DNA from: an uncultured bacterium | GTDB taxonomy: Bacteria; Patescibacteriota; JAHJAL01 | Assembly (NCBI GenBank): GCA_938004065.1 | Contig: CALKWM010000017.1 | Location: 15,342-79,341, forward strand | DNA: 64,000 bases | Direction of reading: 5' to 3' | Part shown: positions 1-64,000 of the stretch, piece by piece | How the letters are laid out: each line of letters opens with the position of its first letter | Position numbering within the stretch: the stretch's first letter is position 1 | The notes under the pieces: model-generated | The model's input: only the letters and a program-made list of their open reading frames with translations | The model's database searches: none | Told to the model about the DNA's origin: nothing | Position numbers and translations under genes: made by a program

Positions 1-258
1 TAATTTAAAAGGATCATCCAGATTGAATTTTGGATTCAAAAAATCATCCGGATTAAGTTTTTCGCCAAATCTTTTTTTTAACAATCTTTCCACCAGATTT
101 CCTTCAAATTCCAACTCTGGCAATTTCCAACTATATTTTTGCATAAAAATCAAAATATTTTAATCCTACCTATATTTTACACTACTGTAAATTTTTATTA
201 AAAAACATATTTCCAATATCTTGGAAATATGATATAAAATGAATAATTTTGACAATAA

Positions 259-1059
259 TTATTTGTAATACACTTTTCCCGGTACCCTTAAATCAATATA
301 ATCATTAACAAAAATATCATTTTTCAAAAATATACTAAGTTTTTCAACCTGAGTTTGAGGATCACGTAAAGCATCAAAATAGACACTAAATCCATCTTTC
401 ATTTTTACATGTAACTCAAATGTCGTCTCCACCACCTCAAATGCTTCAACTTCCTTTTTTATGGATGTTTCAATATCAAATTTTACTGTCTCCAAAAACA
501 ACACGAAATCCCGACCAACTACTCTATCTCCATCTTCAAAAAATAAACCCGACAAATCATCAACCACCGGTAAATCTACATACTTTGACAAACGTTCATC
601 TTCTTCGATCCGACCCAAGATGATACCGGCCGAATTGACCAAAAACAATTTTTCTCCACTATGCCACACAATTTTTGCAACTTCCGGCACCAACACAATT
701 TCAATTTTGTTAGGCCATACTTTATTTACATTGACTTGGGCCAACTCATCCCATTTGTTTTCCAGACTGGAAGCAAAAGCTTTGCTATCAAACAAAACCA
801 TATAATCAGTTTCCCAGTTCAACATCTCATGAATTGAGCTTTTCATTTCCTCACTACCACCATCAATTTGTACTTCTCGCAATCGAAAATAATCAGAAAA
901 AAACAACATATACACCGATCCCCCCAATATTAATACAAAGACTATCAACAAAACCCACAAACGCCAGCCACCGGTTTGTTTTGGTGTAGCTACATGCAAA
1001 ACCGCGTTATAATTTCTCCGCTGTCTGACCTTAAAATTGTCTTCTTTTAATCCCATCAA
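259..1059 (-). CDS. ftsQ: Cell division protein FtsQ/DivIB-like (N-terminal TM plus POTRA-like region)
   Basis: 266 aa with a single N-terminal TM (WRLWVLLIVFVLILGGSVYMLFF) followed by an extracytoplasmic domain. Sits at the distal end of the mur/fts cluster directly after murB, the classical ftsQ position. Confidence 0.65.
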   Translation of the reverse strand: MMGLKEDNFKVRQRRNYNAVLHVATPKQTGGWRLWVLLIVFVLILGGSVYMLFFSDYFRLREVQIDGGSEEMKSSIHEMLNWETDYMVLFDSKAFASSLENKWDELAQVNVNKVWPNKIEIVLVPEVAKIVWHSGEKLFLVNSAGIILGRIEEDERLSKYVDLPVVDDLSGLFFEDGDRVVGRDFVLFLETVKFDIETSIKKEVEAFEVVETTFELHVKMKDGFSVYFDALRDPQTQVEKLSIFLKNDIFVNDYIDLRVPGKVYYK

Positions 1060-1069
1060 TATTGTTTAA

Positions 1070-2014
1070 CTAAAAATCTCCAACTAAAATAACTTCATTT
1101 TTCATTTCTATTCCGGTTAAATCCAATACTTTATCTTTTATAAGCAAATATAAATCATAAATATCTTGGCTTGTTGCTTTACCCGTATTGACTATAAAAT
1201 TTGCATGCACAGGACTAACCATCGCTCCACCCACCGTTAAACCCTTTAATCCAAGTTTATCAATAATCAACCCGGCTGAAAATTTATCACCAATCTTCCT
1301 TTCTTTTAAAATATCAGTTCCAAATTCTTTATTTATTTTCGTATAATTTTCCTCATCCAATTCGATATTTTTAAAAAAACATCCACACGACCATTCTTTC
1401 GGTTGCGATTCTAATCGTTTTTTTGTATCATCTTTGATTGTCTGTAACAGGATTTCCGGAAGATCTTCACTCAATTCAAATTCAGCACCAACTATCATCC
1501 CTTTTCCATCCAAATCGTTTTTAAAAATTGATTCCCTATAACCAAACTGACAACTATTTTTATCGATATTTTGACAAACACCGGAAAAATCACACCAATT
1601 CACAGTTATCAAATGGTCGGAAATTGATTGCCGATATGCCTCAGCATTCCCTCGTATCGCACCACCAACAGTCCCGGGAATATTGCCCAAATGTTCAAAT
1701 CCGGCTAATCCAATTTTAGAAATTTTTCTTGACACTACCGGCAACATCTCCCCCGCCCCAATTTTCACCCTTTTTCCTTTTATTTCCAATTCTTTGATTG
1801 CATTTTTTATCACCACCCCTGCAAATCCTTTGTCCGAAATTAAAATATTGGAACAAGCACCCAAAACCAACTTTGGTAATTCCGTATAATTATCAATCTC
1901 TTGTTTCAAATGACCGAAATCTTGTATTGATGTAACTTCCACGAAATAATCAACATTACCACCAACTTTAAAAAAAGTGTTCGCGGCCAAATTGTAATTT
2001 TGTTTAATATTCAT
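1070..2014 (-). CDS. murB: UDP-N-acetylenolpyruvoylglucosamine reductase MurB
   Basis: 314 aa with an FAD-binding PCMH-type N-terminus (FKVGGNVDYFVEV), a MurB C-terminal domain and conserved GG...R/S motifs. Sits in the mur cluster. Confidence 0.85.
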   Translation of the reverse strand: MNIKQNYNLAANTFFKVGGNVDYFVEVTSIQDFGHLKQEIDNYTELPKLVLGACSNILISDKGFAGVVIKNAIKELEIKGKRVKIGAGEMLPVVSRKISKIGLAGFEHLGNIPGTVGGAIRGNAEAYRQSISDHLITVNWCDFSGVCQNIDKNSCQFGYRESIFKNDLDGKGMIVGAEFELSEDLPEILLQTIKDDTKKRLESQPKEWSCGCFFKNIELDEENYTKINKEFGTDILKERKIGDKFSAGLIIDKLGLKGLTVGGAMVSPVHANFIVNTGKATSQDIYDLYLLIKDKVLDLTGIEMKNEVILVGDF

Positions 2015-2017
2015 TCA

Positions 2018-3409
2018 TCATTTTAAAAAATTTTTTGCAATATTATCGACCGGACCGGCACCTTGAGTCAGAAGTACACTATTTTTAGCAATGTTTTTCT
2101 TGATATACTTCAAAGCATCTTTTTCTTGTGCGATATAATTTACATCCACTCCCCGTTTTTCAATCAATTCAGATAAAACTTTCGAATTATATTTTGTTTT
2201 ATCGGTATCACACACTCTGGCCTCGTAAACATCTAAAATTATCAATTTATCCACCCTGTCAAAAGCTTTAACGAAACCATCAAAAAACTGTTCTGTTCGA
2301 TTATACTGATGCGGCCAAAACATTGCCCACAATTTCCGATTGGGATAATAATCTTTTACTGCCTTGATCGAGTTCACTATCTCGGTCGGATGATGACCGT
2401 AATCATCAATCACCAATACACCTTTTTTTTCTCCCAAAATATCAAATCTCCTTTTAGAACCCATGATTGTGGATAATTTTTCAGCACAACTTTCCAAATC
2501 CAATACCAAAAAATCAGCAACAATTAGAGCAGCGGTAGCATTTAATACATTGAATTCTCCCGGCAGTTTGAGAGTAAAATCAATATCAATTTTTTCTCCA
2601 TCAATTATCAATTTCCATTTACTGTAACCATCTTTTTTATGATAATCAACAATCTGCCAATACACTCCATCAAAACTTTCCGGTCTGTCATTGAAACCAT
2701 ACCCAATTTTAATCTTATCCAACCGTAAAAACAACTCACTAACATTTGCGTCATCCAAACATCCAACCAACAAACCCTTTTCCGGCACTTTTTTACCAAA
2801 CACTTCAAAACTATCCATTATATCCGACAAATCTTTGTACGTATCCAAGTGTTCCTCTTCGATATTCAATATCACCTCAATTGTCGGTTCAAAATCCAAA
2901 AACGACCGGTTAAACTCACAACTTTCCGCAACTACGATATCTCCCTTTCCATAACGTGAATTACTGTCAAACGATTTCACCACCGCTCCCACCATCACCG
3001 TTGGATCTTCTCCCATCAAATAAAACAATTCAGCTATAATCGTTGAAGTTGTTGATTTGCCATGCATCCCGGCAATACAAATTCCTATCTGATCACGCAT
3101 TAAGAAACCTATTAACTGTGATCGCCTCCATACCGGCAAACCCAGCTTTTTCGCTTTGATAACCTCCGGATTGTCATCTCCCACCGCTGCTGTTACCACC
3201 ACCAATTCCACATCATTATTTAAGCAGGTAGTATCATGACCAACAAAAATTTCTGCACCATTTTTTTTCAATTCATGTAAATCTTCCGAATCTTTGATGT
3301 CTGAGCCCGACACCCGAACATCCATTTTCATCAAAATTTTTGCCAAACCACTCATCGAAATTCCCCCAATGCCAACCATGTGCACTTTTTTGTAAGGAAA
3401 TTTCTTCAT
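2018..3409 (-). CDS. murC: UDP-N-acetylmuramate--L-alanine ligase MurC
   Basis: 463 aa with the Mur ligase N-terminal Rossmann motif HMVGIGGISMSGLA and a central ATP-binding GMHGKSTTSTI. Sits between murG and murB. Confidence 0.9.
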   Translation of the reverse strand: MKKFPYKKVHMVGIGGISMSGLAKILMKMDVRVSGSDIKDSEDLHELKKNGAEIFVGHDTTCLNNDVELVVVTAAVGDDNPEVIKAKKLGLPVWRRSQLIGFLMRDQIGICIAGMHGKSTTSTIIAELFYLMGEDPTVMVGAVVKSFDSNSRYGKGDIVVAESCEFNRSFLDFEPTIEVILNIEEEHLDTYKDLSDIMDSFEVFGKKVPEKGLLVGCLDDANVSELFLRLDKIKIGYGFNDRPESFDGVYWQIVDYHKKDGYSKWKLIIDGEKIDIDFTLKLPGEFNVLNATAALIVADFLVLDLESCAEKLSTIMGSKRRFDILGEKKGVLVIDDYGHHPTEIVNSIKAVKDYYPNRKLWAMFWPHQYNRTEQFFDGFVKAFDRVDKLIILDVYEARVCDTDKTKYNSKVLSELIEKRGVDVNYIAQEKDALKYIKKNIAKNSVLLTQGAGPVDNIAKNFLK

Positions 3410-4518
3410 CTTTTCTCCTCGATCATATTATTTATCAAATCAATAATAATTTGACTTACTCCCTCAGTCTGCATTGCCACCGATGCTGATGAACTCATCT
3501 CATGATATTTTTCCTCGTCCTCCAAAATCGATTGCAACAAAACTGCCAGATTGATCTGTTTAAACTCACGTTCTTCCACCATCACACTCGCTCCAATATC
3601 CTCATAACGTTTAGCGTTGAAATACTGATGATTTGAAGCCGAAATAGGCAATGGGATCAATATCGATGGTTTAGCCATACTGGAAATTTCTGCCAAAGTA
3701 GTCGCACTGGCCCGTGATACCACAATTTCCGAAATATACATCGCCTTATTAAAATTGTCAGTCAAAAAACTATACAATTTATAAACACCGGTTCCAATGA
3801 TATCTTTCGTCTTCTCCCGCACTCTGACAAAATCCGTCTCACCTGAAACATGTATCACATTTGCATAATCCAAAATTTTATCCAAATGATCCAATATATA
3901 CGAATTTACTGCCATTGCTCCCTGACTTCCACCGGTAACAAAAACTGTTGGTAAATCTTTATTTAAACCAAATGATTTAACTATTTCATCCTCGTTACCA
4001 CTTTTTTTCGTCCACACCCTTACCGGCAAACCGGTATAAATCATTTTTTCCGAATATCTGCTTCCATATGCTCCGACCGGAAAACTAACCGCAATCTTAT
4101 CCGCGATAGAAGCGGTCATCCGATTGGCCAGACCCATCACCAAATCCGATTCATGAGTCAATACCGGTATTTTTAACCACCACGCCGCGATTACTACCGG
4201 AAAAGAAACATTTCCCCCTTTGGCAAAAACCAAATCCGGTTTAAAATCTCTTAAAATTTGCCAAGACTGATAAATCCCCACCGGTACTTTAAAAATATCG
4301 ATAAAGTTTTGTATTGAAAAATACCGTCGCAATTTACCCGCACTTATACCTTGATAATTAATTCCCCTCTCCTCCACCCAAACTTGCTCTTTACCATTTT
4401 TCTCACCCACATATTGCACCTCAAAATCATTTTTCATATACTCCCACACATTCAATAATGGAAACACATGTCCACCACTTCCTCCACCGGCCAGCAAAAC
4501 TTTTTTCTTCTTTTTCAT
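3406..4518 (-). CDS. murG: UDP-GlcNAc:lipid I N-acetylglucosaminyltransferase MurG. The ORF track extends to 4566, but the likely start is the internal Met at about 4518.
   Basis: Has the glycine-rich loop LLAGGGSGGHVFP typical of MurG N-termini, and a GT28 C-terminal domain. The extended ORF overlaps the ftsW stop by 44 nt, so an internal start is more plausible. Confidence 0.9.
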   Translation of the reverse strand: MKKKKKVLLAGGGSGGHVFPLLNVWEYMKNDFEVQYVGEKNGKEQVWVEERGINYQGISAGKLRRYFSIQNFIDIFKVPVGIYQSWQILRDFKPDLVFAKGGNVSFPVVIAAWWLKIPVLTHESDLVMGLANRMTASIADKIAVSFPVGAYGSRYSEKMIYTGLPVRVWTKKSGNEDEIVKSFGLNKDLPTVFVTGGSQGAMAVNSYILDHLDKILDYANVIHVSGETDFVRVREKTKDIIGTGVYKLYSFLTDNFNKAMYISEIVVSRASATTLAEISSMAKPSILIPLPISASNHQYFNAKRYEDIGASVMVEEREFKQINLAVLLQSILEDEEKYHEMSSSASVAMQTEGVSQIIIDLINNMIEEKR

Positions 4519-4522
4519 ATTT

Positions 4523-5662
4523 TTACTTATCGATAGTTGCATATTTGGAAATATTGTACAAAACACCCATAGCTACCATTGAAATTATCAATGACGATCC
4601 ACCATAACTGACAAAAGGCAACGGTAGACCGGTCAACGGAACCAATGCCAGCATTGCAGCCATATTTACAAACGCCTGAAATCCCAACCAACCCACAATC
4701 CCAACCGCTAGCAACTTGGAAAACATATCCGGCGCATTATTGGCAATTTTAAATCCACGCAATAACAACAAAACATACAATAGAAAAAATAATACTATTC
4801 TGATAAATCCCAGCTCTTCCGACATTACGGCAAATATGGAATCACCAACCACTTCCGGTAAATAGCTGAATTTCTGCAAAGAACGACCAAAACCCCTACC
4901 AATCCAACCACCGGAACCAATAGCAACAAGCGCTTGTTGCACATGATAACCGATTCCCAACATGTTTTCTTCCGGATTTAAAAATGCTGTCAACCTTGCT
5001 TTTCGATAAGGCGAAGAAACTATCAATAAAATAATTGCTCCCACCGCTCCCACCAATGTCAATAAAATATGTTTAATATTGGCACCCGAGACAAAAAACA
5101 ACACACTTGAACTAAAGGCAATAACCAACATCGTTCCCAAATCTGGCTGCATCATAATCAATCCGACAATCAAAACCATCAAAGCAATAAATGGCAAGTA
5201 ACCGGTTGAAAAATCTTTTATCTTCTGCCCTTTTTTTGTTAACCATGCTGCCAAATAAAACAAAAAAGTAATTTTCACCACTTCTGATGGCTGAAAGAAT
5301 ATAGGAAACGCAATCCACCGACGAGCCCCTCCATGTTCAAATCCGATTCCCGGCACAAACACCAAAATCAATAACACCAAAGTTACAAGCAACATCAACA
5401 GAGCATGCTTTTGCCAAAATTTATAATGAATCTTTGATACGATAAAAAACGCCACCATGCCTATCACTACCGATATCAATTGATCAGTAAAAAATTGATG
5501 ACTATCTCCATAAGTATCATAACTAACCACTACCGAAGCTGAAGAAACAACAATCAAACCAAAAACCACCAACGCAAACAACAAAAGTCCTAACATATAG
5601 TCCGGCTTGCGGCGCTGGTCACCTGTCAACCATTCCCATTTATTGATGGTCTTTTTACGCAT
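4523..5662 (-). CDS. ftsW: SEDS-family peptidoglycan glycosyltransferase FtsW
   Basis: 379 aa polytopic membrane protein of the FtsW/RodA/SpoVE family, with conserved segments such as PSEVVK and GGSS. Sits between mraY and murG. Confidence 0.8.
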   Translation of the reverse strand: MRKKTINKWEWLTGDQRRKPDYMLGLLLFALVVFGLIVVSSASVVVSYDTYGDSHQFFTDQLISVVIGMVAFFIVSKIHYKFWQKHALLMLLVTLVLLILVFVPGIGFEHGGARRWIAFPIFFQPSEVVKITFLFYLAAWLTKKGQKIKDFSTGYLPFIALMVLIVGLIMMQPDLGTMLVIAFSSSVLFFVSGANIKHILLTLVGAVGAIILLIVSSPYRKARLTAFLNPEENMLGIGYHVQQALVAIGSGGWIGRGFGRSLQKFSYLPEVVGDSIFAVMSEELGFIRIVLFFLLYVLLLLRGFKIANNAPDMFSKLLAVGIVGWLGFQAFVNMAAMLALVPLTGLPLPFVSYGGSSLIISMVAMGVLYNISKYATIDK

Positions 5663-5674
5663 TATAAATATATC

Positions 5675-6715
5675 TTAAAAACCAAATATTATATCAAAAT
5701 TACCACCCAATAAACCTAGCGCCACTCCCAATACGGCCATTACCGCCCCTATAACCCAAAATCTCATAACCACCTTATATTCCGGCCATCCAATATACTG
5801 AAATGTAATATGAATAGGCGTTGAAGGAAATAATTTCTTGCCATTTCTAAATCGTTTGGAAATTTGTTGCAATATCACTGACAAAGTCTCAACCACAAAA
5901 ACCAAACCGATTATCGGCAACAACAAAGCACTATTTGTAAGCATTGCGATCACACCCAATGTTGCTCCGAAAGCCAATGAACCGGTATCTCCCATCATAA
6001 ATCGAGCCGGGTTGATATTGAACCATAAAAAAGCCAACAAAGCCCCAAGCATTGTCGCACAAAATATGGCAATTCCTGTGTTTCCTTGAAAAAAAGCTAT
6101 ACCGGCAAAAGAACCAAAAGCCAAAGCTAGCAACCCGGCAGCCAATCCATCCAATCCATCAGTTATATTCACTGAGTTGGCACTGGAAATCATTACCATT
6201 ATAAAAAAAGGAATATACCACCAACCGATATCATAATCACCAACACCGGGAACATGTAAATCACTCCATCCCAATTTATAATAAAACCACCAGGCACCAA
6301 CCAAACTGATTAATACAATCCAAACCATCTTCATCTTGGCACTCAAACCCTTGGTATTTCCAATCCCTTTCCAATCCAGAAAATCATCTACCAAACCAAC
6401 CAATCCCATCATTACCATGACAAACAAAGGCAAATACGTCTGCTCTCGACTCAAATTAAACATTACCGTCATAATCAACACCACGACCCATACCAGTATT
6501 CCAGCCATAAATGGTATATTGCGTTTATGTTTTCCCGCATGAAGTTTTGTATACACAGGCGTTTTTTTCTTGTCTAGAGAACTTACCTGTTGTGGTTTTT
6601 TCCAGATCTTATATTTATACAATAAATATGTCATCACCGGTGTCAAACCCATCGCTAGTACAAACGACAACACTGCCATCACAAACATTCGTACCAATTC
6701 AATTTTGTAATCCAT
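5675..6715 (-). CDS. mraY: Phospho-N-acetylmuramoyl-pentapeptide transferase MraY
   Basis: 346 aa polytopic membrane protein with MraY/WecA family motifs (NxxNxxDGxDGL-like: NITDGLDGLAAG). Sits in the classical position. Confidence 0.9.
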   Translation of the reverse strand: MDYKIELVRMFVMAVLSFVLAMGLTPVMTYLLYKYKIWKKPQQVSSLDKKKTPVYTKLHAGKHKRNIPFMAGILVWVVVLIMTVMFNLSREQTYLPLFVMVMMGLVGLVDDFLDWKGIGNTKGLSAKMKMVWIVLISLVGAWWFYYKLGWSDLHVPGVGDYDIGWWYIPFFIMVMISSANSVNITDGLDGLAAGLLALAFGSFAGIAFFQGNTGIAIFCATMLGALLAFLWFNINPARFMMGDTGSLAFGATLGVIAMLTNSALLLPIIGLVFVVETLSVILQQISKRFRNGKKLFPSTPIHITFQYIGWPEYKVVMRFWVIGAVMAVLGVALGLLGGNFDIIFGF

Positions 6716-6736
6716 AATAAATAAATCAAAATAAAA

Positions 6737-8011
6737 TTATTTTTTTAACCACTCATCCGACTGCCTTACCAATATTTCTTTTGCCATTTTCGGATATTTC
6801 ATGATCTTTTTTACTACTTTTTCCAATCTGTTTTTACCTTGCGAACCTTTTACCAATACTACATCACCAGTTTTTAACAATCCATCAAGTTTCCCCAATA
6901 ATTCCGATGTATCTTTAAAAACAATTATCTTATCCGAATCAAATCCGGATTGCATCGCTCCCTCTTTTATTATATCGCCAAATTCTTCAACACATAACAA
7001 CAAATCGAAATATCTCCCGGCTCTTTTTCCAATCTCCAAATGTCCTTTCCTGGTTGCCTTACCCAATTCCCACATACTCCCCAATATCGCCACTTTCCTC
7101 TCTTTCAATGGAATTAACTTCAATGACTCGATCGCATTGATCACCGAATCTGGACTTGCATTATAAGAATCATCAAAAATAATCATCTGATTTTTCCCTT
7201 CAACAATCCTCATTCGTCCCGGCAGAGGTTCCCATTTTTGCAAACCACTAACAATATCCATTACATCCATACCTATCGTAAGCCCTACCGCTACCGCGGC
7301 CAAAGCTGACCTCACATATGAACATCCGACCATTTGCAAATTTACTGGCACAATACTACCATTATAAACCAATTTAAATGAGGTTCCCTTTAAATTTATT
7401 GCAACATTGGTAGCTACAATATCCGCCCCTTTCTTTAATCCATAACTAATAACCTTTGCTTTGGTATATTTTTTCATCGACAATACATTCTCATCATCAT
7501 AATTCAATACTGCCCGGCCTTCCTTGGGCAAAGACTCAATCAAAGACCTTTTCTCTATGACAGTTTTTTTAACATTGCCAAAAAATTCCATATGCGATTC
7601 ACCCACATTTGTTACCACTCCAATCGTCGGCTGGACCATATCACACAAATACTTGATATCTCCCTTTTTATCTGTTGCCAATTCCAACACCAAATATGCC
7701 GGATATTCTTTAATTCCGGCCACATACGCCCCGGAATTAAATACAAATTTTATCCAATTAATCACTCCTTGGGGCTTTTTCTTTCTAATGATTGATAATG
7801 GTACTCCCAATTCATTATTTAAATTTCCCTGATTTCTCATTACCGGATATTTTTCTGCTATAACAGCATAAATTGCTTCTTTCGTACTTGATTTACCAAC
7901 ACTACCCGTAACAGCTACCACCAATGGTCGAAATTTATGCAATACATAACAAGCTCGTTTTTTCAAAATCCAAGCTAAAAATTCAATCCACTTTTTTCTT
8001 ATTAAACTCAT
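6737..8011 (-). CDS. murF: Mur ligase family protein, most likely UDP-MurNAc-tripeptide--D-Ala-D-Ala ligase MurF. MurE cannot be excluded.
   Basis: 424 aa with the ATP-binding P-loop VTGSVGKSSTKEAI and Mur ligase middle and C-terminal domains. It is the only Mur ligase between ftsI and mraY. Confidence 0.6.
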   Translation of the reverse strand: MSLIRKKWIEFLAWILKKRACYVLHKFRPLVVAVTGSVGKSSTKEAIYAVIAEKYPVMRNQGNLNNELGVPLSIIRKKKPQGVINWIKFVFNSGAYVAGIKEYPAYLVLELATDKKGDIKYLCDMVQPTIGVVTNVGESHMEFFGNVKKTVIEKRSLIESLPKEGRAVLNYDDENVLSMKKYTKAKVISYGLKKGADIVATNVAINLKGTSFKLVYNGSIVPVNLQMVGCSYVRSALAAVAVGLTIGMDVMDIVSGLQKWEPLPGRMRIVEGKNQMIIFDDSYNASPDSVINAIESLKLIPLKERKVAILGSMWELGKATRKGHLEIGKRAGRYFDLLLCVEEFGDIIKEGAMQSGFDSDKIIVFKDTSELLGKLDGLLKTGDVVLVKGSQGKNRLEKVVKKIMKYPKMAKEILVRQSDEWLKK

Positions 8012-8019
8012 CTTTACTC

Positions 8020-9729
8020 CTAAACACGATCTGGTGGAACCAGATAGTAATTCAATAAAAATTGTGCAATCTCACCAAACAAAGGCGCTGCACTACTTTC
8101 CGCCCATTCGGTTGTTTTCGGTATATCAATCTTTACCAACATCACAAACTTCGGATCAAATGCTGGTGCAAAACCGATAAAACCACCGATAGTTTTATTT
8201 GGGTCATAAACACCATTGACCGGTACCTGTGCCGTACCAGTTTTCCCAGCTACATAATATCCTTGCACACCCGCCTGCTTACCATGACCATTCTCCACTA
8301 CACTCACCATCATCGCTGCCACTGAATTGGCAGCCGTTGGGCTCAAAACACTCCTGACAACCTCAGGACTTACTTTTACCTCCTTACCATCTACGGTAGT
8401 AATCTTGTCCACCACATATGGCTTCATAAGATAACCACCATTAGCAATAGCGCCAACTGCAGAAACCATTTGAATCGGTGTAACAGCGATACCCTGCCCA
8501 AAAGTCATAGTTGCCAAATCAACTTCCGAAACCAAACTCTTATCCACTACCAGACCGGGTGACTCTCCACTTAGATCAATTCCCGTTTCATCACCAAAAC
8601 CATACTTATATAGATATTTATAAAAATCATCCAATCCAACTTTCTCCCCCACCCATACCATTCCAACGTTATCGGAATTTTCCAAAACTTGAGTCATAGT
8701 CTCACGACCATATGGTTTTCTTTCCGAATTAAATATCTCTCGATCCATCACTTTAATACTCGCCCCAAAAATTTCTGCGGTATCCGGAGTCACCAAACCC
8801 ATATCAATCGCCATCGACATTACCAATGGTTTAAAAATTGAGCCCGGCTCCCAAAAATGCGCTACAGCTGGATTGTTGAAATCTTCATAGTCCTCAACTT
8901 TGAAATATTCATTGGGATTGTAAGTTGGATAATTAGCCATGGCAATCACCTGACCGGTTTTTGGATCCATCACAATGACCGATCCTCCTTCTGCTTGGAA
9001 TCTCTCCACCGCATTTTTTAATTTCTCTTCAACAAAATACTGTACTGTTCGATCAATAGTTAGATTCAAATTTACCCCTTGTTGCACCTGACTTAAAACT
9101 TGTTCACTGTCAACCAGATCTCGACCGGTCAAATCATGATATGTTTGCACAAATCCCGAACTCCCCATCAACTCAGCATTAAAATACCCTTCTATCCCAT
9201 ACTGTCCAACACCTTCGGTATCTAAATAACCCAGTATCTGTGAAGCTACCTCATTTTCCGGATAATACCGCCAATCTTCAGGTATCAATAATACACCCTC
9301 AAGATCCAACTCCCTTACTTCTGTCACCTCTTCATCAGACAATTTATGTTTCAAAGGAGGCATATACAAAGCATTAGAACGCAAACCTTCTTTTAATTCC
9401 AATTCTTCTTCGCGACTTAAATGCAACACCACCGCCATTTTCCGAGCCACATAATCAGAATCTGTAACTTGATTGGGGATAATCTCCAGCGCCGGCAATG
9501 ATAAATTAATCGCCATCGGATAACCATTTACATCATAAACCTGTCCTCGCCGCGCTTTATTTTCTTTTTGCCATAACTGTTGATTGTTAGCCAAAGACAA
9601 ATAATAATCATGTTGCGTAATCTGTTTTGAATAGAGTTTAAACACCAAAGCCACAAATAGACCAACCACAAAAAACATTACCACGGTAATGCGAAAACTC
9701 TGATCGATATTTTTAGTATTATTATTCAA
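8020..9729 (-). CDS. ftsI: Class B penicillin-binding protein (FtsI/PBP2 transpeptidase)
   Basis: 569 aa with an N-terminal TM, a dimerisation domain, and transpeptidase motifs SxxK (GSIFKP), SxN (ENSDNVG) and KTGT (AGKTGTA). Confidence 0.85.
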   Translation of the reverse strand: MNNNTKNIDQSFRITVVMFFVVGLFVALVFKLYSKQITQHDYYLSLANNQQLWQKENKARRGQVYDVNGYPMAINLSLPALEIIPNQVTDSDYVARKMAVVLHLSREEELELKEGLRSNALYMPPLKHKLSDEEVTEVRELDLEGVLLIPEDWRYYPENEVASQILGYLDTEGVGQYGIEGYFNAELMGSSGFVQTYHDLTGRDLVDSEQVLSQVQQGVNLNLTIDRTVQYFVEEKLKNAVERFQAEGGSVIVMDPKTGQVIAMANYPTYNPNEYFKVEDYEDFNNPAVAHFWEPGSIFKPLVMSMAIDMGLVTPDTAEIFGASIKVMDREIFNSERKPYGRETMTQVLENSDNVGMVWVGEKVGLDDFYKYLYKYGFGDETGIDLSGESPGLVVDKSLVSEVDLATMTFGQGIAVTPIQMVSAVGAIANGGYLMKPYVVDKITTVDGKEVKVSPEVVRSVLSPTAANSVAAMMVSVVENGHGKQAGVQGYYVAGKTGTAQVPVNGVYDPNKTIGGFIGFAPAFDPKFVMLVKIDIPKTTEWAESSAAPLFGEIAQFLLNYYLVPPDRV

Positions 9730-9844
9730 AATAAAAAAAGAAATTCAAATACTTTTTCTCTCGAAAAAAATGCATATTACATTTTTTCATAAAAAATAAA
9801 GTCTTCAATTTCTATTTTAACTTTTTTTAACTCAGATTGAAAAA

Positions 9845-10180
9845 CTATTTTTGCACCGCCAGATATTTTACACTGCTAACCGACTCCATCTCCATATTTT
9901 GTACCTTTCCTTTAATTTCACTCAACGCCTTTAAACGAGCAGCTTCTACTTGAAATTTTTCGTTTTCCTGCAATATTTCCAATTGATCATTTTTCAACTG
10001 AGCGATTTTATAACCTTGGGTAGTCATCTGGTTATTTTGCAACAAATACATCAAACTAAATAATGCCAATAAAACAATTGTTACAAACTGCAAAGACACC
10101 GGACCAAGAGCAAATCTATTGGCAGTTTGATTTCTTTTCATTCCACTATGCATTTCTTCTATTCTGACGTTTTGTATCAT
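9845..10180 (-). CDS. ftsL: FtsL/DivIC-like cell division protein (single TM plus coiled coil)
   Basis: 111 aa with one TM (VTIVLLALFSLMYLL) followed by a heptad-rich segment. Sits between rsmH and ftsI, as ftsL does in dcw clusters. Confidence 0.5.
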   Translation of the reverse strand: MIQNVRIEEMHSGMKRNQTANRFALGPVSLQFVTIVLLALFSLMYLLQNNQMTTQGYKIAQLKNDQLEILQENEKFQVEAARLKALSEIKGKVQNMEMESVSSVKYLAVQK

Positions 10181-10205
10181 TTTTTTTCACTCCTAAAATT
10201 AAATC

Positions 10206-11162
10206 TCAGTTTTTTGAAACCACGCGCATTTTCGCACTGTGACTTCGAATATTATTTACTAATTCCTTTTTTCCGGGCGTAATTGGTCTTTTTGTTATCA
10301 CCTTCAATATCTGTCTATGACCACAACGACATTGCGGAAATTCTTTCGGACAAATACAACATCTAGCCATATCCCTGAAAAAAGATTTCACAATCCTATC
10401 TTCCCCGGAATGAAAACTGATAACTGCCAACTTTCCACCTTTATTCAATCTCTCAACCGCCACTCGCAGAACTTTTTTTAACTCATTGTATTCATCATTA
10501 ACCTCTATTCTGAGAGCTTGCCACACTCTTCCTAAAATATTCCTTTTTTTCTCCCTAAAACTTGAAAAACCTTCTACCAGATTTTTCAAATCTGACACAT
10601 ATATAAAGCTTTTTGCCCTCCTAAAGCTAGCAACCTTTTTAGCCAATGTCCTCGCCCTGGATATATCCCCAAAATCCTTAAAAATATTCTCCAAATCTTC
10701 TTGTGGATAACTATTTAGCACCTCTGCAGCCGATTTTTCCCCCGCTCCCATCCGCATATCCAGTTTTGATTCACTCAAATAAGAAAACCCACGATTATTA
10801 TCATCAATCTGCCAAGAAGATACTCCCAAATCCAGTAAAATTGCATCAAACATACTATATCCGTAATCATCCGCAATCTCACCTAACTTACTAAATCGCT
10901 CACAAACCACATCCACATTCTCGTAATCAACAAATTTCTTTTTTACTTTTTCCACCATCCCGCTATCACGATCAATTGCCAACAATCTACCTGTCTTGCC
11001 TATCTTGTTTAGAATCATTTCACTATGACCACCCGCACCCACCGTTAAATCAGCCACAACATCCCCAACCGATAAACTCAAATTAGCGATTACTTCTTCC
11101 GGTAACACCGGCACATGCAATTTATCAGATTCATTTATGAGTGTTTTTACCATCACAACCAA
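10206..11162 (-). CDS. rsmH: 16S rRNA (cytosine1402-N4)-methyltransferase RsmH/MraW
   Basis: 318 aa with the SAM-binding DLTVGAGGHS and the conserved LLDLGVSSWQ(ID) motif of the MraW family. Sits immediately downstream of mraZ. Confidence 0.9.
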   Translation of the reverse strand: MVVMVKTLINESDKLHVPVLPEEVIANLSLSVGDVVADLTVGAGGHSEMILNKIGKTGRLLAIDRDSGMVEKVKKKFVDYENVDVVCERFSKLGEIADDYGYSMFDAILLDLGVSSWQIDDNNRGFSYLSESKLDMRMGAGEKSAAEVLNSYPQEDLENIFKDFGDISRARTLAKKVASFRRAKSFIYVSDLKNLVEGFSSFREKKRNILGRVWQALRIEVNDEYNELKKVLRVAVERLNKGGKLAVISFHSGEDRIVKSFFRDMARCCICPKEFPQCRCGHRQILKVITKRPITPGKKELVNNIRSHSAKMRVVSKN

Positions 11163-11206
11163 TGCATAAAAAAAATTTTTAAGTTAGATTTTTTTTTACT
11201 TGTGAA

Positions 11207-11328
11207 CTGTTAACAATAATTAGTAGCCAGAAGACAGTTATTTTGGAGGTGATTTTGGCCCAATCGACTTCATAAAAAATCAAATCAAGCCAACCTGTCT
11301 TCCAAAACTACTAATTATTTTTAACAAT
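11207..11328. repeat. Imperfect inverted repeat of about 31 bp, arms 11207-11237 and 11295-11328, in the mraZ-rsmH spacer, flanked by 10-bp direct repeats CAATGCATAA (11160-11169 and 11325-11334)
   Basis: Arm 1 is ctgttaacaataattagtagccagaagacag. The reverse complement of arm 2 is ttgttaaaaataattagtagttttggaagacag. The direct repeats abut the rsmH start and the mraZ stop. Confidence 0.6.
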
Positions 11329-11336
11329 GCATAAGC

Positions 11337-11768
11337 TTACAAACCATATTCTTCCAATTGCTCCAACACTTCCTCCGATTGGTTTTCAAGTTGGCTTCGA
11401 TAATTTTCCCACTTATCCTCATCCCACAACTCCAAACGATCGTAAATCCCAACAAAAACCACTTTTTTATTAATCTTGGCAAATTCCTTGAGATAATTCG
11501 GCAAGTTTATCCTACCTTGTTTATCAGTCCTGACATCTACCGCTCCTGACAATAAAAACCTAACGTAACTTCTGACCTCCAATTTGGATTGCGGTAATTT
11601 TGCAATCTTGGCCATCAACTCTTCCCACTCATTCATCCGATATACTGTCAAACAACCATCATTTCCTCTAGTCAATATCGCCCCGTTCGACAATGCATCC
11701 CTAAATTTAGCAGGTACGGCAACCCTACCTTTTTCATCCACACTATGTTTAAATTCTCCAACAAACAT
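11337..11768 (-). CDS. mraZ: Transcriptional regulator MraZ
   Basis: 143 aa with tandem MraZ/SpoVT-AbrB-like repeats (FxGxxxHxxDxKGRxxxP: GEFKHSVDEKGRVAVP and DVRTDKQGRINLP). First gene of the dcw cluster. Confidence 0.9.
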   Translation of the reverse strand: MFVGEFKHSVDEKGRVAVPAKFRDALSNGAILTRGNDGCLTVYRMNEWEELMAKIAKLPQSKLEVRSYVRFLLSGAVDVRTDKQGRINLPNYLKEFAKINKKVVFVGIYDRLELWDEDKWENYRSQLENQSEEVLEQLEEYGL

Positions 11769-11790
11769 TTAAAATTTGGTTACCACAATT

Positions 11791-11816
11791 CACCATTTTA
11801 CCCCACCTCCCCCCAC
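11791..11816 (-). promoter_or_regulatory. Candidate MraZ operator: (G/A)TGG(G/T) direct repeats at 10-bp spacing upstream of mraZ
   Basis: The minus strand reads GTGGGGGGAG-GTGGGGTAAA-ATGGTG, 23-48 nt upstream of the mraZ start. MraZ is known to bind tandem TGGGN repeats with 10-nt periodicity. Confidence 0.4.
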
Positions 11817-11949
11817 TTAACTCCATAATATTCCACTAAAGCTTCACCAGTCAACAGTTTTGAAAAATATTCTTGCAACACCAATCCTAGATAGTATTTT
11901 CATAGTACTTGAAAATACTTTTCCCCAATTACCACCATTTATCAATTCA

Positions 11950-11982
11950 AAAAAAATGCTACTTAAAAATAAATAGCATTTT
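11950..11982 (-). terminator. Weak intrinsic terminator downstream of glyQS
   Basis: AU-rich hairpin (AAAAUGCUA...UAGCAUUUU) followed by a U-tract on the minus strand, about 20 nt after the glyQS stop. Confidence 0.35.
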
Positions 11983-12001
11983 ATATTCGATGTAACTTTT
12001 T

Positions 12002-13396
12002 CTAACTCAGTAATTTTTCATCCAGCCACTTCTCCAGTTCTTCAATCTTGACTCTTTCTTGCTGCATTGTATCACGATCACGAACCGTCACCGCCTGATC
12101 TTTTTCAATGCTATCAAAATCAACAGTCACACAATACGGCGTCCCAATTTCATCCTGACGACGATATCTTTTGCCGATAGACTGAGTTACATCATGTTGA
12201 CACGCATATTTTGTGTTCAATTTATCAAAAATTTGCCGCGATACTTTTACCAATTCATCTTTTTTCATCAAAGGTAATACCGCCACTTTTATCGGCGCCA
12301 CTTTTTTGGAAAATTTAAGCACCACTCTAGTTTCTTTCTTATCGCCTTCACCAATTTCTTCTTCGTGATATGCATCCAACATTGTTACCAATGCCAATCT
12401 ACCCACACCCAGCGAAGTCTCAACAACACAAGGAATGTACTTTTCATTTCTCTCCTGATCAAAATACTGCAAATCCCTTCCGGAGAACATGCTATGTCTT
12501 TTCAAGTCCCAATCACCTCGATTATGTTGTCCCCAAAACTCCGCCCAGCCCCATGGAGAATTATACTCAATATCGTATGCGTCACGAGCATAATGTGCTC
12601 TTTCTTCCGGTTCATGTTGCCGAAAACGTAGATTTTCTTTATCAATCCCAATTTCCTCCTGTAAAAATTTCATACTCTCGCTCTTCCAATATTCATATTT
12701 TTCATCGGCCTCACTGGGATGAAGAAAATACTGCATTTCCATTTGTTCAAATTCGCGAGTACGATAAATAAAATTTTTTGTAGTAATCTCATTTCGAAAA
12801 GCTTTCCCAATTTGAGCAATACCAAACGGCAATTTCTGACGAGTGGACTGTAATACATTTTCAAAATTTACAAAAATTGTTTGGCATGTTTCACCTCGCA
12901 AATAAACCGTCCTTTTTTCTCCCTCGGTCACACCGATTGAACACTCCATTAATAAATTAAAACTTCTTATGTCGGTCCAATCAATTGCACCACAATTTTC
13001 ACAAGATATTTCTTCATCTTTCAACATCAAACTCAACTCCGGCAAAGTCTTGCCAGCAACTTTATCCACACCCAATTTTTCTTCCAAAATTTTATCCGCC
13101 CGATATCGCTTCTTGCAACTTTTACAATCAACCAAAGGGTCGGTAAAACTATCCACATGTCCTGATGCTTCCCAAATCTTGGGATGGGTCAAAATCTGCC
13201 CATCGATTCCTTCAATATCTTCCCGCTTCCACACAACATTTTTCCACCACAATTCTTTTAAATTACTAATCAATTCAACCCCCAACGGACCATAATCATA
13301 GATACTGGCAAAACCACCATATATCTCACTTGACGGATAAACAAAACCACGTTGTTTTGCCCAAGCCACCAATTTATCCATACTTACTTGTGTCAC
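12002..13396 (-). CDS. glyQS: Glycine--tRNA ligase (homodimeric GlyQS type)
   Basis: 464 aa whose N-terminus VAWAKQRGFVYPSSEIYGGFASIYDYGPLG is the hallmark of class II dimeric GlyRS. Has a C-terminal anticodon-binding domain. Confidence 0.9.
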   Translation of the reverse strand: MTQVSMDKLVAWAKQRGFVYPSSEIYGGFASIYDYGPLGVELISNLKELWWKNVVWKREDIEGIDGQILTHPKIWEASGHVDSFTDPLVDCKSCKKRYRADKILEEKLGVDKVAGKTLPELSLMLKDEEISCENCGAIDWTDIRSFNLLMECSIGVTEGEKRTVYLRGETCQTIFVNFENVLQSTRQKLPFGIAQIGKAFRNEITTKNFIYRTREFEQMEMQYFLHPSEADEKYEYWKSESMKFLQEEIGIDKENLRFRQHEPEERAHYARDAYDIEYNSPWGWAEFWGQHNRGDWDLKRHSMFSGRDLQYFDQERNEKYIPCVVETSLGVGRLALVTMLDAYHEEEIGEGDKKETRVVLKFSKKVAPIKVAVLPLMKKDELVKVSRQIFDKLNTKYACQHDVTQSIGKRYRRQDEIGTPYCVTVDFDSIEKDQAVTVRDRDTMQQERVKIEELEKWLDEKLLS

Positions 13397-13602
13397 TTTT
13401 TACCTCCTGCAATTTTTATATACTATACAAAATTACTATCAAGCCATCAATGACATAATTTTTTAAATAATATTTTCATCCAACCATAAACATATTATAA
13501 ATAATTTCCAACATTATTAATATCCATTGTCAGTATTCAAATTATCTTTTCTAAATATGGACTATTCAAAAAATTTTCCCTCTCTCCAATACAATTGACC
13601 GC

Positions 13603-14574
13603 CTAACCAAAAATAATCTTTTTTACCATTGACTGATAATCAAATCCACTCTTCCTCCATATCTTTGCCATATCACTCTCCGCACCAACTGACGGCGACA
13701 AATCAATCTCAGCAATTTTCCAACCATCTATGTATCTATTAATTATAAACATACCATAATCACACACATCGTAGTTTTTGACGAAATTGATCACAAAATC
13801 CTGTATCTCTCTCTCAAATATTTTATCTTCCGCCAAAGACAACTTATTTTGCAAATTTTTAGATAACAATTTTGAAGGTAAAAAATTTTGTCGCCCAATA
13901 AAACTAATCATATATTTTTTGTTCAACACTCCCAATTCTTTGATCGTCACCTCACCGTAACCTTCTTCAAAAATTTTAAAAACCATGTTGGCAAAATTCT
14001 CAAATAATGATATTCGTTCACAATGACTTCCATAACTTATTTCCAACGGAAATTTATAATTCACCCTGATCTCATCTTCAATACTGGCATAATTTTTCTC
14101 CCAATCTGTCAGTATAATTTCAAGTGATTTCAAATCATCAAACACCAAATCGGTAAAAATTTTTTTAGCCAAAACCCTTTCCTGACATATGAAAGACACG
14201 GCACTTTCCGAACCAACCATATCAACTCCGGCAAACTCCAAAACCGATTTCAAACCTAAATTGGTGAAATTATACCCACCAATCAATGGCCATACTTTCC
14301 CAAGAGCTATACCTTCATTCAATCCACCACCGATAACAAACTCATCCTGATCGAGCAATATCATTCGATTTGCCAATATATTCACTCTCTTCATTCCTTC
14401 CGCATTTTTCCACCACATCCATCCATGATCATCAATCTGCAATCTTTGTACTTTTAGTGAACCGGCCAATATTCCTTGTAAATCTTCAGCATATTCATGT
14501 TTTTCATCACGCCCTCCTTCCACTAACAATACATCTATTTTCATATTACTATGATAAATTTTTATAAACTTCAT
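13603..14574 (-). CDS. ATP-grasp enzyme, divergent D-alanine--D-alanine ligase-like
   Basis: 323 aa. The segment GGGLNEGIALGKV...LEFAGVDMVGSESAVSFICQERVLAKK resembles the Ddl central region (GEDG...LLE..G.PYVGS...DK..K). The C-terminal IAEIDLSPSVG resembles the ATP-grasp E-x-N-t-xPG motif. The cell-wall context supports this. Confidence 0.5.
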   Translation of the reverse strand: MKFIKIYHSNMKIDVLLVEGGRDEKHEYAEDLQGILAGSLKVQRLQIDDHGWMWWKNAEGMKRVNILANRMILLDQDEFVIGGGLNEGIALGKVWPLIGGYNFTNLGLKSVLEFAGVDMVGSESAVSFICQERVLAKKIFTDLVFDDLKSLEIILTDWEKNYASIEDEIRVNYKFPLEISYGSHCERISLFENFANMVFKIFEEGYGEVTIKELGVLNKKYMISFIGRQNFLPSKLLSKNLQNKLSLAEDKIFEREIQDFVINFVKNYDVCDYGMFIINRYIDGWKIAEIDLSPSVGAESDMAKIWRKSGFDYQSMVKKIIFG

Positions 14575-15358
14575 TCAAAAAATCTAACGATTTTAACTCC
14601 TTTTTATGATAAATATCAAATAATTTAAATGAATAGTCCATCACTTCTTTTGCGCCATAAATCGATTCCGTGTTTATCAATTCATCGCAAGATTTTGTCG
14701 CTACCTGACAATACATATCATAAATACCTCTATTCATCTCACCAAAAACCAGATTACCACTTACGCATTTTTTACAACACACTCCGTACTCCGTCATCAA
14801 TAAATCACTCACCACATCTTTTCCGCAAATACTACAACCCAAAACAATCGGTAACCTTCCCGATAACGCCAGTACCGACATCAAAAATGATGCTAAAAAC
14901 AACTCAATTTTTTCACGTTTATCAAAATTCAGCCGATTTCGTTGATAGCAATCCAGATAGTCACAAACCAAATTAAATATCGTCTGATCATCTTGACCAA
15001 ATACACTGAGCAATTCCACCACTTCCATCAACAACCCCCCCACTCCCAGTCCGGCTAAACTTTTTTCCAGCATTTTATAATCTTCAACCAATACTGCATC
15101 TTTCAAAATATCAAATCCCCTTCTTTGTTCCACCTCAATTTGCAATATCAAAAAACTGTCCGACAACCCACCAAGTCTCGACCCGGGTTTTCTAACTCCT
15201 TTGGCCAAAACATCTATCCGACCGAAATCTTCAGTCAACAACAACAACACTCGGTCATATTCACCAAAATTTCGCTTCTTCAATACCAAGGATTTAGTTT
15301 TAATTAATTTTTCCAAATGATTATATTTTAACTCCACGATATTTGATAGATAAAACAA
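14549..15358 (-). CDS. recO: DNA repair protein RecO
   Basis: 269 aa with an N-terminal OB-fold region, RecO-like conserved segments and a C-terminal Cys4 zinc motif (CSICGK...CCKKC). Confidence 0.75.
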   Translation of the reverse strand: MFYLSNIVELKYNHLEKLIKTKSLVLKKRNFGEYDRVLLLLTEDFGRIDVLAKGVRKPGSRLGGLSDSFLILQIEVEQRRGFDILKDAVLVEDYKMLEKSLAGLGVGGLLMEVVELLSVFGQDDQTIFNLVCDYLDCYQRNRLNFDKREKIELFLASFLMSVLALSGRLPIVLGCSICGKDVVSDLLMTEYGVCCKKCVSGNLVFGEMNRGIYDMYCQVATKSCDELINTESIYGAKEVMDYSFKLFDIYHKKELKSLDFLNEVYKNLS

Positions 15359-16439
15359 TTGCCAACACCATCATAATGGTGATCATCGAAGTTCCACCGG
15401 AACTTATGAGCGGCAACGGAATACCGGTTACCGGCATCACGCCAATATTCATCCCGATATTCACAAAAACTTGAAAAACAATCATTGCTCCAATACCTCC
15501 CGCCAAATAATAACCAAACTGATCAATCGTCATAAACGCCAATTTCCAAATATACCACACCAGATATGAATAACATAACAAAACCACTATCGCTCCCATG
15601 AAACCAAACTCCTCACCCAAAACCGCAAATGCAAAATCCGAATAAGCCACCGGTAAAAACTGTAACTGCGATTGCCAACCTTTTCCCAATCCCAATCCAT
15701 ACCAACTGCCACTGCCAATAGCAATCTGTGATTGTAACACATTGTAACCCATACCATACGGGTCGCGGGTCGGATCAATAAAAGTTAAAATTCGATTTTG
15801 TTGATAATCTTGTAATAAAAACCACGAAAAAGGCAACGCCAACAAAACCACCGCTACTATTGACCAGAAATAAATCCGTAAAAAAGGAGACAAAAATACC
15901 ATCAACCCCCAAATAACCAATAACACCAATGACGAACCCAAATCTGGTTGCAACATAATCAAAACTACCGGCAAAGAAGTTAAAAGAAAACTGACAATTA
16001 CATCTCGCCAAACCACAGTGTCTCCCCTCTTAGACATAAAATCAGCCATAAACATTAGATACAACACTTTTACCACCTCAACTGGTTGAAATCGAAAAAT
16101 AACCAGATCAATCCAACGCTGTGCGCCAAACTCAGTCCTCCCAAAAAAAAATACCAAAATCAGCAATAACAATATTAGAGCATACAACCACCATCCGATA
16201 TTACGATAAACTCGATAATCTATCCGCATCACCCACCAAAAAACTCCGATTGACAACAAAACCAATATTATTTGCTTCCATAAACCACCAATCCCAGACT
16301 CAGAAACCGACAAACTATAAAAAACTAATAATCCAAATACTAAGAGTAAAAAAATTGATAAAAAAAATACCCATTCCATCAATGTTGTATTTTTCAATGA
16401 AAAGTTAGTGTTCATACTGATATTATAACAAATAATCAT
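15321..16439 (-). CDS. rodA: SEDS-family protein, second copy (RodA-like)
   Basis: 372 aa polytopic FtsW/RodA family protein distinct from the 4523-5662 copy, with conserved PVEVVK and SSGGTS segments. Confidence 0.75.
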   Translation of the reverse strand: MIICYNISMNTNFSLKNTTLMEWVFFLSIFLLLVFGLLVFYSLSVSESGIGGLWKQIILVLLSIGVFWWVMRIDYRVYRNIGWWLYALILLLLILVFFFGRTEFGAQRWIDLVIFRFQPVEVVKVLYLMFMADFMSKRGDTVVWRDVIVSFLLTSLPVVLIMLQPDLGSSLVLLVIWGLMVFLSPFLRIYFWSIVAVVLLALPFSWFLLQDYQQNRILTFIDPTRDPYGMGYNVLQSQIAIGSGSWYGLGLGKGWQSQLQFLPVAYSDFAFAVLGEEFGFMGAIVVLLCYSYLVWYIWKLAFMTIDQFGYYLAGGIGAMIVFQVFVNIGMNIGVMPVTGIPLPLISSGGTSMITIMMVLAIVLSIKYRGVKI

Positions 16440-16518
16440 ACTTATTATAAATCAGCCCCACTCCACTAACTAACAAAATTATTTTAATATCTAAAAATAT
16501 CTAATAACAATTCAAAAA

Positions 16519-16773
16519 CTATGATAATTTTTCTTGTAAATATGCTTTTTCAGCATCTATCTCCAACAATTTCTGTCTGGAATTGGCACCGGCAACTATT
16601 CTTACAGCACTTTTTGACAAATCCAACTTTTCCGCCAAAAAACTTATCAACCTTTTGTTGGCCTCACCATCAATCGGCTTTGCTTTTATCTCTACCTTCA
16701 AAACTTCCCCCAACCATCCCACAATTGCATCACTTTTTGCTTCCGGTTTAACTTTGACAAATATTTTGATCAT
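16519..16773 (-). CDS. YggU/DUF167 family protein
   Basis: 84 aa (IKVKPEAKSDAIVGW...VEIKAKPIDGEANKRLISFLAEKL) matching the UPF0235/YggU signature. Adjacent to yggT, as in many ftsZ-downstream clusters. Confidence 0.65.
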   Translation of the reverse strand: MIKIFVKVKPEAKSDAIVGWLGEVLKVEIKAKPIDGEANKRLISFLAEKLDLSKSAVRIVAGANSRQKLLEIDAEKAYLQEKLS

Positions 16774-17021
16774 ATACTATTCATTAGAAGTGAAACCAAT
16801 ACATCCCCCCCATACTGCAAAATCAATAGTGCTAAAATGGGACTTAAATCCAGCATCCCTCCCAACGGAGGTAAAATCATCCTCAACGGACCCAGCACCC
16901 ATTCGGTAGTATCATATATGTAACGATTCCGATATGCAAACCAAGAAAAAATTACCCTTAGAAATATAAGGATAATTAATATCTGTCTAATCAACACAAT
17001 AAAATTTACTAAAAATATCAT
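16770..17021 (-). CDS. YggT family membrane protein
   Basis: 83 aa with two TM segments and YggT-like repeats. Sits immediately downstream of ftsZ with a 4-nt overlap to yggU. Confidence 0.55.
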   Translation of the reverse strand: MIFLVNFIVLIRQILIILIFLRVIFSWFAYRNRYIYDTTEWVLGPLRMILPPLGGMLDLSPILALLILQYGGDVLVSLLMNSI

Positions 17022-17030
17022 CAGAAAATA

Positions 17031-18167
17031 TTATTTCATTTTTCTGCGAATAAACGCCGGAACTTCCAACTCATCTTCCGGTTCATTGTTTACACTAGAA
17101 CTAAGTGGTCGACTGGCTGAATTTTGAGATAACATACTGGCAGAAGAATAAGATGATGAATCCATCACTCTGGGTCTCTCATTTTTTCCTTCAAAATTGG
17201 TAGCTACTACGGTGATCCTAACCTCTCCCTGCATAGTTTCATCAATGACCGCACCAAAAATAATATTTGCTTCCGGATCAGCCGCTTCAGTTATAGTTTT
17301 TGCCGCCTCATCAATTTCGTACATACCCAGATCGGGACCACCGGTAATATTCATCAAAATCCCTTTGGCACCATCAATTGATATCTCAAGCAATGGACTA
17401 TCTATTGCCGCCCTGGCCGCCTCGATTGCCCTGGATTCTCCCGTACCGGAGCCAATTCCCATCAAAGCCGTTCCACTATCCTGCATAATTGCCTTAACGT
17501 CAGCAAAATCAAGATTAATCAAACCATGTTGAGTGATCAAATCAGTAATACCCTTTACACCTTGACGCAAAACATCATCTACCACCCGAAAAGCATCCAT
17601 CAAAGTAGTTTTCTTATCAACAACTTGCAATAAACGATCATTTGGAATAACTATCAATGTATCAACATTTTTTCTCAGTTCCTCAATCCCCGCCTCTGCC
17701 AATTTCATTCTTCTTTGACCTTCAAAAGTAAATGGCTTGGTTACTACCGCCACTGTTAAAGCACCCAATTCTTTAGCAATACCAGCCACAACCGGAGCCG
17801 CTCCGGTACCGGTTCCACCTCCCATACCGGCTGTCACAAAAACCATATCACTCTCTCGCAACTCTTCATAAATCTCATCTTTATTTTCCTCAGCTGACAT
17901 TCTGCCTTTTTCCGGATCCGCTCCACAGCCCAAACCCCTGGTCAAATCACGTCCAATCTGAATAGAACTCTCTGCCAAACTTTCTTTCAATGCTTGAGCA
18001 TCAGAATTAACCGCAATAAAATCAACACCTTTCAACTTGGCTTCAATCATTCTATTTATAGCCGATCCACCACTCCCGCCAACTCCGATTACCTTTATCC
18101 TGGCGCTTCCATCCCCTTTTTCACTTGAAATCATCGAAGAAATAGGTTTTTTGTTATCTTTTGTCAT
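17031..18167 (-). CDS. ftsZ: Cell division GTPase FtsZ
   Basis: 378 aa with the tubulin signature GGGTGTG ([13 protein letters not shown]) and an N-terminal [17 protein letters not shown]. Confidence 0.95.
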
Positions 18168-18253
18168 ATATCTAATTAAAATTATTAACTTATGAAAATA
18201 TTAAAAAAATATCTAAACAAATTATACCCCCTAAAACCCATAAAAATCAATCT

Positions 18254-19498
18254 CTATGGCAAAAACTGCCCAAACCAATCTTTTACTTTATTCCAGCTAT
18301 CCCCGGATTTACTTATTTGTCCAACAGCTACAACATTTTCACCCTTTACAACTGACTGTGCTCCCCAATTCATCAATCCCACCGCACACACCATTCTTGG
18401 ATCGTCAGAAATCTTGTCAATCATGCCACCGACATTGACAGGCAAACCCATTTGTGAAGGCAATCTCAAAGACTCCTTTGCCAGATCAACCGTTCCTAAA
18501 AGTTTACTGCCGCCACCTGTCATCACCACTCCCGCTGGTAACATTCCATCTCGCCCGACTTTTTTTAACTCATCACTTACCATACCCAAAATTTCTAACA
18601 TTCGTGCCTCAATAATCTCCGCCACTTCTCTTTTACTTACAAAAATCCCGTCTGACACACCATATTTTTTTAAATCAATTCTTTCTCTTTCCGGTATTAC
18701 TGCCGGTATGGCACAACCTTCATCCAATTTTACTTTCTCGGCAATCTCAATCGAAGTCCGAAGACCAATAGCAATATCATTGGTTACATGAGATGAGCCA
18801 ATTGGTAATACACATGTATGCAACACATTTCCCTCTTCAAAAACAGCCACCCCGGTAGTACTGTAACCAATATCCACCACCACCACTCCAACCTCTTTTT
18901 GATTTTTAGTCAATACTGCTTTTGCTGACGCTAAGACACCCAAAATCAATTCGTCAATATCTAAACCAGCTTGATAAACACATTTGGTCAAGTTTTTAAT
19001 CGAAGGCGTTGAAGCGGTAATCACATGCGCTTCCACCTCCAATCGTACACCTGTCATACCAACCGGATCATGAATACCATCCTGGTCATCAACTTTGTAA
19101 CTACGAGGTATCACATGTAAAATTTCTCGGTTTGCAGGAACTGAAACCGCTCTGGCTGCCTCCAAAACCCGCGCCACATCATCAGCGGAAATTTCCCCAT
19201 CGGATTTTGATACCGCAATTACACCCTTAGAATTTTGTGATTGAATTGCCGCACTATCAACTCCGATAAACGCATTATCTATCGGCACTCCCGCCATTCT
19301 TTCCGCCGACTCCAAAACTGCCGAAATTGCACTAACGGTCTCTTCAATATCAACTACCACTCCCTTCCTTAAACCAAAAGAGGGAACACACCCATAACCC
19401 AAAATTTCCGGTTCTGCTTTGTCAGGCAATAAATGTCCAACAACCGCACAAACTTTTGTACCTCCAATATCTAACCCTGTAACGATTTCTTTTGACAT
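18254..19498 (-). CDS. ftsA: Cell division protein FtsA
   Basis: 414 aa actin-fold ATPase (GLDIGGTKVCAVVG; DIGYSTTGVAVF). Sits immediately upstream of ftsZ. Confidence 0.9.
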   Translation of the reverse strand: MSKEIVTGLDIGGTKVCAVVGHLLPDKAEPEILGYGCVPSFGLRKGVVVDIEETVSAISAVLESAERMAGVPIDNAFIGVDSAAIQSQNSKGVIAVSKSDGEISADDVARVLEAARAVSVPANREILHVIPRSYKVDDQDGIHDPVGMTGVRLEVEAHVITASTPSIKNLTKCVYQAGLDIDELILGVLASAKAVLTKNQKEVGVVVVDIGYSTTGVAVFEEGNVLHTCVLPIGSSHVTNDIAIGLRTSIEIAEKVKLDEGCAIPAVIPERERIDLKKYGVSDGIFVSKREVAEIIEARMLEILGMVSDELKKVGRDGMLPAGVVMTGGGSKLLGTVDLAKESLRLPSQMGLPVNVGGMIDKISDDPRMVCAVGLMNWGAQSVVKGENVVAVGQISKSGDSWNKVKDWFGQFLP

Positions 19499-19515
19499 GA
19501 AAAATTGCCCTCCAA

Positions 19516-20703
19516 TTATTTCATTTCATCTAATAATATACTTACCTTACTGACTTCACCCTTACGATAATACTCCACTTCTATCGTATCCCCGGGTGAA
19601 TAATTTTGTAACAATCCCGCTAAACTATGTTTCTCATCAATTTTTTTTCCATCAATTGCCACTATTATATCATTTACTTTCAAATCAGCTTTATCCGCCG
19701 GACTTCCCGGAATTACCGCTAATTCTCCAACTCCCTCGGAATATATCAAAGCACCATATTTTACATCCAATTGATTCAATGCAGCAAATTCCGGTGTCAG
19801 AGGCAAATATCTGATTCCCAATCTGGGTCTTGAGATTACTCCATTTTCAATATAACTTTCAATCGCTGATTTGGCTTGATTTATAGGTATCGCAAAACCG
19901 ATACTGGTAGCGTCCAAATCAATTGCCGTATTAATACCCACTACACTACCATCCAGATCAACCAAAGGACCACCTGAATTTCCGGGATTGATAGCCGCAT
20001 CGGTTTGGATCATATTTTCTAACTGTTCATTGTTACCATAACCATCTCCTGCCAAAATCGTTCGATCAACCGCACTAACCACTCCGGTCGTTACGGTATT
20101 TTGATACTCATTTAATGCATTACCAATAGCAATCACCCGTTGACCAATTTTCAAATTATCAGAATCACCGAGATTCAAAACCGGCAAACCATCAGCATCA
20201 ATTTTTACAATTGCCAGATCATTCATCGGATCCAAAGCCATCAACTTGGCATCATAGCTTACACCATCGGACGTAATTACTGTATATTCCGCACTACTGT
20301 CATTTACCACATGTTTATTGGTTAATATCAAACCATCACTGGTTATAATAAAACCGGTGCCACCACCCTCCTCCTCATATACTTGTCCAAAATAATCTCT
20401 TACATTTCTAGTCAAAGTAATACTTACAACCGAAGGATTAACAACTGCTACCGCATCGATAACCGCCGAATTCTCTTCTATGTTGTACGTTTTTGAACCC
20501 GAAAAAGGCAAAGCAAAATCCGAATTCAATTCTCCTGTACTACTATCATGATTGGTAACAACCCACCACGCCGTTATTCCACCACAGATCACTGCAAAAA
20601 AAACTGTCACAATAAAAGTCAGTAATAACAAAAAACAACTAGTTGTTTTTGAAAATGAAGTCATAATTATTTTCTTTTTTACTCCCATATTTAAAGATAT
20701 CAC
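19516..20703 (-). CDS. htrA: HtrA/DegP-family serine protease with a C-terminal PDZ domain
   Basis: 395 aa with an N-terminal TM, a trypsin-like catalytic triad context (TNKHVV; D...; GNSGGPLVD) and a C-terminal PDZ domain. Confidence 0.85.
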   Translation of the reverse strand: MISLNMGVKKKIIMTSFSKTTSCFLLLLTFIVTVFFAVICGGITAWWVVTNHDSSTGELNSDFALPFSGSKTYNIEENSAVIDAVAVVNPSVVSITLTRNVRDYFGQVYEEEGGGTGFIITSDGLILTNKHVVNDSSAEYTVITSDGVSYDAKLMALDPMNDLAIVKIDADGLPVLNLGDSDNLKIGQRVIAIGNALNEYQNTVTTGVVSAVDRTILAGDGYGNNEQLENMIQTDAAINPGNSGGPLVDLDGSVVGINTAIDLDATSIGFAIPINQAKSAIESYIENGVISRPRLGIRYLPLTPEFAALNQLDVKYGALIYSEGVGELAVIPGSPADKADLKVNDIIVAIDGKKIDEKHSLAGLLQNYSPGDTIEVEYYRKGEVSKVSILLDEMK

Positions 20704-20746
20704 AAATCCAAAATCTTGACCATTTATAGCAAATGTGTTAAAAATG

Positions 20747-22183
20747 TTATTTTTTCTCCATTTCCGATGTTATAACTTTTTTAATCTCATCCACATTCCC
20801 ACCTCCTTGTAAATTCTTCTTCACGTATCCGATAAAAAAATTTACCACAGCTGATCTTTTTTCACTATTCTTTTTATACAATTCAATCTGTTTTGGATTC
20901 TCAACTGCAAATTTTGCAAATATTTCACTATAAATATTATCCTCGATATTATTTAAAGAACACAAATATTTATCTAAATCAGCAATCTCTCCTGTTATAT
21001 TTTTTTTCCAAGCTTCTGTAAATTGTGCTTTACTTATTTTGCTTGCCAAATATGCTTTGATTAATTGAAGCAACACTTCCTGATCAATTTTCTCCCACCT
21101 AAGTTTATTTTCAACTATAAATGGCCTAACAATAAACAAAATCAATTTTGCCAAATCATTTTGAGAATTATTTGAAATTCTTTCGTTCATAACTGTAAAC
21201 AACAATCGGGCATTGCCATCTTTGGTCAACAAAATAGCCAGATTATTATCAATACTATACAAACTAGACAATTCACTTGTTACATCAGACAAAGATTTTG
21301 GCATTTCCACTTTTATTTTTTCTATCATTTCCTCATTTATCTCTATCGTCGGTAAATCCGGTTCCGGGAAATATCTATAGTCATGTGCATGTTCTTTTTT
21401 TCTTTGACTATACGTAACCAGTTTTACCGCATCAAAACCCCTGGTCTCTTTTATAATTTTTTCTTTATTATTATATGCCTCTTTTTGTCTCGCAAATTCA
21501 TGCGTCAACGCTTTTTCAACATTTTTAAATGAATTCATATTTTTTATTTCCACCACTTCACCCAATTGCACACCACCATCATCAACCAAGCTAATATTGG
21601 CATCACACCTTAATTCTCCCAACTGCATTCTTGCCTTAGATACTTTATTCCAAATCAATATCTCTCTCAATAACTTCAAATACTCACTCGCCATTCTGGG
21701 TGAATCAATATCTGGCTCACTTACAATCTCCATCAACGGTATCCCCGAACGGTTAAAATCTATCAATGTCTGATTAACCGCATGAGTCAATTTACCGGTA
21801 TCTTCTTCCAAATGTACTCGATTTATTCTAATAATCCTTTTCTTACCATCAATTTCTACCACCAATTTCCCATTTAAACCGATTGGATAAAAAAACTGTG
21901 AAATTTGATAACCTTTTGGTAAATCAGGATAAAAATAATTTTTACGATCAAATCTGGCTATTTTTTGTACCTGGCAATCCAAAGCCATAGAAGCCACAAT
22001 CCCCAACTCAACTGCCCGTTTGTTTAGTACCGGCAATGCTCCCGGTAAACCCAAACACGTAGGACACACCAAAACATTGGGATCCTTCAAATTATTGTCC
22101 GCCAAACATCGACAAAACATCTTAGATTTTGTTGCCAACTGCACATGCACTTCCAAACCAATTTTTGCTTTAAAATCTTTCAT
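20747..22183 (-). CDS. gatB: Asp/Glu-tRNA(Asn/Gln) amidotransferase subunit B
   Basis: 478 aa with the N-terminal GLEVHVQLATKSKMFCRC typical of GatB, plus a GatB/YqeY C-terminal domain. Confidence 0.9.
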   Translation of the reverse strand: MKDFKAKIGLEVHVQLATKSKMFCRCLADNNLKDPNVLVCPTCLGLPGALPVLNKRAVELGIVASMALDCQVQKIARFDRKNYFYPDLPKGYQISQFFYPIGLNGKLVVEIDGKKRIIRINRVHLEEDTGKLTHAVNQTLIDFNRSGIPLMEIVSEPDIDSPRMASEYLKLLREILIWNKVSKARMQLGELRCDANISLVDDGGVQLGEVVEIKNMNSFKNVEKALTHEFARQKEAYNNKEKIIKETRGFDAVKLVTYSQRKKEHAHDYRYFPEPDLPTIEINEEMIEKIKVEMPKSLSDVTSELSSLYSIDNNLAILLTKDGNARLLFTVMNERISNNSQNDLAKLILFIVRPFIVENKLRWEKIDQEVLLQLIKAYLASKISKAQFTEAWKKNITGEIADLDKYLCSLNNIEDNIYSEIFAKFAVENPKQIELYKKNSEKRSAVVNFFIGYVKKNLQGGGNVDEIKKVITSEMEKK

Positions 22184-22201
22184 TAAAAAATTTTCTATAA
22201 A

Positions 22202-22630
22202 TCAAATCACATATCCCAGATCACGAAAAACCTTTTTAAAATCTCCAACCGTTCTATAACACAAGTCACGCCCTGGATCAAAATCAACTTCATGCGCTAT
22301 TTTATTTCTCAACTTATGTGCCTCCCACGCCAAATTATAATTTTTTTTGTCTCGAAATATCGATCTGGCAACCTTCAATCTGGAACCCAGGTTTTCTCCG
22401 TTGACTCTTGATTTTAAAACCATATCCAACAGTTTATCTGCTTCCATTACTGCTTGTTTAGATTCGGCCAGATTATTGCTACCAATCAATTTATCAATCT
22501 TTTGCCAATATTTGGCAAAATCTTGTTGCTTCAAACCAATTTTTTTGGGTTTGAAATAGATCAAAACAAACACCGCGCCAATAGCCAACAAACCTGCAAC
22601 GCCAAAAATTATTAATAGCCAGTAATTCAT
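22202..22630 (-). CDS. Hypothetical membrane-anchored protein
   Basis: 142 aa with an N-terminal TM (LLIIFGVAGLLAIGAVFVLIYF). No recognisable domain. Confidence 0.35.
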   Translation of the reverse strand: MNYWLLIIFGVAGLLAIGAVFVLIYFKPKKIGLKQQDFAKYWQKIDKLIGSNNLAESKQAVMEADKLLDMVLKSRVNGENLGSRLKVARSIFRDKKNYNLAWEAHKLRNKIAHEVDFDPGRDLCYRTVGDFKKVFRDLGYVI

Positions 22631-22661
22631 TATTCTCTCTTATTAATTTAATACTTTAATA

Positions 22662-23567
22662 CTATGGCATCATTTCCACGTTAACATTATTTCCCGCCCC
22701 GGTATCCACCTGTAAATCCTCAATCTTAAACGGTACATTGTTTTCACCTTCCACCACAATCGACATATCTTGCTCACCAACTTTCGTCATATCTTCCTCC
22801 AAACTTTCCGTTGCTTCCGTTTCTAAAATATCTATTGAATTTATTATCACACTCTCGATCGGCCGGTCATTGTCGCCAGTCTCAGCATTCGCAATCAAAC
22901 TTACCACCTCCATTCCTCCAATCACCTCACCAAAAACAGTATGCCGACCATTCAAATGAACTTGATCCGACTCGGTAACGATAAAAAATTGACTGCCATT
23001 GGAATTGGGACCACTATTGGCCATTGCGATCACACCCTTTGTCACCGGTTTTGATTGTAAATCATAATTATAAACATATCCTTCCGACTCCAATGCGGAA
23101 ATTTCATCCTGACTTAAACCCAAACTGATAGGGTTAATCTCGTCATCGAATTTCCCACCCCAAAAACTCTCACCACCCATACCATCATTGGTTGGATCAT
23201 CATCTTTGCTGTTTGGGTCACCTCCCTGAATCATAAAATCCGCAATAACCCGATGAAATAACGTTCCATCATAATAACCTTTTTTTGCCAAACCAACAAA
23301 GTTTTCCACCGTTTTGGGAGCTGATTTTTTATCTAACCCCAACCTGATATCACCCATTGAAGTATGCATTACAGCTTCATATTGCTTATTATCATCCATT
23401 TTATCCATCCTTTTTTGATACCAATTATTTAACCAAAATCCACCTATCACAATTACCAACACCGAAATTATCGAAGTAAAAAAAAGCTTTTGATTCTCTT
23501 TATTCTTCTTTTCTTTTTCAATCTTTTCAATTTTTCTTAACTTCTTGAATTTTTGCGATCTTCCCAT
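22662..23567 (-). CDS. Cyclophilin-type peptidyl-prolyl cis-trans isomerase, membrane anchored
   Basis: 301 aa with an N-terminal Lys-rich segment and a TM, followed by a cyclophilin domain (FHRVIADFMIQGGDP; SMANSGPNSNGSQFFI). Confidence 0.8.
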   Translation of the reverse strand: MGRSQKFKKLRKIEKIEKEKKNKENQKLFFTSIISVLVIVIGGFWLNNWYQKRMDKMDDNKQYEAVMHTSMGDIRLGLDKKSAPKTVENFVGLAKKGYYDGTLFHRVIADFMIQGGDPNSKDDDPTNDGMGGESFWGGKFDDEINPISLGLSQDEISALESEGYVYNYDLQSKPVTKGVIAMANSGPNSNGSQFFIVTESDQVHLNGRHTVFGEVIGGMEVVSLIANAETGDNDRPIESVIINSIDILETEATESLEEDMTKVGEQDMSIVVEGENNVPFKIEDLQVDTGAGNNVNVEMMP

Positions 23568-23624
23568 GATATAAAAAATTAAACATATATTATCTGCTTG
23601 ATTATTTGCTTTATTTAACCATCA

Positions 23625-25082
23625 CTAACTATATTTTTCCGGTTTATAACAAAAAATTCCTTCATTCTCCAGACTCTTGGCCATCAACAAAATATTTTCC
23701 TCGTCAAACCATTTTCCCACAATTTGTATTCCAACAGGTAAACCGTTAACCAAGCCAGCCGGCACATTTATTGCCGGCAAACCCACCAAACTCACACCCA
23801 CAGTCATAATATCCGAAAGATACATTTGCAATGGATCACTAACTTTCTCACCAATCTTGAAAGCTGTAAACGGTGAAGTTAACCCCAATAACAAATCATA
23901 TTGGTCAAACATTTTTTTTGCCTTTTTAATCAGAATCGTTCTCGCTTTAGCCGCCTTCTGGAAATAATCATCATAATACCCCGAGGAAAGAGAATACGTA
24001 CCAAGCATAATCCTTCTTTTGACTTCATCGCCAAAACCTTTTTCTCTATTTGAAGAAACCAAATCACTGTTAATTTGATCTTTTTCTACACCAAATCCAT
24101 AACGTATCCCATCATATCGGGCCAAATTGGCACTACACTCCGAAGGTTGAATAATATAATAAATCGGGATCGACATTTCTAACTCACTCCATGAAACTTC
24201 GTCAACTTGACTACCAATTTTTTTCAACTTTTCCACCACATCCTCAAGAACAGTCTTTAATTCTATATCAGCTTTTTCATACAGTTCTTTCACTAATGCT
24301 ATCTTTAAACCAACCACTCTGTCAGTCCTGGAAAAATCAATTTCCTCAACACTTATTTTTTCCGTCATTGAGTCCTTTACATCCCAACCAGCAATTACTT
24401 CGTATATTTTAGCCAGATCATCGACATTTCGTGCAAATGGACCAATCTGATCCAAACTGGAACCCAGCGCCATCGCACCATACCTGCTAACTCGTCCGTA
24501 AGTCGGTTTCAAACCATAAAGACCACACAAACTAGCCGGCTGTCTGATTGAACCTCCGGTATCAGTCCCTAGAGATGCTATACACATACCGCTTGCCACA
24601 CTTGCCGCCGAACCGCTACTGCTACCACCCGGCACTCGCTCCAAATCCCATGGATTTTTTGTAACACCAAAAGCTGAATTTTCACCTGATGAGCCCATCG
24701 CGAACTCATCCATATTGGCTTTTCCCAGAATTATCGCCCCCTCATCAATTAACCTCTGCACAGCTGTCGCCGTATATGGAGAACGATAATTGGCCAGCAT
24801 CTTTGAGCCGGACGTAGTAATCGTTCCTTGTAAATTCAAAATGTCTTTAATAACAACCGGTACTCCTTCCAATTTTCTTTCAATACTAGCATCATACCTT
24901 TCTTGAGACTCTTTGGCTTTTCTATCAATCTCATCTTTATCAAAACTCAAAATTGCATTCAAATCCGTATTTATTTTTTCCATCCGTTCTACATAAAAAC
25001 CAAGGATCTCCTCGACCCCAAAATCTTTTTTTTGAAATCCTCTTCTTAACTCTGAAATGTTTATATCTAAAAAATCTATCAT
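23625..25082 (-). CDS. gatA: Glu-tRNA(Gln) amidotransferase subunit A
   Basis: 485 aa with the amidase signature GGSSSGSAASVASG and a Ser-cisSer-Lys triad context. Confidence 0.9.
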   Translation of the reverse strand: MIDFLDINISELRRGFQKKDFGVEEILGFYVERMEKINTDLNAILSFDKDEIDRKAKESQERYDASIERKLEGVPVVIKDILNLQGTITTSGSKMLANYRSPYTATAVQRLIDEGAIILGKANMDEFAMGSSGENSAFGVTKNPWDLERVPGGSSSGSAASVASGMCIASLGTDTGGSIRQPASLCGLYGLKPTYGRVSRYGAMALGSSLDQIGPFARNVDDLAKIYEVIAGWDVKDSMTEKISVEEIDFSRTDRVVGLKIALVKELYEKADIELKTVLEDVVEKLKKIGSQVDEVSWSELEMSIPIYYIIQPSECSANLARYDGIRYGFGVEKDQINSDLVSSNREKGFGDEVKRRIMLGTYSLSSGYYDDYFQKAAKARTILIKKAKKMFDQYDLLLGLTSPFTAFKIGEKVSDPLQMYLSDIMTVGVSLVGLPAINVPAGLVNGLPVGIQIVGKWFDEENILLMAKSLENEGIFCYKPEKYS

Positions 25083-25609
25083 TTCTTTATTTTAATACCC
25101 TTCCTCATCAAATATTCTTCCGGATTATTATCCAAATCAATATATTCATCTACCACTTCCTTTAACTTTGCCGAAGTTGATTTGCCAAAAGACACCACCT
25201 CAACTCGTAAACCCAGAAACTGCAAATACTGTATCAATGGTATATAATCACCATCACCGCTAATCAAAACCATCGCATCCATTTTCACTGACATTTTTAT
25301 CATATCAATTGCAATTCCCACATCCCAGTCAGCTTTTTTCTGACCACCGGCAAAAATTTGTAAATCTTTTGATTTAATCTCATATCCGGCTTTCTTCAAT
25401 GCCTCAAAAAACCCTTTCTCCTCCTCAATTCCCGACTCCACTACATATGCCAACGCTCTGATTAAATTTCTCCCCCTGACTGCCGTTGAAAGAACTTGCT
25501 CAAAATTTACTCTCGATTTATATAAATGCTTGGCAGTATGGTAAACATTTTGCACATCGACAAAAACCGCCACTCTTTGATGAGGGTTAACAAAATCATT
25601 CATTATCAA
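25079..25609 (-). CDS. NYN-domain (LabA/DUF88-like) protein, predicted RNase
   Basis: 176 aa. The N-terminus VAVFVDVQNVYH and later LISGDGDYIPL fit the NYN/LabA-like PIN-related fold. It overlaps gatC by 14 nt and gatA by 4 nt (ATGA). Confidence 0.65.
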   Translation of the reverse strand: MIMNDFVNPHQRVAVFVDVQNVYHTAKHLYKSRVNFEQVLSTAVRGRNLIRALAYVVESGIEEEKGFFEALKKAGYEIKSKDLQIFAGGQKKADWDVGIAIDMIKMSVKMDAMVLISGDGDYIPLIQYLQFLGLRVEVVSFGKSTSAKLKEVVDEYIDLDNNPEEYLMRKGIKIKK

Positions 25610-25892
25610 ATACTCCTTTTGTTATAAAATTTGCTAAATCTTTATCTTTGGCCAAAACCAAAATATCTTCCCTTTTCAATCCCTTCTCGATTTCATCATC
25701 TTGCATCACATTACAGTTTCCACTTACCTGATATGTCGGTGAAATATCATTGGTATCTACTTGCTGTAAAACCTCCACATATTTCAAAATACTCTGCATA
25801 TCATGAGCATATTTTTCCAAATCCGCCTCATTGATTCCAATTCGCGCCAACAAAGCCACATGTTTTACTTCTTCTTTAGTGATTTTGGTCAT
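25596..25892 (-). CDS. gatC: Asp/Glu-tRNA(Asn/Gln) amidotransferase subunit C
   Basis: 98 aa (ITKEEVKHVALLARIGINEADLEKY...) typical of GatC. Confidence 0.75.
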   Translation of the reverse strand: MTKITKEEVKHVALLARIGINEADLEKYAHDMQSILKYVEVLQQVDTNDISPTYQVSGNCNVMQDDEIEKGLKREDILVLAKDKDLANFITKGVFDNE

Positions 25893-25920
25893 TGTTACAC
25901 ATAAATTATTTCTATACGTC

Positions 25921-29840
<3,920 letters not shown>

Positions 29841-30037
29841 TTCCTCCTCATAATATGATTATAAACAATCACCTGAAGTTATTCCAATCAAAAAAATATC
29901 TATAAATATTAATACTTTTTGGAGTCTGTTAAATATTGCATATTTTTCTTCACTTAAAAAATATGCATCCCACCATCCCTTCCATTTCAGATATAATTAA
30001 TATACAATATGAAAAATTTCAATAATAACAGCACAAC

Positions 30038-31369
30038 ATGTACATTCAATACAATTTCAAAAAAATCGTCATCGGTTACATCATTGGTATATTCATCTTT
30101 ATTCTCTCTGCTTTTTTAATAATTATGTATTCCCTTGGTTATCGTTTCAATTACCAAAATTATAACATCGAAAAAACCGGCATCGTCCGTTTGGACCCGA
30201 TTAACAAAAATTACCAAGTATCGATAGACGGCGAACCGGTAAATGATAAATATATCTCCAAAACGACTCAGATTGATAACCTACAACCCGATTATTATAC
30301 AATCGAAATTATTGCTGAAAATTTTCAAAAGTGGCAAAAAAATATCAAAATATTACCAAACCAAATCACCAATATTTATGACATTTTCCTCATGCCCGAA
30401 CATACCAAAACCTCCGAAATCAGTTACTTTGATCAATACACCACCAATGAAAAATACCAACTAGTTGCCTTTGCCACTACAGACAAACTACAAATTTTAA
30501 ACTTCATTTCCGAAAAAATTCAAACTCCCAACAACATCAAAATAAATGCTTCTTCAAAAATTGACTGGATCAATGAAGAACTTCTCGCCATCACCAATTC
30601 CAATCCCGAAGAAACATATATTCAAATTCTCAATCCCTTCAATAACAATATATCCAGTACGACTATCCCTTTCTCAATAAACGCCACCGACATTATCGGC
30701 ACCTTACCCTTGCAAGAATCAACCATTATCTTTTACTTTGATAACGATCTCTACACTACCAATTTAACCACCAACACTCCTCCACAAATTCTCGTTGAAA
30801 ATATCTACTCCCCCATCATTTTCAATGGTAACCTGTATTATTTACCTAATCCCGACAACTCATCGGAAATTATTATCCAAAATCTCACTCTCAAAAACAC
30901 TTCCAATTTCACCCTGCCGATTGTATCGTCATCTTTTCAAAATATTCCCAATTCTGATTTTATAGTTACCAAAAATTCCACTCAAAACTATATCATCAAC
31001 ATCTCCAACTCGACTTCATATCCACTTAGCAACGTCAACCAAACGATCTTGTCTCCCGATGGTAAAAATCTTGTTTCTATAAACAATCAGGAAATAATCG
31101 TTTCCGATATCGAGCGACAATTTTTTACTAATACTATTTTGAGATTATCAACCCATTTAAACAACATTATCCTCCTCGACTCAAGAAACATCATTTACTC
31201 CAGCACCAATCAAATATCTCGCATCGAAATCGACGGAGACAATCACAACATTATCGAAGAAAATGATAATGCAAACTATAACGTGATTTTTGCTAACAAA
31301 AACAAAATATTGGCTATCCAGTCAATAGAAAATCAATATTTACTTAAATACATCAACCTAACTATCTAA
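30038..31369 (+). CDS. Membrane-anchored protein with a PEGA-like domain and an Asn/Ile/Thr-rich extracellular region
   Basis: 443 aa with an N-terminal TM. The segment VSIDGEPVNDKYISKTTQIDNLQPDYYTIEI resembles PEGA. The remainder is low complexity and N-rich. Confidence 0.45.
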   Translation: MYIQYNFKKIVIGYIIGIFIFILSAFLIIMYSLGYRFNYQNYNIEKTGIVRLDPINKNYQVSIDGEPVNDKYISKTTQIDNLQPDYYTIEIIAENFQKWQKNIKILPNQITNIYDIFLMPEHTKTSEISYFDQYTTNEKYQLVAFATTDKLQILNFISEKIQTPNNIKINASSKIDWINEELLAITNSNPEETYIQILNPFNNNISSTTIPFSINATDIIGTLPLQESTIIFYFDNDLYTTNLTTNTPPQILVENIYSPIIFNGNLYYLPNPDNSSEIIIQNLTLKNTSNFTLPIVSSSFQNIPNSDFIVTKNSTQNYIINISNSTSYPLSNVNQTILSPDGKNLVSINNQEIIVSDIERQFFTNTILRLSTHLNNIILLDSRNIIYSSTNQISRIEIDGDNHNIIEENDNANYNVIFANKNKILAIQSIENQYLLKYINLTI

Positions 31370-31376
31370 TATCGTT

Positions 31377-32069
31377 TTAATTTATCTGCTTTGCTATTAC
31401 GATAAAACGCTGTAGATTGGTGCCAAGCGGAGTACAAGTCATCAAAGTTAACCGTCTATCATTTCCTTGTTCCAAAACACTCAGATCTGTTGGTTCTACC
31501 ACCTTGGTTTCTATCACCTGATAAATATATAAATCATCATCATGATAAGCCAATATTTTATCCTCAATTTTTATCTGCTCCAAATTGGCAAATATACTGG
31601 AATAATTTGACCAATCCCACCAATAATTCGAACTATGACCAAAAATAAAACTATTTCCGACTTCACCCGGTACCGCCGTAAATGGATAATGTCCCACCCC
31701 CTCTTTCAATTTTTGTTGTAAAACTGAATCATCCGTACTATCCAGATAAATTATCGGTGCTTCTATTCGTAAACTTGGAATTACCAACATCTCATCATTG
31801 TATTTGCCGAAATAATCTCGATACCACAATCTGGCTTCATCACTCAAAAATATTTGATCAAAGTTTTTTGCATCCCATACCAAGGCATTGTCCAAACTTA
31901 TCTTTGCTTTAGCTTCCACTTGATTTAGAACGCTGTCACTTCTGGAAACCAACAATCTTTTGGATACTGCGGGAAAATTCATTATTACATACACCAAAAA
32001 AACCACGGAAACAACCGAGACCGACCACCATATGATATTTTTCAGCATTTGAAGTATTTTATTATCCAT
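31377..32069 (-). CDS. Sortase-family transpeptidase
   Basis: 230 aa with an N-terminal TM and sortase catalytic motifs: GHYPFTAVPGEVGNSFIFGHS (His), LTLMTCTP (TLxTC Cys) and a downstream Arg. Confidence 0.8.
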   Translation of the reverse strand: MDNKILQMLKNIIWWSVSVVSVVFLVYVIMNFPAVSKRLLVSRSDSVLNQVEAKAKISLDNALVWDAKNFDQIFLSDEARLWYRDYFGKYNDEMLVIPSLRIEAPIIYLDSTDDSVLQQKLKEGVGHYPFTAVPGEVGNSFIFGHSSNYWWDWSNYSSIFANLEQIKIEDKILAYHDDDLYIYQVIETKVVEPTDLSVLEQGNDRRLTLMTCTPLGTNLQRFIVIAKQIN

Positions 32070-32181
32070 ATTCTATTATTTTTGTAACTACCTAACTATA
32101 TTATCATATTTTTCTATTATAGTCAAGTTTTTAATCCAACACCATAATAAATAACATCTCGTAATAAAGCAACCCACAATC

Positions 32182-32210
32182 TTGCAGGTTTTAGCAAAAA
32201 AAAGTATAGT
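32182..32210 (+). promoter_or_regulatory. Putative promoter of tRNA-Leu
   Basis: TTGCAG-N17-TATAGT (with TATAAA immediately after) 19-47 nt upstream of the tRNA 5' end. Confidence 0.35.
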
Positions 32211-32228
32211 ATAAATACTTAACATTTT

Positions 32229-32312
32229 GCCGGAGTGGCGGAACTGGTAGACGCGCACGACTCAAAATCGTGTGGAGTCCCCTCCATGTGAGTTCGATTC
32301 TCACCTCCGGCA
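32229..32312 (+). tRNA. tRNA-Leu (anticodon CAA)
   Basis: GCCGGAG acceptor stem, GGTAGA D-loop, anticodon loop CTCAAAA, a long variable arm (class II), a GTGAG-TTCGATT-CTCAC T-arm, and discriminator A. No CCA is encoded. Followed by a T-run. Confidence 0.9.
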
Positions 32313-32411
32313 TTTTTTTTTATAACCATATCTATAATTTTGTTTAATTAACCAAACGTTTTTGCTAATATATAATCATATAATACAGCAATCATTTGAT
32401 TTATAGTCATC

Positions 32412-32780
32412 ATGAAAATCAATCGACACTTTGTAAAAAACATCGTTCTAACCATTAGTTGGGGTATCCTTACATTTATCACCGATTCACTAATAATCAA
32501 CTATTACTGTATCGATCCCGGCAACATCAAGAGTACAGAGCTGTCTGATTTTTACGAACTTGAGATGTGCGTTCAAAGCAAAGAGATTATCATTGATAGT
32601 ATCTATATCTTCGCCGGACTTTTGGCCATTATTGGACTTTACCAACTTATCAGCTCTATCCGCCAAAAAAAAGATCCCAATCAGATTGATGACGCCAAAA
32701 ACCTAAGCTCGGCAGCTAAAGCACTCATAGCAATTTCCGTTAGTTTATTTATTATCATAAAAACATCAATTACATTTTAG
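32412..32780 (+). CDS. Hypothetical small membrane protein
   Basis: 122 aa with 3 predicted TM helices. No domain recognised. Lies on the strand opposite most genes and overlaps the glyA 3' end. Confidence 0.3.
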   Translation: MKINRHFVKNIVLTISWGILTFITDSLIINYYCIDPGNIKSTELSDFYELEMCVQSKEIIIDSIYIFAGLLAIIGLYQLISSIRQKKDPNQIDDAKNLSSAAKALIAISVSLFIIIKTSITF

Positions 32781-34013
32781 AGAGGGGACCGGAAATCTTT
32801 TTGTCAACTCCCCAACTTCATTTTGATATTGAGATATTTGCTCATCATTTACTTTTCTTTCGATCACATCCGCTACAATAGTAGCGATTTTTTTTATTTC
32901 CTGTTCTTTCATACCCCGAGTAGTAACCGCTGGAGTACCAAGTCTGATTCCCGAAGGATTAAAAGGTTTATTTTTATCATTTGGTATAACATTTTTATTA
33001 ACTACAATTCCAATTTTTTCCAAACCCTTTTCTACACTTATAGAATCAATACCACTTTTTGATACATCTATCAAAACTATATGATTTTCAGTTCCGCCCA
33101 TAACTAAATTTATATTTCTACTCTTCAATTCCTCAGCTAAAACTTGAGCATTGGCCAAAACCTGCTTCTGATATTGTATAAACTCACTTCTTGATGCCTC
33201 GCTCAAAGCAACTCCGACTCCCAATATATTATTTAAATGTGGGCCCCCTTGCAAACCGGGAAATACCGATCGATCAATTTGTTCCATCAATTCTTTTTTT
33301 GCATATATTAACGCCGACCTCGGTCCACGTAATGTTTTGTGCGTAGTAGTCATCACCACATCAGCCACCCCAAAACAACTAGGATGAACTTTAGCCGCCA
33401 TCAATCCGGAAATATGGGAAATATCGGCCAACATTAACGTTTGATACTTTTTGACCAAACTACCGATTTTTTCAAAATCAATTATTCCCGGGTAACTGGA
33501 CGAGCCAACCACCACTAACTTGGGCTTTTCCTCAACTAGCTTTTTCTCCAATTCAATCAAGTCAATTTTTCCCTCTTCATCCAATCCGTAATGACAAAAA
33601 TCAAACAATCGGCCACTAGCACTTACTTTATGTCCATGAGTCAAATGACCTCCATGATCCAATTTCATCGACAATATTTTATCACCTATATTCAATAACC
33701 CCAGATAAATTGCCAAATTAGCCGGACTACCGGAATATGGTTGCACATTCACCATCCAAATATCACTATCCAAGTCAAATAAATTTATAGCTAATTTTCT
33801 AACCCAATTTTCCATTTCATCTACCACGATATTTCCGGCATAATATCGTTTCGCAGGATAACCCTCTGCATATTTGTTGGTAAAAACACTTCCAAGCGCC
33901 CGTAAAACATCACCACTTACATAATTTTCAGAAGCAATCAAACTAATAGTATGCGACTGTCTTTCAATTTCTTTATTCAAATAATAACTATAATTTTGCA
34001 CAATATTATTCAT
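32766..34013 (-). CDS. glyA: Serine hydroxymethyltransferase
   Basis: 415 aa with the PLP-binding region TTTHKTLRGPR and HGGHLTHG. Confidence 0.95.
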   Translation of the reverse strand: MNNIVQNYSYYLNKEIERQSHTISLIASENYVSGDVLRALGSVFTNKYAEGYPAKRYYAGNIVVDEMENWVRKLAINLFDLDSDIWMVNVQPYSGSPANLAIYLGLLNIGDKILSMKLDHGGHLTHGHKVSASGRLFDFCHYGLDEEGKIDLIELEKKLVEEKPKLVVVGSSSYPGIIDFEKIGSLVKKYQTLMLADISHISGLMAAKVHPSCFGVADVVMTTTHKTLRGPRSALIYAKKELMEQIDRSVFPGLQGGPHLNNILGVGVALSEASRSEFIQYQKQVLANAQVLAEELKSRNINLVMGGTENHIVLIDVSKSGIDSISVEKGLEKIGIVVNKNVIPNDKNKPFNPSGIRLGTPAVTTRGMKEQEIKKIATIVADVIERKVNDEQISQYQNEVGELTKRFPVPSLKCN

Positions 34014-34704
34014 TAAAATTTCCTCTCCTTATAATTTGATAAGGTATTTTCGTTATATCCACCACCGCCGATGGTGAATTCTCACCCAAATCACCGGCAT
34101 CAATTAATACATCAATAGAATCTATTTCATCTTTAAAAAAACTCATTGCAAACTCGCTTGATGATCTTTCGATAGATACACCTGATTTATTGGCACTGGT
34201 AGATAAAATCGGAAAGTCACAATATTCACAAATTTGCTTTAAATAAACAAAATCTTTTACTATCCGAAAACCTACCCCACCGCAATCATTAACCACTTGT
34301 TTGGCAAAAACATCTCGATATTTATCTTTCAACCTCAATACAATAGTAACTGGTCCAGGTAAATTTTTACTGATAAATTCTCTCTCCAAACCACCAACCT
34401 TGACATATTTCTCTATAGTTTCAACACTATCAACCATTACTGACGATTTTTGAGAATCAGAACGATTTTTCAATTTATACACCAAATCCACTTTCTTCTG
34501 ATCAAAGGCATTACACCCTATGCCATATACTGTCTCGGTAGGATAAATCATTATCCCCCCTTTCTTCAATATTTCAGATATTTCCAAAATTTCAACTTCC
34601 GAAAGCATATTTTCTACCGGTTTAAAAATTTTCATTTTATCATTTCTTTTAATTTTTTTATTCTTTCTTCTACCGGTGGATGGGTCGAAAATAAATCTCC
34701 CCAA
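34006..34704 (-). CDS. tsaC: L-threonylcarbamoyladenylate synthase (YrdC/Sua5 family). The probable true start is the internal Met near 34635.
   Basis: YrdC fold motifs IYPTETVYGIGCNAF and TSANKSG. The extended N-terminus overlaps htpX by 73 nt. Confidence 0.75.
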   Translation of the reverse strand: MGRFIFDPSTGRRKNKKIKRNDKMKIFKPVENMLSEVEILEISEILKKGGIMIYPTETVYGIGCNAFDQKKVDLVYKLKNRSDSQKSSVMVDSVETIEKYVKVGGLEREFISKNLPGPVTIVLRLKDKYRDVFAKQVVNDCGGVGFRIVKDFVYLKQICEYCDFPILSTSANKSGVSIERSSSEFAMSFFKDEIDSIDVLIDAGDLGENSPSAVVDITKIPYQIIRRGNFNE

Positions 34705-35525
34705 AAAGACTTACCATTGCCACTTAAGCTTTTCACCGGATCAGTAATATACATATGGTTCATCACATTTGATGAATTTTGTAACAAGTTATTTTGATTG
34801 GACAACTTTTCCAAAGCCCCTATCAAACCCTGCGGATACCTGGTCAACAAAGCCGCATCAGCATCTGCCAGATATTCCCTGGTACGGGATAATGCCAACT
34901 GAATCAATTGAGCCACCAATGGGGACAAAATTATCACTATTACCCCAAAAATCGCAAATATACTCCCGGTATTATTTTTTGATCTATTTGAACCAAATCT
35001 TCCAAAACGTATAAACCATTCAGCTAACACAACAATCAAACCGACAAATATTATTACTACGGTACTTAAGCGAGTATCAAAATTTTTGATATGCGATAAT
35101 TCATGCGCCGCTACCCCTTCCAATTCGGTTCTGCTCAAATTATTTAACAATCCAGTTGTAAACGCTACAACGGCATGATTTGGATCTCTACCTGTAGCAA
35201 AAGCATTCATAGCCGGATCATCAACAACATAAATCTTTGGTTTTGGCAAACCAGATGCAATTGCTAAATTATCCACCAAATTGTATAAATCTTTATTATC
35301 TTTTCTGGTCACCTCCCTGGCCCCAGCCATCGACAAAACAATTTGATCGGATACGTAATAGCCAATCAATACTGAAGGCACAGAGAAAATCAATCCAAAA
35401 ATTATACCTAACCAACCATAATCATATAAATAACTATAGACAAAACAAACAAACACGATAAAAATTACAAAACCTACCAAAATCAACCATGTAACCAATT
35501 TGTTGTGACTAATTTCTCGATACAT
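34632..35525 (-). CDS. htpX: Zinc metalloprotease HtpX (M48)
   Basis: 297 aa with TM helices and HEXXH (AAHELSHIKN), plus a downstream Glu ligand region. Confidence 0.85.
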   Translation of the reverse strand: MYREISHNKLVTWLILVGFVIFIVFVCFVYSYLYDYGWLGIIFGLIFSVPSVLIGYYVSDQIVLSMAGAREVTRKDNKDLYNLVDNLAIASGLPKPKIYVVDDPAMNAFATGRDPNHAVVAFTTGLLNNLSRTELEGVAAHELSHIKNFDTRLSTVVIIFVGLIVVLAEWFIRFGRFGSNRSKNNTGSIFAIFGVIVIILSPLVAQLIQLALSRTREYLADADAALLTRYPQGLIGALEKLSNQNNLLQNSSNVMNHMYITDPVKSLSGNGKSFWGDLFSTHPPVEERIKKLKEMIK

Positions 35526-35631
35526 ATTTTCTTTTTATATCTAAAAAGAGATAGTGGTTTTAACTTCAATTAAAAACTCTATCTCTTTGTAATATACCTG
35601 AAATCAAAGATTGCAAGAATTTAAAAAAATC

Positions 35632-36249
35632 CTAATTATTAAAATCTACTTTTACGTTCTGCCTTTCAGTCTCGTTTTCCACTTCAAACAAATCACGCTT
35701 TGCAAAACCAAACATACCGGCCAAAAGATTGTTAGGGAATATCTCAATCTTGGTATTGAAATCTCTCACATTACCATTGTAAAAACGACGAGATGCTTGA
35801 ATTTTGTCTTCAGTATCTGCCAATTCAGTTTGTAATGACATAAAATTTTCATTGGCTTTTAACTCAGGATAGCTTTCAGCCACAGCAAACAAAGTTTTCA
35901 AAGCGCCACTAAGCCCCAATTCCGCTTCGGAAGACTTTTTCGGATCACCCTTGGCACTCATAGCCGCATTTCTTGCCTCGGTTACTTGAGTAAAAACCTT
36001 TTCTTCATGTTTAGCATAACCTTTAACCGTCTCAATCACATTTGGAATCAAATCATAGCGTCTCTTTAACTGTACATCAATATCGCTCCAAGCCTCATCT
36101 ACACGATTTTTCAAAGTAATCAAACCGTTGTATAATCCAACACCCCATAGCAATAAAATCACAATAATTAAAATTGGTAAACCAAAAAACCAAAGTATCA
36201 TATCTATATGTTTAATTGATAAAAAATAAACCTCGAAAAGAAAGAGCAA
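35632..36249 (-). CDS. lemA: LemA family protein
   Basis: 205 aa with an N-terminal TM and the LemA signature (LKNRVDEAWSDIDVQLKRRYDLIPN). LemA-HtpX adjacency is common. Confidence 0.8.
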   Translation of the reverse strand: MLFLFEVYFLSIKHIDMILWFFGLPILIIVILLLWGVGLYNGLITLKNRVDEAWSDIDVQLKRRYDLIPNVIETVKGYAKHEEKVFTQVTEARNAAMSAKGDPKKSSEAELGLSGALKTLFAVAESYPELKANENFMSLQTELADTEDKIQASRRFYNGNVRDFNTKIEIFPNNLLAGMFGFAKRDLFEVENETERQNVKVDFNN

Positions 36250-36340
36250 ACAAAATAATTGCCGCTATGAGAACCAAAACCGAAACCAATGGTAAAAACC
36301 AATTACTCCAAAATTTCATTTGCTCCCTCCCATTCCAAAT

Positions 36341-36544
36341 TTATTTCTTTTTACGTAAGAACAATAAACCGGTTCTTTTATTCTCGGAAACTTCATAACC
36401 GGCTGGGATTTCCGCTAATCCACCTTCTTTTTTCTCGGCTTTGGCAAAATAATAAATTGTTTGTGGTCGTCCTCCGCGCAAAACTACATCTTTGGAATGT
36501 AGAAAATACTTTGTACCTTTACTGTTAGTTTGACTGTAGGCCAT
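36341..36544 (-). CDS. Small basic hypothetical protein
   Basis: 67 aa, Lys/Arg-rich with no TM. No domain recognised. Confidence 0.3.
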   Translation of the reverse strand: MAYSQTNSKGTKYFLHSKDVVLRGGRPQTIYYFAKAEKKEGGLAEIPAGYEVSENKRTGLLFLRKKK

Positions 36545-36790
36545 TTTTTACTCCTAATAATAAACAAATAATAATAAAATTCTTATCTAAAACTTACCAT
36601 ATACCAATCATAAAGTAAATCAAAATTAAATAAAAATTCAAGCAATGTGGTATTAAATACAGCCAAAACGCTTTATATATAATAATTTAGAAATAATTAT
36701 TGAATTATTTTTCTGGATTTTTAACTTTACTCCCCAATAGTTTTCCACCCCTTTGAATATAACAAAATATCATAGGAAATATAACTTTTT

Positions 36791-37450
36791 TTAATCTCTA
36801 ATCAAATCTCCAAATGCTTTTATTATCACTTCTTTATCTTTCATATCATCTTCCTCGGTGAAATCATCAACATATTTTTGAACCGATAAAGACCACTTCA
36901 AACAATCCAATGGATGATACAAATCAACACTCTTCACTTCTCTATCCACAATTTGATATTTTCTAGATGTCGAAACCTGTTTTGTTTTTCCATTGGCAAA
37001 TAGAACTGTAAAAACATCTCGCAATTCACAATTTATCTTTCCACCGTATTTTCTGGCAATACTACGATAATATTCATACATGAGCTTGGCTACCTCTTCC
37101 TGTTTACATTCGCTTTCCTCTCTACCAGACAATGCATTCCTTTTTACTTTCACCGGATCTTTTATTTCTCTAATCCTTTCGTCAAAAAACATACCGGAAT
37201 CATTCGCCAATACCGGTAATTTGTATTTGCCCAGATAAACCATGACTTTCAATAATGAATTATCAGCCAGGCTTTCGCCAGTCTCTTCCACTTCAACATA
37301 GTCAGGCACCCTGCTGACCTCCAAATCACAATCAACCCAAGAAAATATTTTTTTAATACTTTCCAATTTGGACGGATTGCCGGTAGCAATGTATATTTTC
37401 TTATTTTTCTTGTTCATATTTTTACTTAAAAAAATTATCCAAATTGGCAA
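36791..37450 (-). CDS. Ham1/RdgB-like non-canonical purine NTP pyrophosphatase. The probable start is the internal Met MNKKNKKIY.
   Basis: IYIATGNPSKLE matches the ITPase N-terminal motif (ATGNxGKxxE). The later NDSGMFFD matches the DSGL motif. Confidence 0.55.
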   Translation of the reverse strand: MPIWIIFLSKNMNKKNKKIYIATGNPSKLESIKKIFSWVDCDLEVSRVPDYVEVEETGESLADNSLLKVMVYLGKYKLPVLANDSGMFFDERIREIKDPVKVKRNALSGREESECKQEEVAKLMYEYYRSIARKYGGKINCELRDVFTVLFANGKTKQVSTSRKYQIVDREVKSVDLYHPLDCLKWSLSVQKYVDDFTEEDDMKDKEVIIKAFGDLIRD

Positions 37451-37468
37451 ATTAAATAATTTATATTC

Positions 37469-38161
37469 CTACAAATCAAAACTCTTGAATACCTTAAAAC
37501 TCAACCCTTTCCCAATATCATGTTCAGCCAAAACCACCTCAATTTTTCTTAATACACTTAACCCAATCGGTTTACTTTTCTTAATCAAATCAATCAAATA
37601 ACCTACCTCCTCACCTGTTTTTTTCTCCAGAAATCTGGCGGTTGTTATGTGCGAACCCCACGGCATCCGCAAATTCAAACCATTTCTTTTACCTGATTCA
37701 GATATAATTTTCCCGGCTAAATAGAAATTGTAATCCGCCATTCCTGCTGCAATAACCGTATCTTGATTCATTAACCATTCTCGATAATCTATGACGGACT
37801 CATTTAATCTATCAACCACCTCTTCAACCGTTTTAATCAGCATCCTCATCTTATATTCATCATAAACAAAATTCGGACCGGATTCCAAATCTGTAATTGT
37901 CGTATGAGTCGTTAACTGATTATCATATACTATCGATTTTACCCTTGATGAAACTTTATCTGACATTTCCTTAACTTTTGCCACCACATTATCCTCATGA
38001 CGCCAACAAACCAAATATCCACCCAGATAATCCGGCATATTGGGCAGTAAACCTTTTTCTCTCACTGCCGACAAATCACGAAATTCATCATATATCCTTG
38101 CTTGTTTTCCTAAAAAATTCTTAAAACTATTATCATTCTCTATTATTTTTAATTTATTCAT
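37469..38161 (-). CDS. Hypothetical protein
   Basis: 230 aa soluble ORF with good coding periodicity. No recognisable family. Confidence 0.4.
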   Translation of the reverse strand: MNKLKIIENDNSFKNFLGKQARIYDEFRDLSAVREKGLLPNMPDYLGGYLVCWRHEDNVVAKVKEMSDKVSSRVKSIVYDNQLTTHTTITDLESGPNFVYDEYKMRMLIKTVEEVVDRLNESVIDYREWLMNQDTVIAAGMADYNFYLAGKIISESGKRNGLNLRMPWGSHITTARFLEKKTGEEVGYLIDLIKKSKPIGLSVLRKIEVVLAEHDIGKGLSFKVFKSFDL

Positions 38162-38519
38162 ATAGTCATTTAGTTATTACCATCTTTATTCTATCATCCA
38201 TGTCATAATCATTTTAACTATACCAAATACAAAACTTCCAACCTAAAAGAGATACAATCCTAATCAGTAAAAACCCCAAAAGAAGCCCCTTTGAAACATA
38301 CTCTCAAATACTATCAATCCATAAAAAAACTTAATTTTTCCTCTCAACAAATAAACTCCGCGCAATGCACTAAGTTCGAACTGCTTTACTCGTTACGGTC
38401 TAACTATTTATCTACCGAAGATGCGAGCCCCACACCCTTACTCACTATTTATACTATTTAAACAAAAAAGCCATCAGATTTATTCTCCAATGACTTTATT
38501 TTCTTTAGATATAAAAAAA

Positions 38520-39035
38520 TCATCTACTCCTATCGCATTTTGTGCCCTTGGGACAGCTTCCTTTGGCATTTTCAACAATTTCATCCCATATTATCCCTTC
38601 GAACACTTTTTTTACACCTTCCAACCAGTCTATTTCCACAGATCTATTCACTTTTTCGATAATCCATAACGGATAATTCTTCTGTTTATCAGGATTATCC
38701 CCATGAAATAACTGATACTTGTAACCAGTATCAGACAATATTTCATGAGAGCAACCATATTTATTACCAGTCCATGCCTCATGAGAATAAACTACAATAT
38801 CACTTTCGTTATTAAGACAAAATTCCCCACAAAGCATTTTCCAATATTCATTTCCAAATACCCCTCCGGTATCAACAATCAATACATTATATTCGCCACC
38901 CGCATAATGATAATAACAAAAGGTCTTATCATATTGCTGAGAACGCACTTTATTGTACGCTAACTTGTGCAATGACGACCAAAAACTCATGTACCGATAA
39001 CCGATGATAATCAACCACTTCTTCATATAGCACAC
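38520..39035 (-). CDS. Hypothetical protein
   Basis: 171 aa, Cys/Trp/Tyr-rich. No recognisable family. Preceded by a strong sigma70-like promoter. Confidence 0.4.
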   Translation of the reverse strand: MCYMKKWLIIIGYRYMSFWSSLHKLAYNKVRSQQYDKTFCYYHYAGGEYNVLIVDTGGVFGNEYWKMLCGEFCLNNESDIVVYSHEAWTGNKYGCSHEILSDTGYKYQLFHGDNPDKQKNYPLWIIEKVNRSVEIDWLEGVKKVFEGIIWDEIVENAKGSCPKGTKCDRSR

Positions 39036-39086
39036 CTTCTTTCACATAATCGATTTTTTTAATATTCTCTTTTCCAAACTTCAAAT

Positions 39087-39115
39087 AATATAACAAATCT
39101 AAATAATAAAGTCAA
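39087..39115 (-). promoter_or_regulatory. Sigma70-like promoter for the 38520-39035 gene
   Basis: Minus strand TTGACT-N17-TATATT, about 45 nt upstream of the start codon. Confidence 0.45.
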
Positions 39116-39229
39116 CAAAAACACTCCTTTCTAGAGTGCTCTCAAAAACGTAAACTCCGGAACATTTGGACTAGGGAAGGTATTCGCCCCCACACCCCCG
39201 CATGCCGAGAGAACGCTCATTATTTCAAA

Positions 39230-39300
39230 TTCCGGGACTACGACTCGAACGTAGATCGACGGCTTCAAAGGCCGCTGTCCTACCATTAGACGATCCCGGA
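39230..39300 (-). tRNA. tRNA-Gln (anticodon TTG)
   Basis: The reverse complement is TCCGGGA-TC-GTCT-AATGGTA-GGAC-A-GCGGC-CTTTGAA-GCCGT-CGAT-CTACG-TTCGAGT-CGTAG-TCCCGGA-A. It has a perfect 7-bp acceptor stem and a T-loop TTCGAGT. Confidence 0.85.
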
Positions 39301-39306
39301 TTAACG

Positions 39307-39777
39307 TTACTTGGAAAAATTACTACATTTCCAATAATACCAGATTAGCAGACACAATCCTACAAAAATAAATACATCCGCCAGATTGAATACACTGTAA
39401 TATTTTATGTCGATATAATCAACCACTCCGCCGGCATATCGAAAACGATCAACGATATTGGAAAATGACCCGGCCAGTACCATTCCCACCCCCATTTGCG
39501 TCCACACTCTCCCCCACCACCAAGCACTATTTGTAAATATAAAATAAACAAAAATCAAAAACGCAAAAACCGATATTAACAAACCCCAACCTTCACCCAT
39601 CCCAAAAGCTATCCCGCGATTGAACATCAACCTGATCTGCAACCAATCGGTTATCATTTGCCCACTCAACAAACCTTCAATCAATAGATTTTTTACCAAC
39701 TGATCAATACCAAATACAACAACTGACGTAATTATCCATATATTAATGATAAAATTATTGTATATTTTTTCTCTCAT
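39307..39777 (-). CDS. lspA: Lipoprotein signal peptidase II
   Basis: 156 aa with 4 TM helices. The conserved FNRGIAFGMG and FNLADVFIFVG segments are typical of LspA. Confidence 0.85.
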   Translation of the reverse strand: MREKIYNNFIINIWIITSVVVFGIDQLVKNLLIEGLLSGQMITDWLQIRLMFNRGIAFGMGEGWGLLISVFAFLIFVYFIFTNSAWWWGRVWTQMGVGMVLAGSFSNIVDRFRYAGGVVDYIDIKYYSVFNLADVFIFVGLCLLIWYYWKCSNFSK

Positions 39778-39779
39778 AT

Positions 39780-40193
39780 CTACTCACCAACAATCTGAAT
39801 AATCACTTCTCTTTCTCTTTTAATATAATCCAAATCAACAAAATATATTTGTTGAAACATACCCATATACAATCTCTTTTTAGTAAACGGAATATTTAAA
39901 CCCGTTCCCAAAATTCCTGACCTGACATGAGAGACACCATTTTTATGTCCCATTTTCTCATCATGTTTATAACTGCCTTCGGGAATAATCTTTTTGACCG
40001 TTTCCACAAAATCCTCCACGATTCCATCTTCACTCCCCAAAGCCACCATTGCTGTCGTCGAACCATGGGAATAAATATTTACTACGCCACTCTCGATAAA
40101 TCCATTACGAACAATGTCTATTATCTCATCTGTTAAATTGACCATATCAAACGGCCCAAGTGCCTCAAATGTAAGTTTTTTAGTATCAATCAT
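39780..40193 (-). CDS. YjbQ/UPF0047 family protein (secondary thiamine-phosphate synthase-like)
   Basis: 137 aa (HGSTTAMVALGSEDGIVEDF...HDEKMGHKNGVSHVRSGILG) matching the YjbQ family signature. Confidence 0.75.
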   Translation of the reverse strand: MIDTKKLTFEALGPFDMVNLTDEIIDIVRNGFIESGVVNIYSHGSTTAMVALGSEDGIVEDFVETVKKIIPEGSYKHDEKMGHKNGVSHVRSGILGTGLNIPFTKKRLYMGMFQQIYFVDLDYIKREREVIIQIVGE

Positions 40194-40210
40194 TTTTGAA
40201 TTTTTATTGA

Positions 40211-40846
40211 TTAAAATTTATTGCTTGACTTGCGTTCAAAATACATAAAACTAACCATGACAACTATCACAATCAATGCAATAACTAACAAAACTACCAT
40301 CAGAAATTTGGCAACAACACCGTATAAATCCAATAATTGCCAAGACAAATCGCGACCCCAATCAGTAGCCACTAAAAAATATAAAACTGAGACAAATACA
40401 AAACCAATTGCAAAATACTTGGCAAAACTAAACACTATCCGATTCCAATCTAAACATGTCAAACCGATATAAAACTTTAGCCAAATACTAACCTGACCGA
40501 TCTTGAATACTTTTGCCATCTCACTTTGCAAAGATTTCTCCATATGATCAAGCTTTCCCCAATCAAAATCTTCCCAAAAATCTTCCCGAGAAACTGACCA
40601 ATTCCAATAATAATAAGCCATTTCAATCGCCATATCAGTATATTCATTTCTCGCAGACAACACCCCCAATACATACCCCAAATTTTTCTCGGCAAATTTT
40701 AATTTTATTCTTTCTTTTAAATACTTAATCAACAATCGATATGTATCAGCAATATCATATACTTTTGTTTTTTGTAATTTATCCAGATTGCTTAATCCCA
40801 GAAAGTTTGACTTTGATTGATTTAAATTAATACTATCCATATTCAA
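40211..40846 (-). CDS. Hypothetical membrane protein
   Basis: 211 aa with a soluble N-terminal domain and two C-terminal TM helices. Confidence 0.4.
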   Translation of the reverse strand: MNMDSINLNQSKSNFLGLSNLDKLQKTKVYDIADTYRLLIKYLKERIKLKFAEKNLGYVLGVLSARNEYTDMAIEMAYYYWNWSVSREDFWEDFDWGKLDHMEKSLQSEMAKVFKIGQVSIWLKFYIGLTCLDWNRIVFSFAKYFAIGFVFVSVLYFLVATDWGRDLSWQLLDLYGVVAKFLMVVLLVIALIVIVVMVSFMYFERKSSNKF

Positions 40847-40882
40847 ATATTTTTAATTCTTATCTTCATCATACACTTTTTT

Positions 40883-42238
40883 TTAAGAATCATGTTTTTT
40901 ATCTATATCTCTAAAACGCATATATTCAGGTATGAAATATAACTCCGCATCACCGGTTGGACCATTTCTGTGTTTACGAACCAACACATTGGCGATATTT
41001 TTATTTTCCGTCTCTCTGTCATAATAATCTTCTCTATACAAAAACATCACCACGTCAGCATCCTGCTCAATCGAACCGCTCTCGCGCAAATCCGAAAGTA
41101 GTGGTCTTTTATCCGGTCTTGACTCCACTGCTCGCGACAACTGTGACAAAGCCATCACCGGCACATTCAACTCCCTGGCCAAAGACTTCAACGATCGTGA
41201 AATCTCAGAAATAACCTGCACCCGATTATCGACATTGGCCGATCTTCCTTCCAAAAGCTGTAAATAATCAACCACTACCAATCCCAATCCAACCTCAGCA
41301 TGCAATCTCCTGGCTTTTGTTCTAACTTCAATTACATTTAAACCTGGAGTGTCATCGATAAACAATGGCGCTTCGCTTAGATTTCCCATAGCCAGCTGTA
41401 ATTTTTCAAAATCTTGTTCATTTAAATTACCGGTACGCATTTTCCAGGAATCCAATCCGGCCTCTCCGCAAATCAAACGATCAACCAATTGCTCCTTTGA
41501 CATCTCCAAACTAAATACCGCTACCGGAGTATTATTTTCAATTGCCGCATATTGGGCAATATTTAACGCTAGCGAAGTTTTACCCATACTGGGACGAGCG
41601 GCTAAAATTATCAGATCACTTTTCTGCAAACCGGAAAGTATGTTATCCAAACCTTTTATACCGGTTGGCACACCTCTTAAAGTTCCCTTTTCTTTATGTA
41701 ATTTATCTATTCTTTCAAATGAATCTATCAAAACATCTCTGATCATCACAAAATTTTGTCCACCTACCGTTCTGGATACTGCAAAAAGTTTTTGTTCGCT
41801 TTTATCCAAAATAATTTCCACATCCTCATCTTCCGCGTACGCCATACGGTTAATTTCTCCGGAAGCCGAAATCAATGACCGCAAAATTGATTTATTGCGC
41901 ACTATATGTGCATACGAAATAATATGTGCCGAGGAAGGGACCGAATTTACTAAACTCGACAAATAACTGGCTCCACCAACCGCTTCCAGTTTCCCCTCTC
42001 TTTCCAACACTTCTGTTAAGGTAACCAAATCAATCGGCTCCCTTTTCTCATTTAGTTTAAAAATCGCTTCAAAAATCATTGCGTGAGAATTCTTATAAAA
42101 ATCCCGAGCGGTAATCATATCCGATACTTTCATCATTGCGTCTTGATCAATCATCAAAGATCCAATCAAACTCATCTCCGCTTCTTGATTTTGCGGAGGC
42201 AATTTCAAATCTTCAATTTTTCTTCTTGAATCATTCAT
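40883..42238 (-). CDS. dnaB: Replicative DNA helicase DnaB
   Basis: 451 aa with a DnaB N-terminal domain, Walker A (ARPSMGKTSLAL), Walker B (LVVVDYLQL) and RecA-like H motifs. Confidence 0.95.
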   Translation of the reverse strand: MNDSRRKIEDLKLPPQNQEAEMSLIGSLMIDQDAMMKVSDMITARDFYKNSHAMIFEAIFKLNEKREPIDLVTLTEVLEREGKLEAVGGASYLSSLVNSVPSSAHIISYAHIVRNKSILRSLISASGEINRMAYAEDEDVEIILDKSEQKLFAVSRTVGGQNFVMIRDVLIDSFERIDKLHKEKGTLRGVPTGIKGLDNILSGLQKSDLIILAARPSMGKTSLALNIAQYAAIENNTPVAVFSLEMSKEQLVDRLICGEAGLDSWKMRTGNLNEQDFEKLQLAMGNLSEAPLFIDDTPGLNVIEVRTKARRLHAEVGLGLVVVDYLQLLEGRSANVDNRVQVISEISRSLKSLARELNVPVMALSQLSRAVESRPDKRPLLSDLRESGSIEQDADVVMFLYREDYYDRETENKNIANVLVRKHRNGPTGDAELYFIPEYMRFRDIDKKHDS

Positions 42239-43817
42239 TTCGAATTACTTCTCCCCCAAAAACTTGTAAAACATCTTGCAATAATTTTTCACCGGTACTT
42301 TCATTGACCTGATCATTCATTTTGTTTTCAATTTGTTGCCTCTTTTTTTTTATATAATCACCATTGGAAACCACCTTTACATCCATTCCTAACTTACTGC
42401 CAAAAACATCGCCGATCTTTTCCAATATCCGATTACGATATTCTATTGATTCCAACTGATTTTTCTGTAACGCGAAATTTACCCCGATCACCAATTTTTC
42501 TTCAACTATTCCTAAAAATTCGCTCATTTTCAATATCGAACCCACCAAAGGCATTTCCTGACATACCCCAACTACAAACTTGCCCCATTTTTCTCTCACC
42601 ACATCTTCGCTTATGTTGTCAAACTTATGGTTATCAACAATATTTTCTGAATTTATACTTTCTTCCACCTTTTTTTCCATTTGCCCAATTTTTGGCAAAT
42701 TTATTTCTTTTGTATTTGATACATCTTTTTTTTCTTCCGGTATAATGTTTTCTGTTACTGTTACATCATTTATTGATCCCGGATTAATTTTTTTGACTAC
42801 ACCTATTAAAAATATTTCAAAATACAATGAATCAATCTCATAATTCTTTTCCCTCATTTGTTGTAACTCATCAAGCATTACCATCAAATTGTCCACAACA
42901 CTCTGCGGTGAATTTTGTTTTACATTTTGTAAAATTAAATCACGCCAATACGTTTCCAGGCTGTTAATCAATCTAAAAACATCCACTCCGGCATAATACA
43001 CTTCTCCCAAATAATACTCCAATCCTGCTTTCACATCACCTTTCAAAATATAACCGGTTAATTTTTCCAGGATGTCTTTTTCCACCACGCCCATTACTCT
43101 CCAAACGCTTTCTTTGGTTATTTTTTTCTGATCCAGCACCAATAATTTTTCCAAAACACCAAGTGCATCACGCATACTGCCTTTTACAGAACTACCTATT
43201 ATCATTGCCGCTTCTTCATCAATTTCCGCCCCCTCACTTGTTACTATCTTCACCATATGTGCAGCAATCTGTTTTTCACTCAATCGATGGAGATAAAAAT
43301 TCTGACAACGAGAAATAATCGTTTCCGGAACTTTTTCTATTTCAGTCGTCGCCAGAATAAACATCGCAAAATCCGGCGGTTCTTCCAATGTTTTCAACAA
43401 AGCATTGAAAGCTTCTTTTGTCAGCATATGCACTTCATCGATGATAAATACCTTTTTTTTGGCCATTACCGGAGCAAAACTTGCTCCTTCTTGCAAAAAC
43501 CTGATATCATCTATGCCACGATGAGATGCCGCATCTATCTCCACCACATCCAGAGTTGACTGCTGCAATATGGCCTGACAGTTTTCACAAATATTACATG
43601 GGTTGTAATCATTTTCAATATTTCGACAATTCACCGCTCGTGCCAATATCCTGGCAATAGAAGTCTTACCTATTCCTCTCGATCCGGAAAACAAATATGC
43701 ATGACCAACCTCCTTGCTTTTTACAGCATTTTTCAAAGTTGTTACCACATGTTCTTGACCAATTATATTGTCAAAATTGGTAGAACGATATTTCCGATAT
43801 AGCACAATTTCAGACAT
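42231..43817 (-). CDS. dnaX: DNA polymerase III subunit gamma/tau
   Basis: 528 aa AAA+ clamp loader with Walker A (GSRGIGKTSIARILA), a Zn module (CRNIENDYNPCNICENC), Walker B (FIIDEVHML) and sensor motifs. Confidence 0.9.
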   Translation of the reverse strand: MSEIVLYRKYRSTNFDNIIGQEHVVTTLKNAVKSKEVGHAYLFSGSRGIGKTSIARILARAVNCRNIENDYNPCNICENCQAILQQSTLDVVEIDAASHRGIDDIRFLQEGASFAPVMAKKKVFIIDEVHMLTKEAFNALLKTLEEPPDFAMFILATTEIEKVPETIISRCQNFYLHRLSEKQIAAHMVKIVTSEGAEIDEEAAMIIGSSVKGSMRDALGVLEKLLVLDQKKITKESVWRVMGVVEKDILEKLTGYILKGDVKAGLEYYLGEVYYAGVDVFRLINSLETYWRDLILQNVKQNSPQSVVDNLMVMLDELQQMREKNYEIDSLYFEIFLIGVVKKINPGSINDVTVTENIIPEEKKDVSNTKEINLPKIGQMEKKVEESINSENIVDNHKFDNISEDVVREKWGKFVVGVCQEMPLVGSILKMSEFLGIVEEKLVIGVNFALQKNQLESIEYRNRILEKIGDVFGSKLGMDVKVVSNGDYIKKKRQQIENKMNDQVNESTGEKLLQDVLQVFGGEVIRNE

Positions 43818-43880
43818 AGTAATCTAAATAAAGTCGAGTAATTAATTAACACGACCCTCCTTGTAATATTTATCCTTTTT

Positions 43881-44651
43881 TTACTTCAAATTAAACTGTA
43901 TCTCTCTAATCACCGTTTTAACCGGAACCATTTCAGTTGAATATACGAAAACATACGGCTGAGTCTCCCTAGATAAACCAATTCTTTCCACCTGATCCAA
44001 AAAACTCCAACTAGTACCATCGCGACTATAATCAAAACTTACCTTTTCACCATCTTTCGTCATTCGCAGATATATTTTTGAATCGATAAAATTTACATGT
44101 TTGTACTTTTTTACCCCATCGATATCATCCCTCTCCATCACATATACCGAATCAGCAATATCCAGATCAGTTTCCAATGCATGACTATCATAAGCACGAG
44201 ATATTCTGATCCATTTATTGTTGGACGTATCAAATAGACCGATTCCCGCATGTTGAAAATCAACTTTCGGAGAAAAAATCATACTTACCGTCAATTGATA
44301 ATCCTGATCAGTTAAAAAAGATAACACCGGGGCCGTATCTGTGCTCGTCCATTGACTGGTTCGCGCACCCGCATTGAGAGTCAATTCTTCTTTTACATAA
44401 TCCACATCATAAAAATTATCTGACAATCCGCCATCATTCCACAACCAAAAACTATCCAACTCCCCATCACGAAAATTTTCATAAAAATCGGATCGTACAA
44501 TTTGCGGTTTGCCATCATTTGTATCATTCACATCACCATTATCATCACCGATGACTGTTTCTTCGGTCCATGAATTATACAAATAATACCCTCCAAAACC
44601 CAATCCAATCAACAAAACCAACCCTAAAATTACATAAATTATTTTATTCAT
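43881..44651 (-). CDS. Secreted or membrane-anchored protein with a concanavalin-A-like (DUF1349/LamG-like) domain
   Basis: 256 aa with an N-terminal TM/signal sequence. The segments LTLNAGARTSQW, GIGLFDTSNNKWIRISR and YVFVY resemble ConA-like lectin/glucanase folds. Confidence 0.45.
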   Translation of the reverse strand: MNKIIYVILGLVLLIGLGFGGYYLYNSWTEETVIGDDNGDVNDTNDGKPQIVRSDFYENFRDGELDSFWLWNDGGLSDNFYDVDYVKEELTLNAGARTSQWTSTDTAPVLSFLTDQDYQLTVSMIFSPKVDFQHAGIGLFDTSNNKWIRISRAYDSHALETDLDIADSVYVMERDDIDGVKKYKHVNFIDSKIYLRMTKDGEKVSFDYSRDGTSWSFLDQVERIGLSRETQPYVFVYSTEMVPVKTVIREIQFNLK

Positions 44652-44675
44652 ATATCTATTTTACCAAAAATATTT

Positions 44676-45449
44676 TTATTTTTTCTGACTTATATTTGTC
44701 ACTCGTGTAACTTTCCTGGCAATATCAATCGCTTTTTGATGCGCCACATGTTCAACTTCATCATTTAACTCACATAATTGATAAGTTCCATATTTACGTT
44801 CAAATGCCTTCTTGATCAACCAATCTGCCAGCCAAGGATTTTTAGGTAGTAAGCTCCCATGCAAATAACTTCCTACCGCATTGTGGAAAACCACACCTTC
44901 CGTCCCATCTTCACCGTTATTTCCTCGTCCATATTCAACCTTGGCCAAAGGTTTATTTTTTTCCAAATTCACATATGTCCTACCACTATGATTTTCAAAT
45001 CCAACCAAAGTTTGTCCCTCACCACCAATATCAGATCTTGCCAATACATTTCCGATAAATCTCTCTTTTCCACCAACAGTATATAAATCAAACAAACCGG
45101 TACCATCTATCCGATCATTATCAATCGGATCATAATACTTTCCCATCAACTGTAAACCTCCGCAAATCGCCAACATGGCCGCCTTGGATTTAATAATCTG
45201 ATCTTTTATCATCTCCCCAACATGCTTCAAGTCCACTGCCACCGCTAACTGTTGTTGATCTTGACCACCTCCGAAAAAAAACAAATCCACTTTAGTAAAA
45301 TCATACTGATCACCGATATTATATTCCTCAACCACCACATCTTTCCCTCGCCATTCAACCCGTTTTTTCAAAGCAATCACATTACCACGATCACCATAAA
45401 TATTCATTGATCTTGAATACAAAAAGCATATTGTGATAAAATCACCCAT
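44676..45449 (-). CDS. gatD: Lipid II isoglutaminyl synthase glutaminase subunit GatD (CobB/CobQ-like class I amidotransferase)
   Basis: 257 aa with Cys in the G-x-C-x-G context (LAICGGLQLMG) and a conserved HxxE later. Overlaps murT by 1 nt; murT-gatD pairing is characteristic. Confidence 0.75.
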   Translation of the reverse strand: MGDFITICFLYSRSMNIYGDRGNVIALKKRVEWRGKDVVVEEYNIGDQYDFTKVDLFFFGGGQDQQQLAVAVDLKHVGEMIKDQIIKSKAAMLAICGGLQLMGKYYDPIDNDRIDGTGLFDLYTVGGKERFIGNVLARSDIGGEGQTLVGFENHSGRTYVNLEKNKPLAKVEYGRGNNGEDGTEGVVFHNAVGSYLHGSLLPKNPWLADWLIKKAFERKYGTYQLCELNDEVEHVAHQKAIDIARKVTRVTNISQKK

Positions 45450-46840
45450 TATTTTTTCTCCTTCCAGTATTCTTTCAAAAAACCTTTTTTAACCAATACC
45501 GAACGAAACTCCATCATTCCTGTATAGCTAGCCATCACGAAAATAGTTCCTTCCTCACGCATATCGATTAAATCATCAATCAAAATTGCCATATTTGATT
45601 CATGTGCCATAATTTTTTCATCAATACCTGCATATTTCATTCTCACAATCATATCTTGCGCTCGCAAACCGGAAACTACCAACCAGTTTAATCTGCCATC
45701 AAGTTTTTCAAAATCAACATCCCAAATCCAAGAAACATCACGTCCATCAGCATAATTATCGTTCAAAATAAATATCAAATTCAATTTTGATTCTATTGTC
45801 AATACAGTATCCAGCAATTGATTGAAACCGGTAGGATTTTTTGACAGCATCAGATACATTTCATTTTTGTTATTTACACTCAATTTTTCAAATCTACCAA
45901 AAACCGGTTTGAATTTCTGCAAACTCTCAAAAATTAACTCATTTTCCACGCCCCACGCCCGAGCTACCGCCACCGCTCCGGCAACATTATAAACATTATA
46001 CAAACCGGGCAAATTGGTTACCAACAAAGGTATAAGTTCTCCCTTTGCTTCAATTGCAATTTTGATCCTATCCAAATTATTTATATCATAATCCACCACT
46101 TTATAATCCAAAATCGGTCGCTTAAAACCACATTTGTCGCACCGATAGTCACCCAAATGAGCTAAAAAATATCCCGAATATTTCAAAACATTTCCACATT
46201 TAACACATTTCTCCACATCCAAAACAGTTTGAGATATTTTTTCGCTCTTGTTTACATCCAGACCAAAAAAAACCTTTTCCACACCTTTGTTCTTACTTTC
46301 CGCTAAATTATAAACCAAAGGATCATCGGCGTTTAAAACCAATTTTGAACCTGCCGGCATATCATCAACTGCGGTCAAAATTAATTTTTGCAATGAATCC
46401 AATTCACCATATCGGTCAAGTTGATCACGAAATAAATTGGTCACCAACAACGTTTTTGTCTTTAATTCAAACAACAAATTTTTTAAATCGGCCTCATCTA
46501 CCTCCAAAACAGCCAGATCAGCCATGACTCGACCCTGCCAATCAACCATATCTAAAAACTCGGAAATCAATCCGCGTGATAAATTTGAACCGGTCCTGTT
46601 TACTACCACCTCATATCCCGCCCGATCGAAAATATCCGCCAGCAATCCCACCGTCGTAGTCTTACCATTGGTACCCGTTACCAAAATCGATCCATGCTTC
46701 AATCTGGAAGCAAACTGTATCAAAAAATTCCGATTGATTTTATTTACAACCAATCCCGGCAATGCGCTACCTCCCGATCCCAATAACTTCAAACCGACTT
46801 TAATCAACTTACCTAACCATATTGTAATGAGATATTTCAT
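45449..46840 (-). CDS. murT: Lipid II isoglutaminyl synthase ligase subunit MurT (Mur ligase domain, Cys4 ribbon, DUF1727)
   Basis: 463 aa with a Mur-ligase P-loop (VTGTNGKTTTVGLLA) and a four-Cys motif (CVKCGN...CDKCGFKR). The C-terminal domain is typical of MurT. Confidence 0.8.
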   Translation of the reverse strand: MKYLITIWLGKLIKVGLKLLGSGGSALPGLVVNKINRNFLIQFASRLKHGSILVTGTNGKTTTVGLLADIFDRAGYEVVVNRTGSNLSRGLISEFLDMVDWQGRVMADLAVLEVDEADLKNLLFELKTKTLLVTNLFRDQLDRYGELDSLQKLILTAVDDMPAGSKLVLNADDPLVYNLAESKNKGVEKVFFGLDVNKSEKISQTVLDVEKCVKCGNVLKYSGYFLAHLGDYRCDKCGFKRPILDYKVVDYDINNLDRIKIAIEAKGELIPLLVTNLPGLYNVYNVAGAVAVARAWGVENELIFESLQKFKPVFGRFEKLSVNNKNEMYLMLSKNPTGFNQLLDTVLTIESKLNLIFILNDNYADGRDVSWIWDVDFEKLDGRLNWLVVSGLRAQDMIVRMKYAGIDEKIMAHESNMAILIDDLIDMREEGTIFVMASYTGMMEFRSVLVKKGFLKEYWKEKK

Positions 46841-46950
46841 ACCTCTAATTCTATCAAAAATTACTCAAATTACCCATTTTTAAAAACCGCCAACATATTT
46901 ATCACTTGTTGACGGTTCCTATATAAACATGTAAATAACTTATTAAACTA

Positions 46951-47406
46951 TCACGATACGCTCATAATACGATATTCAAACTCGCCTGATGGTGCCCTCA
47001 CCGAAACAGTATCTGCTTGTTTTTTATTTAACAATGCTCTACCCAGAGGCGACATCTCTGAAATATAACCATTGACCGGATCCGCCTCCAAAGAAGTAAC
47101 AATTGTATAATCCTTCTCCAACGCCCCATATTTTACCTTTACGGTAGAACCCAAAGTTACACTATTTTTTTGACTCTTCTTTAAACCATAATGGATTTTT
47201 CTTAAATCAGTAACCCTCTTTTGCCAGTATAAAACCTCCATTTTAGTTTCGTTATATTCCGGAGTATCCAAAACCGCTCTACCCATCTCCAACAAATCTT
47301 TAATTTTCGCCTTTGCTTCTTCATTTTTTTCCACCGCATATTGCAACCTATCAGATATTCTACCCATACCTTTTCCCTTGATAAACTTTAAGCTTGTCAT
47401 AATCAA
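46951..47406 (-). CDS. greA: Transcription elongation factor GreA
   Basis: GreA/GreB N-terminal coiled-coil and C-terminal FKBP-like domain (SEMSPLGRALLNKKQADTVSVRAPSGEFEYRIMSV). The start is probably the internal Met MGRISDRLQ. Confidence 0.85.
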   Translation of the reverse strand: MIMTSLKFIKGKGMGRISDRLQYAVEKNEEAKAKIKDLLEMGRAVLDTPEYNETKMEVLYWQKRVTDLRKIHYGLKKSQKNSVTLGSTVKVKYGALEKDYTIVTSLEADPVNGYISEMSPLGRALLNKKQADTVSVRAPSGEFEYRIMSVS

Positions 47407-47477
47407 CCTCCAAATAATTATTTAAATATTTTTTACTCACTAAACTTATTGTCTAATTTTAAAATTAAAAATTACCT

Positions 47478-47507
47478 AAAAAAAGATTAGAATACTCTAA
47501 TCTTTTT
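47478..47507 (-). terminator. Intrinsic terminator after the two-component operon
   Basis: Inverted repeat AAGATTAG-aatact-CTAATCTT followed by a T7 run on the minus strand, just downstream of the kinase stop (47531). Confidence 0.55.
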
Positions 47508-47530
47508 CGATAATATTTATAAAAGCATTA

Positions 47531-49456
47531 CTAGGATGTTTTCACAATCGGAATTTCTAGATAAAATTTAGTTCCTTTATCCACCTCACTCTCCACTTTT
47601 ATCGTACCTTTATGTGCTTCTACAATCCATTTAACAATTGATAACCCCAACCCTGAACCACCCTTATCACGTGTCCGCGATTTATCAACTCGATAAAAGC
47701 GATCAAAAATGTACTCCTTTTCATCATCGGGAATACCTATTCCATTATCTTCAACTTCGACTAGTAAAATATTGTCATTTTTTTCCAATCTAACTTGCAC
47801 TTGTGCGTTATCACCTGAATACTTTAATGCATTTTCCACCAAATTCCACATCACGCTACCCAGCTTGTCCTTATCACCATGTACCAATATATCTTCCTCC
47901 ATCGAGATATTCACATTCTGCATTTTCAAATTCAAACCTTCTAACCTGACAAATAAACCTCGAACAATTTCACTAAACTCAAAATCCTCAGTATTTAACT
48001 TGATTTTCCCTTCCTCCATATTGATCAATGTCGTCAAATCTTTCACCATTACCGTCATTTTGTCCAACTCGTTTTCCACTATATCCAAAACTTCTTCATA
48101 ATCTTCTCTCGTTGACATTTTATTTTGTTTTAGTATTTCCACATTACCGGACATCACCGTCAATGGTGTTCTCAGTTCATGTGAAACATCCGCTAAAAAA
48201 TCACGTTGTCTCTTGAGCAAATCACTAAGTTTAGCATGAGTAATCTCTAATTTTCGAAAAGACAACTCTATCTGCTCCTCCAATCTGGCACTAACGCTCA
48301 CATCATCAAAAGCGCAAACCACACCGCTAATATGATTATTTCTATCATAAAATGGATGAATCCTAACATTCAAAAACACCACTCGTTCATCCAAAGACAA
48401 ATTCAATTTATAACGATCAACTTGATAAGGTTTCAAACTCCTTAAAACCCAACTTGACCATTCTTCCAAAAACTTTAAATCTGGAAACATGCTTCCAATA
48501 CCTTTACCCCTTACTTCATCAATACTTTTTCCAAACATCACTTCTACTTGATTATTGACAAATTTGATCCGCAAATCTTTATCAATCGTAACTATACCGG
48601 TTGTAATAGTCTCCAAAATACGTCGATTAATTTCACTCATCTCTTTGTACTCCATCTCCAATTTAACCTGTTCAGAAACATCAACAATCACTCCAATTGA
48701 CTTGATATCAAAATCACTATCAACATTTTTCGAAACTGACATCATTACCGGCAACAATTCACCATTTTTCTTTTTCAAACGTAAACGATATATGAAAACA
48801 TTACCATGCTGTTTACGATTTTTGATAGAAAATTTCCCATCTTTTTGTTCTACGTCTCCCTCGTAACACCAATTCATCCAATGTTTGCCAATCATTTCCG
48901 ACGAATCATATCCCAACATATCAAAAAACCTTTGATTTGCGTATTCCAGACTCCCATTACTGGCAATAACCGTCGCTCCTTCCGTCATAGCATTTACCAC
49001 GTATCTGATGAAAACATCCGTTTTATAATTACTACGAAAATACTTTTTTCCCACATCCGACGCCTCAGTTACAAAAACATAACCGATCAGTTCATTTTTA
49101 CTATTAATAACCGGATATAGATATATATCCACAAATATTTCTCCACCGGCATGACTATCATGTTTGTACCTCAAAATTTTTTCCATTTTCTTTGTCCGTT
49201 CTACTTCCACAAATAGCGAATGTAATTGTTCGGTATCAAAAGGAAAAAAACTTTTAAAAAAATCTTTGTTTAGCAAATCTTCTGGATTTTTCACCACTTT
49301 TGACCATACAAATCGGTTTACATGTACGATCTTTTTATCCACAGTCAAAATCACAACACCATGCATCACCGTATCCAAAGCGGTACTAAATAAACTGTTT
49401 TCCCTTGGTTCGATCGTCTCCGATCTAAATTTTATATTCTCAAAATCAAACATCAA
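47531..49456 (-). CDS. Cytoplasmic multi-PAS sensor histidine kinase
   Basis: 641 aa with no TM, three PAS-like regions, an H-box (SHELRTPL) and HATPase N/G boxes (NLVENALKYS; GGSGLGLSIV). Confidence 0.9.
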   Translation of the reverse strand: MMFDFENIKFRSETIEPRENSLFSTALDTVMHGVVILTVDKKIVHVNRFVWSKVVKNPEDLLNKDFFKSFFPFDTEQLHSLFVEVERTKKMEKILRYKHDSHAGGEIFVDIYLYPVINSKNELIGYVFVTEASDVGKKYFRSNYKTDVFIRYVVNAMTEGATVIASNGSLEYANQRFFDMLGYDSSEMIGKHWMNWCYEGDVEQKDGKFSIKNRKQHGNVFIYRLRLKKKNGELLPVMMSVSKNVDSDFDIKSIGVIVDVSEQVKLEMEYKEMSEINRRILETITTGIVTIDKDLRIKFVNNQVEVMFGKSIDEVRGKGIGSMFPDLKFLEEWSSWVLRSLKPYQVDRYKLNLSLDERVVFLNVRIHPFYDRNNHISGVVCAFDDVSVSARLEEQIELSFRKLEITHAKLSDLLKRQRDFLADVSHELRTPLTVMSGNVEILKQNKMSTREDYEEVLDIVENELDKMTVMVKDLTTLINMEEGKIKLNTEDFEFSEIVRGLFVRLEGLNLKMQNVNISMEEDILVHGDKDKLGSVMWNLVENALKYSGDNAQVQVRLEKNDNILLVEVEDNGIGIPDDEKEYIFDRFYRVDKSRTRDKGGSGLGLSIVKWIVEAHKGTIKVESEVDKGTKFYLEIPIVKTS

Positions 49457-50124
49457 TTTTCTGTTATCTTATATCCTACACCCCTAATAGTCTTGATCAA
49501 TTTTTTTGCATAACCGTCATCAACTTTCTTTCGCAAATATCGTATATATACATCTATCGTATTGGTAAAACTATCAAAATCATAATCCCAAACATGTTCA
49601 GCAATCATAGTCCTGGTTAACACTTGGTTTTTGTTTCGCATCATGTATTCCAATAGACTGTATTCTTTTTTACTCAATTCAATTTCATTCTCTCCTCTTT
49701 TCACCAGCCGGCTGGCCGGATCCAACTCCAAATCGGCAATTCTCAAAATCACTTGCTTTACATTATCACCCCTTCTGAGCAAGGACCTGATTCTGGCAAG
49801 AAGCTCTTTAAAAGCAAATGGTTTTACCAGATAATCATCCGCTCCGGCGTCCAGTCCTTTCACTCGATCATCAATACTATCTTTGGCGGTCAACATAATA
49901 ACCGGAGTGGCAATACCACCATCACGCAATTCTGAACACAACTTCATACCATCTTTGCCCGGCAACATCACATCCAATACTATCAAATCCAAAGTTTCAT
50001 CTTTGGCTTTTTCCATACCTTTTACCCCATCATAAGCGACATCGACCGTATAACCCTCATACTGTAAACCTTTGCGCACAAAACTGGTAATTCTCTTTTC
50101 ATCCTCAATAACTAAAATTTTCAT
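49453..50124 (-). CDS. OmpR-family response regulator
   Basis: 223 aa with a receiver domain (DLIVLDVMLPGKDG; phospho-Asp context) and a winged-helix trans_reg_C domain. Overlaps the kinase by 4 nt. Confidence 0.9.
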   Translation of the reverse strand: MKILVIEDEKRITSFVRKGLQYEGYTVDVAYDGVKGMEKAKDETLDLIVLDVMLPGKDGMKLCSELRDGGIATPVIMLTAKDSIDDRVKGLDAGADDYLVKPFAFKELLARIRSLLRRGDNVKQVILRIADLELDPASRLVKRGENEIELSKKEYSLLEYMMRNKNQVLTRTMIAEHVWDYDFDSFTNTIDVYIRYLRKKVDDGYAKKLIKTIRGVGYKITEN

Positions 50125-50181
50125 AAAAAAATTTAGATGAATAATTCATCTAAATTATAACTTACTTTTATTAAAAAATCA

Positions 50182-50937
50182 TTAGAGTTTGATTAATGCC
50201 CCTTTTCTTTCTCTTAGAATTAAGCATATGCCAAACCCCGCAAGCAAACAACCCAAGATAATTGTCAACCAAAATCTCACGTTATCTCCCACAAAATCCT
50301 TGGCCCAAATATCGATAATCGTCCTGTTTAAACCATAAACAATCATTGTCAAGTATATCAATTTACCCGACCAGATTTTTCTAATAAATAAAAACATCAT
50401 CACCGCAAATATCACCAAAGCGTTCAAAGCATAATACAGAGCGATCGGATGCCGGAAATCTCCCAAAACATAAATACTCCATGGCAAACTAGCTATTTTT
50501 CCGATATGATCATTGATCAAAAAACAACCAACTCTGGCAAAAAACAATCCCAACATTGCTGATAATGCCATTGCGTCCCAAAAAACTTTTCGTTCAAATT
50601 TGTAATATCTATTGACATACCACCAAACAAAAAGACTGATCGAAATAACCGCCCCATAACTCGTCAAACCTCCATTCCAAACAGCCACTATTTCACTTGG
50701 ATTATCAAAATAATATTGATAATCAATCATTACTTGCAACAATCTGGCACCGATAATTCCGGATATCACAATTCCCAACACCAACCATGAACTGTCAAAT
50801 TTTATCCTCTTTTTTAACATGATAAAATCAAACAAAAACCAACCGGCCAATACTCCGATAGCCAACATCAAACCCCAAACCTGCACCCGCGCCCCAAAAA
50901 TTCCCAGCTCGGTTATATGAATTTTTTCGTACCACAT
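50182..50937 (-). CDS. lgt: Prolipoprotein diacylglyceryl transferase Lgt-like membrane protein. The ORF track start at 50970 would overlap tRNA-Glu, so the internal Met at about 50937 is more plausible.
   Basis: About 250 aa polytopic protein with the Lgt-like signature region ARVGCFLINDHIGK (cf. GRxGNFxNxE). lspA is also present in the window. Confidence 0.55.
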   Translation of the reverse strand: MWYEKIHITELGIFGARVQVWGLMLAIGVLAGWFLFDFIMLKKRIKFDSSWLVLGIVISGIIGARLLQVMIDYQYYFDNPSEIVAVWNGGLTSYGAVISISLFVWWYVNRYYKFERKVFWDAMALSAMLGLFFARVGCFLINDHIGKIASLPWSIYVLGDFRHPIALYYALNALVIFAVMMFLFIRKIWSGKLIYLTMIVYGLNRTIIDIWAKDFVGDNVRFWLTIILGCLLAGFGICLILRERKGALIKL

Positions 50938-50961
50938 AAATTTTCCTCCTTCAACAAAAAA

Positions 50962-51033
50962 TACCGCCACGGGGAATCGAACCCCGATTACCAGATTGAG
51001 AATCTGGCGTCCTAACCGTTAGACGATGGCGGC
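50962..51033 (-). tRNA. tRNA-Glu (anticodon CTC)
   Basis: The reverse complement is GCCGCCA-TC-GTCT-AACGGTTA-GGAC-G-CCAGA-TTCTCAA-TCTGG-TAAT-CGGGG-TTCGATT-CCCCG-TGGCGGT-A. The T-arm is canonical. Pair 1-72 is G.U. Confidence 0.8.
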
Positions 51034-51041
51034 ATATTGTA

Positions 51042-51064
51042 CGGGCGACCCTAGCGGTCGCCCG
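51042..51064. repeat. GC-rich palindromic hairpin CGGGCGACC-ctagc-GGTCGCCCG (copy 1 of a repeated motif)
   Basis: Perfect 9-bp stem. Lies between tRNA-Glu and the aldolase gene. The same GGCGACC-N5-GGTCGCC core recurs at 53835-53859. Confidence 0.6.
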
Positions 51065-51120
51065 ATCTATCATTCTCTAACAATCCGCTATAAATATCTA
51101 TACATTCATTACATCTTAAT

Positions 51121-52059
51121 TCATGCTAACAAAATTTTCTTGATCTTGGAAGCGATATCCACCGCATCAGAGTATTCCCTTTGCCAAATATTGCGCCCAA
51201 AGATCACGCCATCCACTCCGCATTCCATCGCCAATGATACATTTTGTAAACTTTCTTTTTTTGAAGACAAATCTCCACCCGACAACAACGTTCCCATTGT
51301 ACCCGCACTATCCACCACCTTTTGTAACAACTCTTTTTGGCTAAATTTTGTCATCAGGTTATACTGAGCAAATATATCATCCATATTAAACCCGCCTTTA
51401 GGCATTTTGGGCAAATTAAATTTTACTATATCCGCTCCCAACTCCATCGCCACTCGCACAGCATAATCAACCGCTGCCACACTATCCTTGCCCCCATCTA
51501 CCGAAATTCTCTCCCCGCGTGGATAGGCCCATACTATCACTGGCAAATCATATTTATCTGCCTGTCTTCTGATATCAGCAAATTGCCGAAAATCTTCATT
51601 CTGCCAACTGCTACCAACATATAATGTATAACCGATCGCATCCGCTCCCAAGTCAACTGCTTCTTCAACAGTAGCATTAACTACCGAGAAGGGTGCAATA
51701 TTAGGAATTTGTGTTTTTCCGTTAATCTTTACAACCAAAGGAATATTTTTCCTATACTTAACTTTTTTCCAATATCTTTTAGCCAGCCCATACTGCATGG
51801 CTATCGCAGAATATCCTACTTTCATGGCAATTTCCAACTGAAATTCTGGATTCGCCGACTCGGGATTGGCAAAAAAATCAACCGGACCATGTTCCAAACC
51901 CTGATCGATTGGCAAGATAAAAAATTTTCCATTTGATAAAGAAATCTTCTTCAATCTGCGACTTTTTTCTTTCGTATAAATCTCACATTCCGGATCAAAA
52001 ATTTGTTTTCTTCCTTTTCTTATAACCATTTTCAATCCTTGACTCAAATTTTTTTCCAT
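51121..52059 (-). CDS. Class I aldolase of the DhnA/FbaB (archaeal-type fructose-bisphosphate aldolase/DeoC-like) family
   Basis: 312 aa TIM-barrel-like sequence. ILPIDQGLEHGP and the Schiff-base Lys context (DIVKFNLPK) are typical of DhnA-type class I aldolases. Confidence 0.65.
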   Translation of the reverse strand: MEKNLSQGLKMVIRKGRKQIFDPECEIYTKEKSRRLKKISLSNGKFFILPIDQGLEHGPVDFFANPESANPEFQLEIAMKVGYSAIAMQYGLAKRYWKKVKYRKNIPLVVKINGKTQIPNIAPFSVVNATVEEAVDLGADAIGYTLYVGSSWQNEDFRQFADIRRQADKYDLPVIVWAYPRGERISVDGGKDSVAAVDYAVRVAMELGADIVKFNLPKMPKGGFNMDDIFAQYNLMTKFSQKELLQKVVDSAGTMGTLLSGGDLSSKKESLQNVSLAMECGVDGVIFGRNIWQREYSDAVDIASKIKKILLA

Positions 52060-52215
52060 ACTTTTTAACTGTTAAATACTACAATAGATAACGCAAAACT
52101 TACCGCCATCAAAGCATGCACCCAAGTTAATTTCATGATATTTTCTCCTTTATTTTTTTCCTTACAACACAATTAAATTTTATCACACCACAACTTTAAA
52201 TATTGTATAATTCCG

Positions 52216-53763
52216 TTACTTCTTTTTTAAACCTTTATCTCCAACCATTTTTAAAGAAAGTATGCTCATTCCCAAAATCAAAGTAAATGTCACTAAAGGA
52301 ACACGCACATTTTCACCATTCGAAGATTCAATTATTAATGCTTCGTTTTTACTAAATTTATTTTCTGAAAAAACCAGATAAACAAAAGTATACATGTCAC
52401 CTCTTGCCTTTTCCCTATTTTCTTTATATTCATCCCAACCCGAAGAATTTCTATTTATTCCCTTTATTTCATTTCCTTGCAAAAGCAAAAATTCATAATT
52501 TATATCACCTACAGATACTTTTACAATCTTTTTTTCAATAATATCAGTCTGTTCATCCTTGTCCACACTACTCATTACTTTAACTTTACCCGCAAGCTCG
52601 CCCCGATCAATTTTTTCACCATTAACTTCCAATTCCAAAAAATTATTTAAATAACCTGAAATTACTTTATTTACATCAAAATTTACCCAGGATTTTTTCT
52701 CATACTTCACATTTTCTACAATTTCCTTTTTATCTACCCATTTTGATGGCAATTTCAAAGGTACGGAAACACGTTTTTCATAGCTAACCTTTAAAGCTAT
52801 CTTTATTTTTTCTTTTATGACCCTATAATCATTTTCCGTTAACTCTTCTTCGACTAAACTTTTTTTAACATCAGACAATATTTTATCAGCTTGATTATCA
52901 ATGTCAAATTCCATAATTTCTGCAAAAATCTCTGGTTTATTTTCTTTCACTTGCGTTAAATTACCTACTGTCACTCCATAATTTGAAACTAGACTTTCCG
53001 CGATTTTATTTCCATCACCAATCATTTTCACAGTATAACCATTATCAATATCTTCTATAATTTTCATCTGATTATTGTAGGCCTCTACATATTCATCACT
53101 AATTCTAAAACGCAACTCATCACCCTGCTCCTGAGATTCTTTTATTTGTATAATTGATTTTTCATAAATTCCAAACTCAAAATCATTAAAAAATTCGTTC
53201 ATAAACAATTTTGCCATTACGACAGTCTCTTTCATTCCTTCTTCATCACCATTTTTTGAATACTCAATAAACAATTCAACAAATTTATCCATCCATGTGC
53301 CAACAAAAACAGATAGATTTTTTGGATCCTTCCTGGCAATATCGAATAACTTTTTTACTTCAATCCTCAATTCGTCATTTTCCGATAATCCTAAAGTATC
53401 AAAACTAGGATCTATCTCTTCCTGAACTTCTGCAACAGTATCTTTCCAATTTTTGTATGCGGGAACATTTTCTAACAATCCTTTTTCTGGAACATATATC
53501 CCCATCTTCTCCTCAATTTCCTCTGAATTTGACACTAATTTTTTCACTTCTTCCAATACTTTCAAATATCTTTCATTATCTTCTTGACTAACGTTTGACA
53601 ATTTGGCAATTTTTTTTCCGGACCCACTAACCTTTTTAAAACAACCTCCCAACCCCAGCATATTTGAAAGAAATAAGGCACTAATACCCAAGGTAGCTGC
53701 CAATTTTTTGACTTCTTTTTTTATCCCTATTTCTTCGCTAGATTTTGTCGCTAATTTTTTCAT
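52216..53763 (-). CDS. Predicted lipoprotein (hypothetical), Glu/Lys-rich
   Basis: 515 aa with a signal peptide and a lipobox (LGLGGC). The remainder is charged and coiled-coil-prone. lgt and lspA nearby could process it. Confidence 0.5.
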   Translation of the reverse strand: MKKLATKSSEEIGIKKEVKKLAATLGISALFLSNMLGLGGCFKKVSGSGKKIAKLSNVSQEDNERYLKVLEEVKKLVSNSEEIEEKMGIYVPEKGLLENVPAYKNWKDTVAEVQEEIDPSFDTLGLSENDELRIEVKKLFDIARKDPKNLSVFVGTWMDKFVELFIEYSKNGDEEGMKETVVMAKLFMNEFFNDFEFGIYEKSIIQIKESQEQGDELRFRISDEYVEAYNNQMKIIEDIDNGYTVKMIGDGNKIAESLVSNYGVTVGNLTQVKENKPEIFAEIMEFDIDNQADKILSDVKKSLVEEELTENDYRVIKEKIKIALKVSYEKRVSVPLKLPSKWVDKKEIVENVKYEKKSWVNFDVNKVISGYLNNFLELEVNGEKIDRGELAGKVKVMSSVDKDEQTDIIEKKIVKVSVGDINYEFLLLQGNEIKGINRNSSGWDEYKENREKARGDMYTFVYLVFSENKFSKNEALIIESSNGENVRVPLVTFTLILGMSILSLKMVGDKGLKKK

Positions 53764-53834
53764 TTTATTAATATTTACTTTATAGAACTTCTAACCCAAT
53801 TCTATCATATTTACATACATCGATATTATCAACC

Positions 53835-53859
53835 ACAGGCGACCATATCGGTCGCCTGT
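53835..53859. repeat. GC-rich palindromic hairpin ACAGGCGACC-atatc-GGTCGCCTGT (copy 2)
   Basis: Perfect 10-bp stem between nrdJ and the lipoprotein gene. Not followed by a U-tract on either strand. Confidence 0.6.
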
Positions 53860-53904
53860 AAATTACTAGGACAATCGCAAAACCTGAATATATTTATCCT
53901 TTTC

Positions 53905-56331
53905 TTACGCACACTCCGAATACCCGCAATCATGACAAACCATGCAGCCACTTTCATGTTCCACCACTCCTCCACACTCCTGGCAAGTATTGTAATTTGT
54001 TTCTTTTTTTTCTTCCTCATGATGCAAGATCGGTTCCTTGATAGTGTTATCTTCGCTATCAAATTCTAAATCCAACGGTGGACGCAAATATATCTCCAAA
54101 GCTTTGGCAATTCCATCCGGAGACGACAAAATCCTATTTGGACCAAACCCCATCACTTTTCCACTACGAATTCCTTTAAGTTGTTTGATAATCTGACTGG
54201 CTTCAATACCCGACCTGAAACATAGCGAAATCAATCGACCGATTGCCTCTGTCTGAGCGGCTGAAAAACCTCCGGACTTACCCATCGTAGCGAACAATTC
54301 AAACGGCTCACTTTGCTCATCTTGATTGATTGTTACAAATAAATCTCCCTCACCGGTTTCAATTTTGATTGTTTTACCATCCAAAACCCGTGGCCTTTCC
54401 TTGGGCACGATAATAGATCTGGATGGTACAAAATCAACCGCTTCACTATCAAGAATCTTATTTTTCTTCTGTAAATCTTTGGTACCGGCAATATTTAAAA
54501 CCTGTTTATCTCGACATCCATCACGATATATTGTAACACCCTTGCAACCCAAATTGTACGCCATTGTATAGACCTTTCTCACATCATCCTCAACTGCATC
54601 ATGTTTGAAATTAACCGTTTTTGAAACCGCACTATCAACATGCCTCTGAAAAGCTGCTTGAATTTTTACATGCCATTCCGGCGATATATCATGAGATGTA
54701 ACAAAAATGCGCCTTACATCCTCCGGTATCTCCATCATCTCTTGGACACTTCCTTTTTGCGCGATTTTTTTCATCAAATCTTGAGAATAAAATCCCCTCT
54801 GTTTAGCCACCTGTTCAAACAGAGGATTTACTTCCACCATCGCTTCTTTTTGATCCAAAACATTTTCCCGCAAATACGATATAGCAAACAATGGTTCAAT
54901 ACCGCTGCTACATCCAGATATTATGCTGATCGTACCGGTTGGAGCCACCGTAGTTATAGCTCCATGTCTGGACTCTTCCTCTCCCTTTTTAGCAAAAATA
55001 CTCTCCGGAAACTTTCGAAAAGCTCCTCTTTTTTTCGCCAACTCACGAGAAGTTTTCCAAGCCTCTTCTCTGATAAATCCCATCACTTCATCCGCCAACC
55101 GCACCGCTTCGTTGGAATTGTAAGGAACCCCCATTTTCACTAACATATCAGCAAACCCCATCACCCCCAAACCGATTCTACGAATATCTTTGCTAACTTT
55201 TTCAATCTGCGGAATCGGATATTTGTTAGCATCGATTACGTTGTCCAAAAAGCGAACTCCAATACGAACTATTTTACGCAAACGATCGTAGTCAACATGC
55301 AGGTCACCATTCTTTTCCGCCACCATTTTTGCCAAATTAATTGACCCCAAATTACATGAATTATATGGTTCCAATGGCTGTTCACCACATGGATTTGTTG
55401 CCTCGATCGGTCCCAATGATGGCACCGGCAAATCACGATTCGCCCGATCGATAAAAACTACTCCCGGATCACCTTGCCGCCATGCATTTTCCACTATTTT
55501 ATCAAATACTTCCTTGGCACATAATTTACCAACTACTTGATTGCCACGAGGATTAATCAAATCATAATCTTCTCCTTTTTCCAAAGCTTCCATAAACTTA
55601 TCGGTTATTGCCACCGAAATATTGAAATTAGTCATCTCCGATAAATCTCTTTTGCATTCTATAAACTCCAAGATATCCGGATGATCAACACGCAAAATTG
55701 CCATATTTGCCCCACGTCTGGTCCCGCCTTGCTTGATAACCTCTGTCGCACTGTTATAAACTCTCATGAAAGATACCGGACCGCTCGAACGACCCATGGT
55801 TGACTTTACTACATCGTTTTTTGGTCGCAATCTGGAAAATGAAAATCCCGTCCCGCCACCACTTTGATGAATCACAGCCGTATTTTTTATACCTTCAAAA
55901 ATATCTTCAATCGAATCCGCAACCGGCAATACAAAACACGCTGATAACTGTCCCAAAGACCGGCCAGCATTCATCAAAGTCGGAGAATTGGGCAAAAACT
56001 CAAAATTGGTCATTATCTGATAGTAATCTTTAGCCGTTTCTTCACCTGAAGCACCATAATTTACATCAATCTCGGCGATGGCTTTAGCTACCCGTTGAAA
56101 CAAATCTTTTGGTTCTTCGGCAACCTTACCCTCACCATCTTTCTTTAGATACCTTGTATCTAGAACTTTTCGTGCATTTTCCGTTAAATTTATCGCCACA
56201 TCCGGAAAAGACACGACTAATTCTTTCTTTTTGACAAATTTCTTTTTATCCATCACTTTTTGTTTTCTCACAGCTTTTTTAGCTACCTGCAGAGAATCAG
56301 ATAAATTAAGTGACTCAAATAATTCAGACAC
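53905..56331 (-). CDS. nrdJ: Class II (adenosylcobalamin-dependent) ribonucleotide reductase NrdJ
   Basis: 808 aa with the RNR active-site region [21 protein letters not shown], thiyl-radical Cys context and a C-terminal Cys-rich Zn ribbon (CQECGG...CMVCHDCG). No NrdB-like partner is adjacent. Confidence 0.9.
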
Positions 56332-56354
56332 TTTTCACCTCCAAAATATTAAAC

Positions 56355-56807
56355 TTATTTATTTTTTAAATACTTTAATTCTTTTTCAAAACTCTCTACA
56401 TCTTCAAAATCATTGTAAACTGATGCAAATCTTAAATAGGCAACCTTATCCAATCTTTTCAATAATTTCTTTACAAAAACTCCAATTTCCTTGGTCTCCA
56501 CCACTCGCATTCCCTTTTTTAGAATTTCATCCTCTACCTGGGCCGCCAATTTAACTGCGGTCTGCTCATCAAAAGGACGTTTTTTTAATGCCAATTTAAT
56601 CCCTCGTAATACTTTTTCACTGTCATACGGTTCTTTATGTTTACTCTTCTTTTTGACCATCAAACCTACACTATCCAACTTTTCCAGCGTATTGAACCTG
56701 GTTAAACAATCAACGCACTTGCGACGTCTCTTGATAATCGTTCGCTCATCGTTCATTCGAGTCTCAATCACCATCGTATTGGTTTTTCCACAATCTGGAC
56801 ATCTCAT
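56355..56807 (-). CDS. nrdR: Transcriptional repressor NrdR
   Basis: 150 aa with an N-terminal Zn ribbon (MRCPDCG...RRKCVDC) and an ATP-cone domain. Sits immediately upstream of nrdJ. Confidence 0.9.
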   Translation of the reverse strand: MRCPDCGKTNTMVIETRMNDERTIIKRRRKCVDCLTRFNTLEKLDSVGLMVKKKSKHKEPYDSEKVLRGIKLALKKRPFDEQTAVKLAAQVEDEILKKGMRVVETKEIGVFVKKLLKRLDKVAYLRFASVYNDFEDVESFEKELKYLKNK

Positions 56808-56810
56808 AAT

Positions 56811-56860
56811 TCACTAGATTTAGTTATAGCCACTTCAGTATAACAATAGATTTAGTATTT
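56811..56860 (-). promoter_or_regulatory. Tandem NrdR-box-like repeats upstream of nrdR-nrdJ
   Basis: Two copies of (c)ACTAGATTTAGT(t) / (a)ATAGATTTAGTA with a 32-bp period, directly upstream of the nrdR start. They resemble the acaCwAtATaTwGtgt NrdR-box arms (CACTA...TAGT). Confidence 0.4.
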
Positions 56861-56976
56861 TCCTGTGGAAAGATTGATAGTTAAATTCCCATATATTTTT
56901 CCCCGACATCGCTCTTGTCATAAATACAAAAAACTCTCCCGATGAGAGTTTTTTATCATACTTACTCTTTTAAAAA

Positions 56977-57219
56977 TTACTTCTTGATTTTTTTTACAAC
57001 TTTCTTTTTGGTTTTAACTACCGGTTTCTTATCTGTTACCATAATCTTTTTCACATCACACACCATACCATCACTATCACAATGTTTACTGACCATCATA
57101 AAACCAAGATAAAACAAAATTAGTGGCAAAATAATATTCCAAATTGACGAATCAACCAAGCCCAGAGTTTGTAAAAACCATACTATCGCCACCAAAATTA
57201 AAATAACACCAATCGTCAT
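56977..57219 (-). CDS. Small membrane protein with a poly-Lys tail
   Basis: 80 aa with two TM helices and a KKPVVKTKKKVVKKIKK C-terminus. Confidence 0.35.
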   Translation of the reverse strand: MTIGVILILVAIVWFLQTLGLVDSSIWNIILPLILFYLGFMMVSKHCDSDGMVCDVKKIMVTDKKPVVKTKKKVVKKIKK

Positions 57220-57270
57220 AAATCCTCCTTTTAAATATATACATTAGTAAATACAGTTGTGAACAAGAAA

Positions 57271-57660
57271 TCAAGTCAGTGGATCATAACCACTATCAAC
57301 TTCCAAACCGTCACTATAACCATCACCGTCAGTATCTTTACTCAACGGATCTGTGCCCATATTTATTTCCTCATCATCCGATAATCCATCACCGTCACTA
57401 TCCCTCATATTATCACTCGTGCCCAAAATACTCTCTTCTTTTAAACTCAAGCCATCACCATCATTATCCGTTTCTTCTATCCCGGGAATTTTGACCTCGG
57501 AATTATCCATGTTGACTGCACCATATATCCACGGATTTAACCACCAATAATATAAAACATAAACTCCTACCATAAACACAAAAACAAACACACCAAACCC
57601 AATCCAAACAGCTATCCCTTTATTCTTATTATTTTGTTCATCACCGTATATTGATTCCAT
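57271..57660 (-). CDS. Membrane-anchored protein with thrombospondin type-3-like Ca-binding repeats
   Basis: 129 aa with an N-terminal TM and three D-x-D-x-D-G-x-x-D repeats (DNDGDGLS, DSDGDGLSDDEE, DTDGDGYSD). Confidence 0.5.
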   Translation of the reverse strand: MESIYGDEQNNKNKGIAVWIGFGVFVFVFMVGVYVLYYWWLNPWIYGAVNMDNSEVKIPGIEETDNDGDGLSLKEESILGTSDNMRDSDGDGLSDDEEINMGTDPLSKDTDGDGYSDGLEVDSGYDPLT

Positions 57661-57663
57661 ATT

Positions 57664-58395
57664 TTACCTAACCTTTCTTCCCAAGAAAAATGCCACAATG
57701 CCTATTGTTAAAATCAAACAAAAACTTACCACTCCAACCAATAAAAAACGATTGTCCCATTGATTAATATTTTCTTGATAGTTAGATAAATTAGCGCCAC
57801 CAACGACATTTTCAACCACCAACTCTTTCGCCCCATCCGCCCGCAAATCAACTTTTTCATCCACTGTTTTTTCTGCATTATCATCCGTAGTGTTTTTCTT
57901 GGAATCTTCCTCATCTTGTTTTTCTTCCTCTTCCTTGTCTTTTTCTTCATCAGTTTTATCCGCAATTAAACTCACTTGCGCACTATTGGAACCAACCGTA
58001 ATCGATCCACTAGCATCAGAAGTGGCCGACAATGACGCTTGTCCGGAAATACCCTCTCCTTGATAATCACTTGACACATTTACTGTAAAGCTTATCGACG
58101 CCCCCTCTCCACTTGCCAGATTATTGATTTGCCAATACGGTTTATTACCATCCCAAAATTGTGGATAACTACTGGACACAAAATTCAATCCATTGGCCAC
58201 ATCCAAATTCATTTCTATAACCGCATTAGTCAAATCCTCCCCCGAATCATTGCTATAACTAACCGTATAAGTAACATTTTCACCGGGCTTTACTTCAACT
58301 TTATCAACTGTTAATCCAACTACCGGCAAATCTGCCGCATAAACAAAATTACTCACCAACAAACAACACCAAACCAAAAAAACTTTTTTAAACAT
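57664..58395 (-). CDS. Cell-surface protein with a DUF11-like beta domain, an acidic spacer and a C-terminal TM anchor
   Basis: 243 aa with a signal peptide, a conserved-repeat-like domain (VKPGENVTYTVSYSNDSGEDLT), a D/E/K-rich stretch, and a C-terminal hydrophobic segment plus RKVR. Confidence 0.45.
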   Translation of the reverse strand: MFKKVFLVWCCLLVSNFVYAADLPVVGLTVDKVEVKPGENVTYTVSYSNDSGEDLTNAVIEMNLDVANGLNFVSSSYPQFWDGNKPYWQINNLASGEGASISFTVNVSSDYQGEGISGQASLSATSDASGSITVGSNSAQVSLIADKTDEEKDKEEEEKQDEEDSKKNTTDDNAEKTVDEKVDLRADGAKELVVENVVGGANLSNYQENINQWDNRFLLVGVVSFCLILTIGIVAFFLGRKVR

Positions 58396-58397
58396 AT

Positions 58398-58982
58398 TTA
58401 CCTCTTATACACTAAATCTGATACTTTTTTTTCGAGCAACAATTGGCCATTATTATCATTAAAAATTTTTATCATTTTATTGGAATCAATTACATCTCTA
58501 CGATCAATCGATATTATTTCATACGGTGAAGAAATTACTTGTGTGTTTGCATCCTCACCAGATGGCTCAAAAACACCCAAATCAATTTTTATGCTATTGC
58601 TCCCCAGATCAACTCCGTTGGTCATCATATAATACCCACCACTATTTTTTACTCCCTGTAACATCACTATCACTATTTTGTTGGCAAAATCAACATCGGG
58701 TTCATAAGCAAAACCTCCGGTATTTGGATTGCGAATATAGTCCGGCCAAAAATTTTTCCAATCCGCTTGATTTTCAATTACAAAAACCGAAAACATACCG
58801 GCTTTTTCCATATCCTCCTCCAACAATTCACTATATACACCATAATTACCTCTATCAACCAAAGAAAATTCTAACGGACTATATTGTTCTTCCCATACCT
58901 TATTTTTTATCCCCCAATACACCGCTCCACAAATTATAATTAACCCTAAAACTACTAACAAATACTTAATTTTATTTGTCAT
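58398..58982 (-). CDS. Hypothetical secreted or membrane-anchored protein
   Basis: 194 aa with an N-terminal TM/signal sequence. No domain recognised. Confidence 0.4.
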   Translation of the reverse strand: MTNKIKYLLVVLGLIIICGAVYWGIKNKVWEEQYSPLEFSLVDRGNYGVYSELLEEDMEKAGMFSVFVIENQADWKNFWPDYIRNPNTGGFAYEPDVDFANKIVIVMLQGVKNSGGYYMMTNGVDLGSNSIKIDLGVFEPSGEDANTQVISSPYEIISIDRRDVIDSNKMIKIFNDNNGQLLLEKKVSDLVYKR

Positions 58983-58991
58983 CTTATTAAA

Positions 58992-60668
58992 TTAAAAGTT
59001 AATATTGTATATCCTGTCCTGACGATTTTTTATTTTAGAAGCAAATCTCTTTCGATTTCCAGTCTCAAACAAATCCACAAAAATATCTGAAGCCGCGATA
59101 TACTTATCAATTACCAAATCCGCTCCGGCATTATACAAATCAACTGTTTCATGTTTATTGGCCGAAATACTGACAAAATAAGGTCTGTTCTTTTCACATT
59201 CACGGCATATGCATTCCATTAAAATAATATTTTCATGCACATCAGGTATAGTGGATACAATCATCTTGGCTTTGCACACCCCTACTTCCAATAAAAATCG
59301 CTTATCAGTAACATCCGCCAAAATCGCATCATAACCCAATGCTTTTAAATTGTGTACAGTATTTAAATCATAATCCAAAATCACCAAATCTTTTGGCTTC
59401 TCAACCAAACCTTTCAATATTGCCCAACCTACCCGATGACAACCAATCAAAACCTTTTTATTGACCATTTGTTTTGATTGTTCTATCTTGGCAATCAATT
59501 TCCGTCTCTCCAACAATCCAAAAAAGTTGCAAAATCCCAAACACATTTCAGAAGTATTGTACAATAAAATTGAAGAGAAAATAAGCGTCAATAAAATTAA
59601 AGCACTCATTATCGACAATTGAGTTTCATTCAATATTTCAAGACGAAATGACAAAGGCAATATTACAAACCCCAATTCCGAAATGTTCGCCAAACCCAAA
59701 CCAATCACCATAATCACTTTTCTTGGCATACTACCAAGCGCCGCTGTCAACCAACCGATCACCGCCTTAAAAAACATAACCATAATAAATAATGTCAAAA
59801 TCGTTCTCCATTCATGAGACACAATTGTCAAATTGACATTCATACCCACATAAAAAAACAAAAATACCAAAAAATAATCCTTAATCGGATCAAACCAATT
59901 GGCTATCCTGTCCACCTCAAACACTCCTCCCAAACTCAAACCCACCGCCAAACCCACAATCTCTACCGGCAAACTAAAAATTTCCCAGTGAAATACCTCT
60001 ATCCATAAAAACAACCAAGCAATCGACAACAGAAATACTACACTATGTTCTTTTCGATAAACTCGACGAATAATACTGAAAAAATTCCTACCGATATATA
60101 TCATCAATCCTACAGCCAAAAACACAAAAATAATCTTGGCAACAAACTCTCCGAAATCAACTTCAACACGATTTCCGGAAAAGAAAGGCAATACGAATAA
60201 TAATATTGCCACTATCAAATCCTGTATCAACAAAATACCCAGCAAAACTCTACCATGCAAACTATTTAATTCACGTTTATCACGCAAAACCGATGCCACC
60301 AGCAAAGTACTGCTAAATGATATAACGGCCGAAAAAACAAAAGAAACCAACAATGTATATCCAAAAAATGTTAGCATCAAGTATGCTATCGAAAAAAACA
60401 AAATAACTTGAGCAAATGCCAACCAAACAATAGTTCCGCCTATTTTCTCAAAATGTTTAAAATTTATTTCCAAACCAACCGCCATCATCAAAAAAGCCGC
60501 CCCATATTCAGCAAAACTACCTATCAAATAGCTATCCTGTTTACCAAAATGATTTGCTCCAATCAATAATCCTGCCACTAAAAAACCAACAATCAAAGGC
60601 ATTTTCAACTTCTTAAAAAAAGCCGCCAAGACTGCGGACAAACCAAAAGCTATTAAAATATCACTCAT
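58992..60668 (-). CDS. Monovalent cation:proton antiporter (CPA2/KefB-like) with a C-terminal RCK/TrkA-N domain
   Basis: 558 aa. The N-terminal two thirds are a Na+/H+ exchanger family TM domain. The C-terminus has a Rossmann-like segment (KKVLIGCHRVGWAILKGL). Confidence 0.8.
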   Translation of the reverse strand: MSDILIAFGLSAVLAAFFKKLKMPLIVGFLVAGLLIGANHFGKQDSYLIGSFAEYGAAFLMMAVGLEINFKHFEKIGGTIVWLAFAQVILFFSIAYLMLTFFGYTLLVSFVFSAVISFSSTLLVASVLRDKRELNSLHGRVLLGILLIQDLIVAILLFVLPFFSGNRVEVDFGEFVAKIIFVFLAVGLMIYIGRNFFSIIRRVYRKEHSVVFLLSIAWLFLWIEVFHWEIFSLPVEIVGLAVGLSLGGVFEVDRIANWFDPIKDYFLVFLFFYVGMNVNLTIVSHEWRTILTLFIMVMFFKAVIGWLTAALGSMPRKVIMVIGLGLANISELGFVILPLSFRLEILNETQLSIMSALILLTLIFSSILLYNTSEMCLGFCNFFGLLERRKLIAKIEQSKQMVNKKVLIGCHRVGWAILKGLVEKPKDLVILDYDLNTVHNLKALGYDAILADVTDKRFLLEVGVCKAKMIVSTIPDVHENIILMECICRECEKNRPYFVSISANKHETVDLYNAGADLVIDKYIAASDIFVDLFETGNRKRFASKIKNRQDRIYNINF

Positions 60669-60721
60669 CCTTTTTTGTTTAAATCTTACTTTAAAAACAA
60701 TTTGATTATATCATATTATAT

Positions 60722-61750
60722 TCAATTTTTTTTGTCTGTCCGAAACACAATAAAACCGGCAATAACCGGGCACCAAAACTGGAATAAACGATAAAAAATT
60801 ACCACCAATACCGCCTGTTCCAACGGCAATAAAAAACTGGTCAAAACTGTTGTCATCGATAACTCTACCACCCCCAATCCGGATGGTGTTATCGATATCA
60901 CCATCAACAAACCCGCAACAGCATAACATGACAATAAAACACCAAAACTATACCAATTGCCTCCCAAAGCCGCCACTAGCGATGACAATATCGCCACATT
61001 AAAAAAAATCATCAGTAAAACACTCATCACCAACTTATTCAAACTAAACCAGTTTTTAATTACAAAACAATATCCATCATATATTTCAAAAGCATATTTC
61101 TTTATACTTTTTTGCTTGAATGCTTTGTCTCTTCCTAGTTTTTTATTGATGGAATTAATAAAATTTGCCACTTTCAAGGAAAAATTTTTAAATTTTTCAT
61201 AACTTTCCAACATATTTACCACCACTACCAAAAACAAAATTGCTAAAATCAATAAAATTATCGCCGGAATCAAGATAAGATCATTAATTTGATTTTTTAT
61301 GGTCATATAAAACAAACCAATCAACAAGAAAAAAATAAAAATCAGATAATAAACAACCCAATAAACTACATTTGACAATAACAATTTTCCTTTGGAAAAT
61401 CCTTGTCTGAAACCGTCCTCCATTATTACTCCGATACCCACCAAAAACCCTCCAGATGGCGCAATTACACCCAAAAAATTCGATCTCAATAAAACCCAAA
61501 ACATCCGCCAAAGATTTACTCGAAGTCCAAAAAGTTGATAAACATATTTATAGGCATATGATTGCGATACAAAAATTAGCACTTGAAACACAAATGCCAA
61601 AAACAAAAATTTAATACTAAATTTGTCCCACGAAGCGACTATCGTAAAAATTTCATCCCTTCGAACATATACCAAGTATCCAAACAATATAACTGCCAAA
61701 AAATACAGCAACTTCCACCAACCAAATTTCTTTTTTTTCGTCGAAGGCAT
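60722..61750 (-). CDS. UPF0104/LPG-synthase-TM-like (flippase-like) membrane protein
   Basis: 342 aa with about 8 TM helices and a Lys-rich N-terminus. It resembles the MprF TM-domain family. The family call is tentative. Confidence 0.45.
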   Translation of the reverse strand: MPSTKKKKFGWWKLLYFLAVILFGYLVYVRRDEIFTIVASWDKFSIKFLFLAFVFQVLIFVSQSYAYKYVYQLFGLRVNLWRMFWVLLRSNFLGVIAPSGGFLVGIGVIMEDGFRQGFSKGKLLLSNVVYWVVYYLIFIFFLLIGLFYMTIKNQINDLILIPAIILLILAILFLVVVVNMLESYEKFKNFSLKVANFINSINKKLGRDKAFKQKSIKKYAFEIYDGYCFVIKNWFSLNKLVMSVLLMIFFNVAILSSLVAALGGNWYSFGVLLSCYAVAGLLMVISITPSGLGVVELSMTTVLTSFLLPLEQAVLVVIFYRLFQFWCPVIAGFIVFRTDKKN

Positions 61751-62026
61751 ATTTTTTTTGAAATAAATAAACTAAAGACACCTTCTCATTATAAATCATT
61801 CTTTAGTTCGAATAATTATTCAATGATAAAACAGAAATTTCAATTCTGGAAATTATGTATTACGTAATAATTAACAAAACTATCTTCCACTCTTTATTTT
61901 CACAAGAATATACCAAAATTCATTCTTACTCGATCAACCCTTCACTTAAATTTACTTGTGTATAACTTCATCTTGTTAACTTTCTATTTATTTTCTATAA
62001 TTTTTATATAAGTAATAAATAATTAT

Positions 62027-63484
62027 ATGATTACAAAAAAACAAAAGGAAATATTGGAATACATAAAGAAATATTATTCTATACATGAATATTCTCCAGC
62101 ACTAGAAGACATTAAAAAACATTTCAGAATGTCTTCTGTTTCCACAGCCCATCATCACGTAAAAAAACTTGAAGAAAAGGGATTTTTAAAAAAAGACGGA
62201 AATATACCTAGATCAATTTCTGTTTTTGAGAATGAAAAAATGGTGAATATCCAATTGATGGGGAAAATTGCTGCCGGTCACCCAATAGATGCAATATTAG
62301 AAAAAGAGACAATTGCAATTCCTAAAAGTAAAATATCAAAACCAGGAAGTTATTACGCATTAAAAGTTATCGGAAATAGCATGATTGATGAAAACATATA
62401 CGATGGAGATATTATTTTAGTTAAACAACAAGACACTGCTGAAAATGGTCAAAAAGTTGTAGCATTAATAGATAACTGTGAAACAACATTAAAACAATAC
62501 TTTAAAGAAAAAAATAGTATTCGATTGCAACCAGCAAACAAAAAAATGGAACCCATAATCATTCAATCAAACAGAGAGATAAAAATACAAGGAATTATTA
62601 TTGATATAATAAATTCACTACCAAAACCACCTTTAAATATTCGAGCAACTGACAAAATTTACAAAAAAAACAAAAAAAAATTAGTTAATAATCAAATAAT
62701 TTGTGGCGATTGCGTAAAAATACTTAGAACTATACCTGATAATTCCATTGATTTAGTAGTTACCTCACCACCATATGACATGGTAAGAAAATATAATGGA
62801 TTTAGTTTTAATCTTCACGAAACTGGCCAAGAATTGTATCGCGTTTTAAAAAATGGAGGCATTGCAACAATGGTCATACAAGATCAAACTAAAAATTTCG
62901 GCAAATCTCTAACTTCTTTTCGCACAATAGTTGATTGGGTCGATAATATTGGTTTCAAACTGTTTGAGACAGTTATATACAGAAAACACGGAACAGAAGG
63001 AGCATGGTGGAAATATAGATTTCGTGTAGATCATGAATACATGCCAATTTTTATTAAAGGAGAAAAACCAGCTTATTTCAATAAAGAACCATTAAAAATA
63101 CCATCGAAACATGGTGGTAAGGTTATGACAGGAAGTGGTAACCGTAAAACAGATGGAACAACTACAAAAACAGTAACCAGAGCAATTAATTCAACAAAAT
63201 GCCGAGGAACTATATGGGACTATTTAAATGCAGGGGACAAAAATCCACTAAAAAGAAAACACCCAGCAGTTTTTCCGGATAAAATTCCTTTTGATTTTAT
63301 TCAATGCTTCTGTCCGCATAATGGGATTGTTTTAGATCCGTTCGTTGGTTCCGGCTCCACAGTAGTTATGGCAAAACAACTCGGTAGAAAATATATTGGA
63401 ATTGATATTTCCCAAGAATATTGCAACTTATCAAAAGAGAGATTAAAAACTGTTAACAAAAGTTTATTTGATAAATTAGAATAA
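62027..63484 (+). CDS. Fusion protein: LexA-type repressor/S24 autopeptidase (N-terminal, about 195 aa) fused to a beta-class N4-cytosine/N6-adenine DNA methyltransferase (C-terminal)
   Basis: Residues 1-~75 form a LexA winged-helix DNA-binding domain (EILEYIKKY...ALEDIKKHFRMSSVSTAHHHVKKLEEKGFLKK). It has the Ala-Gly cleavage site (KIAAGHPID), the catalytic Ser in GNSM and Lys in ILVKQQD. The methyltransferase has motif IV DLVVTSPPY preceding motif I LDPFVGSGST, which is beta-class order. It is one uninterrupted 485-codon frame. Confidence 0.75.
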   Translation: MITKKQKEILEYIKKYYSIHEYSPALEDIKKHFRMSSVSTAHHHVKKLEEKGFLKKDGNIPRSISVFENEKMVNIQLMGKIAAGHPIDAILEKETIAIPKSKISKPGSYYALKVIGNSMIDENIYDGDIILVKQQDTAENGQKVVALIDNCETTLKQYFKEKNSIRLQPANKKMEPIIIQSNREIKIQGIIIDIINSLPKPPLNIRATDKIYKKNKKKLVNNQIICGDCVKILRTIPDNSIDLVVTSPPYDMVRKYNGFSFNLHETGQELYRVLKNGGIATMVIQDQTKNFGKSLTSFRTIVDWVDNIGFKLFETVIYRKHGTEGAWWKYRFRVDHEYMPIFIKGEKPAYFNKEPLKIPSKHGGKVMTGSGNRKTDGTTTKTVTRAINSTKCRGTIWDYLNAGDKNPLKRKHPAVFPDKIPFDFIQCFCPHNGIVLDPFVGSGSTVVMAKQLGRKYIGIDISQEYCNLSKERLKTVNKSLFDKLE

Positions 63485-63940
63485 TTTATCATTAGTTTCT
63501 ATTGTATATTCAATGTTAGTTCCACTAGTCATTGCCATTGACAGTGGATTTGTATCCATTAAAGAACTATAAGTCTGGTTATTCAAAGAAGTTTTGGAAA
63601 AATCACCTTTGCTAAACTTATATAGACGAAAATTATTCCAATGCCACTTCTCTACTTGATAAGACCAACCAACATATTTTGCCATTGAAATCACAAATTC
63701 TTCAATTCTAATCTTTTCTTTATTATGAATATCAACTGTAGAAATATTATTCACTAAATTTATTGGTATACCACTAGAATTACTTATTCTAAGTTTATCT
63801 CCCGTTCGCTTATTTCTACCACCTTCAATATACAATCCGCTACCATTGCAATATCCCGTTGCATTAAAATTGTCCCTCATCCTTAAAAAATCATTTAATC
63901 CTAACATTATTTCATAAAAACTATAATGGTTTGCACACAA
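63476..63940 (-). CDS. Hypothetical protein convergent with and overlapping the LexA-methyltransferase gene (candidate partner, e.g. a restriction endonuclease). Speculative.
   Basis: About 143-154 aa. A TTG start sits at about 63939 with an in-frame stop just upstream; the first ATG is 11 codons in. It overlaps the methyltransferase stop by 9 nt. No family recognised. Confidence 0.4.
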   Translation of the reverse strand: MCANHYSFYEIMLGLNDFLRMRDNFNATGYCNGSGLYIEGGRNKRTGDKLRISNSSGIPINLVNNISTVDIHNKEKIRIEEFVISMAKYVGWSYQVEKWHWNNFRLYKFSKGDFSKTSLNNQTYSSLMDTNPLSMAMTSGTNIEYTIETNDKLF

Positions 63941-64000
63941 TAATGAATTTAGAATTTGATTTTTATTATTAATGCTTAAATAATTTATCCACTCAATACA

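Follow-up and report, generated by a model that had tools for sequence, protein, structure and literature searches.

A LexA repressor and a methyltransferase in one polypeptide

The window, by which we mean the whole stretch of 64,000 nucleotides that was analysed, carries an open reading frame that starts with ATG and encodes a protein of 485 amino acids, and a second gene converges on it from the opposite strand. The coding region contains the following features.

62027..63484, plus strand: LexA-methyltransferase fusion gene, 485 amino acids plus stop
62027..62212, plus strand: LexA winged-helix DNA-binding domain, residues 1-62 (PF01726, E 1.6e-12)
62141-62170, plus strand: recognition helix S39-L48 of the LexA domain
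62153-62155, plus strand: specificity residue His43, aligned with E. coli LexA Glu45; co-varies with the operator
62255..62602, plus strand: S24 autoprotease and dimerisation domain, residues 77-192 (PF00717, E 3.6e-29)
62273..62278, plus strand: scissile bond Ala83-Gly84 (GCC GGT) within IAAG, aligned with E. coli LexA Ala84-Gly85
62378-62380, plus strand: Ser118 of the S24 domain, aligned with E. coli S119
62492-62494, plus strand: Lys156 of the S24 domain, aligned with E. coli LexA K156
62615..62689, plus strand: variable inter-domain linker, residues 197-221, which holds the A8/A9 tracts
62690..63448, plus strand: beta-class N6/N4 DNA methyltransferase domain, residues 222-474 (PF01555, E 4.1e-39)
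62762-62776, plus strand: methyltransferase motif IV TSPPY, residues 246-250
63335-63355, plus strand: methyltransferase motif I DPFVGSG, residues 437-443
63476..64000, minus strand: 3' part of the convergent partner gene R (candidate restriction endonuclease), which overlaps the stop of the fusion by 9 bp and runs past the window end

A reading made from the sequence only had described this frame as a complete LexA fused to a beta-class methyltransferase of the SPPY type, and the Pfam, TIGR00498 and PDB matches agree with that description. The matches to LexA_DNA_bind (residues 2-62), Peptidase_S24 (77-192) and N6_N4_Mtase (241-471) are all strong, and residues 2-196 score 169.9 bits with the NCBIfam 'lexA' equivalog TIGR00498, the cutoff of which is 110.95 bits. 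The closest PDB match for the LexA part is the Thermotoga maritima LexA (3k2z, E 1.8e-30, full alignment), and the structures 1jhh and 3jso can also be aligned with it from end to end. The linker is predicted with an AF2 pLDDT below 50 over residues 198-216. The motifs of the methylase part are arranged as in the beta class, with IV ahead of I, as had been pointed out. The best PDB match of this part is the m4C enzyme 8s9n (E 9.4e-18), and m6A enzymes match too; judging from the SPPY motif and the best match, the methylase is probably of the N4-cytosine type.

It had been suggested that an indel in the A8/A9 tracts could undo the fusion. The tracts exist (62663-62680) and they are located in the linker, where a sequencing or assembly error might have joined separate lexA and methylase genes. 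However, more than 170 full-length homologues from independent assemblies keep the two parts in one frame, and the clusters listed at 90% identity, at least 120 in number, are all full-length (474-499 amino acids, 64-100% identical). The carriers include about 55 species-representative (reference) genomes, nearly all of them Patescibacteria from many lineages, and the single frame is kept in these genomes despite linkers that differ widely in sequence and length. Furthermore, the translated linker has no Met codon that could serve as the start of a methylase gene of its own, whereas true split lexA/M forms show a stop, a gap of about 25-30 bp and then an ATG. Frameshift or misassembly as the origin of the fusion is thus refuted at the level of the family, and the idea of an artefact at this locus deserves practically no credence. 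A phage origin of the fusion was rejected as well: the methylase domain is found in 84 viral contigs, always without the LexA part. The methylase domain alone has relatives of 75-81% identity in other phyla.

Promoter, candidate operator and the recognition helix

Five features are located upstream of the start codon.

61957..61966, plus strand: upstream promoter element TGTGTATAAC, one mismatch to the conserved TGTGGATAAC
61973..61978, plus strand: -35 hexamer TTGTTA, the top plus-strand promoter call, with a layout that recurs in homologous loci
61981..61998, plus strand: candidate operator, tandem direct repeat TTTCTAT-TTAT-TTTCTAT with a period of 11 bp
61996..62001, plus strand: -10 hexamer TATAAT; the second half-site of the operator runs into it
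62003-62009, plus strand: degenerate third operator unit

The promoter call TTGTTA-17-TATAAT scores 10/12, with a weak -35 hexamer, and promoter-like matches occur at chance frequency in this AT-rich region; the promoter assignment therefore rests on conservation across loci. The candidate operator, which was recognised by eye as a direct repeat in aligned promoters, is an exact 18-bp tandem repeat lying 29 bp upstream of the ATG, within the -35/-10 spacer. Its copy is unique in the 64 kb (0.00 expected from 100 shuffles). A tandem-repeat operator is present upstream of 51 of the 52 fusions, and upstream of standalone methylase genes, those with no lexA-like gene adjoining, it was found in none of 23 loci. 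A search for a palindromic dyad in the upstream regions gave AT-rich noise only (TATT-N6-AATA and the like).

Other assignments in this region were considered and rejected. The element TGTGGATAAC, which reads as the DnaA-box consensus TTATCCACA on the opposite strand, stays invariant although the recognition helix of LexA varies; it is therefore not the LexA site and is treated as a separate element. In 35 of 52 loci the exact form TGTGGATAA is found no more than 160 bp ahead of the fusion, and it has 11 copies in the remaining ~674 kb; since a rough composition estimate gives ~8.5 copies against the 11 observed outside promoters, there is no avoidance of the kind anticipated for a target of the restriction-modification (R-M) system. 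The C-protein as the binder of the repeat was dismissed because the repeat is found at loci without C and its sequence tracks the LexA helix.

Across the 52 loci the half-site co-varies with residue 43 of the helix. Where this residue is Phe, Tyr or His, the half-site has TAT or GAT in 66 of 70 cases; Gln goes with GGT (18/20 half-sites) and Glu with GGG (10/12). The same rule predicted the operators of six independent LexA fusions with unrelated methylases (one C5, two gamma, one Dam-like and two beta enzymes), and it also holds for a standalone LexA and for an operon in which lexA and M are split. It can therefore be proposed that the LexA domain of the fusion reads this operator, and the correspondence between residue 43 and the half-site amounts to a testable recognition code for the binding of a LexA-type winged helix to direct repeats.

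The question arises whether the protein could be the global SOS repressor of the cell, the sole LexA of a reduced genome, which controls a repair regulon as well as itself. It passes the LexA equivalog model and is named 'transcriptional repressor LexA' by NCBI, no second LexA is found in the 64-kb window, and at locus L171 a standalone LexA has an operator of this design in the promoter of its own gene, so that cross-talk with the host SOS box is conceivable. On the other hand, no multi-gene SOS regulon with a shared box was found in the window and the flanks of the loci (8 kb on either side). Of the locus-matched operator, 50 copies lie at the promoters of fusions; the remaining ~676 kb contain 8, against a whole-set shuffle expectation of 7.0, which is no more than chance. 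Besides, the module always travels with R-M genes, on many unrelated methylases, and its specificity varies by locus, unlike a conserved host regulon. We regard a global role as quite improbable.

Restriction-modification context and proposed control of the methylase

The gene adjoining the methylase encodes a protein of ~340 amino acids in 77 of the 84 loci examined, and the R fragment in the window is homologous to it; among the 52 fusion loci it is intact in 43 and disrupted in 5. The partner protein has no Pfam or PDB sequence match and shows only a weak fold resemblance to DHH-like proteins, and therefore the nuclease assignment stays that of a candidate. A homologue search with the fragment in the window gave only 5 fragments; a search based on an alignment brought up 1246 proteins labelled 'hypothetical'. 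Other LexA-methylase fusions adjoin recognised nucleases of the EcoRV, Tsp45I and MwoI families. The methylase part is probably that of a Type II system, in which the gene for the candidate nuclease runs convergently.

In this genome the partner gene is broken by a -1 frameshift ~370 bp past the window end and is split over two frames (L001 ~12340-12352), and no C homologue is present at the locus. Hence a partner gene that could be controlled no longer exists here, contrary to what had been supposed, and the fusion would now act as a solitary, self-regulated methylase. In 26 of the 43 loci with an intact partner, an HTH_3 C-protein of 73 amino acids lies directly upstream of the candidate nuclease gene, convergent to the methylase; LexA is therefore not a substitute for C, and the proposed replacement of the C-protein does not hold.

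The alignment of 172 fusions provides information about the cleavage chemistry. Ala83 and Gly84 are each present in 171 of the 172 sequences and Ser118 in 170; the Ala-Gly bond of IAAG and the nucleophile of GNSM had been identified correctly from the sequence. The general base had been misplaced: the Lys of LVKQQ (position 133) is Lys in 106 and Arg in 63 of the 172, and the catalytic lysine is Lys156 in TTLKQY, which is conserved in 171. In the methylase part TSPPY is present in all 172 and DPFVGSG is essentially invariant too. Mean pairwise identity is 0.36 in the linker, 58% in the DNA-binding domain, 0.71 in S24 and 0.79 in the methyltransferase. As far as conservation can tell, the cleavage site and the catalytic dyad are under strong purifying selection, from which damage-triggered self-cleavage at Ala83-Gly84 would be expected. 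In the LexA of one split operon (L173), AAKK replaces AAG, so the scissile Gly is absent and cleavage is not universal. A search with E. coli RecA matched no recA, either in the window or at the other loci, and is uninformative.

The fusion is not the one-off that it had appeared to be. It belongs to a large class, found in bacteria of the candidate phyla radiation (CPR), in which the LexA module is joined to every class of methyltransferase, be it beta, gamma, Dam-like or C5. There are also natural intermediates with separate lexA-like and M genes (L055-57, L060, L081 and L173). One fusion, at L058, consists of the DNA-binding domain and the methylase with no S24 domain and keeps a matching operator, which shows that the S24 domain is dispensable for an operator-linked fusion. 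This raises the possibility that the LexA module is a scaffold for DNA binding and dimerisation that serves autorepression only, with no damage response, its S24 chemistry being vestigial or used for slow constitutive turnover. Such a view agrees with L058, with the missing scissile Gly of L173 and with the known methyltransferase-repressor fusions SsoII and Ecl18kI, which work protease-free. However, in a pure scaffold neither the dyad nor the scissile bond would stay invariant, and these are retained in 170-171 of the 172 fusions while the identity of the DNA-binding domain and the linker is only 58% and 36%. The scaffold explanation is therefore considered unlikely.

What is favoured instead, with some confidence but short of a firm conclusion, is that the protein is a self-repressing methylase, the repression of which is probably relieved by RecA-stimulated self-cleavage. 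From the conservation, the operator and the R-M context we infer the following course. One polypeptide would combine a LexA repressor, a flexible linker of ~25 residues and a Type II beta-class methyltransferase, and the LexA part would act as a private autorepressor, bound as a dimer to TTTCTAT-N4-TTTCTAT. Occupancy of the operator would fill the -35/-10 spacer and overlap the -10 hexamer, and the synthesis of the methylase would be kept at a set level, an effect that M.SsoII and M.Ecl18kI achieve with their N-terminal domains. Upon DNA damage, RecA on single-stranded DNA would stimulate self-cleavage at Ala83-Gly84; the DNA-binding domain would be freed from the dimeric S24-methylase body and the promoter derepressed. 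The methylase could then rise when repair and recombination yield unmethylated DNA that the cognate nuclease is able to cut, and Type II systems would thereby have their own equivalent of SOS-linked 'restriction alleviation'. The SOS-gated, self-regulating module proposed earlier thus stays the best reading, now with a candidate operator identified in its own promoter, but without the part in which it takes the place of a C-protein.

The opposite physiological direction also has to be weighed. Damage or phage infection could trigger a cleavage that exposes degrons, the methylase would be lost and the stable nuclease would cut the under-methylated chromosome, as in abortive infection. The new C-terminus of the fusion (...IAA) resembles the ...VAA with which E. 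coli LexA ends after cleavage and which ClpXP recognises, and addiction is a known property of R-M systems; once cleaved off, the S24-methylase fragment could be degraded instead of staying active. Yet cleavage also derepresses the promoter, and therefore new protein would still be made, and there is no sign that the S24-methylase fragment is unstable. In addition, five loci, this one included, retain an intact fusion after loss of the nuclease, which indicates that the fusion is valuable as a methylase in its own right. A suicide switch is accordingly very improbable, and derepression of the methylase remains the preferred reading.

In a wider sense, and more tentatively, since we would hold it to be slightly less likely than not, Patescibacteria may have made LexA into a portable damage-sensing cassette for R-M control, which comes with a matched operator and was repeatedly joined to Type II methylases of every class. 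The helix and operator variants may correspond to separate 'immunity groups', and RecA-triggered self-cleavage may re-balance methylation and restriction during DNA damage.

Relation to known regulatory systems

R-M systems must keep the methylase ahead of the nuclease, and to our knowledge few devices for their control have been described: C-proteins, HTH domains fused to the methylase, methylation of promoters and antisense RNA. With a complete SOS sensor attached to the methylase, control in response to damage would join this list. If this is true, R-M regulation would have a third general mode in addition to C-proteins and SsoII-type methylase-repressors, and for the first time a Type II system would be wired directly to the SOS signal. 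It would also be a Type II counterpart to the long-known alleviation of Type I restriction and would show how LexA is re-used in ultra-small, regulator-poor CPR genomes. There are also practical consequences. Hundreds of database records go simply by the name 'transcriptional repressor LexA' or 'adenine-specific methyltransferase', which mis-describes them, and R-M-borne LexA copies could confound reconstructions of SOS regulons in Patescibacteria.

The architecture had been thought not to be described before, and nothing to the contrary was found: a full-text literature search, which did not cover the clearly relevant study of Sanchez-Osuna, Barbe and Erill 2017 (Environ Microbiol), returned no description of a LexA-methylase fusion, and a 2025 review of R-M systems, which devotes a section to 'dual function MTase repressors', does not mention LexA (PMC12707154). 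Altogether, the results point to an undescribed way of controlling R-M systems, which is probably damage-gated.

The closest likeness is to the methylases with an N-terminal regulatory HTH, and the analogy drawn earlier with SsoII and EcoRII fits. Repressor domains fused to methyltransferases have been reviewed (PMC12707154 section 11) and studied (PMC3978073, PMC2760811). M.SsoII, M.Ecl18kI and M.EcoRII, and also M.MspI and M.ScrFIA, share with the fusion an N-terminal DNA-binding domain, a flexible linker and a methyltransferase of an R-M system. In SsoII-type systems the operator is located at the methylase promoter and the enzyme represses its own gene (PMC3978073, PMC2760811, PMC12707154), which is the design predicted for the fusion. 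In the known cases a C5 enzyme carries a simple HTH of ~70-100 residues and no protease, whereas the fusion has a full LexA of ~195 residues with an autocleavage site and Ser/Lys dyad, the LexA add-on is shared by methylases of the beta, gamma, Dam-like and C5 kinds, and its operator is a tandem, not an inverted, repeat. The R and M genes are convergent at the fusion loci and hence have no divergent promoter in common on which the LexA domain could act. Pfam and PDB searches gave no SsoII-like match for the regulatory domain, and on this basis it is analogous, not homologous, to the SsoII-type HTH.

With canonical LexA (TIGR00498) the fusion shares the order of domains, the scissile Ala-Gly, the Ser/Lys dyad and an operator over its own promoter. 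The direct-repeat form of the operator is like that of Alphaproteobacteria, where the LexA box is GTTC-N7-GTTC; the corresponding sequence in the fusion is TTTC-N7-TTTC, with the same 11-bp spacing (PMC4951493). The fusion differs from canonical LexA in its C-terminal extension of ~290 residues (linker plus enzyme), in having no regulon beyond its own promoter in the sequence scanned (window and flanks), and in travelling with mobile R-M genes while its specificity diversifies by locus.

Lambda CI, SetR of SXT and non-canonical S24 repressors are further cases in which the S24 repressor of a mobile module ties expression to host DNA damage (PMC8565304). These repressors are free-standing and control genes of lysis or transfer, whereas the repressor of the fusion is covalently part of the enzyme it would regulate, and it is a true LexA-type winged helix in contrast to the CI-type HTH. 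The Type II systems with C-proteins (PvuII, Esp1396I and others) resemble many fusion loci in having the C-protein immediately upstream of the nuclease. There C controls the C-R operon, and the LexA module would be an additional controller on the side of the methylase; in the genome of the window C is absent. Finally, the proposed outcome is similar to the alleviation of Type I restriction, in which unmethylated repair products are spared from the cell's own nuclease during damage (PMC12707154 section 25). The means differ: in Type I alleviation HsdR is degraded by the host ClpXP, whereas the fusion would derepress transcription of the methylase through its own cleavage.

The fused protein and its spread

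Window 62027-63484, + strand: fusion ORF, 485 codons, ATG start (from translation)

The sequence-only reading had placed a LexA repressor and a beta-class methyltransferase in this one ORF, which was borne out by Pfam (LexA_DNA_bind, residues 2-62, E 1.6e-12; Peptidase_S24, residues 77-192, E 3.6e-29; N6_N4_Mtase, residues 241-471, E 4.1e-39), by the NCBI LexA equivalog TIGR00498 (residues 2-196, 169.9 bits vs a cutoff of 110.95) and by structure searches. The top matches among solved structures are full-length LexAs (T. maritima 3k2z, E 1.8e-30; E. coli 1jhh and 3jso), followed by methylases of the beta class: m4C enzyme 8s9n, TTHA0409 (2zie), M.PvuII (1boo), CcrM and M.MboIIA. By sequence criteria, the fused module is a LexA; a multi-gene LexA regulon was not found within the sequence scanned. 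All the motifs named in that reading are present, except that the general base had been misassigned to K133 of LVKQQ, a residue replaced by Arg in 63 of 172 homologues; it is K156 in TTLKQY, which aligns to K156 of E. coli. Of 172 fusions, 171 retain A83, 171 G84 and 171 K156, 170 retain S118 and all 172 retain TSPPY; the cleavage dyad and scissile bond are evidently under selection.

Artefactual joining of two genes was rejected, since full-length homologues are present in many assemblies and the frame is preserved through divergent linkers. Among 5967 homologue matches, every one of the best 120 clusters is full-length (474-499 aa, identity 64-100%, coverage 98-100%); they originate from NCBI, JGI, ENA and Logan assemblies, and include Giovannonibacteria, Nomurabacteria, Pacebacteria and further Patescibacteria. 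A search for the same architecture in other genomes, scanning one genome per species, detected a relative in 328 genomes, the top ~55 of which carry the whole fusion and are nearly all labelled as Patescibacteria lineages. The linker (residues 197-221) varies in sequence and length among homologues, with the frame kept every time; mean pairwise identity is 0.36 in the linker, 0.58 in the DNA-binding domain (DBD), 0.71 in S24 and 0.79 in the methyltransferase. The AF2 model has pLDDT <50 at residues 198-216, as would be expected of a flexible tether. In the alignment of fusions (A1), residues ~366-388, between motifs VIII and X, occur in two alternative versions, MTGSGNRRTDGTTTKTVTR and MTGGGTRLTNGIRIATRSI, which may be target-recognition variants and hence differ in specificity.

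The operator and the recognition helix

Window 61973-62001: best promoter call, TTGTTA-17-TATAAT, enclosing the operator
Window 61981-61998: operator TTTCTAT-TTAT-TTTCTAT, 29 bp ahead of the ATG
Window 61957-61966, + strand: DnaA-box-like element, TGTGTATAAC

When the 110-bp upstream regions of 52 fusions were aligned, a tandem direct repeat of 11-bp period emerged, with a -35-like hexamer on one side and TATAAT, which it overlaps, on the other. The half-sites of one operator change together across loci, in step with residue 43 in the recognition helix of the LexA domain (S39-T-A-H-X43-H).

Half-site triplet by residue 43
F, Y or H: TAT or GAT in 66/70
Q: GGT in 18/20
E: GGG in 10/12

Residue 43 aligns to Glu45 of E. 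coli LexA, which the 3JSO work reportedly places in the SOS-box-reading helix. The operator is found both with and without a nearby gene for the HTH_3 C-protein. We take the tracking of residue 43 by the half-sites, and the independence of the repeat from the C gene, as strong comparative support for the fused LexA domain being the reader of this operator, to which it would bind.

The exact operator occurs once in the 64 kb window (0.00 expected from 100 shuffles), and locus-matched half-sites give 50 matches at fusion promoters vs 8 elsewhere in 676 kb (whole-set shuffle expectation 7.0); the tandem repeat is absent from 23 of 23 standalone-methylase loci. In the sequence scanned, the operator is private to the fusion, and its placement is one at which a repressor blocks RNA polymerase. 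The only fusion locus lacking the repeat, and an exception to the helix rule, is L053 (4992-6299, labelled Omnitrophota), which has the helix STAHHH and an upstream palindrome, GGTGTCA-T-TGACACC. Alphaproteobacteria are known to have a LexA box, GTTC-N7-GTTC, that is likewise a direct repeat in an 11-bp register (PMC4951493).

A second element, TGTGGATAA(C), is an exact match to the DnaA-box consensus (TTATCCACA); it occurs no more than 160 bp ahead of the start in 35 of 52 fusion loci, with only 11 copies in the other ~674 kb. It is conserved beside the operator, though at no fixed position or orientation; split lexA-like genes (L055-57, L060, L081) and the C5 and gamma fusions (L085, L086) have it upstream as well. 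A role in tying methylase expression to DnaA and replication is possible. The 64 kb contain five exact TGTGGATAA/TTATCCACA 9-mers (window 2468, 10702 and 58160 on the + strand, 13062 and 49335 on the - strand), and copies with one mismatch strongly favour one strand: 45 of 52 are TTATCCACA-like on the + strand, which may reflect coding-strand bias or a nearby replication origin.

A class of fusions, its intermediates and its partners

Queried with fusion residues 1-200, an exhaustive search yielded 266 representatives at E < 1e-30. Most of the nearest ~50 (44-62% identity) span 270-890 aa, with LexA as residues 1-199, and ordinary ~200-aa LexAs first appear at about 47% identity. In 18 of 20 long representatives a DNA methyltransferase domain follows LexA_DNA_bind and Peptidase_S24.

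Fused methylase types
N6_N4_Mtase, several subfamilies including permuted order
MethyltransfD12 (Dam-like)
N6_Mtase/Eco57I/TaqI_C (gamma class)
C-5 DNA_methylase

All six loci fetched from these 18 carry the 11-bp tandem repeat at the promoter and obey the residue-43 rule. Convergent nucleases are of the EcoRV family beside the Dam-like fusion, the Tsp45I family, with an HTH_3 C-protein, beside one beta fusion and the MwoI family beside another. On these comparisons, LexA-methylase fusions form a class and not a one-off.

Split and partial forms are also found.

L173 3728-5205, + strand: split form, 198-aa LexA (P0399) then N6_N4 methylase gene
L058 7992-9053, + strand: DBD-only fusion to the same methylase, without S24, 353 aa

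At L055-57, L060 and L081, a separate 205-225-aa lexA-like gene ends ~25-30 bp ahead of an unfused methylase gene. Upstream of P0399, the nearest 'standalone' LexA (47% identity), lies TTTCGAT-N4-TTTCTAT; downstream, after a 12-bp gap, come the methylase gene and then a convergent gene. P0399 may be a non-cleavable derivative, because Ala-Lys (IAAKKP) stands in place of the scissile Ala-Gly; the catalytic Ser and Lys are retained. The operator of L058 matches its helix (ATIHQH with TTTCGGT-N4-TTTCGGC), and its upstream region holds TTTCGGTTAATTTTCGGC as the matching operator plus TGTGGATAAC. Since the genuinely standalone LexA of L171 has an operator of like design (TTTCGGC-N4-TTACGGT) over its own TATAAT, comparison suggests that the module descended from the lineage's own LexA.

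The fusion lies in the setting of a probable Type II restriction-modification (R-M) system. A downstream convergent gene, the candidate restriction endonuclease, overlaps the fusion stop by 9 bp. Its homologues (~338-347 aa) adjoin the methylase gene in 77 of 84 loci examined, convergently in Patescibacteria and co-directionally in Firmicutes and Bacteroidales, where the methylase is unfused. Directly ahead of it, at the C-protein position, a 73-aa HTH_3 protein is encoded in 26 of 43 fusion loci with an intact partner. In this genome, the partner gene breaks into two frames ~370 bp beyond the end of the window, and a C homologue is missing, the C-protein gene having been lost.

L001 (this genome's own locus) ~12340-12352, beyond the window end at ~64366-64378 in window numbering: -1 frameshift disrupting the partner candidate nuclease gene

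Here AAC CAC CTT of the relatives is replaced by AACACCTT. Over 12.7 kb, the NCBI MAG does not differ from a Logan assembly of SRR6007447, but the two probably rest on the same reads. Four further loci have an intact fusion beside a decayed partner.

The methylase domain alone (75-81% identity) occurs in Clostridia, Bacteroidales, Planctomycetota, Ignavibacteria and DPANN archaea, and none of 84 viral contigs with this domain has a complete LexA module. The sole viral match reaching upstream of the domain, L100 1149-2360 (IMG/VR UViG_2785510917_000001; query residues 102-481, 48% identity), begins at residue 102 and may be a partial S24-methylase. Because the methylase occurs without LexA in other phyla and in viral contigs, it follows that a very mobile pair of methylase and candidate nuclease gained LexA within the candidate phyla radiation.

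Proposed regulation and known systems

The observation of the sequence-only reading is confirmed; its interpretation is supported in part. As a dimer, the fusion would repress the promoter from which it is expressed, self-cleavage at A83-G84, stimulated by RecA*, would release the DNA-binding domain, and methylase synthesis would then be derepressed during DNA damage, so that unmethylated repair products could be shielded from the cognate nuclease. The reverse outcome, in which the methylase is lost and suicide by the nuclease follows, is possible. We regard autorepression as highly probable and damage-triggered cleavage as having slightly better than an even chance; the two taken together we consider reasonably likely. 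Protection at the time of damage would be a Type II analogue of Type I restriction alleviation (PMC12707154).

No LexA-methylase fusion is described in the full-text literature searched, outside which lies the study of the Patescibacteria SOS network by Sanchez-Osuna, Barbe and Erill (2017), and LexA is not mentioned in a 2025 R-M review (PMC12707154); public databases already list the proteins, generically named. Among known devices, the nearest are M.SsoII, M.Ecl18kI and M.EcoRII, in which a repressor domain is fused to a methylase (PMC3978073, PMC2760811, PMC12707154). Their repressor domains have no protease and are analogous, not homologous, to the fused LexA. Methylase-repressors as such are known; a methylase-repressor with an acquired SOS-sensing autoprotease, generalised over methylase classes, would be new.

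Follow-up and report, generated by a model that had tools for sequence, protein, structure and literature searches.

The minus-strand open reading frame (ORF) that meets the LexA-methyltransferase gene tail to tail at the end of the window (the whole 64,000-nt stretch of DNA analysed here) is probably the C-terminal half of the restriction gene (R) of a type II restriction-modification (R-M) cassette, the R arm of which has decayed in this genome. Judged from sequence and gene context, the R family is very likely a family of restriction enzymes. Structural models indicate that these proteins are possibly built on a RecJ/NrnA-like (DHH) fold, which is unreported for restriction enzymes.

The ORF ends at 63476, as the first-pass annotation had recorded, and a TTG start at 63940 or an internal ATG would give products of 154 or 143 aa, respectively. 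The size of 143-154 aa, with the frame closed 60 bp before the end of the window, had to be abandoned. This value is an artefact of the window edge, because the minus-strand frame is free of stop codons as far as base 64000, over a run of 175 codons. A run of this length is expected by chance at about 1e-7 per frame (our own arithmetic, with about 28% GC and about 8% stop codons), and the ORF is therefore not a chance product. On the source contig, DAIUKQ010000002.1 (GCA_036848155.1, herein L001; window coordinate = L001 + 52026), the complete reading frame is 342 codons long, and the window contains residues 169-342 only. The feature inside the window is thus the 3' 525 nt of the putative restriction-nuclease gene, including the stop codon (63476..64000, minus strand), while the gene itself extends further, up to a position corresponding to base 64504 (L001 11450-12478). 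The TTG and ATG proposed as starts are internal codons 189 and 200 of this gene. Full-length homologues of 342 aa show 82-88% identity at 100% coverage, and R homologues of 330-350 aa are alignable end to end. The part of R inside the window covers the final helices of the N-terminal domain together with the entire C-terminal domain, which is variable within the family; none of the invariant acidic and His motif residues (D30, D32, D72, H86 and D156) lies there. The stop regions of R (63476-63478) and of the methyltransferase gene M (63482-63484) overlap by exactly 9 nt (63476..63484), in agreement with the first reading of the sequence, and the identical 9-nt overlap was found in the relatives L003 (7021-7029) and L005 (1191-1199). 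Beyond 64 kb, where the first-pass annotation had advised looking, L001 carries the rest of the 342-codon gene, a remnant of a controller (C) gene and tRNA-Gln.

The R family is unnamed and includes more than 600 cluster representatives, distributed patchily among Patescibacteria, DPANN archaea, Clostridia, Bacteroidota, Ignavibacteria, Chloroflexi and Planctomycetes. For the analysis of gene context, 85 loci were picked solely through homology to the ORF. An orthologous PF01555 methyltransferase gene was adjacent to R in 84 of the 85, convergent in 83, at a distance of 0-200 nt and mostly touching or overlapping. The adjacent methyltransferases matched the methyltransferase domain encoded in the window with tblastn E-values from 1e-37 to 1e-165. 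A wide occurrence of the ORF away from any methyltransferase gene, named earlier as evidence that would speak against a restriction partner, was not observed. In about 40 of the loci, an HTH_3 controller ORF of 73-75 aa is located directly upstream of R, and inverted repeats of the palindromic C-box type, for example ATATTCCAATTTGGAATAT, are conserved upstream of these C genes; the PADLOC Control_protein matches of the C genes were weak (1.8e-3). The combination of HTH_3 gene and palindromic C-boxes that defines C-regulated R-M systems is thus present in the relatives, and the genome under study keeps a 3' remnant only.

Distant members of the family with other C-terminal domains also adjoin N6_N4 methyltransferases, arranged as an M-to-R operon (L090), with two methyltransferases (L091), with a convergent methyltransferase (L093) or with a methyltransferase fragment (L089), and one protein, P0204, is an M-R fusion. 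The C-terminal domain of R switches along with the type of methyltransferase. Two distant relatives have no methyltransferase neighbour: a homologue on an Alkaliphilus plasmid, and P0201, which is located beside a PD-(D/E)XK protein. Among annotated homologues, the phage collection gave none and the plasmid collection one weak match, labelled hypothetical. A search for the target site by palindrome avoidance in 84 pooled host loci (790 kb) detected generic GATC/GGCC depletion only and no candidate. The adjacency to the methyltransferase, the C gene with its palindromes and the M-R fusion bear out the first-pass idea that the ORF is a restriction partner, since this anatomy is that of a type II R-M cassette.

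The LexA-methyltransferase gene (62027..63484, plus strand) encodes LexA in residues 1 to about 200 and a beta-class N4/N6 DNA methyltransferase in residues of about 215-485. The LexA part is complete, consisting of a wHTH and an S24 self-cleaving domain. The Pfam matches were LexA_DNA_bind (1.6e-12), Peptidase_S24 (3.6e-29) and N6_N4_Mtase (PF01555; 4.1e-39), and the NCBIfam lexA model TIGR00498 scored 169.9 bits against a cutoff of 110.95. Against E. coli LexA, the protein aligned end to end (E 6e-29); the Ala-Gly cleavage site is conserved, as are the Ser and Lys residues, with AAG, GNSM and TLK in the expected columns. The methyltransferase motif is TSPPYD, that of an SPPY-type enzyme, and the nearest solved structures are N4-cytosine methyltransferases, CcrM and M.PvuII. 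By its motifs the partner is classified as a beta-class N4C/N6A methyltransferase. The best PADLOC match of this methyltransferase group is the 'orphan methyltransferase' model, and a literature search on LexA-methyltransferase fusions found nothing relevant.

Upstream of the LexA-methyltransferase gene, an operator-like direct repeat with an 11-nt period, TTTCTAT (61981-61987) and TTTCTAT (61992-61998), overlaps a -10-like TATAAT (61996-62001), and together they form an element at 61981..62001 (plus strand). Of 32 LexA-fused M genes, 19 are preceded by an exact direct repeat of at least 7 nt with the same 11-nt period; the corresponding shares are 7% for M genes lacking S24 and 3% for shuffles. 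Among loci the half-site varies, and the two copies at one locus covary. Any SOS gating would act on M and not on R, because LexA is fused to M, with its own direct repeats at the M promoter. The 'SOS-gated system' of the first-pass annotation is therefore retained at most for M; for R it does not stand, since in relatives R is under the control of the C protein.

The R protein is composed of two domains, a conserved N-terminal domain of about 190 aa and a C-terminal domain differing by subfamily. Searches of Pfam, NCBIfam and PADLOC with the 174-aa fragment, the repaired 342-aa protein and two sets of 66 members each gave nothing meaningful, and sequence searches of PDB with the single protein and two profiles gave no match, in agreement with the initial statement that the ORF belongs to no recognisable family. 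AlphaFold models were of pLDDT 95.8 and pTM 0.94 for P0002, and of pLDDT 93.5 and pTM 0.92 for P0242. In the Foldseek comparison of P0242 with PDB, 25 of the top 50 matches were DHH-family proteins, and RecJ (5f55; E 8e-3) and NrnA (5j21) took the first and second places. In the comparison of P0002 with BFVD, the top matches were RecJ, NrnB, exopolyphosphatase and DHH phosphohydrolases, and in that of P0002 with PDB, DHH proteins were absent from the top 50. No single Foldseek match reached E <= 1e-3, and TM-scores were only 0.2-0.3.

Counterparts of the DxD of DHH motif I and of the Asp residues of motifs II and IV are conserved in order in the R family. D30, D32, D72 and D156 are all invariant in alignment A1; in A3, the diverse alignment, this holds for D32 and D72, and at least 90% of sequences have D30 and D156. 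At the position of motif III the consensus is S-x-G-H-H, in which H86 alone is invariant and the Asp position is occupied by Gly84. The GGGH motif of DHHA1/DHHA2 is absent from the C-terminal consensus of the family, where the conserved string is P-x-S-x-A-x-T. The Pfam DHH model (PF01368) matched 1 of 66 members, at E 0.21, and none in the A3 set. In hhalign, the comparison of the R family with an NrnA profile, represented by a single sequence (95% identical to real NrnA) and by a 120-sequence alignment, was not significant (Prob 0.2, E 0.3); within this non-significant overall match, the greedy alignment lays DxD, D and GHH on NrnA motifs I-III. A literature search for DHH restriction enzymes found nothing linking DHH to restriction enzymes.

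No PD-(D/E)XK or HNH signal was detected in Pfam, NCBIfam, PADLOC, PDB sequences or Foldseek, and for HNH, GIY-YIG and PLD profiles there was no Pfam match at E <= 10 with the protein or with the two sets of 66 members. Structure prediction had been suggested for the detection of a PD-(D/E)xK or HNH fold, and neither was found among the Foldseek matches of the AlphaFold models; in PDB, these matches contained no restriction enzyme of any kind. A PD-(D/E)XK reading (P29-D30 ... D53-G-K55) was rejected, since distant members lack D53 and the modelled strand topology does not match. A HAD-like reading (DxDG...S...K...DG) and a Toprim reading were also rejected: the invariant His86 and the fold matches fit DHH, and neither HAD nor Toprim structures were present among the matches.

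The R-M cassette forms an AT-rich island of two genes, which starts at 61751, occupies the window to its end (61751..64000) and continues up to a position corresponding to base 64638, immediately next to the 3' end of tRNA-Gln(CTG) (L001 12613-12683). The whole island is 2,888 nt in length (L001 9725-12612) with 28.4% GC, against a mean of 36.3 +/- 1.7% and a minimum of 32.6% for equally long segments elsewhere in 73 kb. Inside the window, GC is 28.9% in 61751-64000 and 36.1% in the remainder, and the earlier estimate of 25% against 35% thus gave roughly the correct direction and exaggerated the difference. GC3 is 0.19-0.20 inside the island against 0.34-0.38 in the adjoining genes, and the tetranucleotide distance is largest at the island. 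The island is compositionally foreign, and its flanking genes on L001 (LPG synthase, GltX, Na/H antiporter and YraN) do not occur at any other cassette-bearing locus, which supports the proposed horizontal acquisition. A search for att-type repeats at the other border of the island detected no convincing direct repeat of the 3' end of the tRNA.

The R copy of this genome is very probably a dead, decaying pseudogene, as concluded from its DNA sequence. Alignment with four relatives revealed a single-base gap, a 1-nt deletion at codon 41 or so (about L001 12352, outside the window) that shifts the reading frame of R. The frameshift was seen in assemblies only, and the independent Logan assembly L002 is identical to L001 over 12.7 kb. 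After repair of the frameshift, the protein retains 27 of the 27 family-invariant residues, which points to a recent lesion. The C gene is reduced to a 134-nt remnant between R and tRNA-Gln. This spacer aligns colinearly with the 3' part (about 125 nt) of the C genes of relatives at a score of 30, against 22.7 +/- 2.2 for shuffles, 0 of 200 of which reached 30; the 5' half of the C gene and the C-boxes are missing. With R frameshifted, C truncated and the C-boxes lost, the genome has no intact, expressible R gene, and a toxicity test on this allele, as proposed earlier for the ORF, is expected to be negative. Since the R arm has decayed, the LexA-methyltransferase is now effectively solitary.

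The cassette can be compared with PvuII, BamHI, Esp1396I and Kpn2I, which are type II R-M systems under the control of a C protein and possess a beta-class N4C/N6A methyltransferase. The common features are two or three small genes, with R and M adjacent (here convergent) and a PF01555 SPPY methyltransferase; an HTH_3 controller gene that immediately precedes and overlaps R and is itself preceded by palindromic operators; and a mobile, AT-rich and patchy cassette. In contrast to those systems, R is without detectable relation, by sequence or Foldseek, to PD-(D/E)XK, HNH, GIY-YIG, PLD or half-pipe enzymes, consists of 342 aa and two domains, twice the size first assumed, and is defective together with C in this genome, while the methyltransferase carries a whole LexA on its N-terminus in many hosts. 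With the DHH/DHHA1 phosphoesterases (RecJ, NrnA/NrnB, GdpP, DhhP and archaeal RecJ/Cdc45/GAN), R shares the two-domain architecture and the order of invariant residues, DxD ... D ... (x)HH ... D, with spacings near those of NrnA, and DHH proteins lead the fold matches of two independent models at sub-threshold level. It differs from them in that the sequence and profile match is non-significant, the first Asp of 'DHH' is Gly and GGGH is absent; to our knowledge, no DHH enzyme has a genomic role as an R-M partner. The methyltransferases of SsoII/Ecl18kI/MspI type carry an N-terminal autoregulatory HTH, and as in these enzymes, a DNA-binding domain precedes the methyltransferase and operator-like repeats overlap the M promoter. 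The module fused here is, however, an entire LexA in which both the Ala-Gly site and the Ser/Lys dyad are present, so that RecA-dependent self-cleavage could relieve repression. The classical SOS box is palindromic, whereas the repeats detected here are direct.

R could be a DHH-type exonuclease or phosphodiesterase instead of a restriction enzyme, with another role beside the methyltransferase such as processing of nicked or damaged DNA, degradation of oligonucleotides or nucleotide signals, or an accessory function in repair or anti-restriction. RecJ, NrnA, GdpP and DhhP-type enzymes, the sole fold resemblance of R, act on ends, short oligonucleotides or cyclic dinucleotides, and the DHH enzymes known to us are exonucleases or phosphodiesterases, never site-specific double-strand endonucleases; moreover, R matches no restriction enzyme model in Pfam or PADLOC, and some distant relatives lack a methyltransferase neighbour. 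We consider this role unlikely in view of the near-constant association with a single methyltransferase orthologue group (84 of 85), and of the dedicated C gene and C-box-like palindromes directly upstream, a control circuit typical of toxic R genes. The covariation of the C-terminal domain with methyltransferase type, the existence of an M-R fusion, and the mobility and patchy distribution of the cassettes also argue against it, as does the joint decay of R and C beside an intact M, the usual fate of R-M systems.

Concerning this genome, R might still be functional through an assembly error, programmed frameshifting or an active shortened 307-aa product initiated at TTG, as might be expected from the 27 intact invariant residues, from 307 codons without further stops and from the calling of the 307-aa product by both the NCBI and Logan gene callers. 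Such activity is very improbable: the two assemblies agree at the deletion site, which is outside any long homopolymer or recognisable slippery site; the 307-aa product lacks D30 and D32, invariant or nearly so family-wide, and its TTG directly follows a TAG; and the loss of the upstream C gene and operators fits decay of the whole R arm. The very small PvuII-like PD-(D/E)XK or HNH enzyme of 143-154 aa first envisaged, intact and complete, agrees with the tail-to-tail overlap with an SPPY-type beta-class methyltransferase and is refuted by the rest of the evidence: no stop codon is present upstream in the window, homologues are full-length at 330-350 aa, the protein itself has 342 aa in two domains, and PD-(D/E)XK and HNH are absent by sequence or fold.

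Returning to the restriction-enzyme reading of the R family, a working model can be outlined. The layout of intact relatives is C-box, C gene and R gene, convergent with the M gene. The HTH_3 controller protein, bound to the palindromic C-boxes, would delay and activate the expression of R; the beta-class methyltransferase would mark the target site, and the 342-aa R protein would cut unmethylated sites. Its putative catalytic N-terminal domain has D30-x-D32, D72, H86 and D156 placed like motifs I-IV of the DHH phosphoesterases, which are metal-dependent enzymes, and the subfamily-specific C-terminal domain probably reads the DNA sequence. In many Patescibacteria, M carries a full N-terminal LexA, which probably represses its own promoter through the 11-nt-spaced direct repeats. 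DNA damage would then lead, by RecA-stimulated self-cleavage of LexA, to derepression and more methylation while the chromosome is being cut. As a tentative proposal that may well not hold in full, the family would represent a new catalytic class of type II restriction enzymes on a divergent DHH fold, with a swappable C-terminal specificity domain, and its antidote M would in Patescibacteria be wired to the SOS response through the self-cleaving LexA; methylation would then rise upon DNA damage, self-restriction included.

For this window itself the outcome is more modest, a decaying R pseudogene beside a now solitary LexA-methyltransferase. For the family it is wider. Five catalytic folds are known among restriction enzymes, namely PD-(D/E)XK, HNH, GIY-YIG, PLD and half-pipe. 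A DHH-like active site in a widespread family of R-M partners would, if true, add a sixth, and DHH enzymes would gain an endonuclease role. Profile-based surveys would miss this nuclease because it matches no PADLOC, Pfam or NCBIfam model, and the counts of R-M systems in Patescibacteria and DPANN archaea may therefore be underestimates. The LexA-methyltransferase fusions with their co-varying operators suggest a testable link from the SOS response to the control of an R-M antidote.

The minus-strand ORF at 63476-63940 of the window and the 9-nt tail-to-tail overlap of its stop region with that of the LexA-methyltransferase gene M (62027-63484, plus strand) are both present, as the first-pass annotation described. 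A TTG start gives a product of 154 aa and an internal ATG one of 143 aa. Translation of 63476-64000 on the minus strand, however, yields 175 codons with the sole stop at the end, and the frame is open to base 64000. The 5' side being open, the quoted size of 143-154 aa is an edge artefact, and it is incorrect to place the end of the window 60 bp past the ORF. The whole gene, R, lies on the source contig L001 (NCBI GCA_036848155.1, DAIUKQ010000002.1, 218,679 bp; window coordinate = L001 coordinate + 52026), located by exact matching of the LexA-methyltransferase protein. Over 12.7 kb, L001 agrees base for base with the independent Logan assembly L002. R is annotated there at 11450-12373 (minus strand) as a 307-aa gene with a TTG start immediately after a TAG, and 5' of this start an ATG in the other frame, at L001 12478, opens 'MTNEQINYKKIINDYPWVIEKKQKYILSPDSDGFLCGLLVTN...'. 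Joining the two frames gives a protein of 342 aa, with full-length 342-aa homologues of 82-88% identity over 100% coverage. Only residues 169-342 are encoded inside the window, the TTG and ATG starts corresponding to residues 189 and 200.

The R family includes 507 matches in a 90%-clustered collection, and 629 cluster representatives were found by exhaustive profile search (E <= 1e-3). Every named member is annotated as 'hypothetical protein', and no match was detected in Pfam, NCBIfam, PADLOC or the PDB sequences. A total of 85 loci were gathered solely by homology to the ORF and then screened by tblastn for a methyltransferase. An orthologous beta-class methyltransferase adjoins the ORF in 84 of them (E 1e-37 to 1e-165 against the methyltransferase domain of the window), convergent in 83 cases with a gap of 0-200 nt or an overlap of a few bases, and upstream on the same strand in locus L071. 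The ORF lacks a methyltransferase neighbour in a single locus (L065), whereas its wide occurrence without one would have spoken against a restriction partner, and the linkage argues for the initial proposal that the ORF is the restriction partner of the methyltransferase. In about 40 of the 85 loci, a gene for an HTH_3 protein of 73-75 aa is located directly 5' of the ORF, often overlapping it, and inverted repeats such as ATATTCCAATTTGGAATAT, in many cases with the right half-site repeated, are conserved 5' of this gene. By analogy, the HTH_3 gene and the repeats are hallmarks of the controller (C) proteins and C-boxes of restriction-modification (R-M) systems. The C-box-like operators (L003-L087) are palindromes of the ATATTCC-N5-GGAATAT type, with variants ATAACC...GGTTAT and ATATCC...GGATAT; the half-site differs among C-protein subgroups, and the second right half-site often lies about 10 nt downstream of the palindrome.

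Distant members have only the N-terminal 190 or so residues in common and differ in the C-terminal domain, and they likewise adjoin PF01555 methyltransferases, in an overlapping M-to-R operon (L090), beside a convergent methyltransferase (L093), beside a methyltransferase fragment (L089), or downstream of two consecutive N6_N4 methyltransferase genes of 243 and 418 aa (L091, archaeal MAG GCA_028211295.1, 1719-4954), the last arrangement being typical for systems with asymmetric target sites. Protein P0204 (metagenomic, 623 aa) is a natural M-R fusion in one polypeptide, with the N6_N4 methyltransferase at N-terminal residues 20-255 and the conserved domain of the nuclease family at C-terminal residues 310-503. 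The hosts are scattered among Patescibacteria, DPANN archaea, Clostridia, Mollicutes, Bacteroidota, Ignavibacteria, Chloroflexi and Planctomycetes, and the housekeeping genes flanking the cassette on L001 are present in 0 of the other loci. From the methyltransferase linkage, the C gene and C-boxes, the M-R fusion, the scattered hosts and the unshared flanks, the cassette is very likely a type II R-M system of the mobile kind, with the ORF family as its putative nuclease. In locus L006 (3680-11046), a C-R-M cassette is flanked on one side by a large serine recombinase gene (Resolvase/Recombinase/Zn_ribbon_recom) and on the other by a UDG-like gene and, beyond that, the gene of an OLD-family ATPase-TOPRIM nuclease; this region looks like a mobile defence islet. 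Two distant relatives have no methyltransferase nearby, one having dnaE and a MazF toxin gene as neighbours (L088 4944-6032, Alkaliphilus sp. B6464 plasmid pB6464) and the other, P0201 (L092), adjoining a PD-(D/E)XK nuclease gene, so the N-terminal domain may be used outside R-M systems as well.

A PD-(D/E)XK or HNH fold, for which a search had been proposed, gave no signal in the R family, and neither did GIY-YIG or PLD nucleases. AlphaFold models of two homologues only about 21% identical, P0002 (model 1; pLDDT 95.8, pTM 0.94) and P0242 (model 2; pLDDT 93.5, pTM 0.92), both consist of two alpha/beta domains, one at each terminus, joined by a helical linker. In a diverse alignment (P0002 numbering), D32, G50, D72, H86, K122, P124 and W172 are invariant, and D30, G33, Y52, S82, G84, N108, Y123, D156, Y165 and N168 are at least 90% conserved. 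The order D30-x-D32 ... D72 ... (G84)-H85-H86 ... D156 parallels motifs I-IV of DHH proteins, the equivalents in NrnA being D24/D26, D80, D102-H103-H104 and D156. No Foldseek search returned a match at E <= 1e-3. With model 2 against the PDB, DHH-family structures made up 25 of the best 50 matches, all above that threshold, RecJ 5f55 ranking first (E 8e-3) and NrnA 5j21 second, with DhhP, RecJ-Cdc45 (probability 0.47), GAN, RecJ2 and GdpP among the others. Model 1 gave only noise against the PDB, and its best matches in BFVD, none at E <= 1e-3, were phage RecJ, NrnB, exopolyphosphatases and 'DHH family phosphohydrolases'. Profile comparison of the family with NrnA was not significant, though a greedy alignment still set motifs I-III in register. 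The models and motifs lend moderate support to reading the catalytic domain as a metal-dependent phosphoesterase of a highly divergent, DHH-like kind. The variable C-terminal domain, which is what the window encodes, would provide DNA recognition.

In the partner gene product, a complete LexA (TIGR00498, 169.9 bits against a cutoff of 110.95) is fused to a methyltransferase of the PF01555 SPPY type; the LexA part has kept both its Ala-Gly cleavage site and its Ser/Lys dyad. Such a fusion is found in 33 loci, a separate S24 gene beside M in 8, and neither in 43. Upstream of 19 of 32 fused M genes, a -10-like box is overlapped by a perfect direct repeat (at least 7 nt, period exactly 11 nt; copies of 7-10 nt; L006-L070 and the window), against 7% for M genes that lack the fusion and 3% for shuffles. 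The window's copies occupy 61981-61987 and 61992-61998, and its TATAAT 61996-62001. Since the half-site is locus-specific (TTTCTAT, TTCGGTA, TTTCGAT, TGCTCGGGT) and both copies in one locus change together, the repeats are suggested to be operators co-evolving with each fused LexA domain. The sequence at 61957-61966 is TGTGTATAAC; the TGTGGATAAC motif, the reverse complement of the DnaA-box-like TTATCCACA, recurs 10-40 nt 5' of the direct repeats in many LexA-methyltransferase promoters (L017, L019, L021, L023, L027, L042, L045, L046, L049 and L070). The LexA module likely represses its own M promoter, and DNA damage would lift this repression through RecA-stimulated LexA self-cleavage, while R is likely under separate control by the C protein. 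With LexA on the M promoter and R under C, we infer that SOS gating, if any, acts on the antidote (M) and not on the nuclease. The idea of an SOS-gated system thereby applies at most to M, with its fused LexA and operator-like repeats, and not to the nuclease, which would be under C control instead.

The AT-rich island noted initially is present and compositionally distinct, although milder than the figures given then: 61751-64000 is 28.9% GC against 36.1% in the remainder of the window. The full island (2,888 nt) is 28.4% GC, while the mean for other windows of its size is 36.3 +/- 1.7% and none of them falls below 32.6%; its GC3 is 0.19-0.20 against 0.34-0.38 in neighbouring genes, and its tetranucleotide distance is the highest in all of the 73 kb. 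On its 5' side, R is separated by just 134 nt from tRNA-Gln(CTG) (L001 12613-12683, minus strand; window 64639-64709, outside the window), which abuts the cassette; the genes past it, from the adjoining gltX through yraN, rnhB, rplS and an amidase gene to dnaE, are likewise on the minus strand. A 52-aa ORF called at L001 12511-12669 overlaps this tRNA gene and is probably spurious. In the 12 kb or so examined on each side of the cassette on L001, all called genes except the methyltransferase gene are on the minus strand. Plus-strand GC skew is extreme and uniform, about -0.4, across the first 62 kb of the window, and falls to about 0 solely over the methyltransferase gene.

Functionally, the cassette is of the same kind as known C-controlled type II R-M systems with a beta-class methyltransferase. 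It differs from them in a nuclease family that is missed by current profile libraries and is DHH-like in look, and in a methyltransferase that carries a full LexA and has operators of its own. In the literature covered, searches for DHH-type restriction enzymes and for LexA-methyltransferase fusions found nothing on either. In PADLOC, the methyltransferase at 62027-63484 scores best against an 'orphan methyltransferase' model (PDLC03714, 1.4e-51), probably because the nuclease partner goes unrecognised, even though 84 of 85 relatives carry it.

In this genome, the assembly sequence has a single-base gap at about codon 41 of R, absent from four relatives in the DNA alignment. All 27 of 27 family-invariant residues are retained in the joined protein, which points to a recent frameshift. 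No intact C gene exists in the 134-nt spacer between R and tRNA-Gln. Up to the R start codon, this spacer is colinear with the 3' 125 nt or so of C genes at other loci (alignment score 30 against 22.7 +/- 2.2 for shuffles, 0 of 200 reaching 30), with about 12 nt separating the remnant from the tRNA-Gln 3' end; as the spacer aligns only to this 3' part, the C-boxes have been lost together with the 5' half of the C gene. The feature in the window is thus very probably a pseudogene fragment. The methyltransferase gene is intact. Judged from these sequences, the R arm appears to be decaying and M to be now effectively solitary, a frequent end-state of R-M systems.
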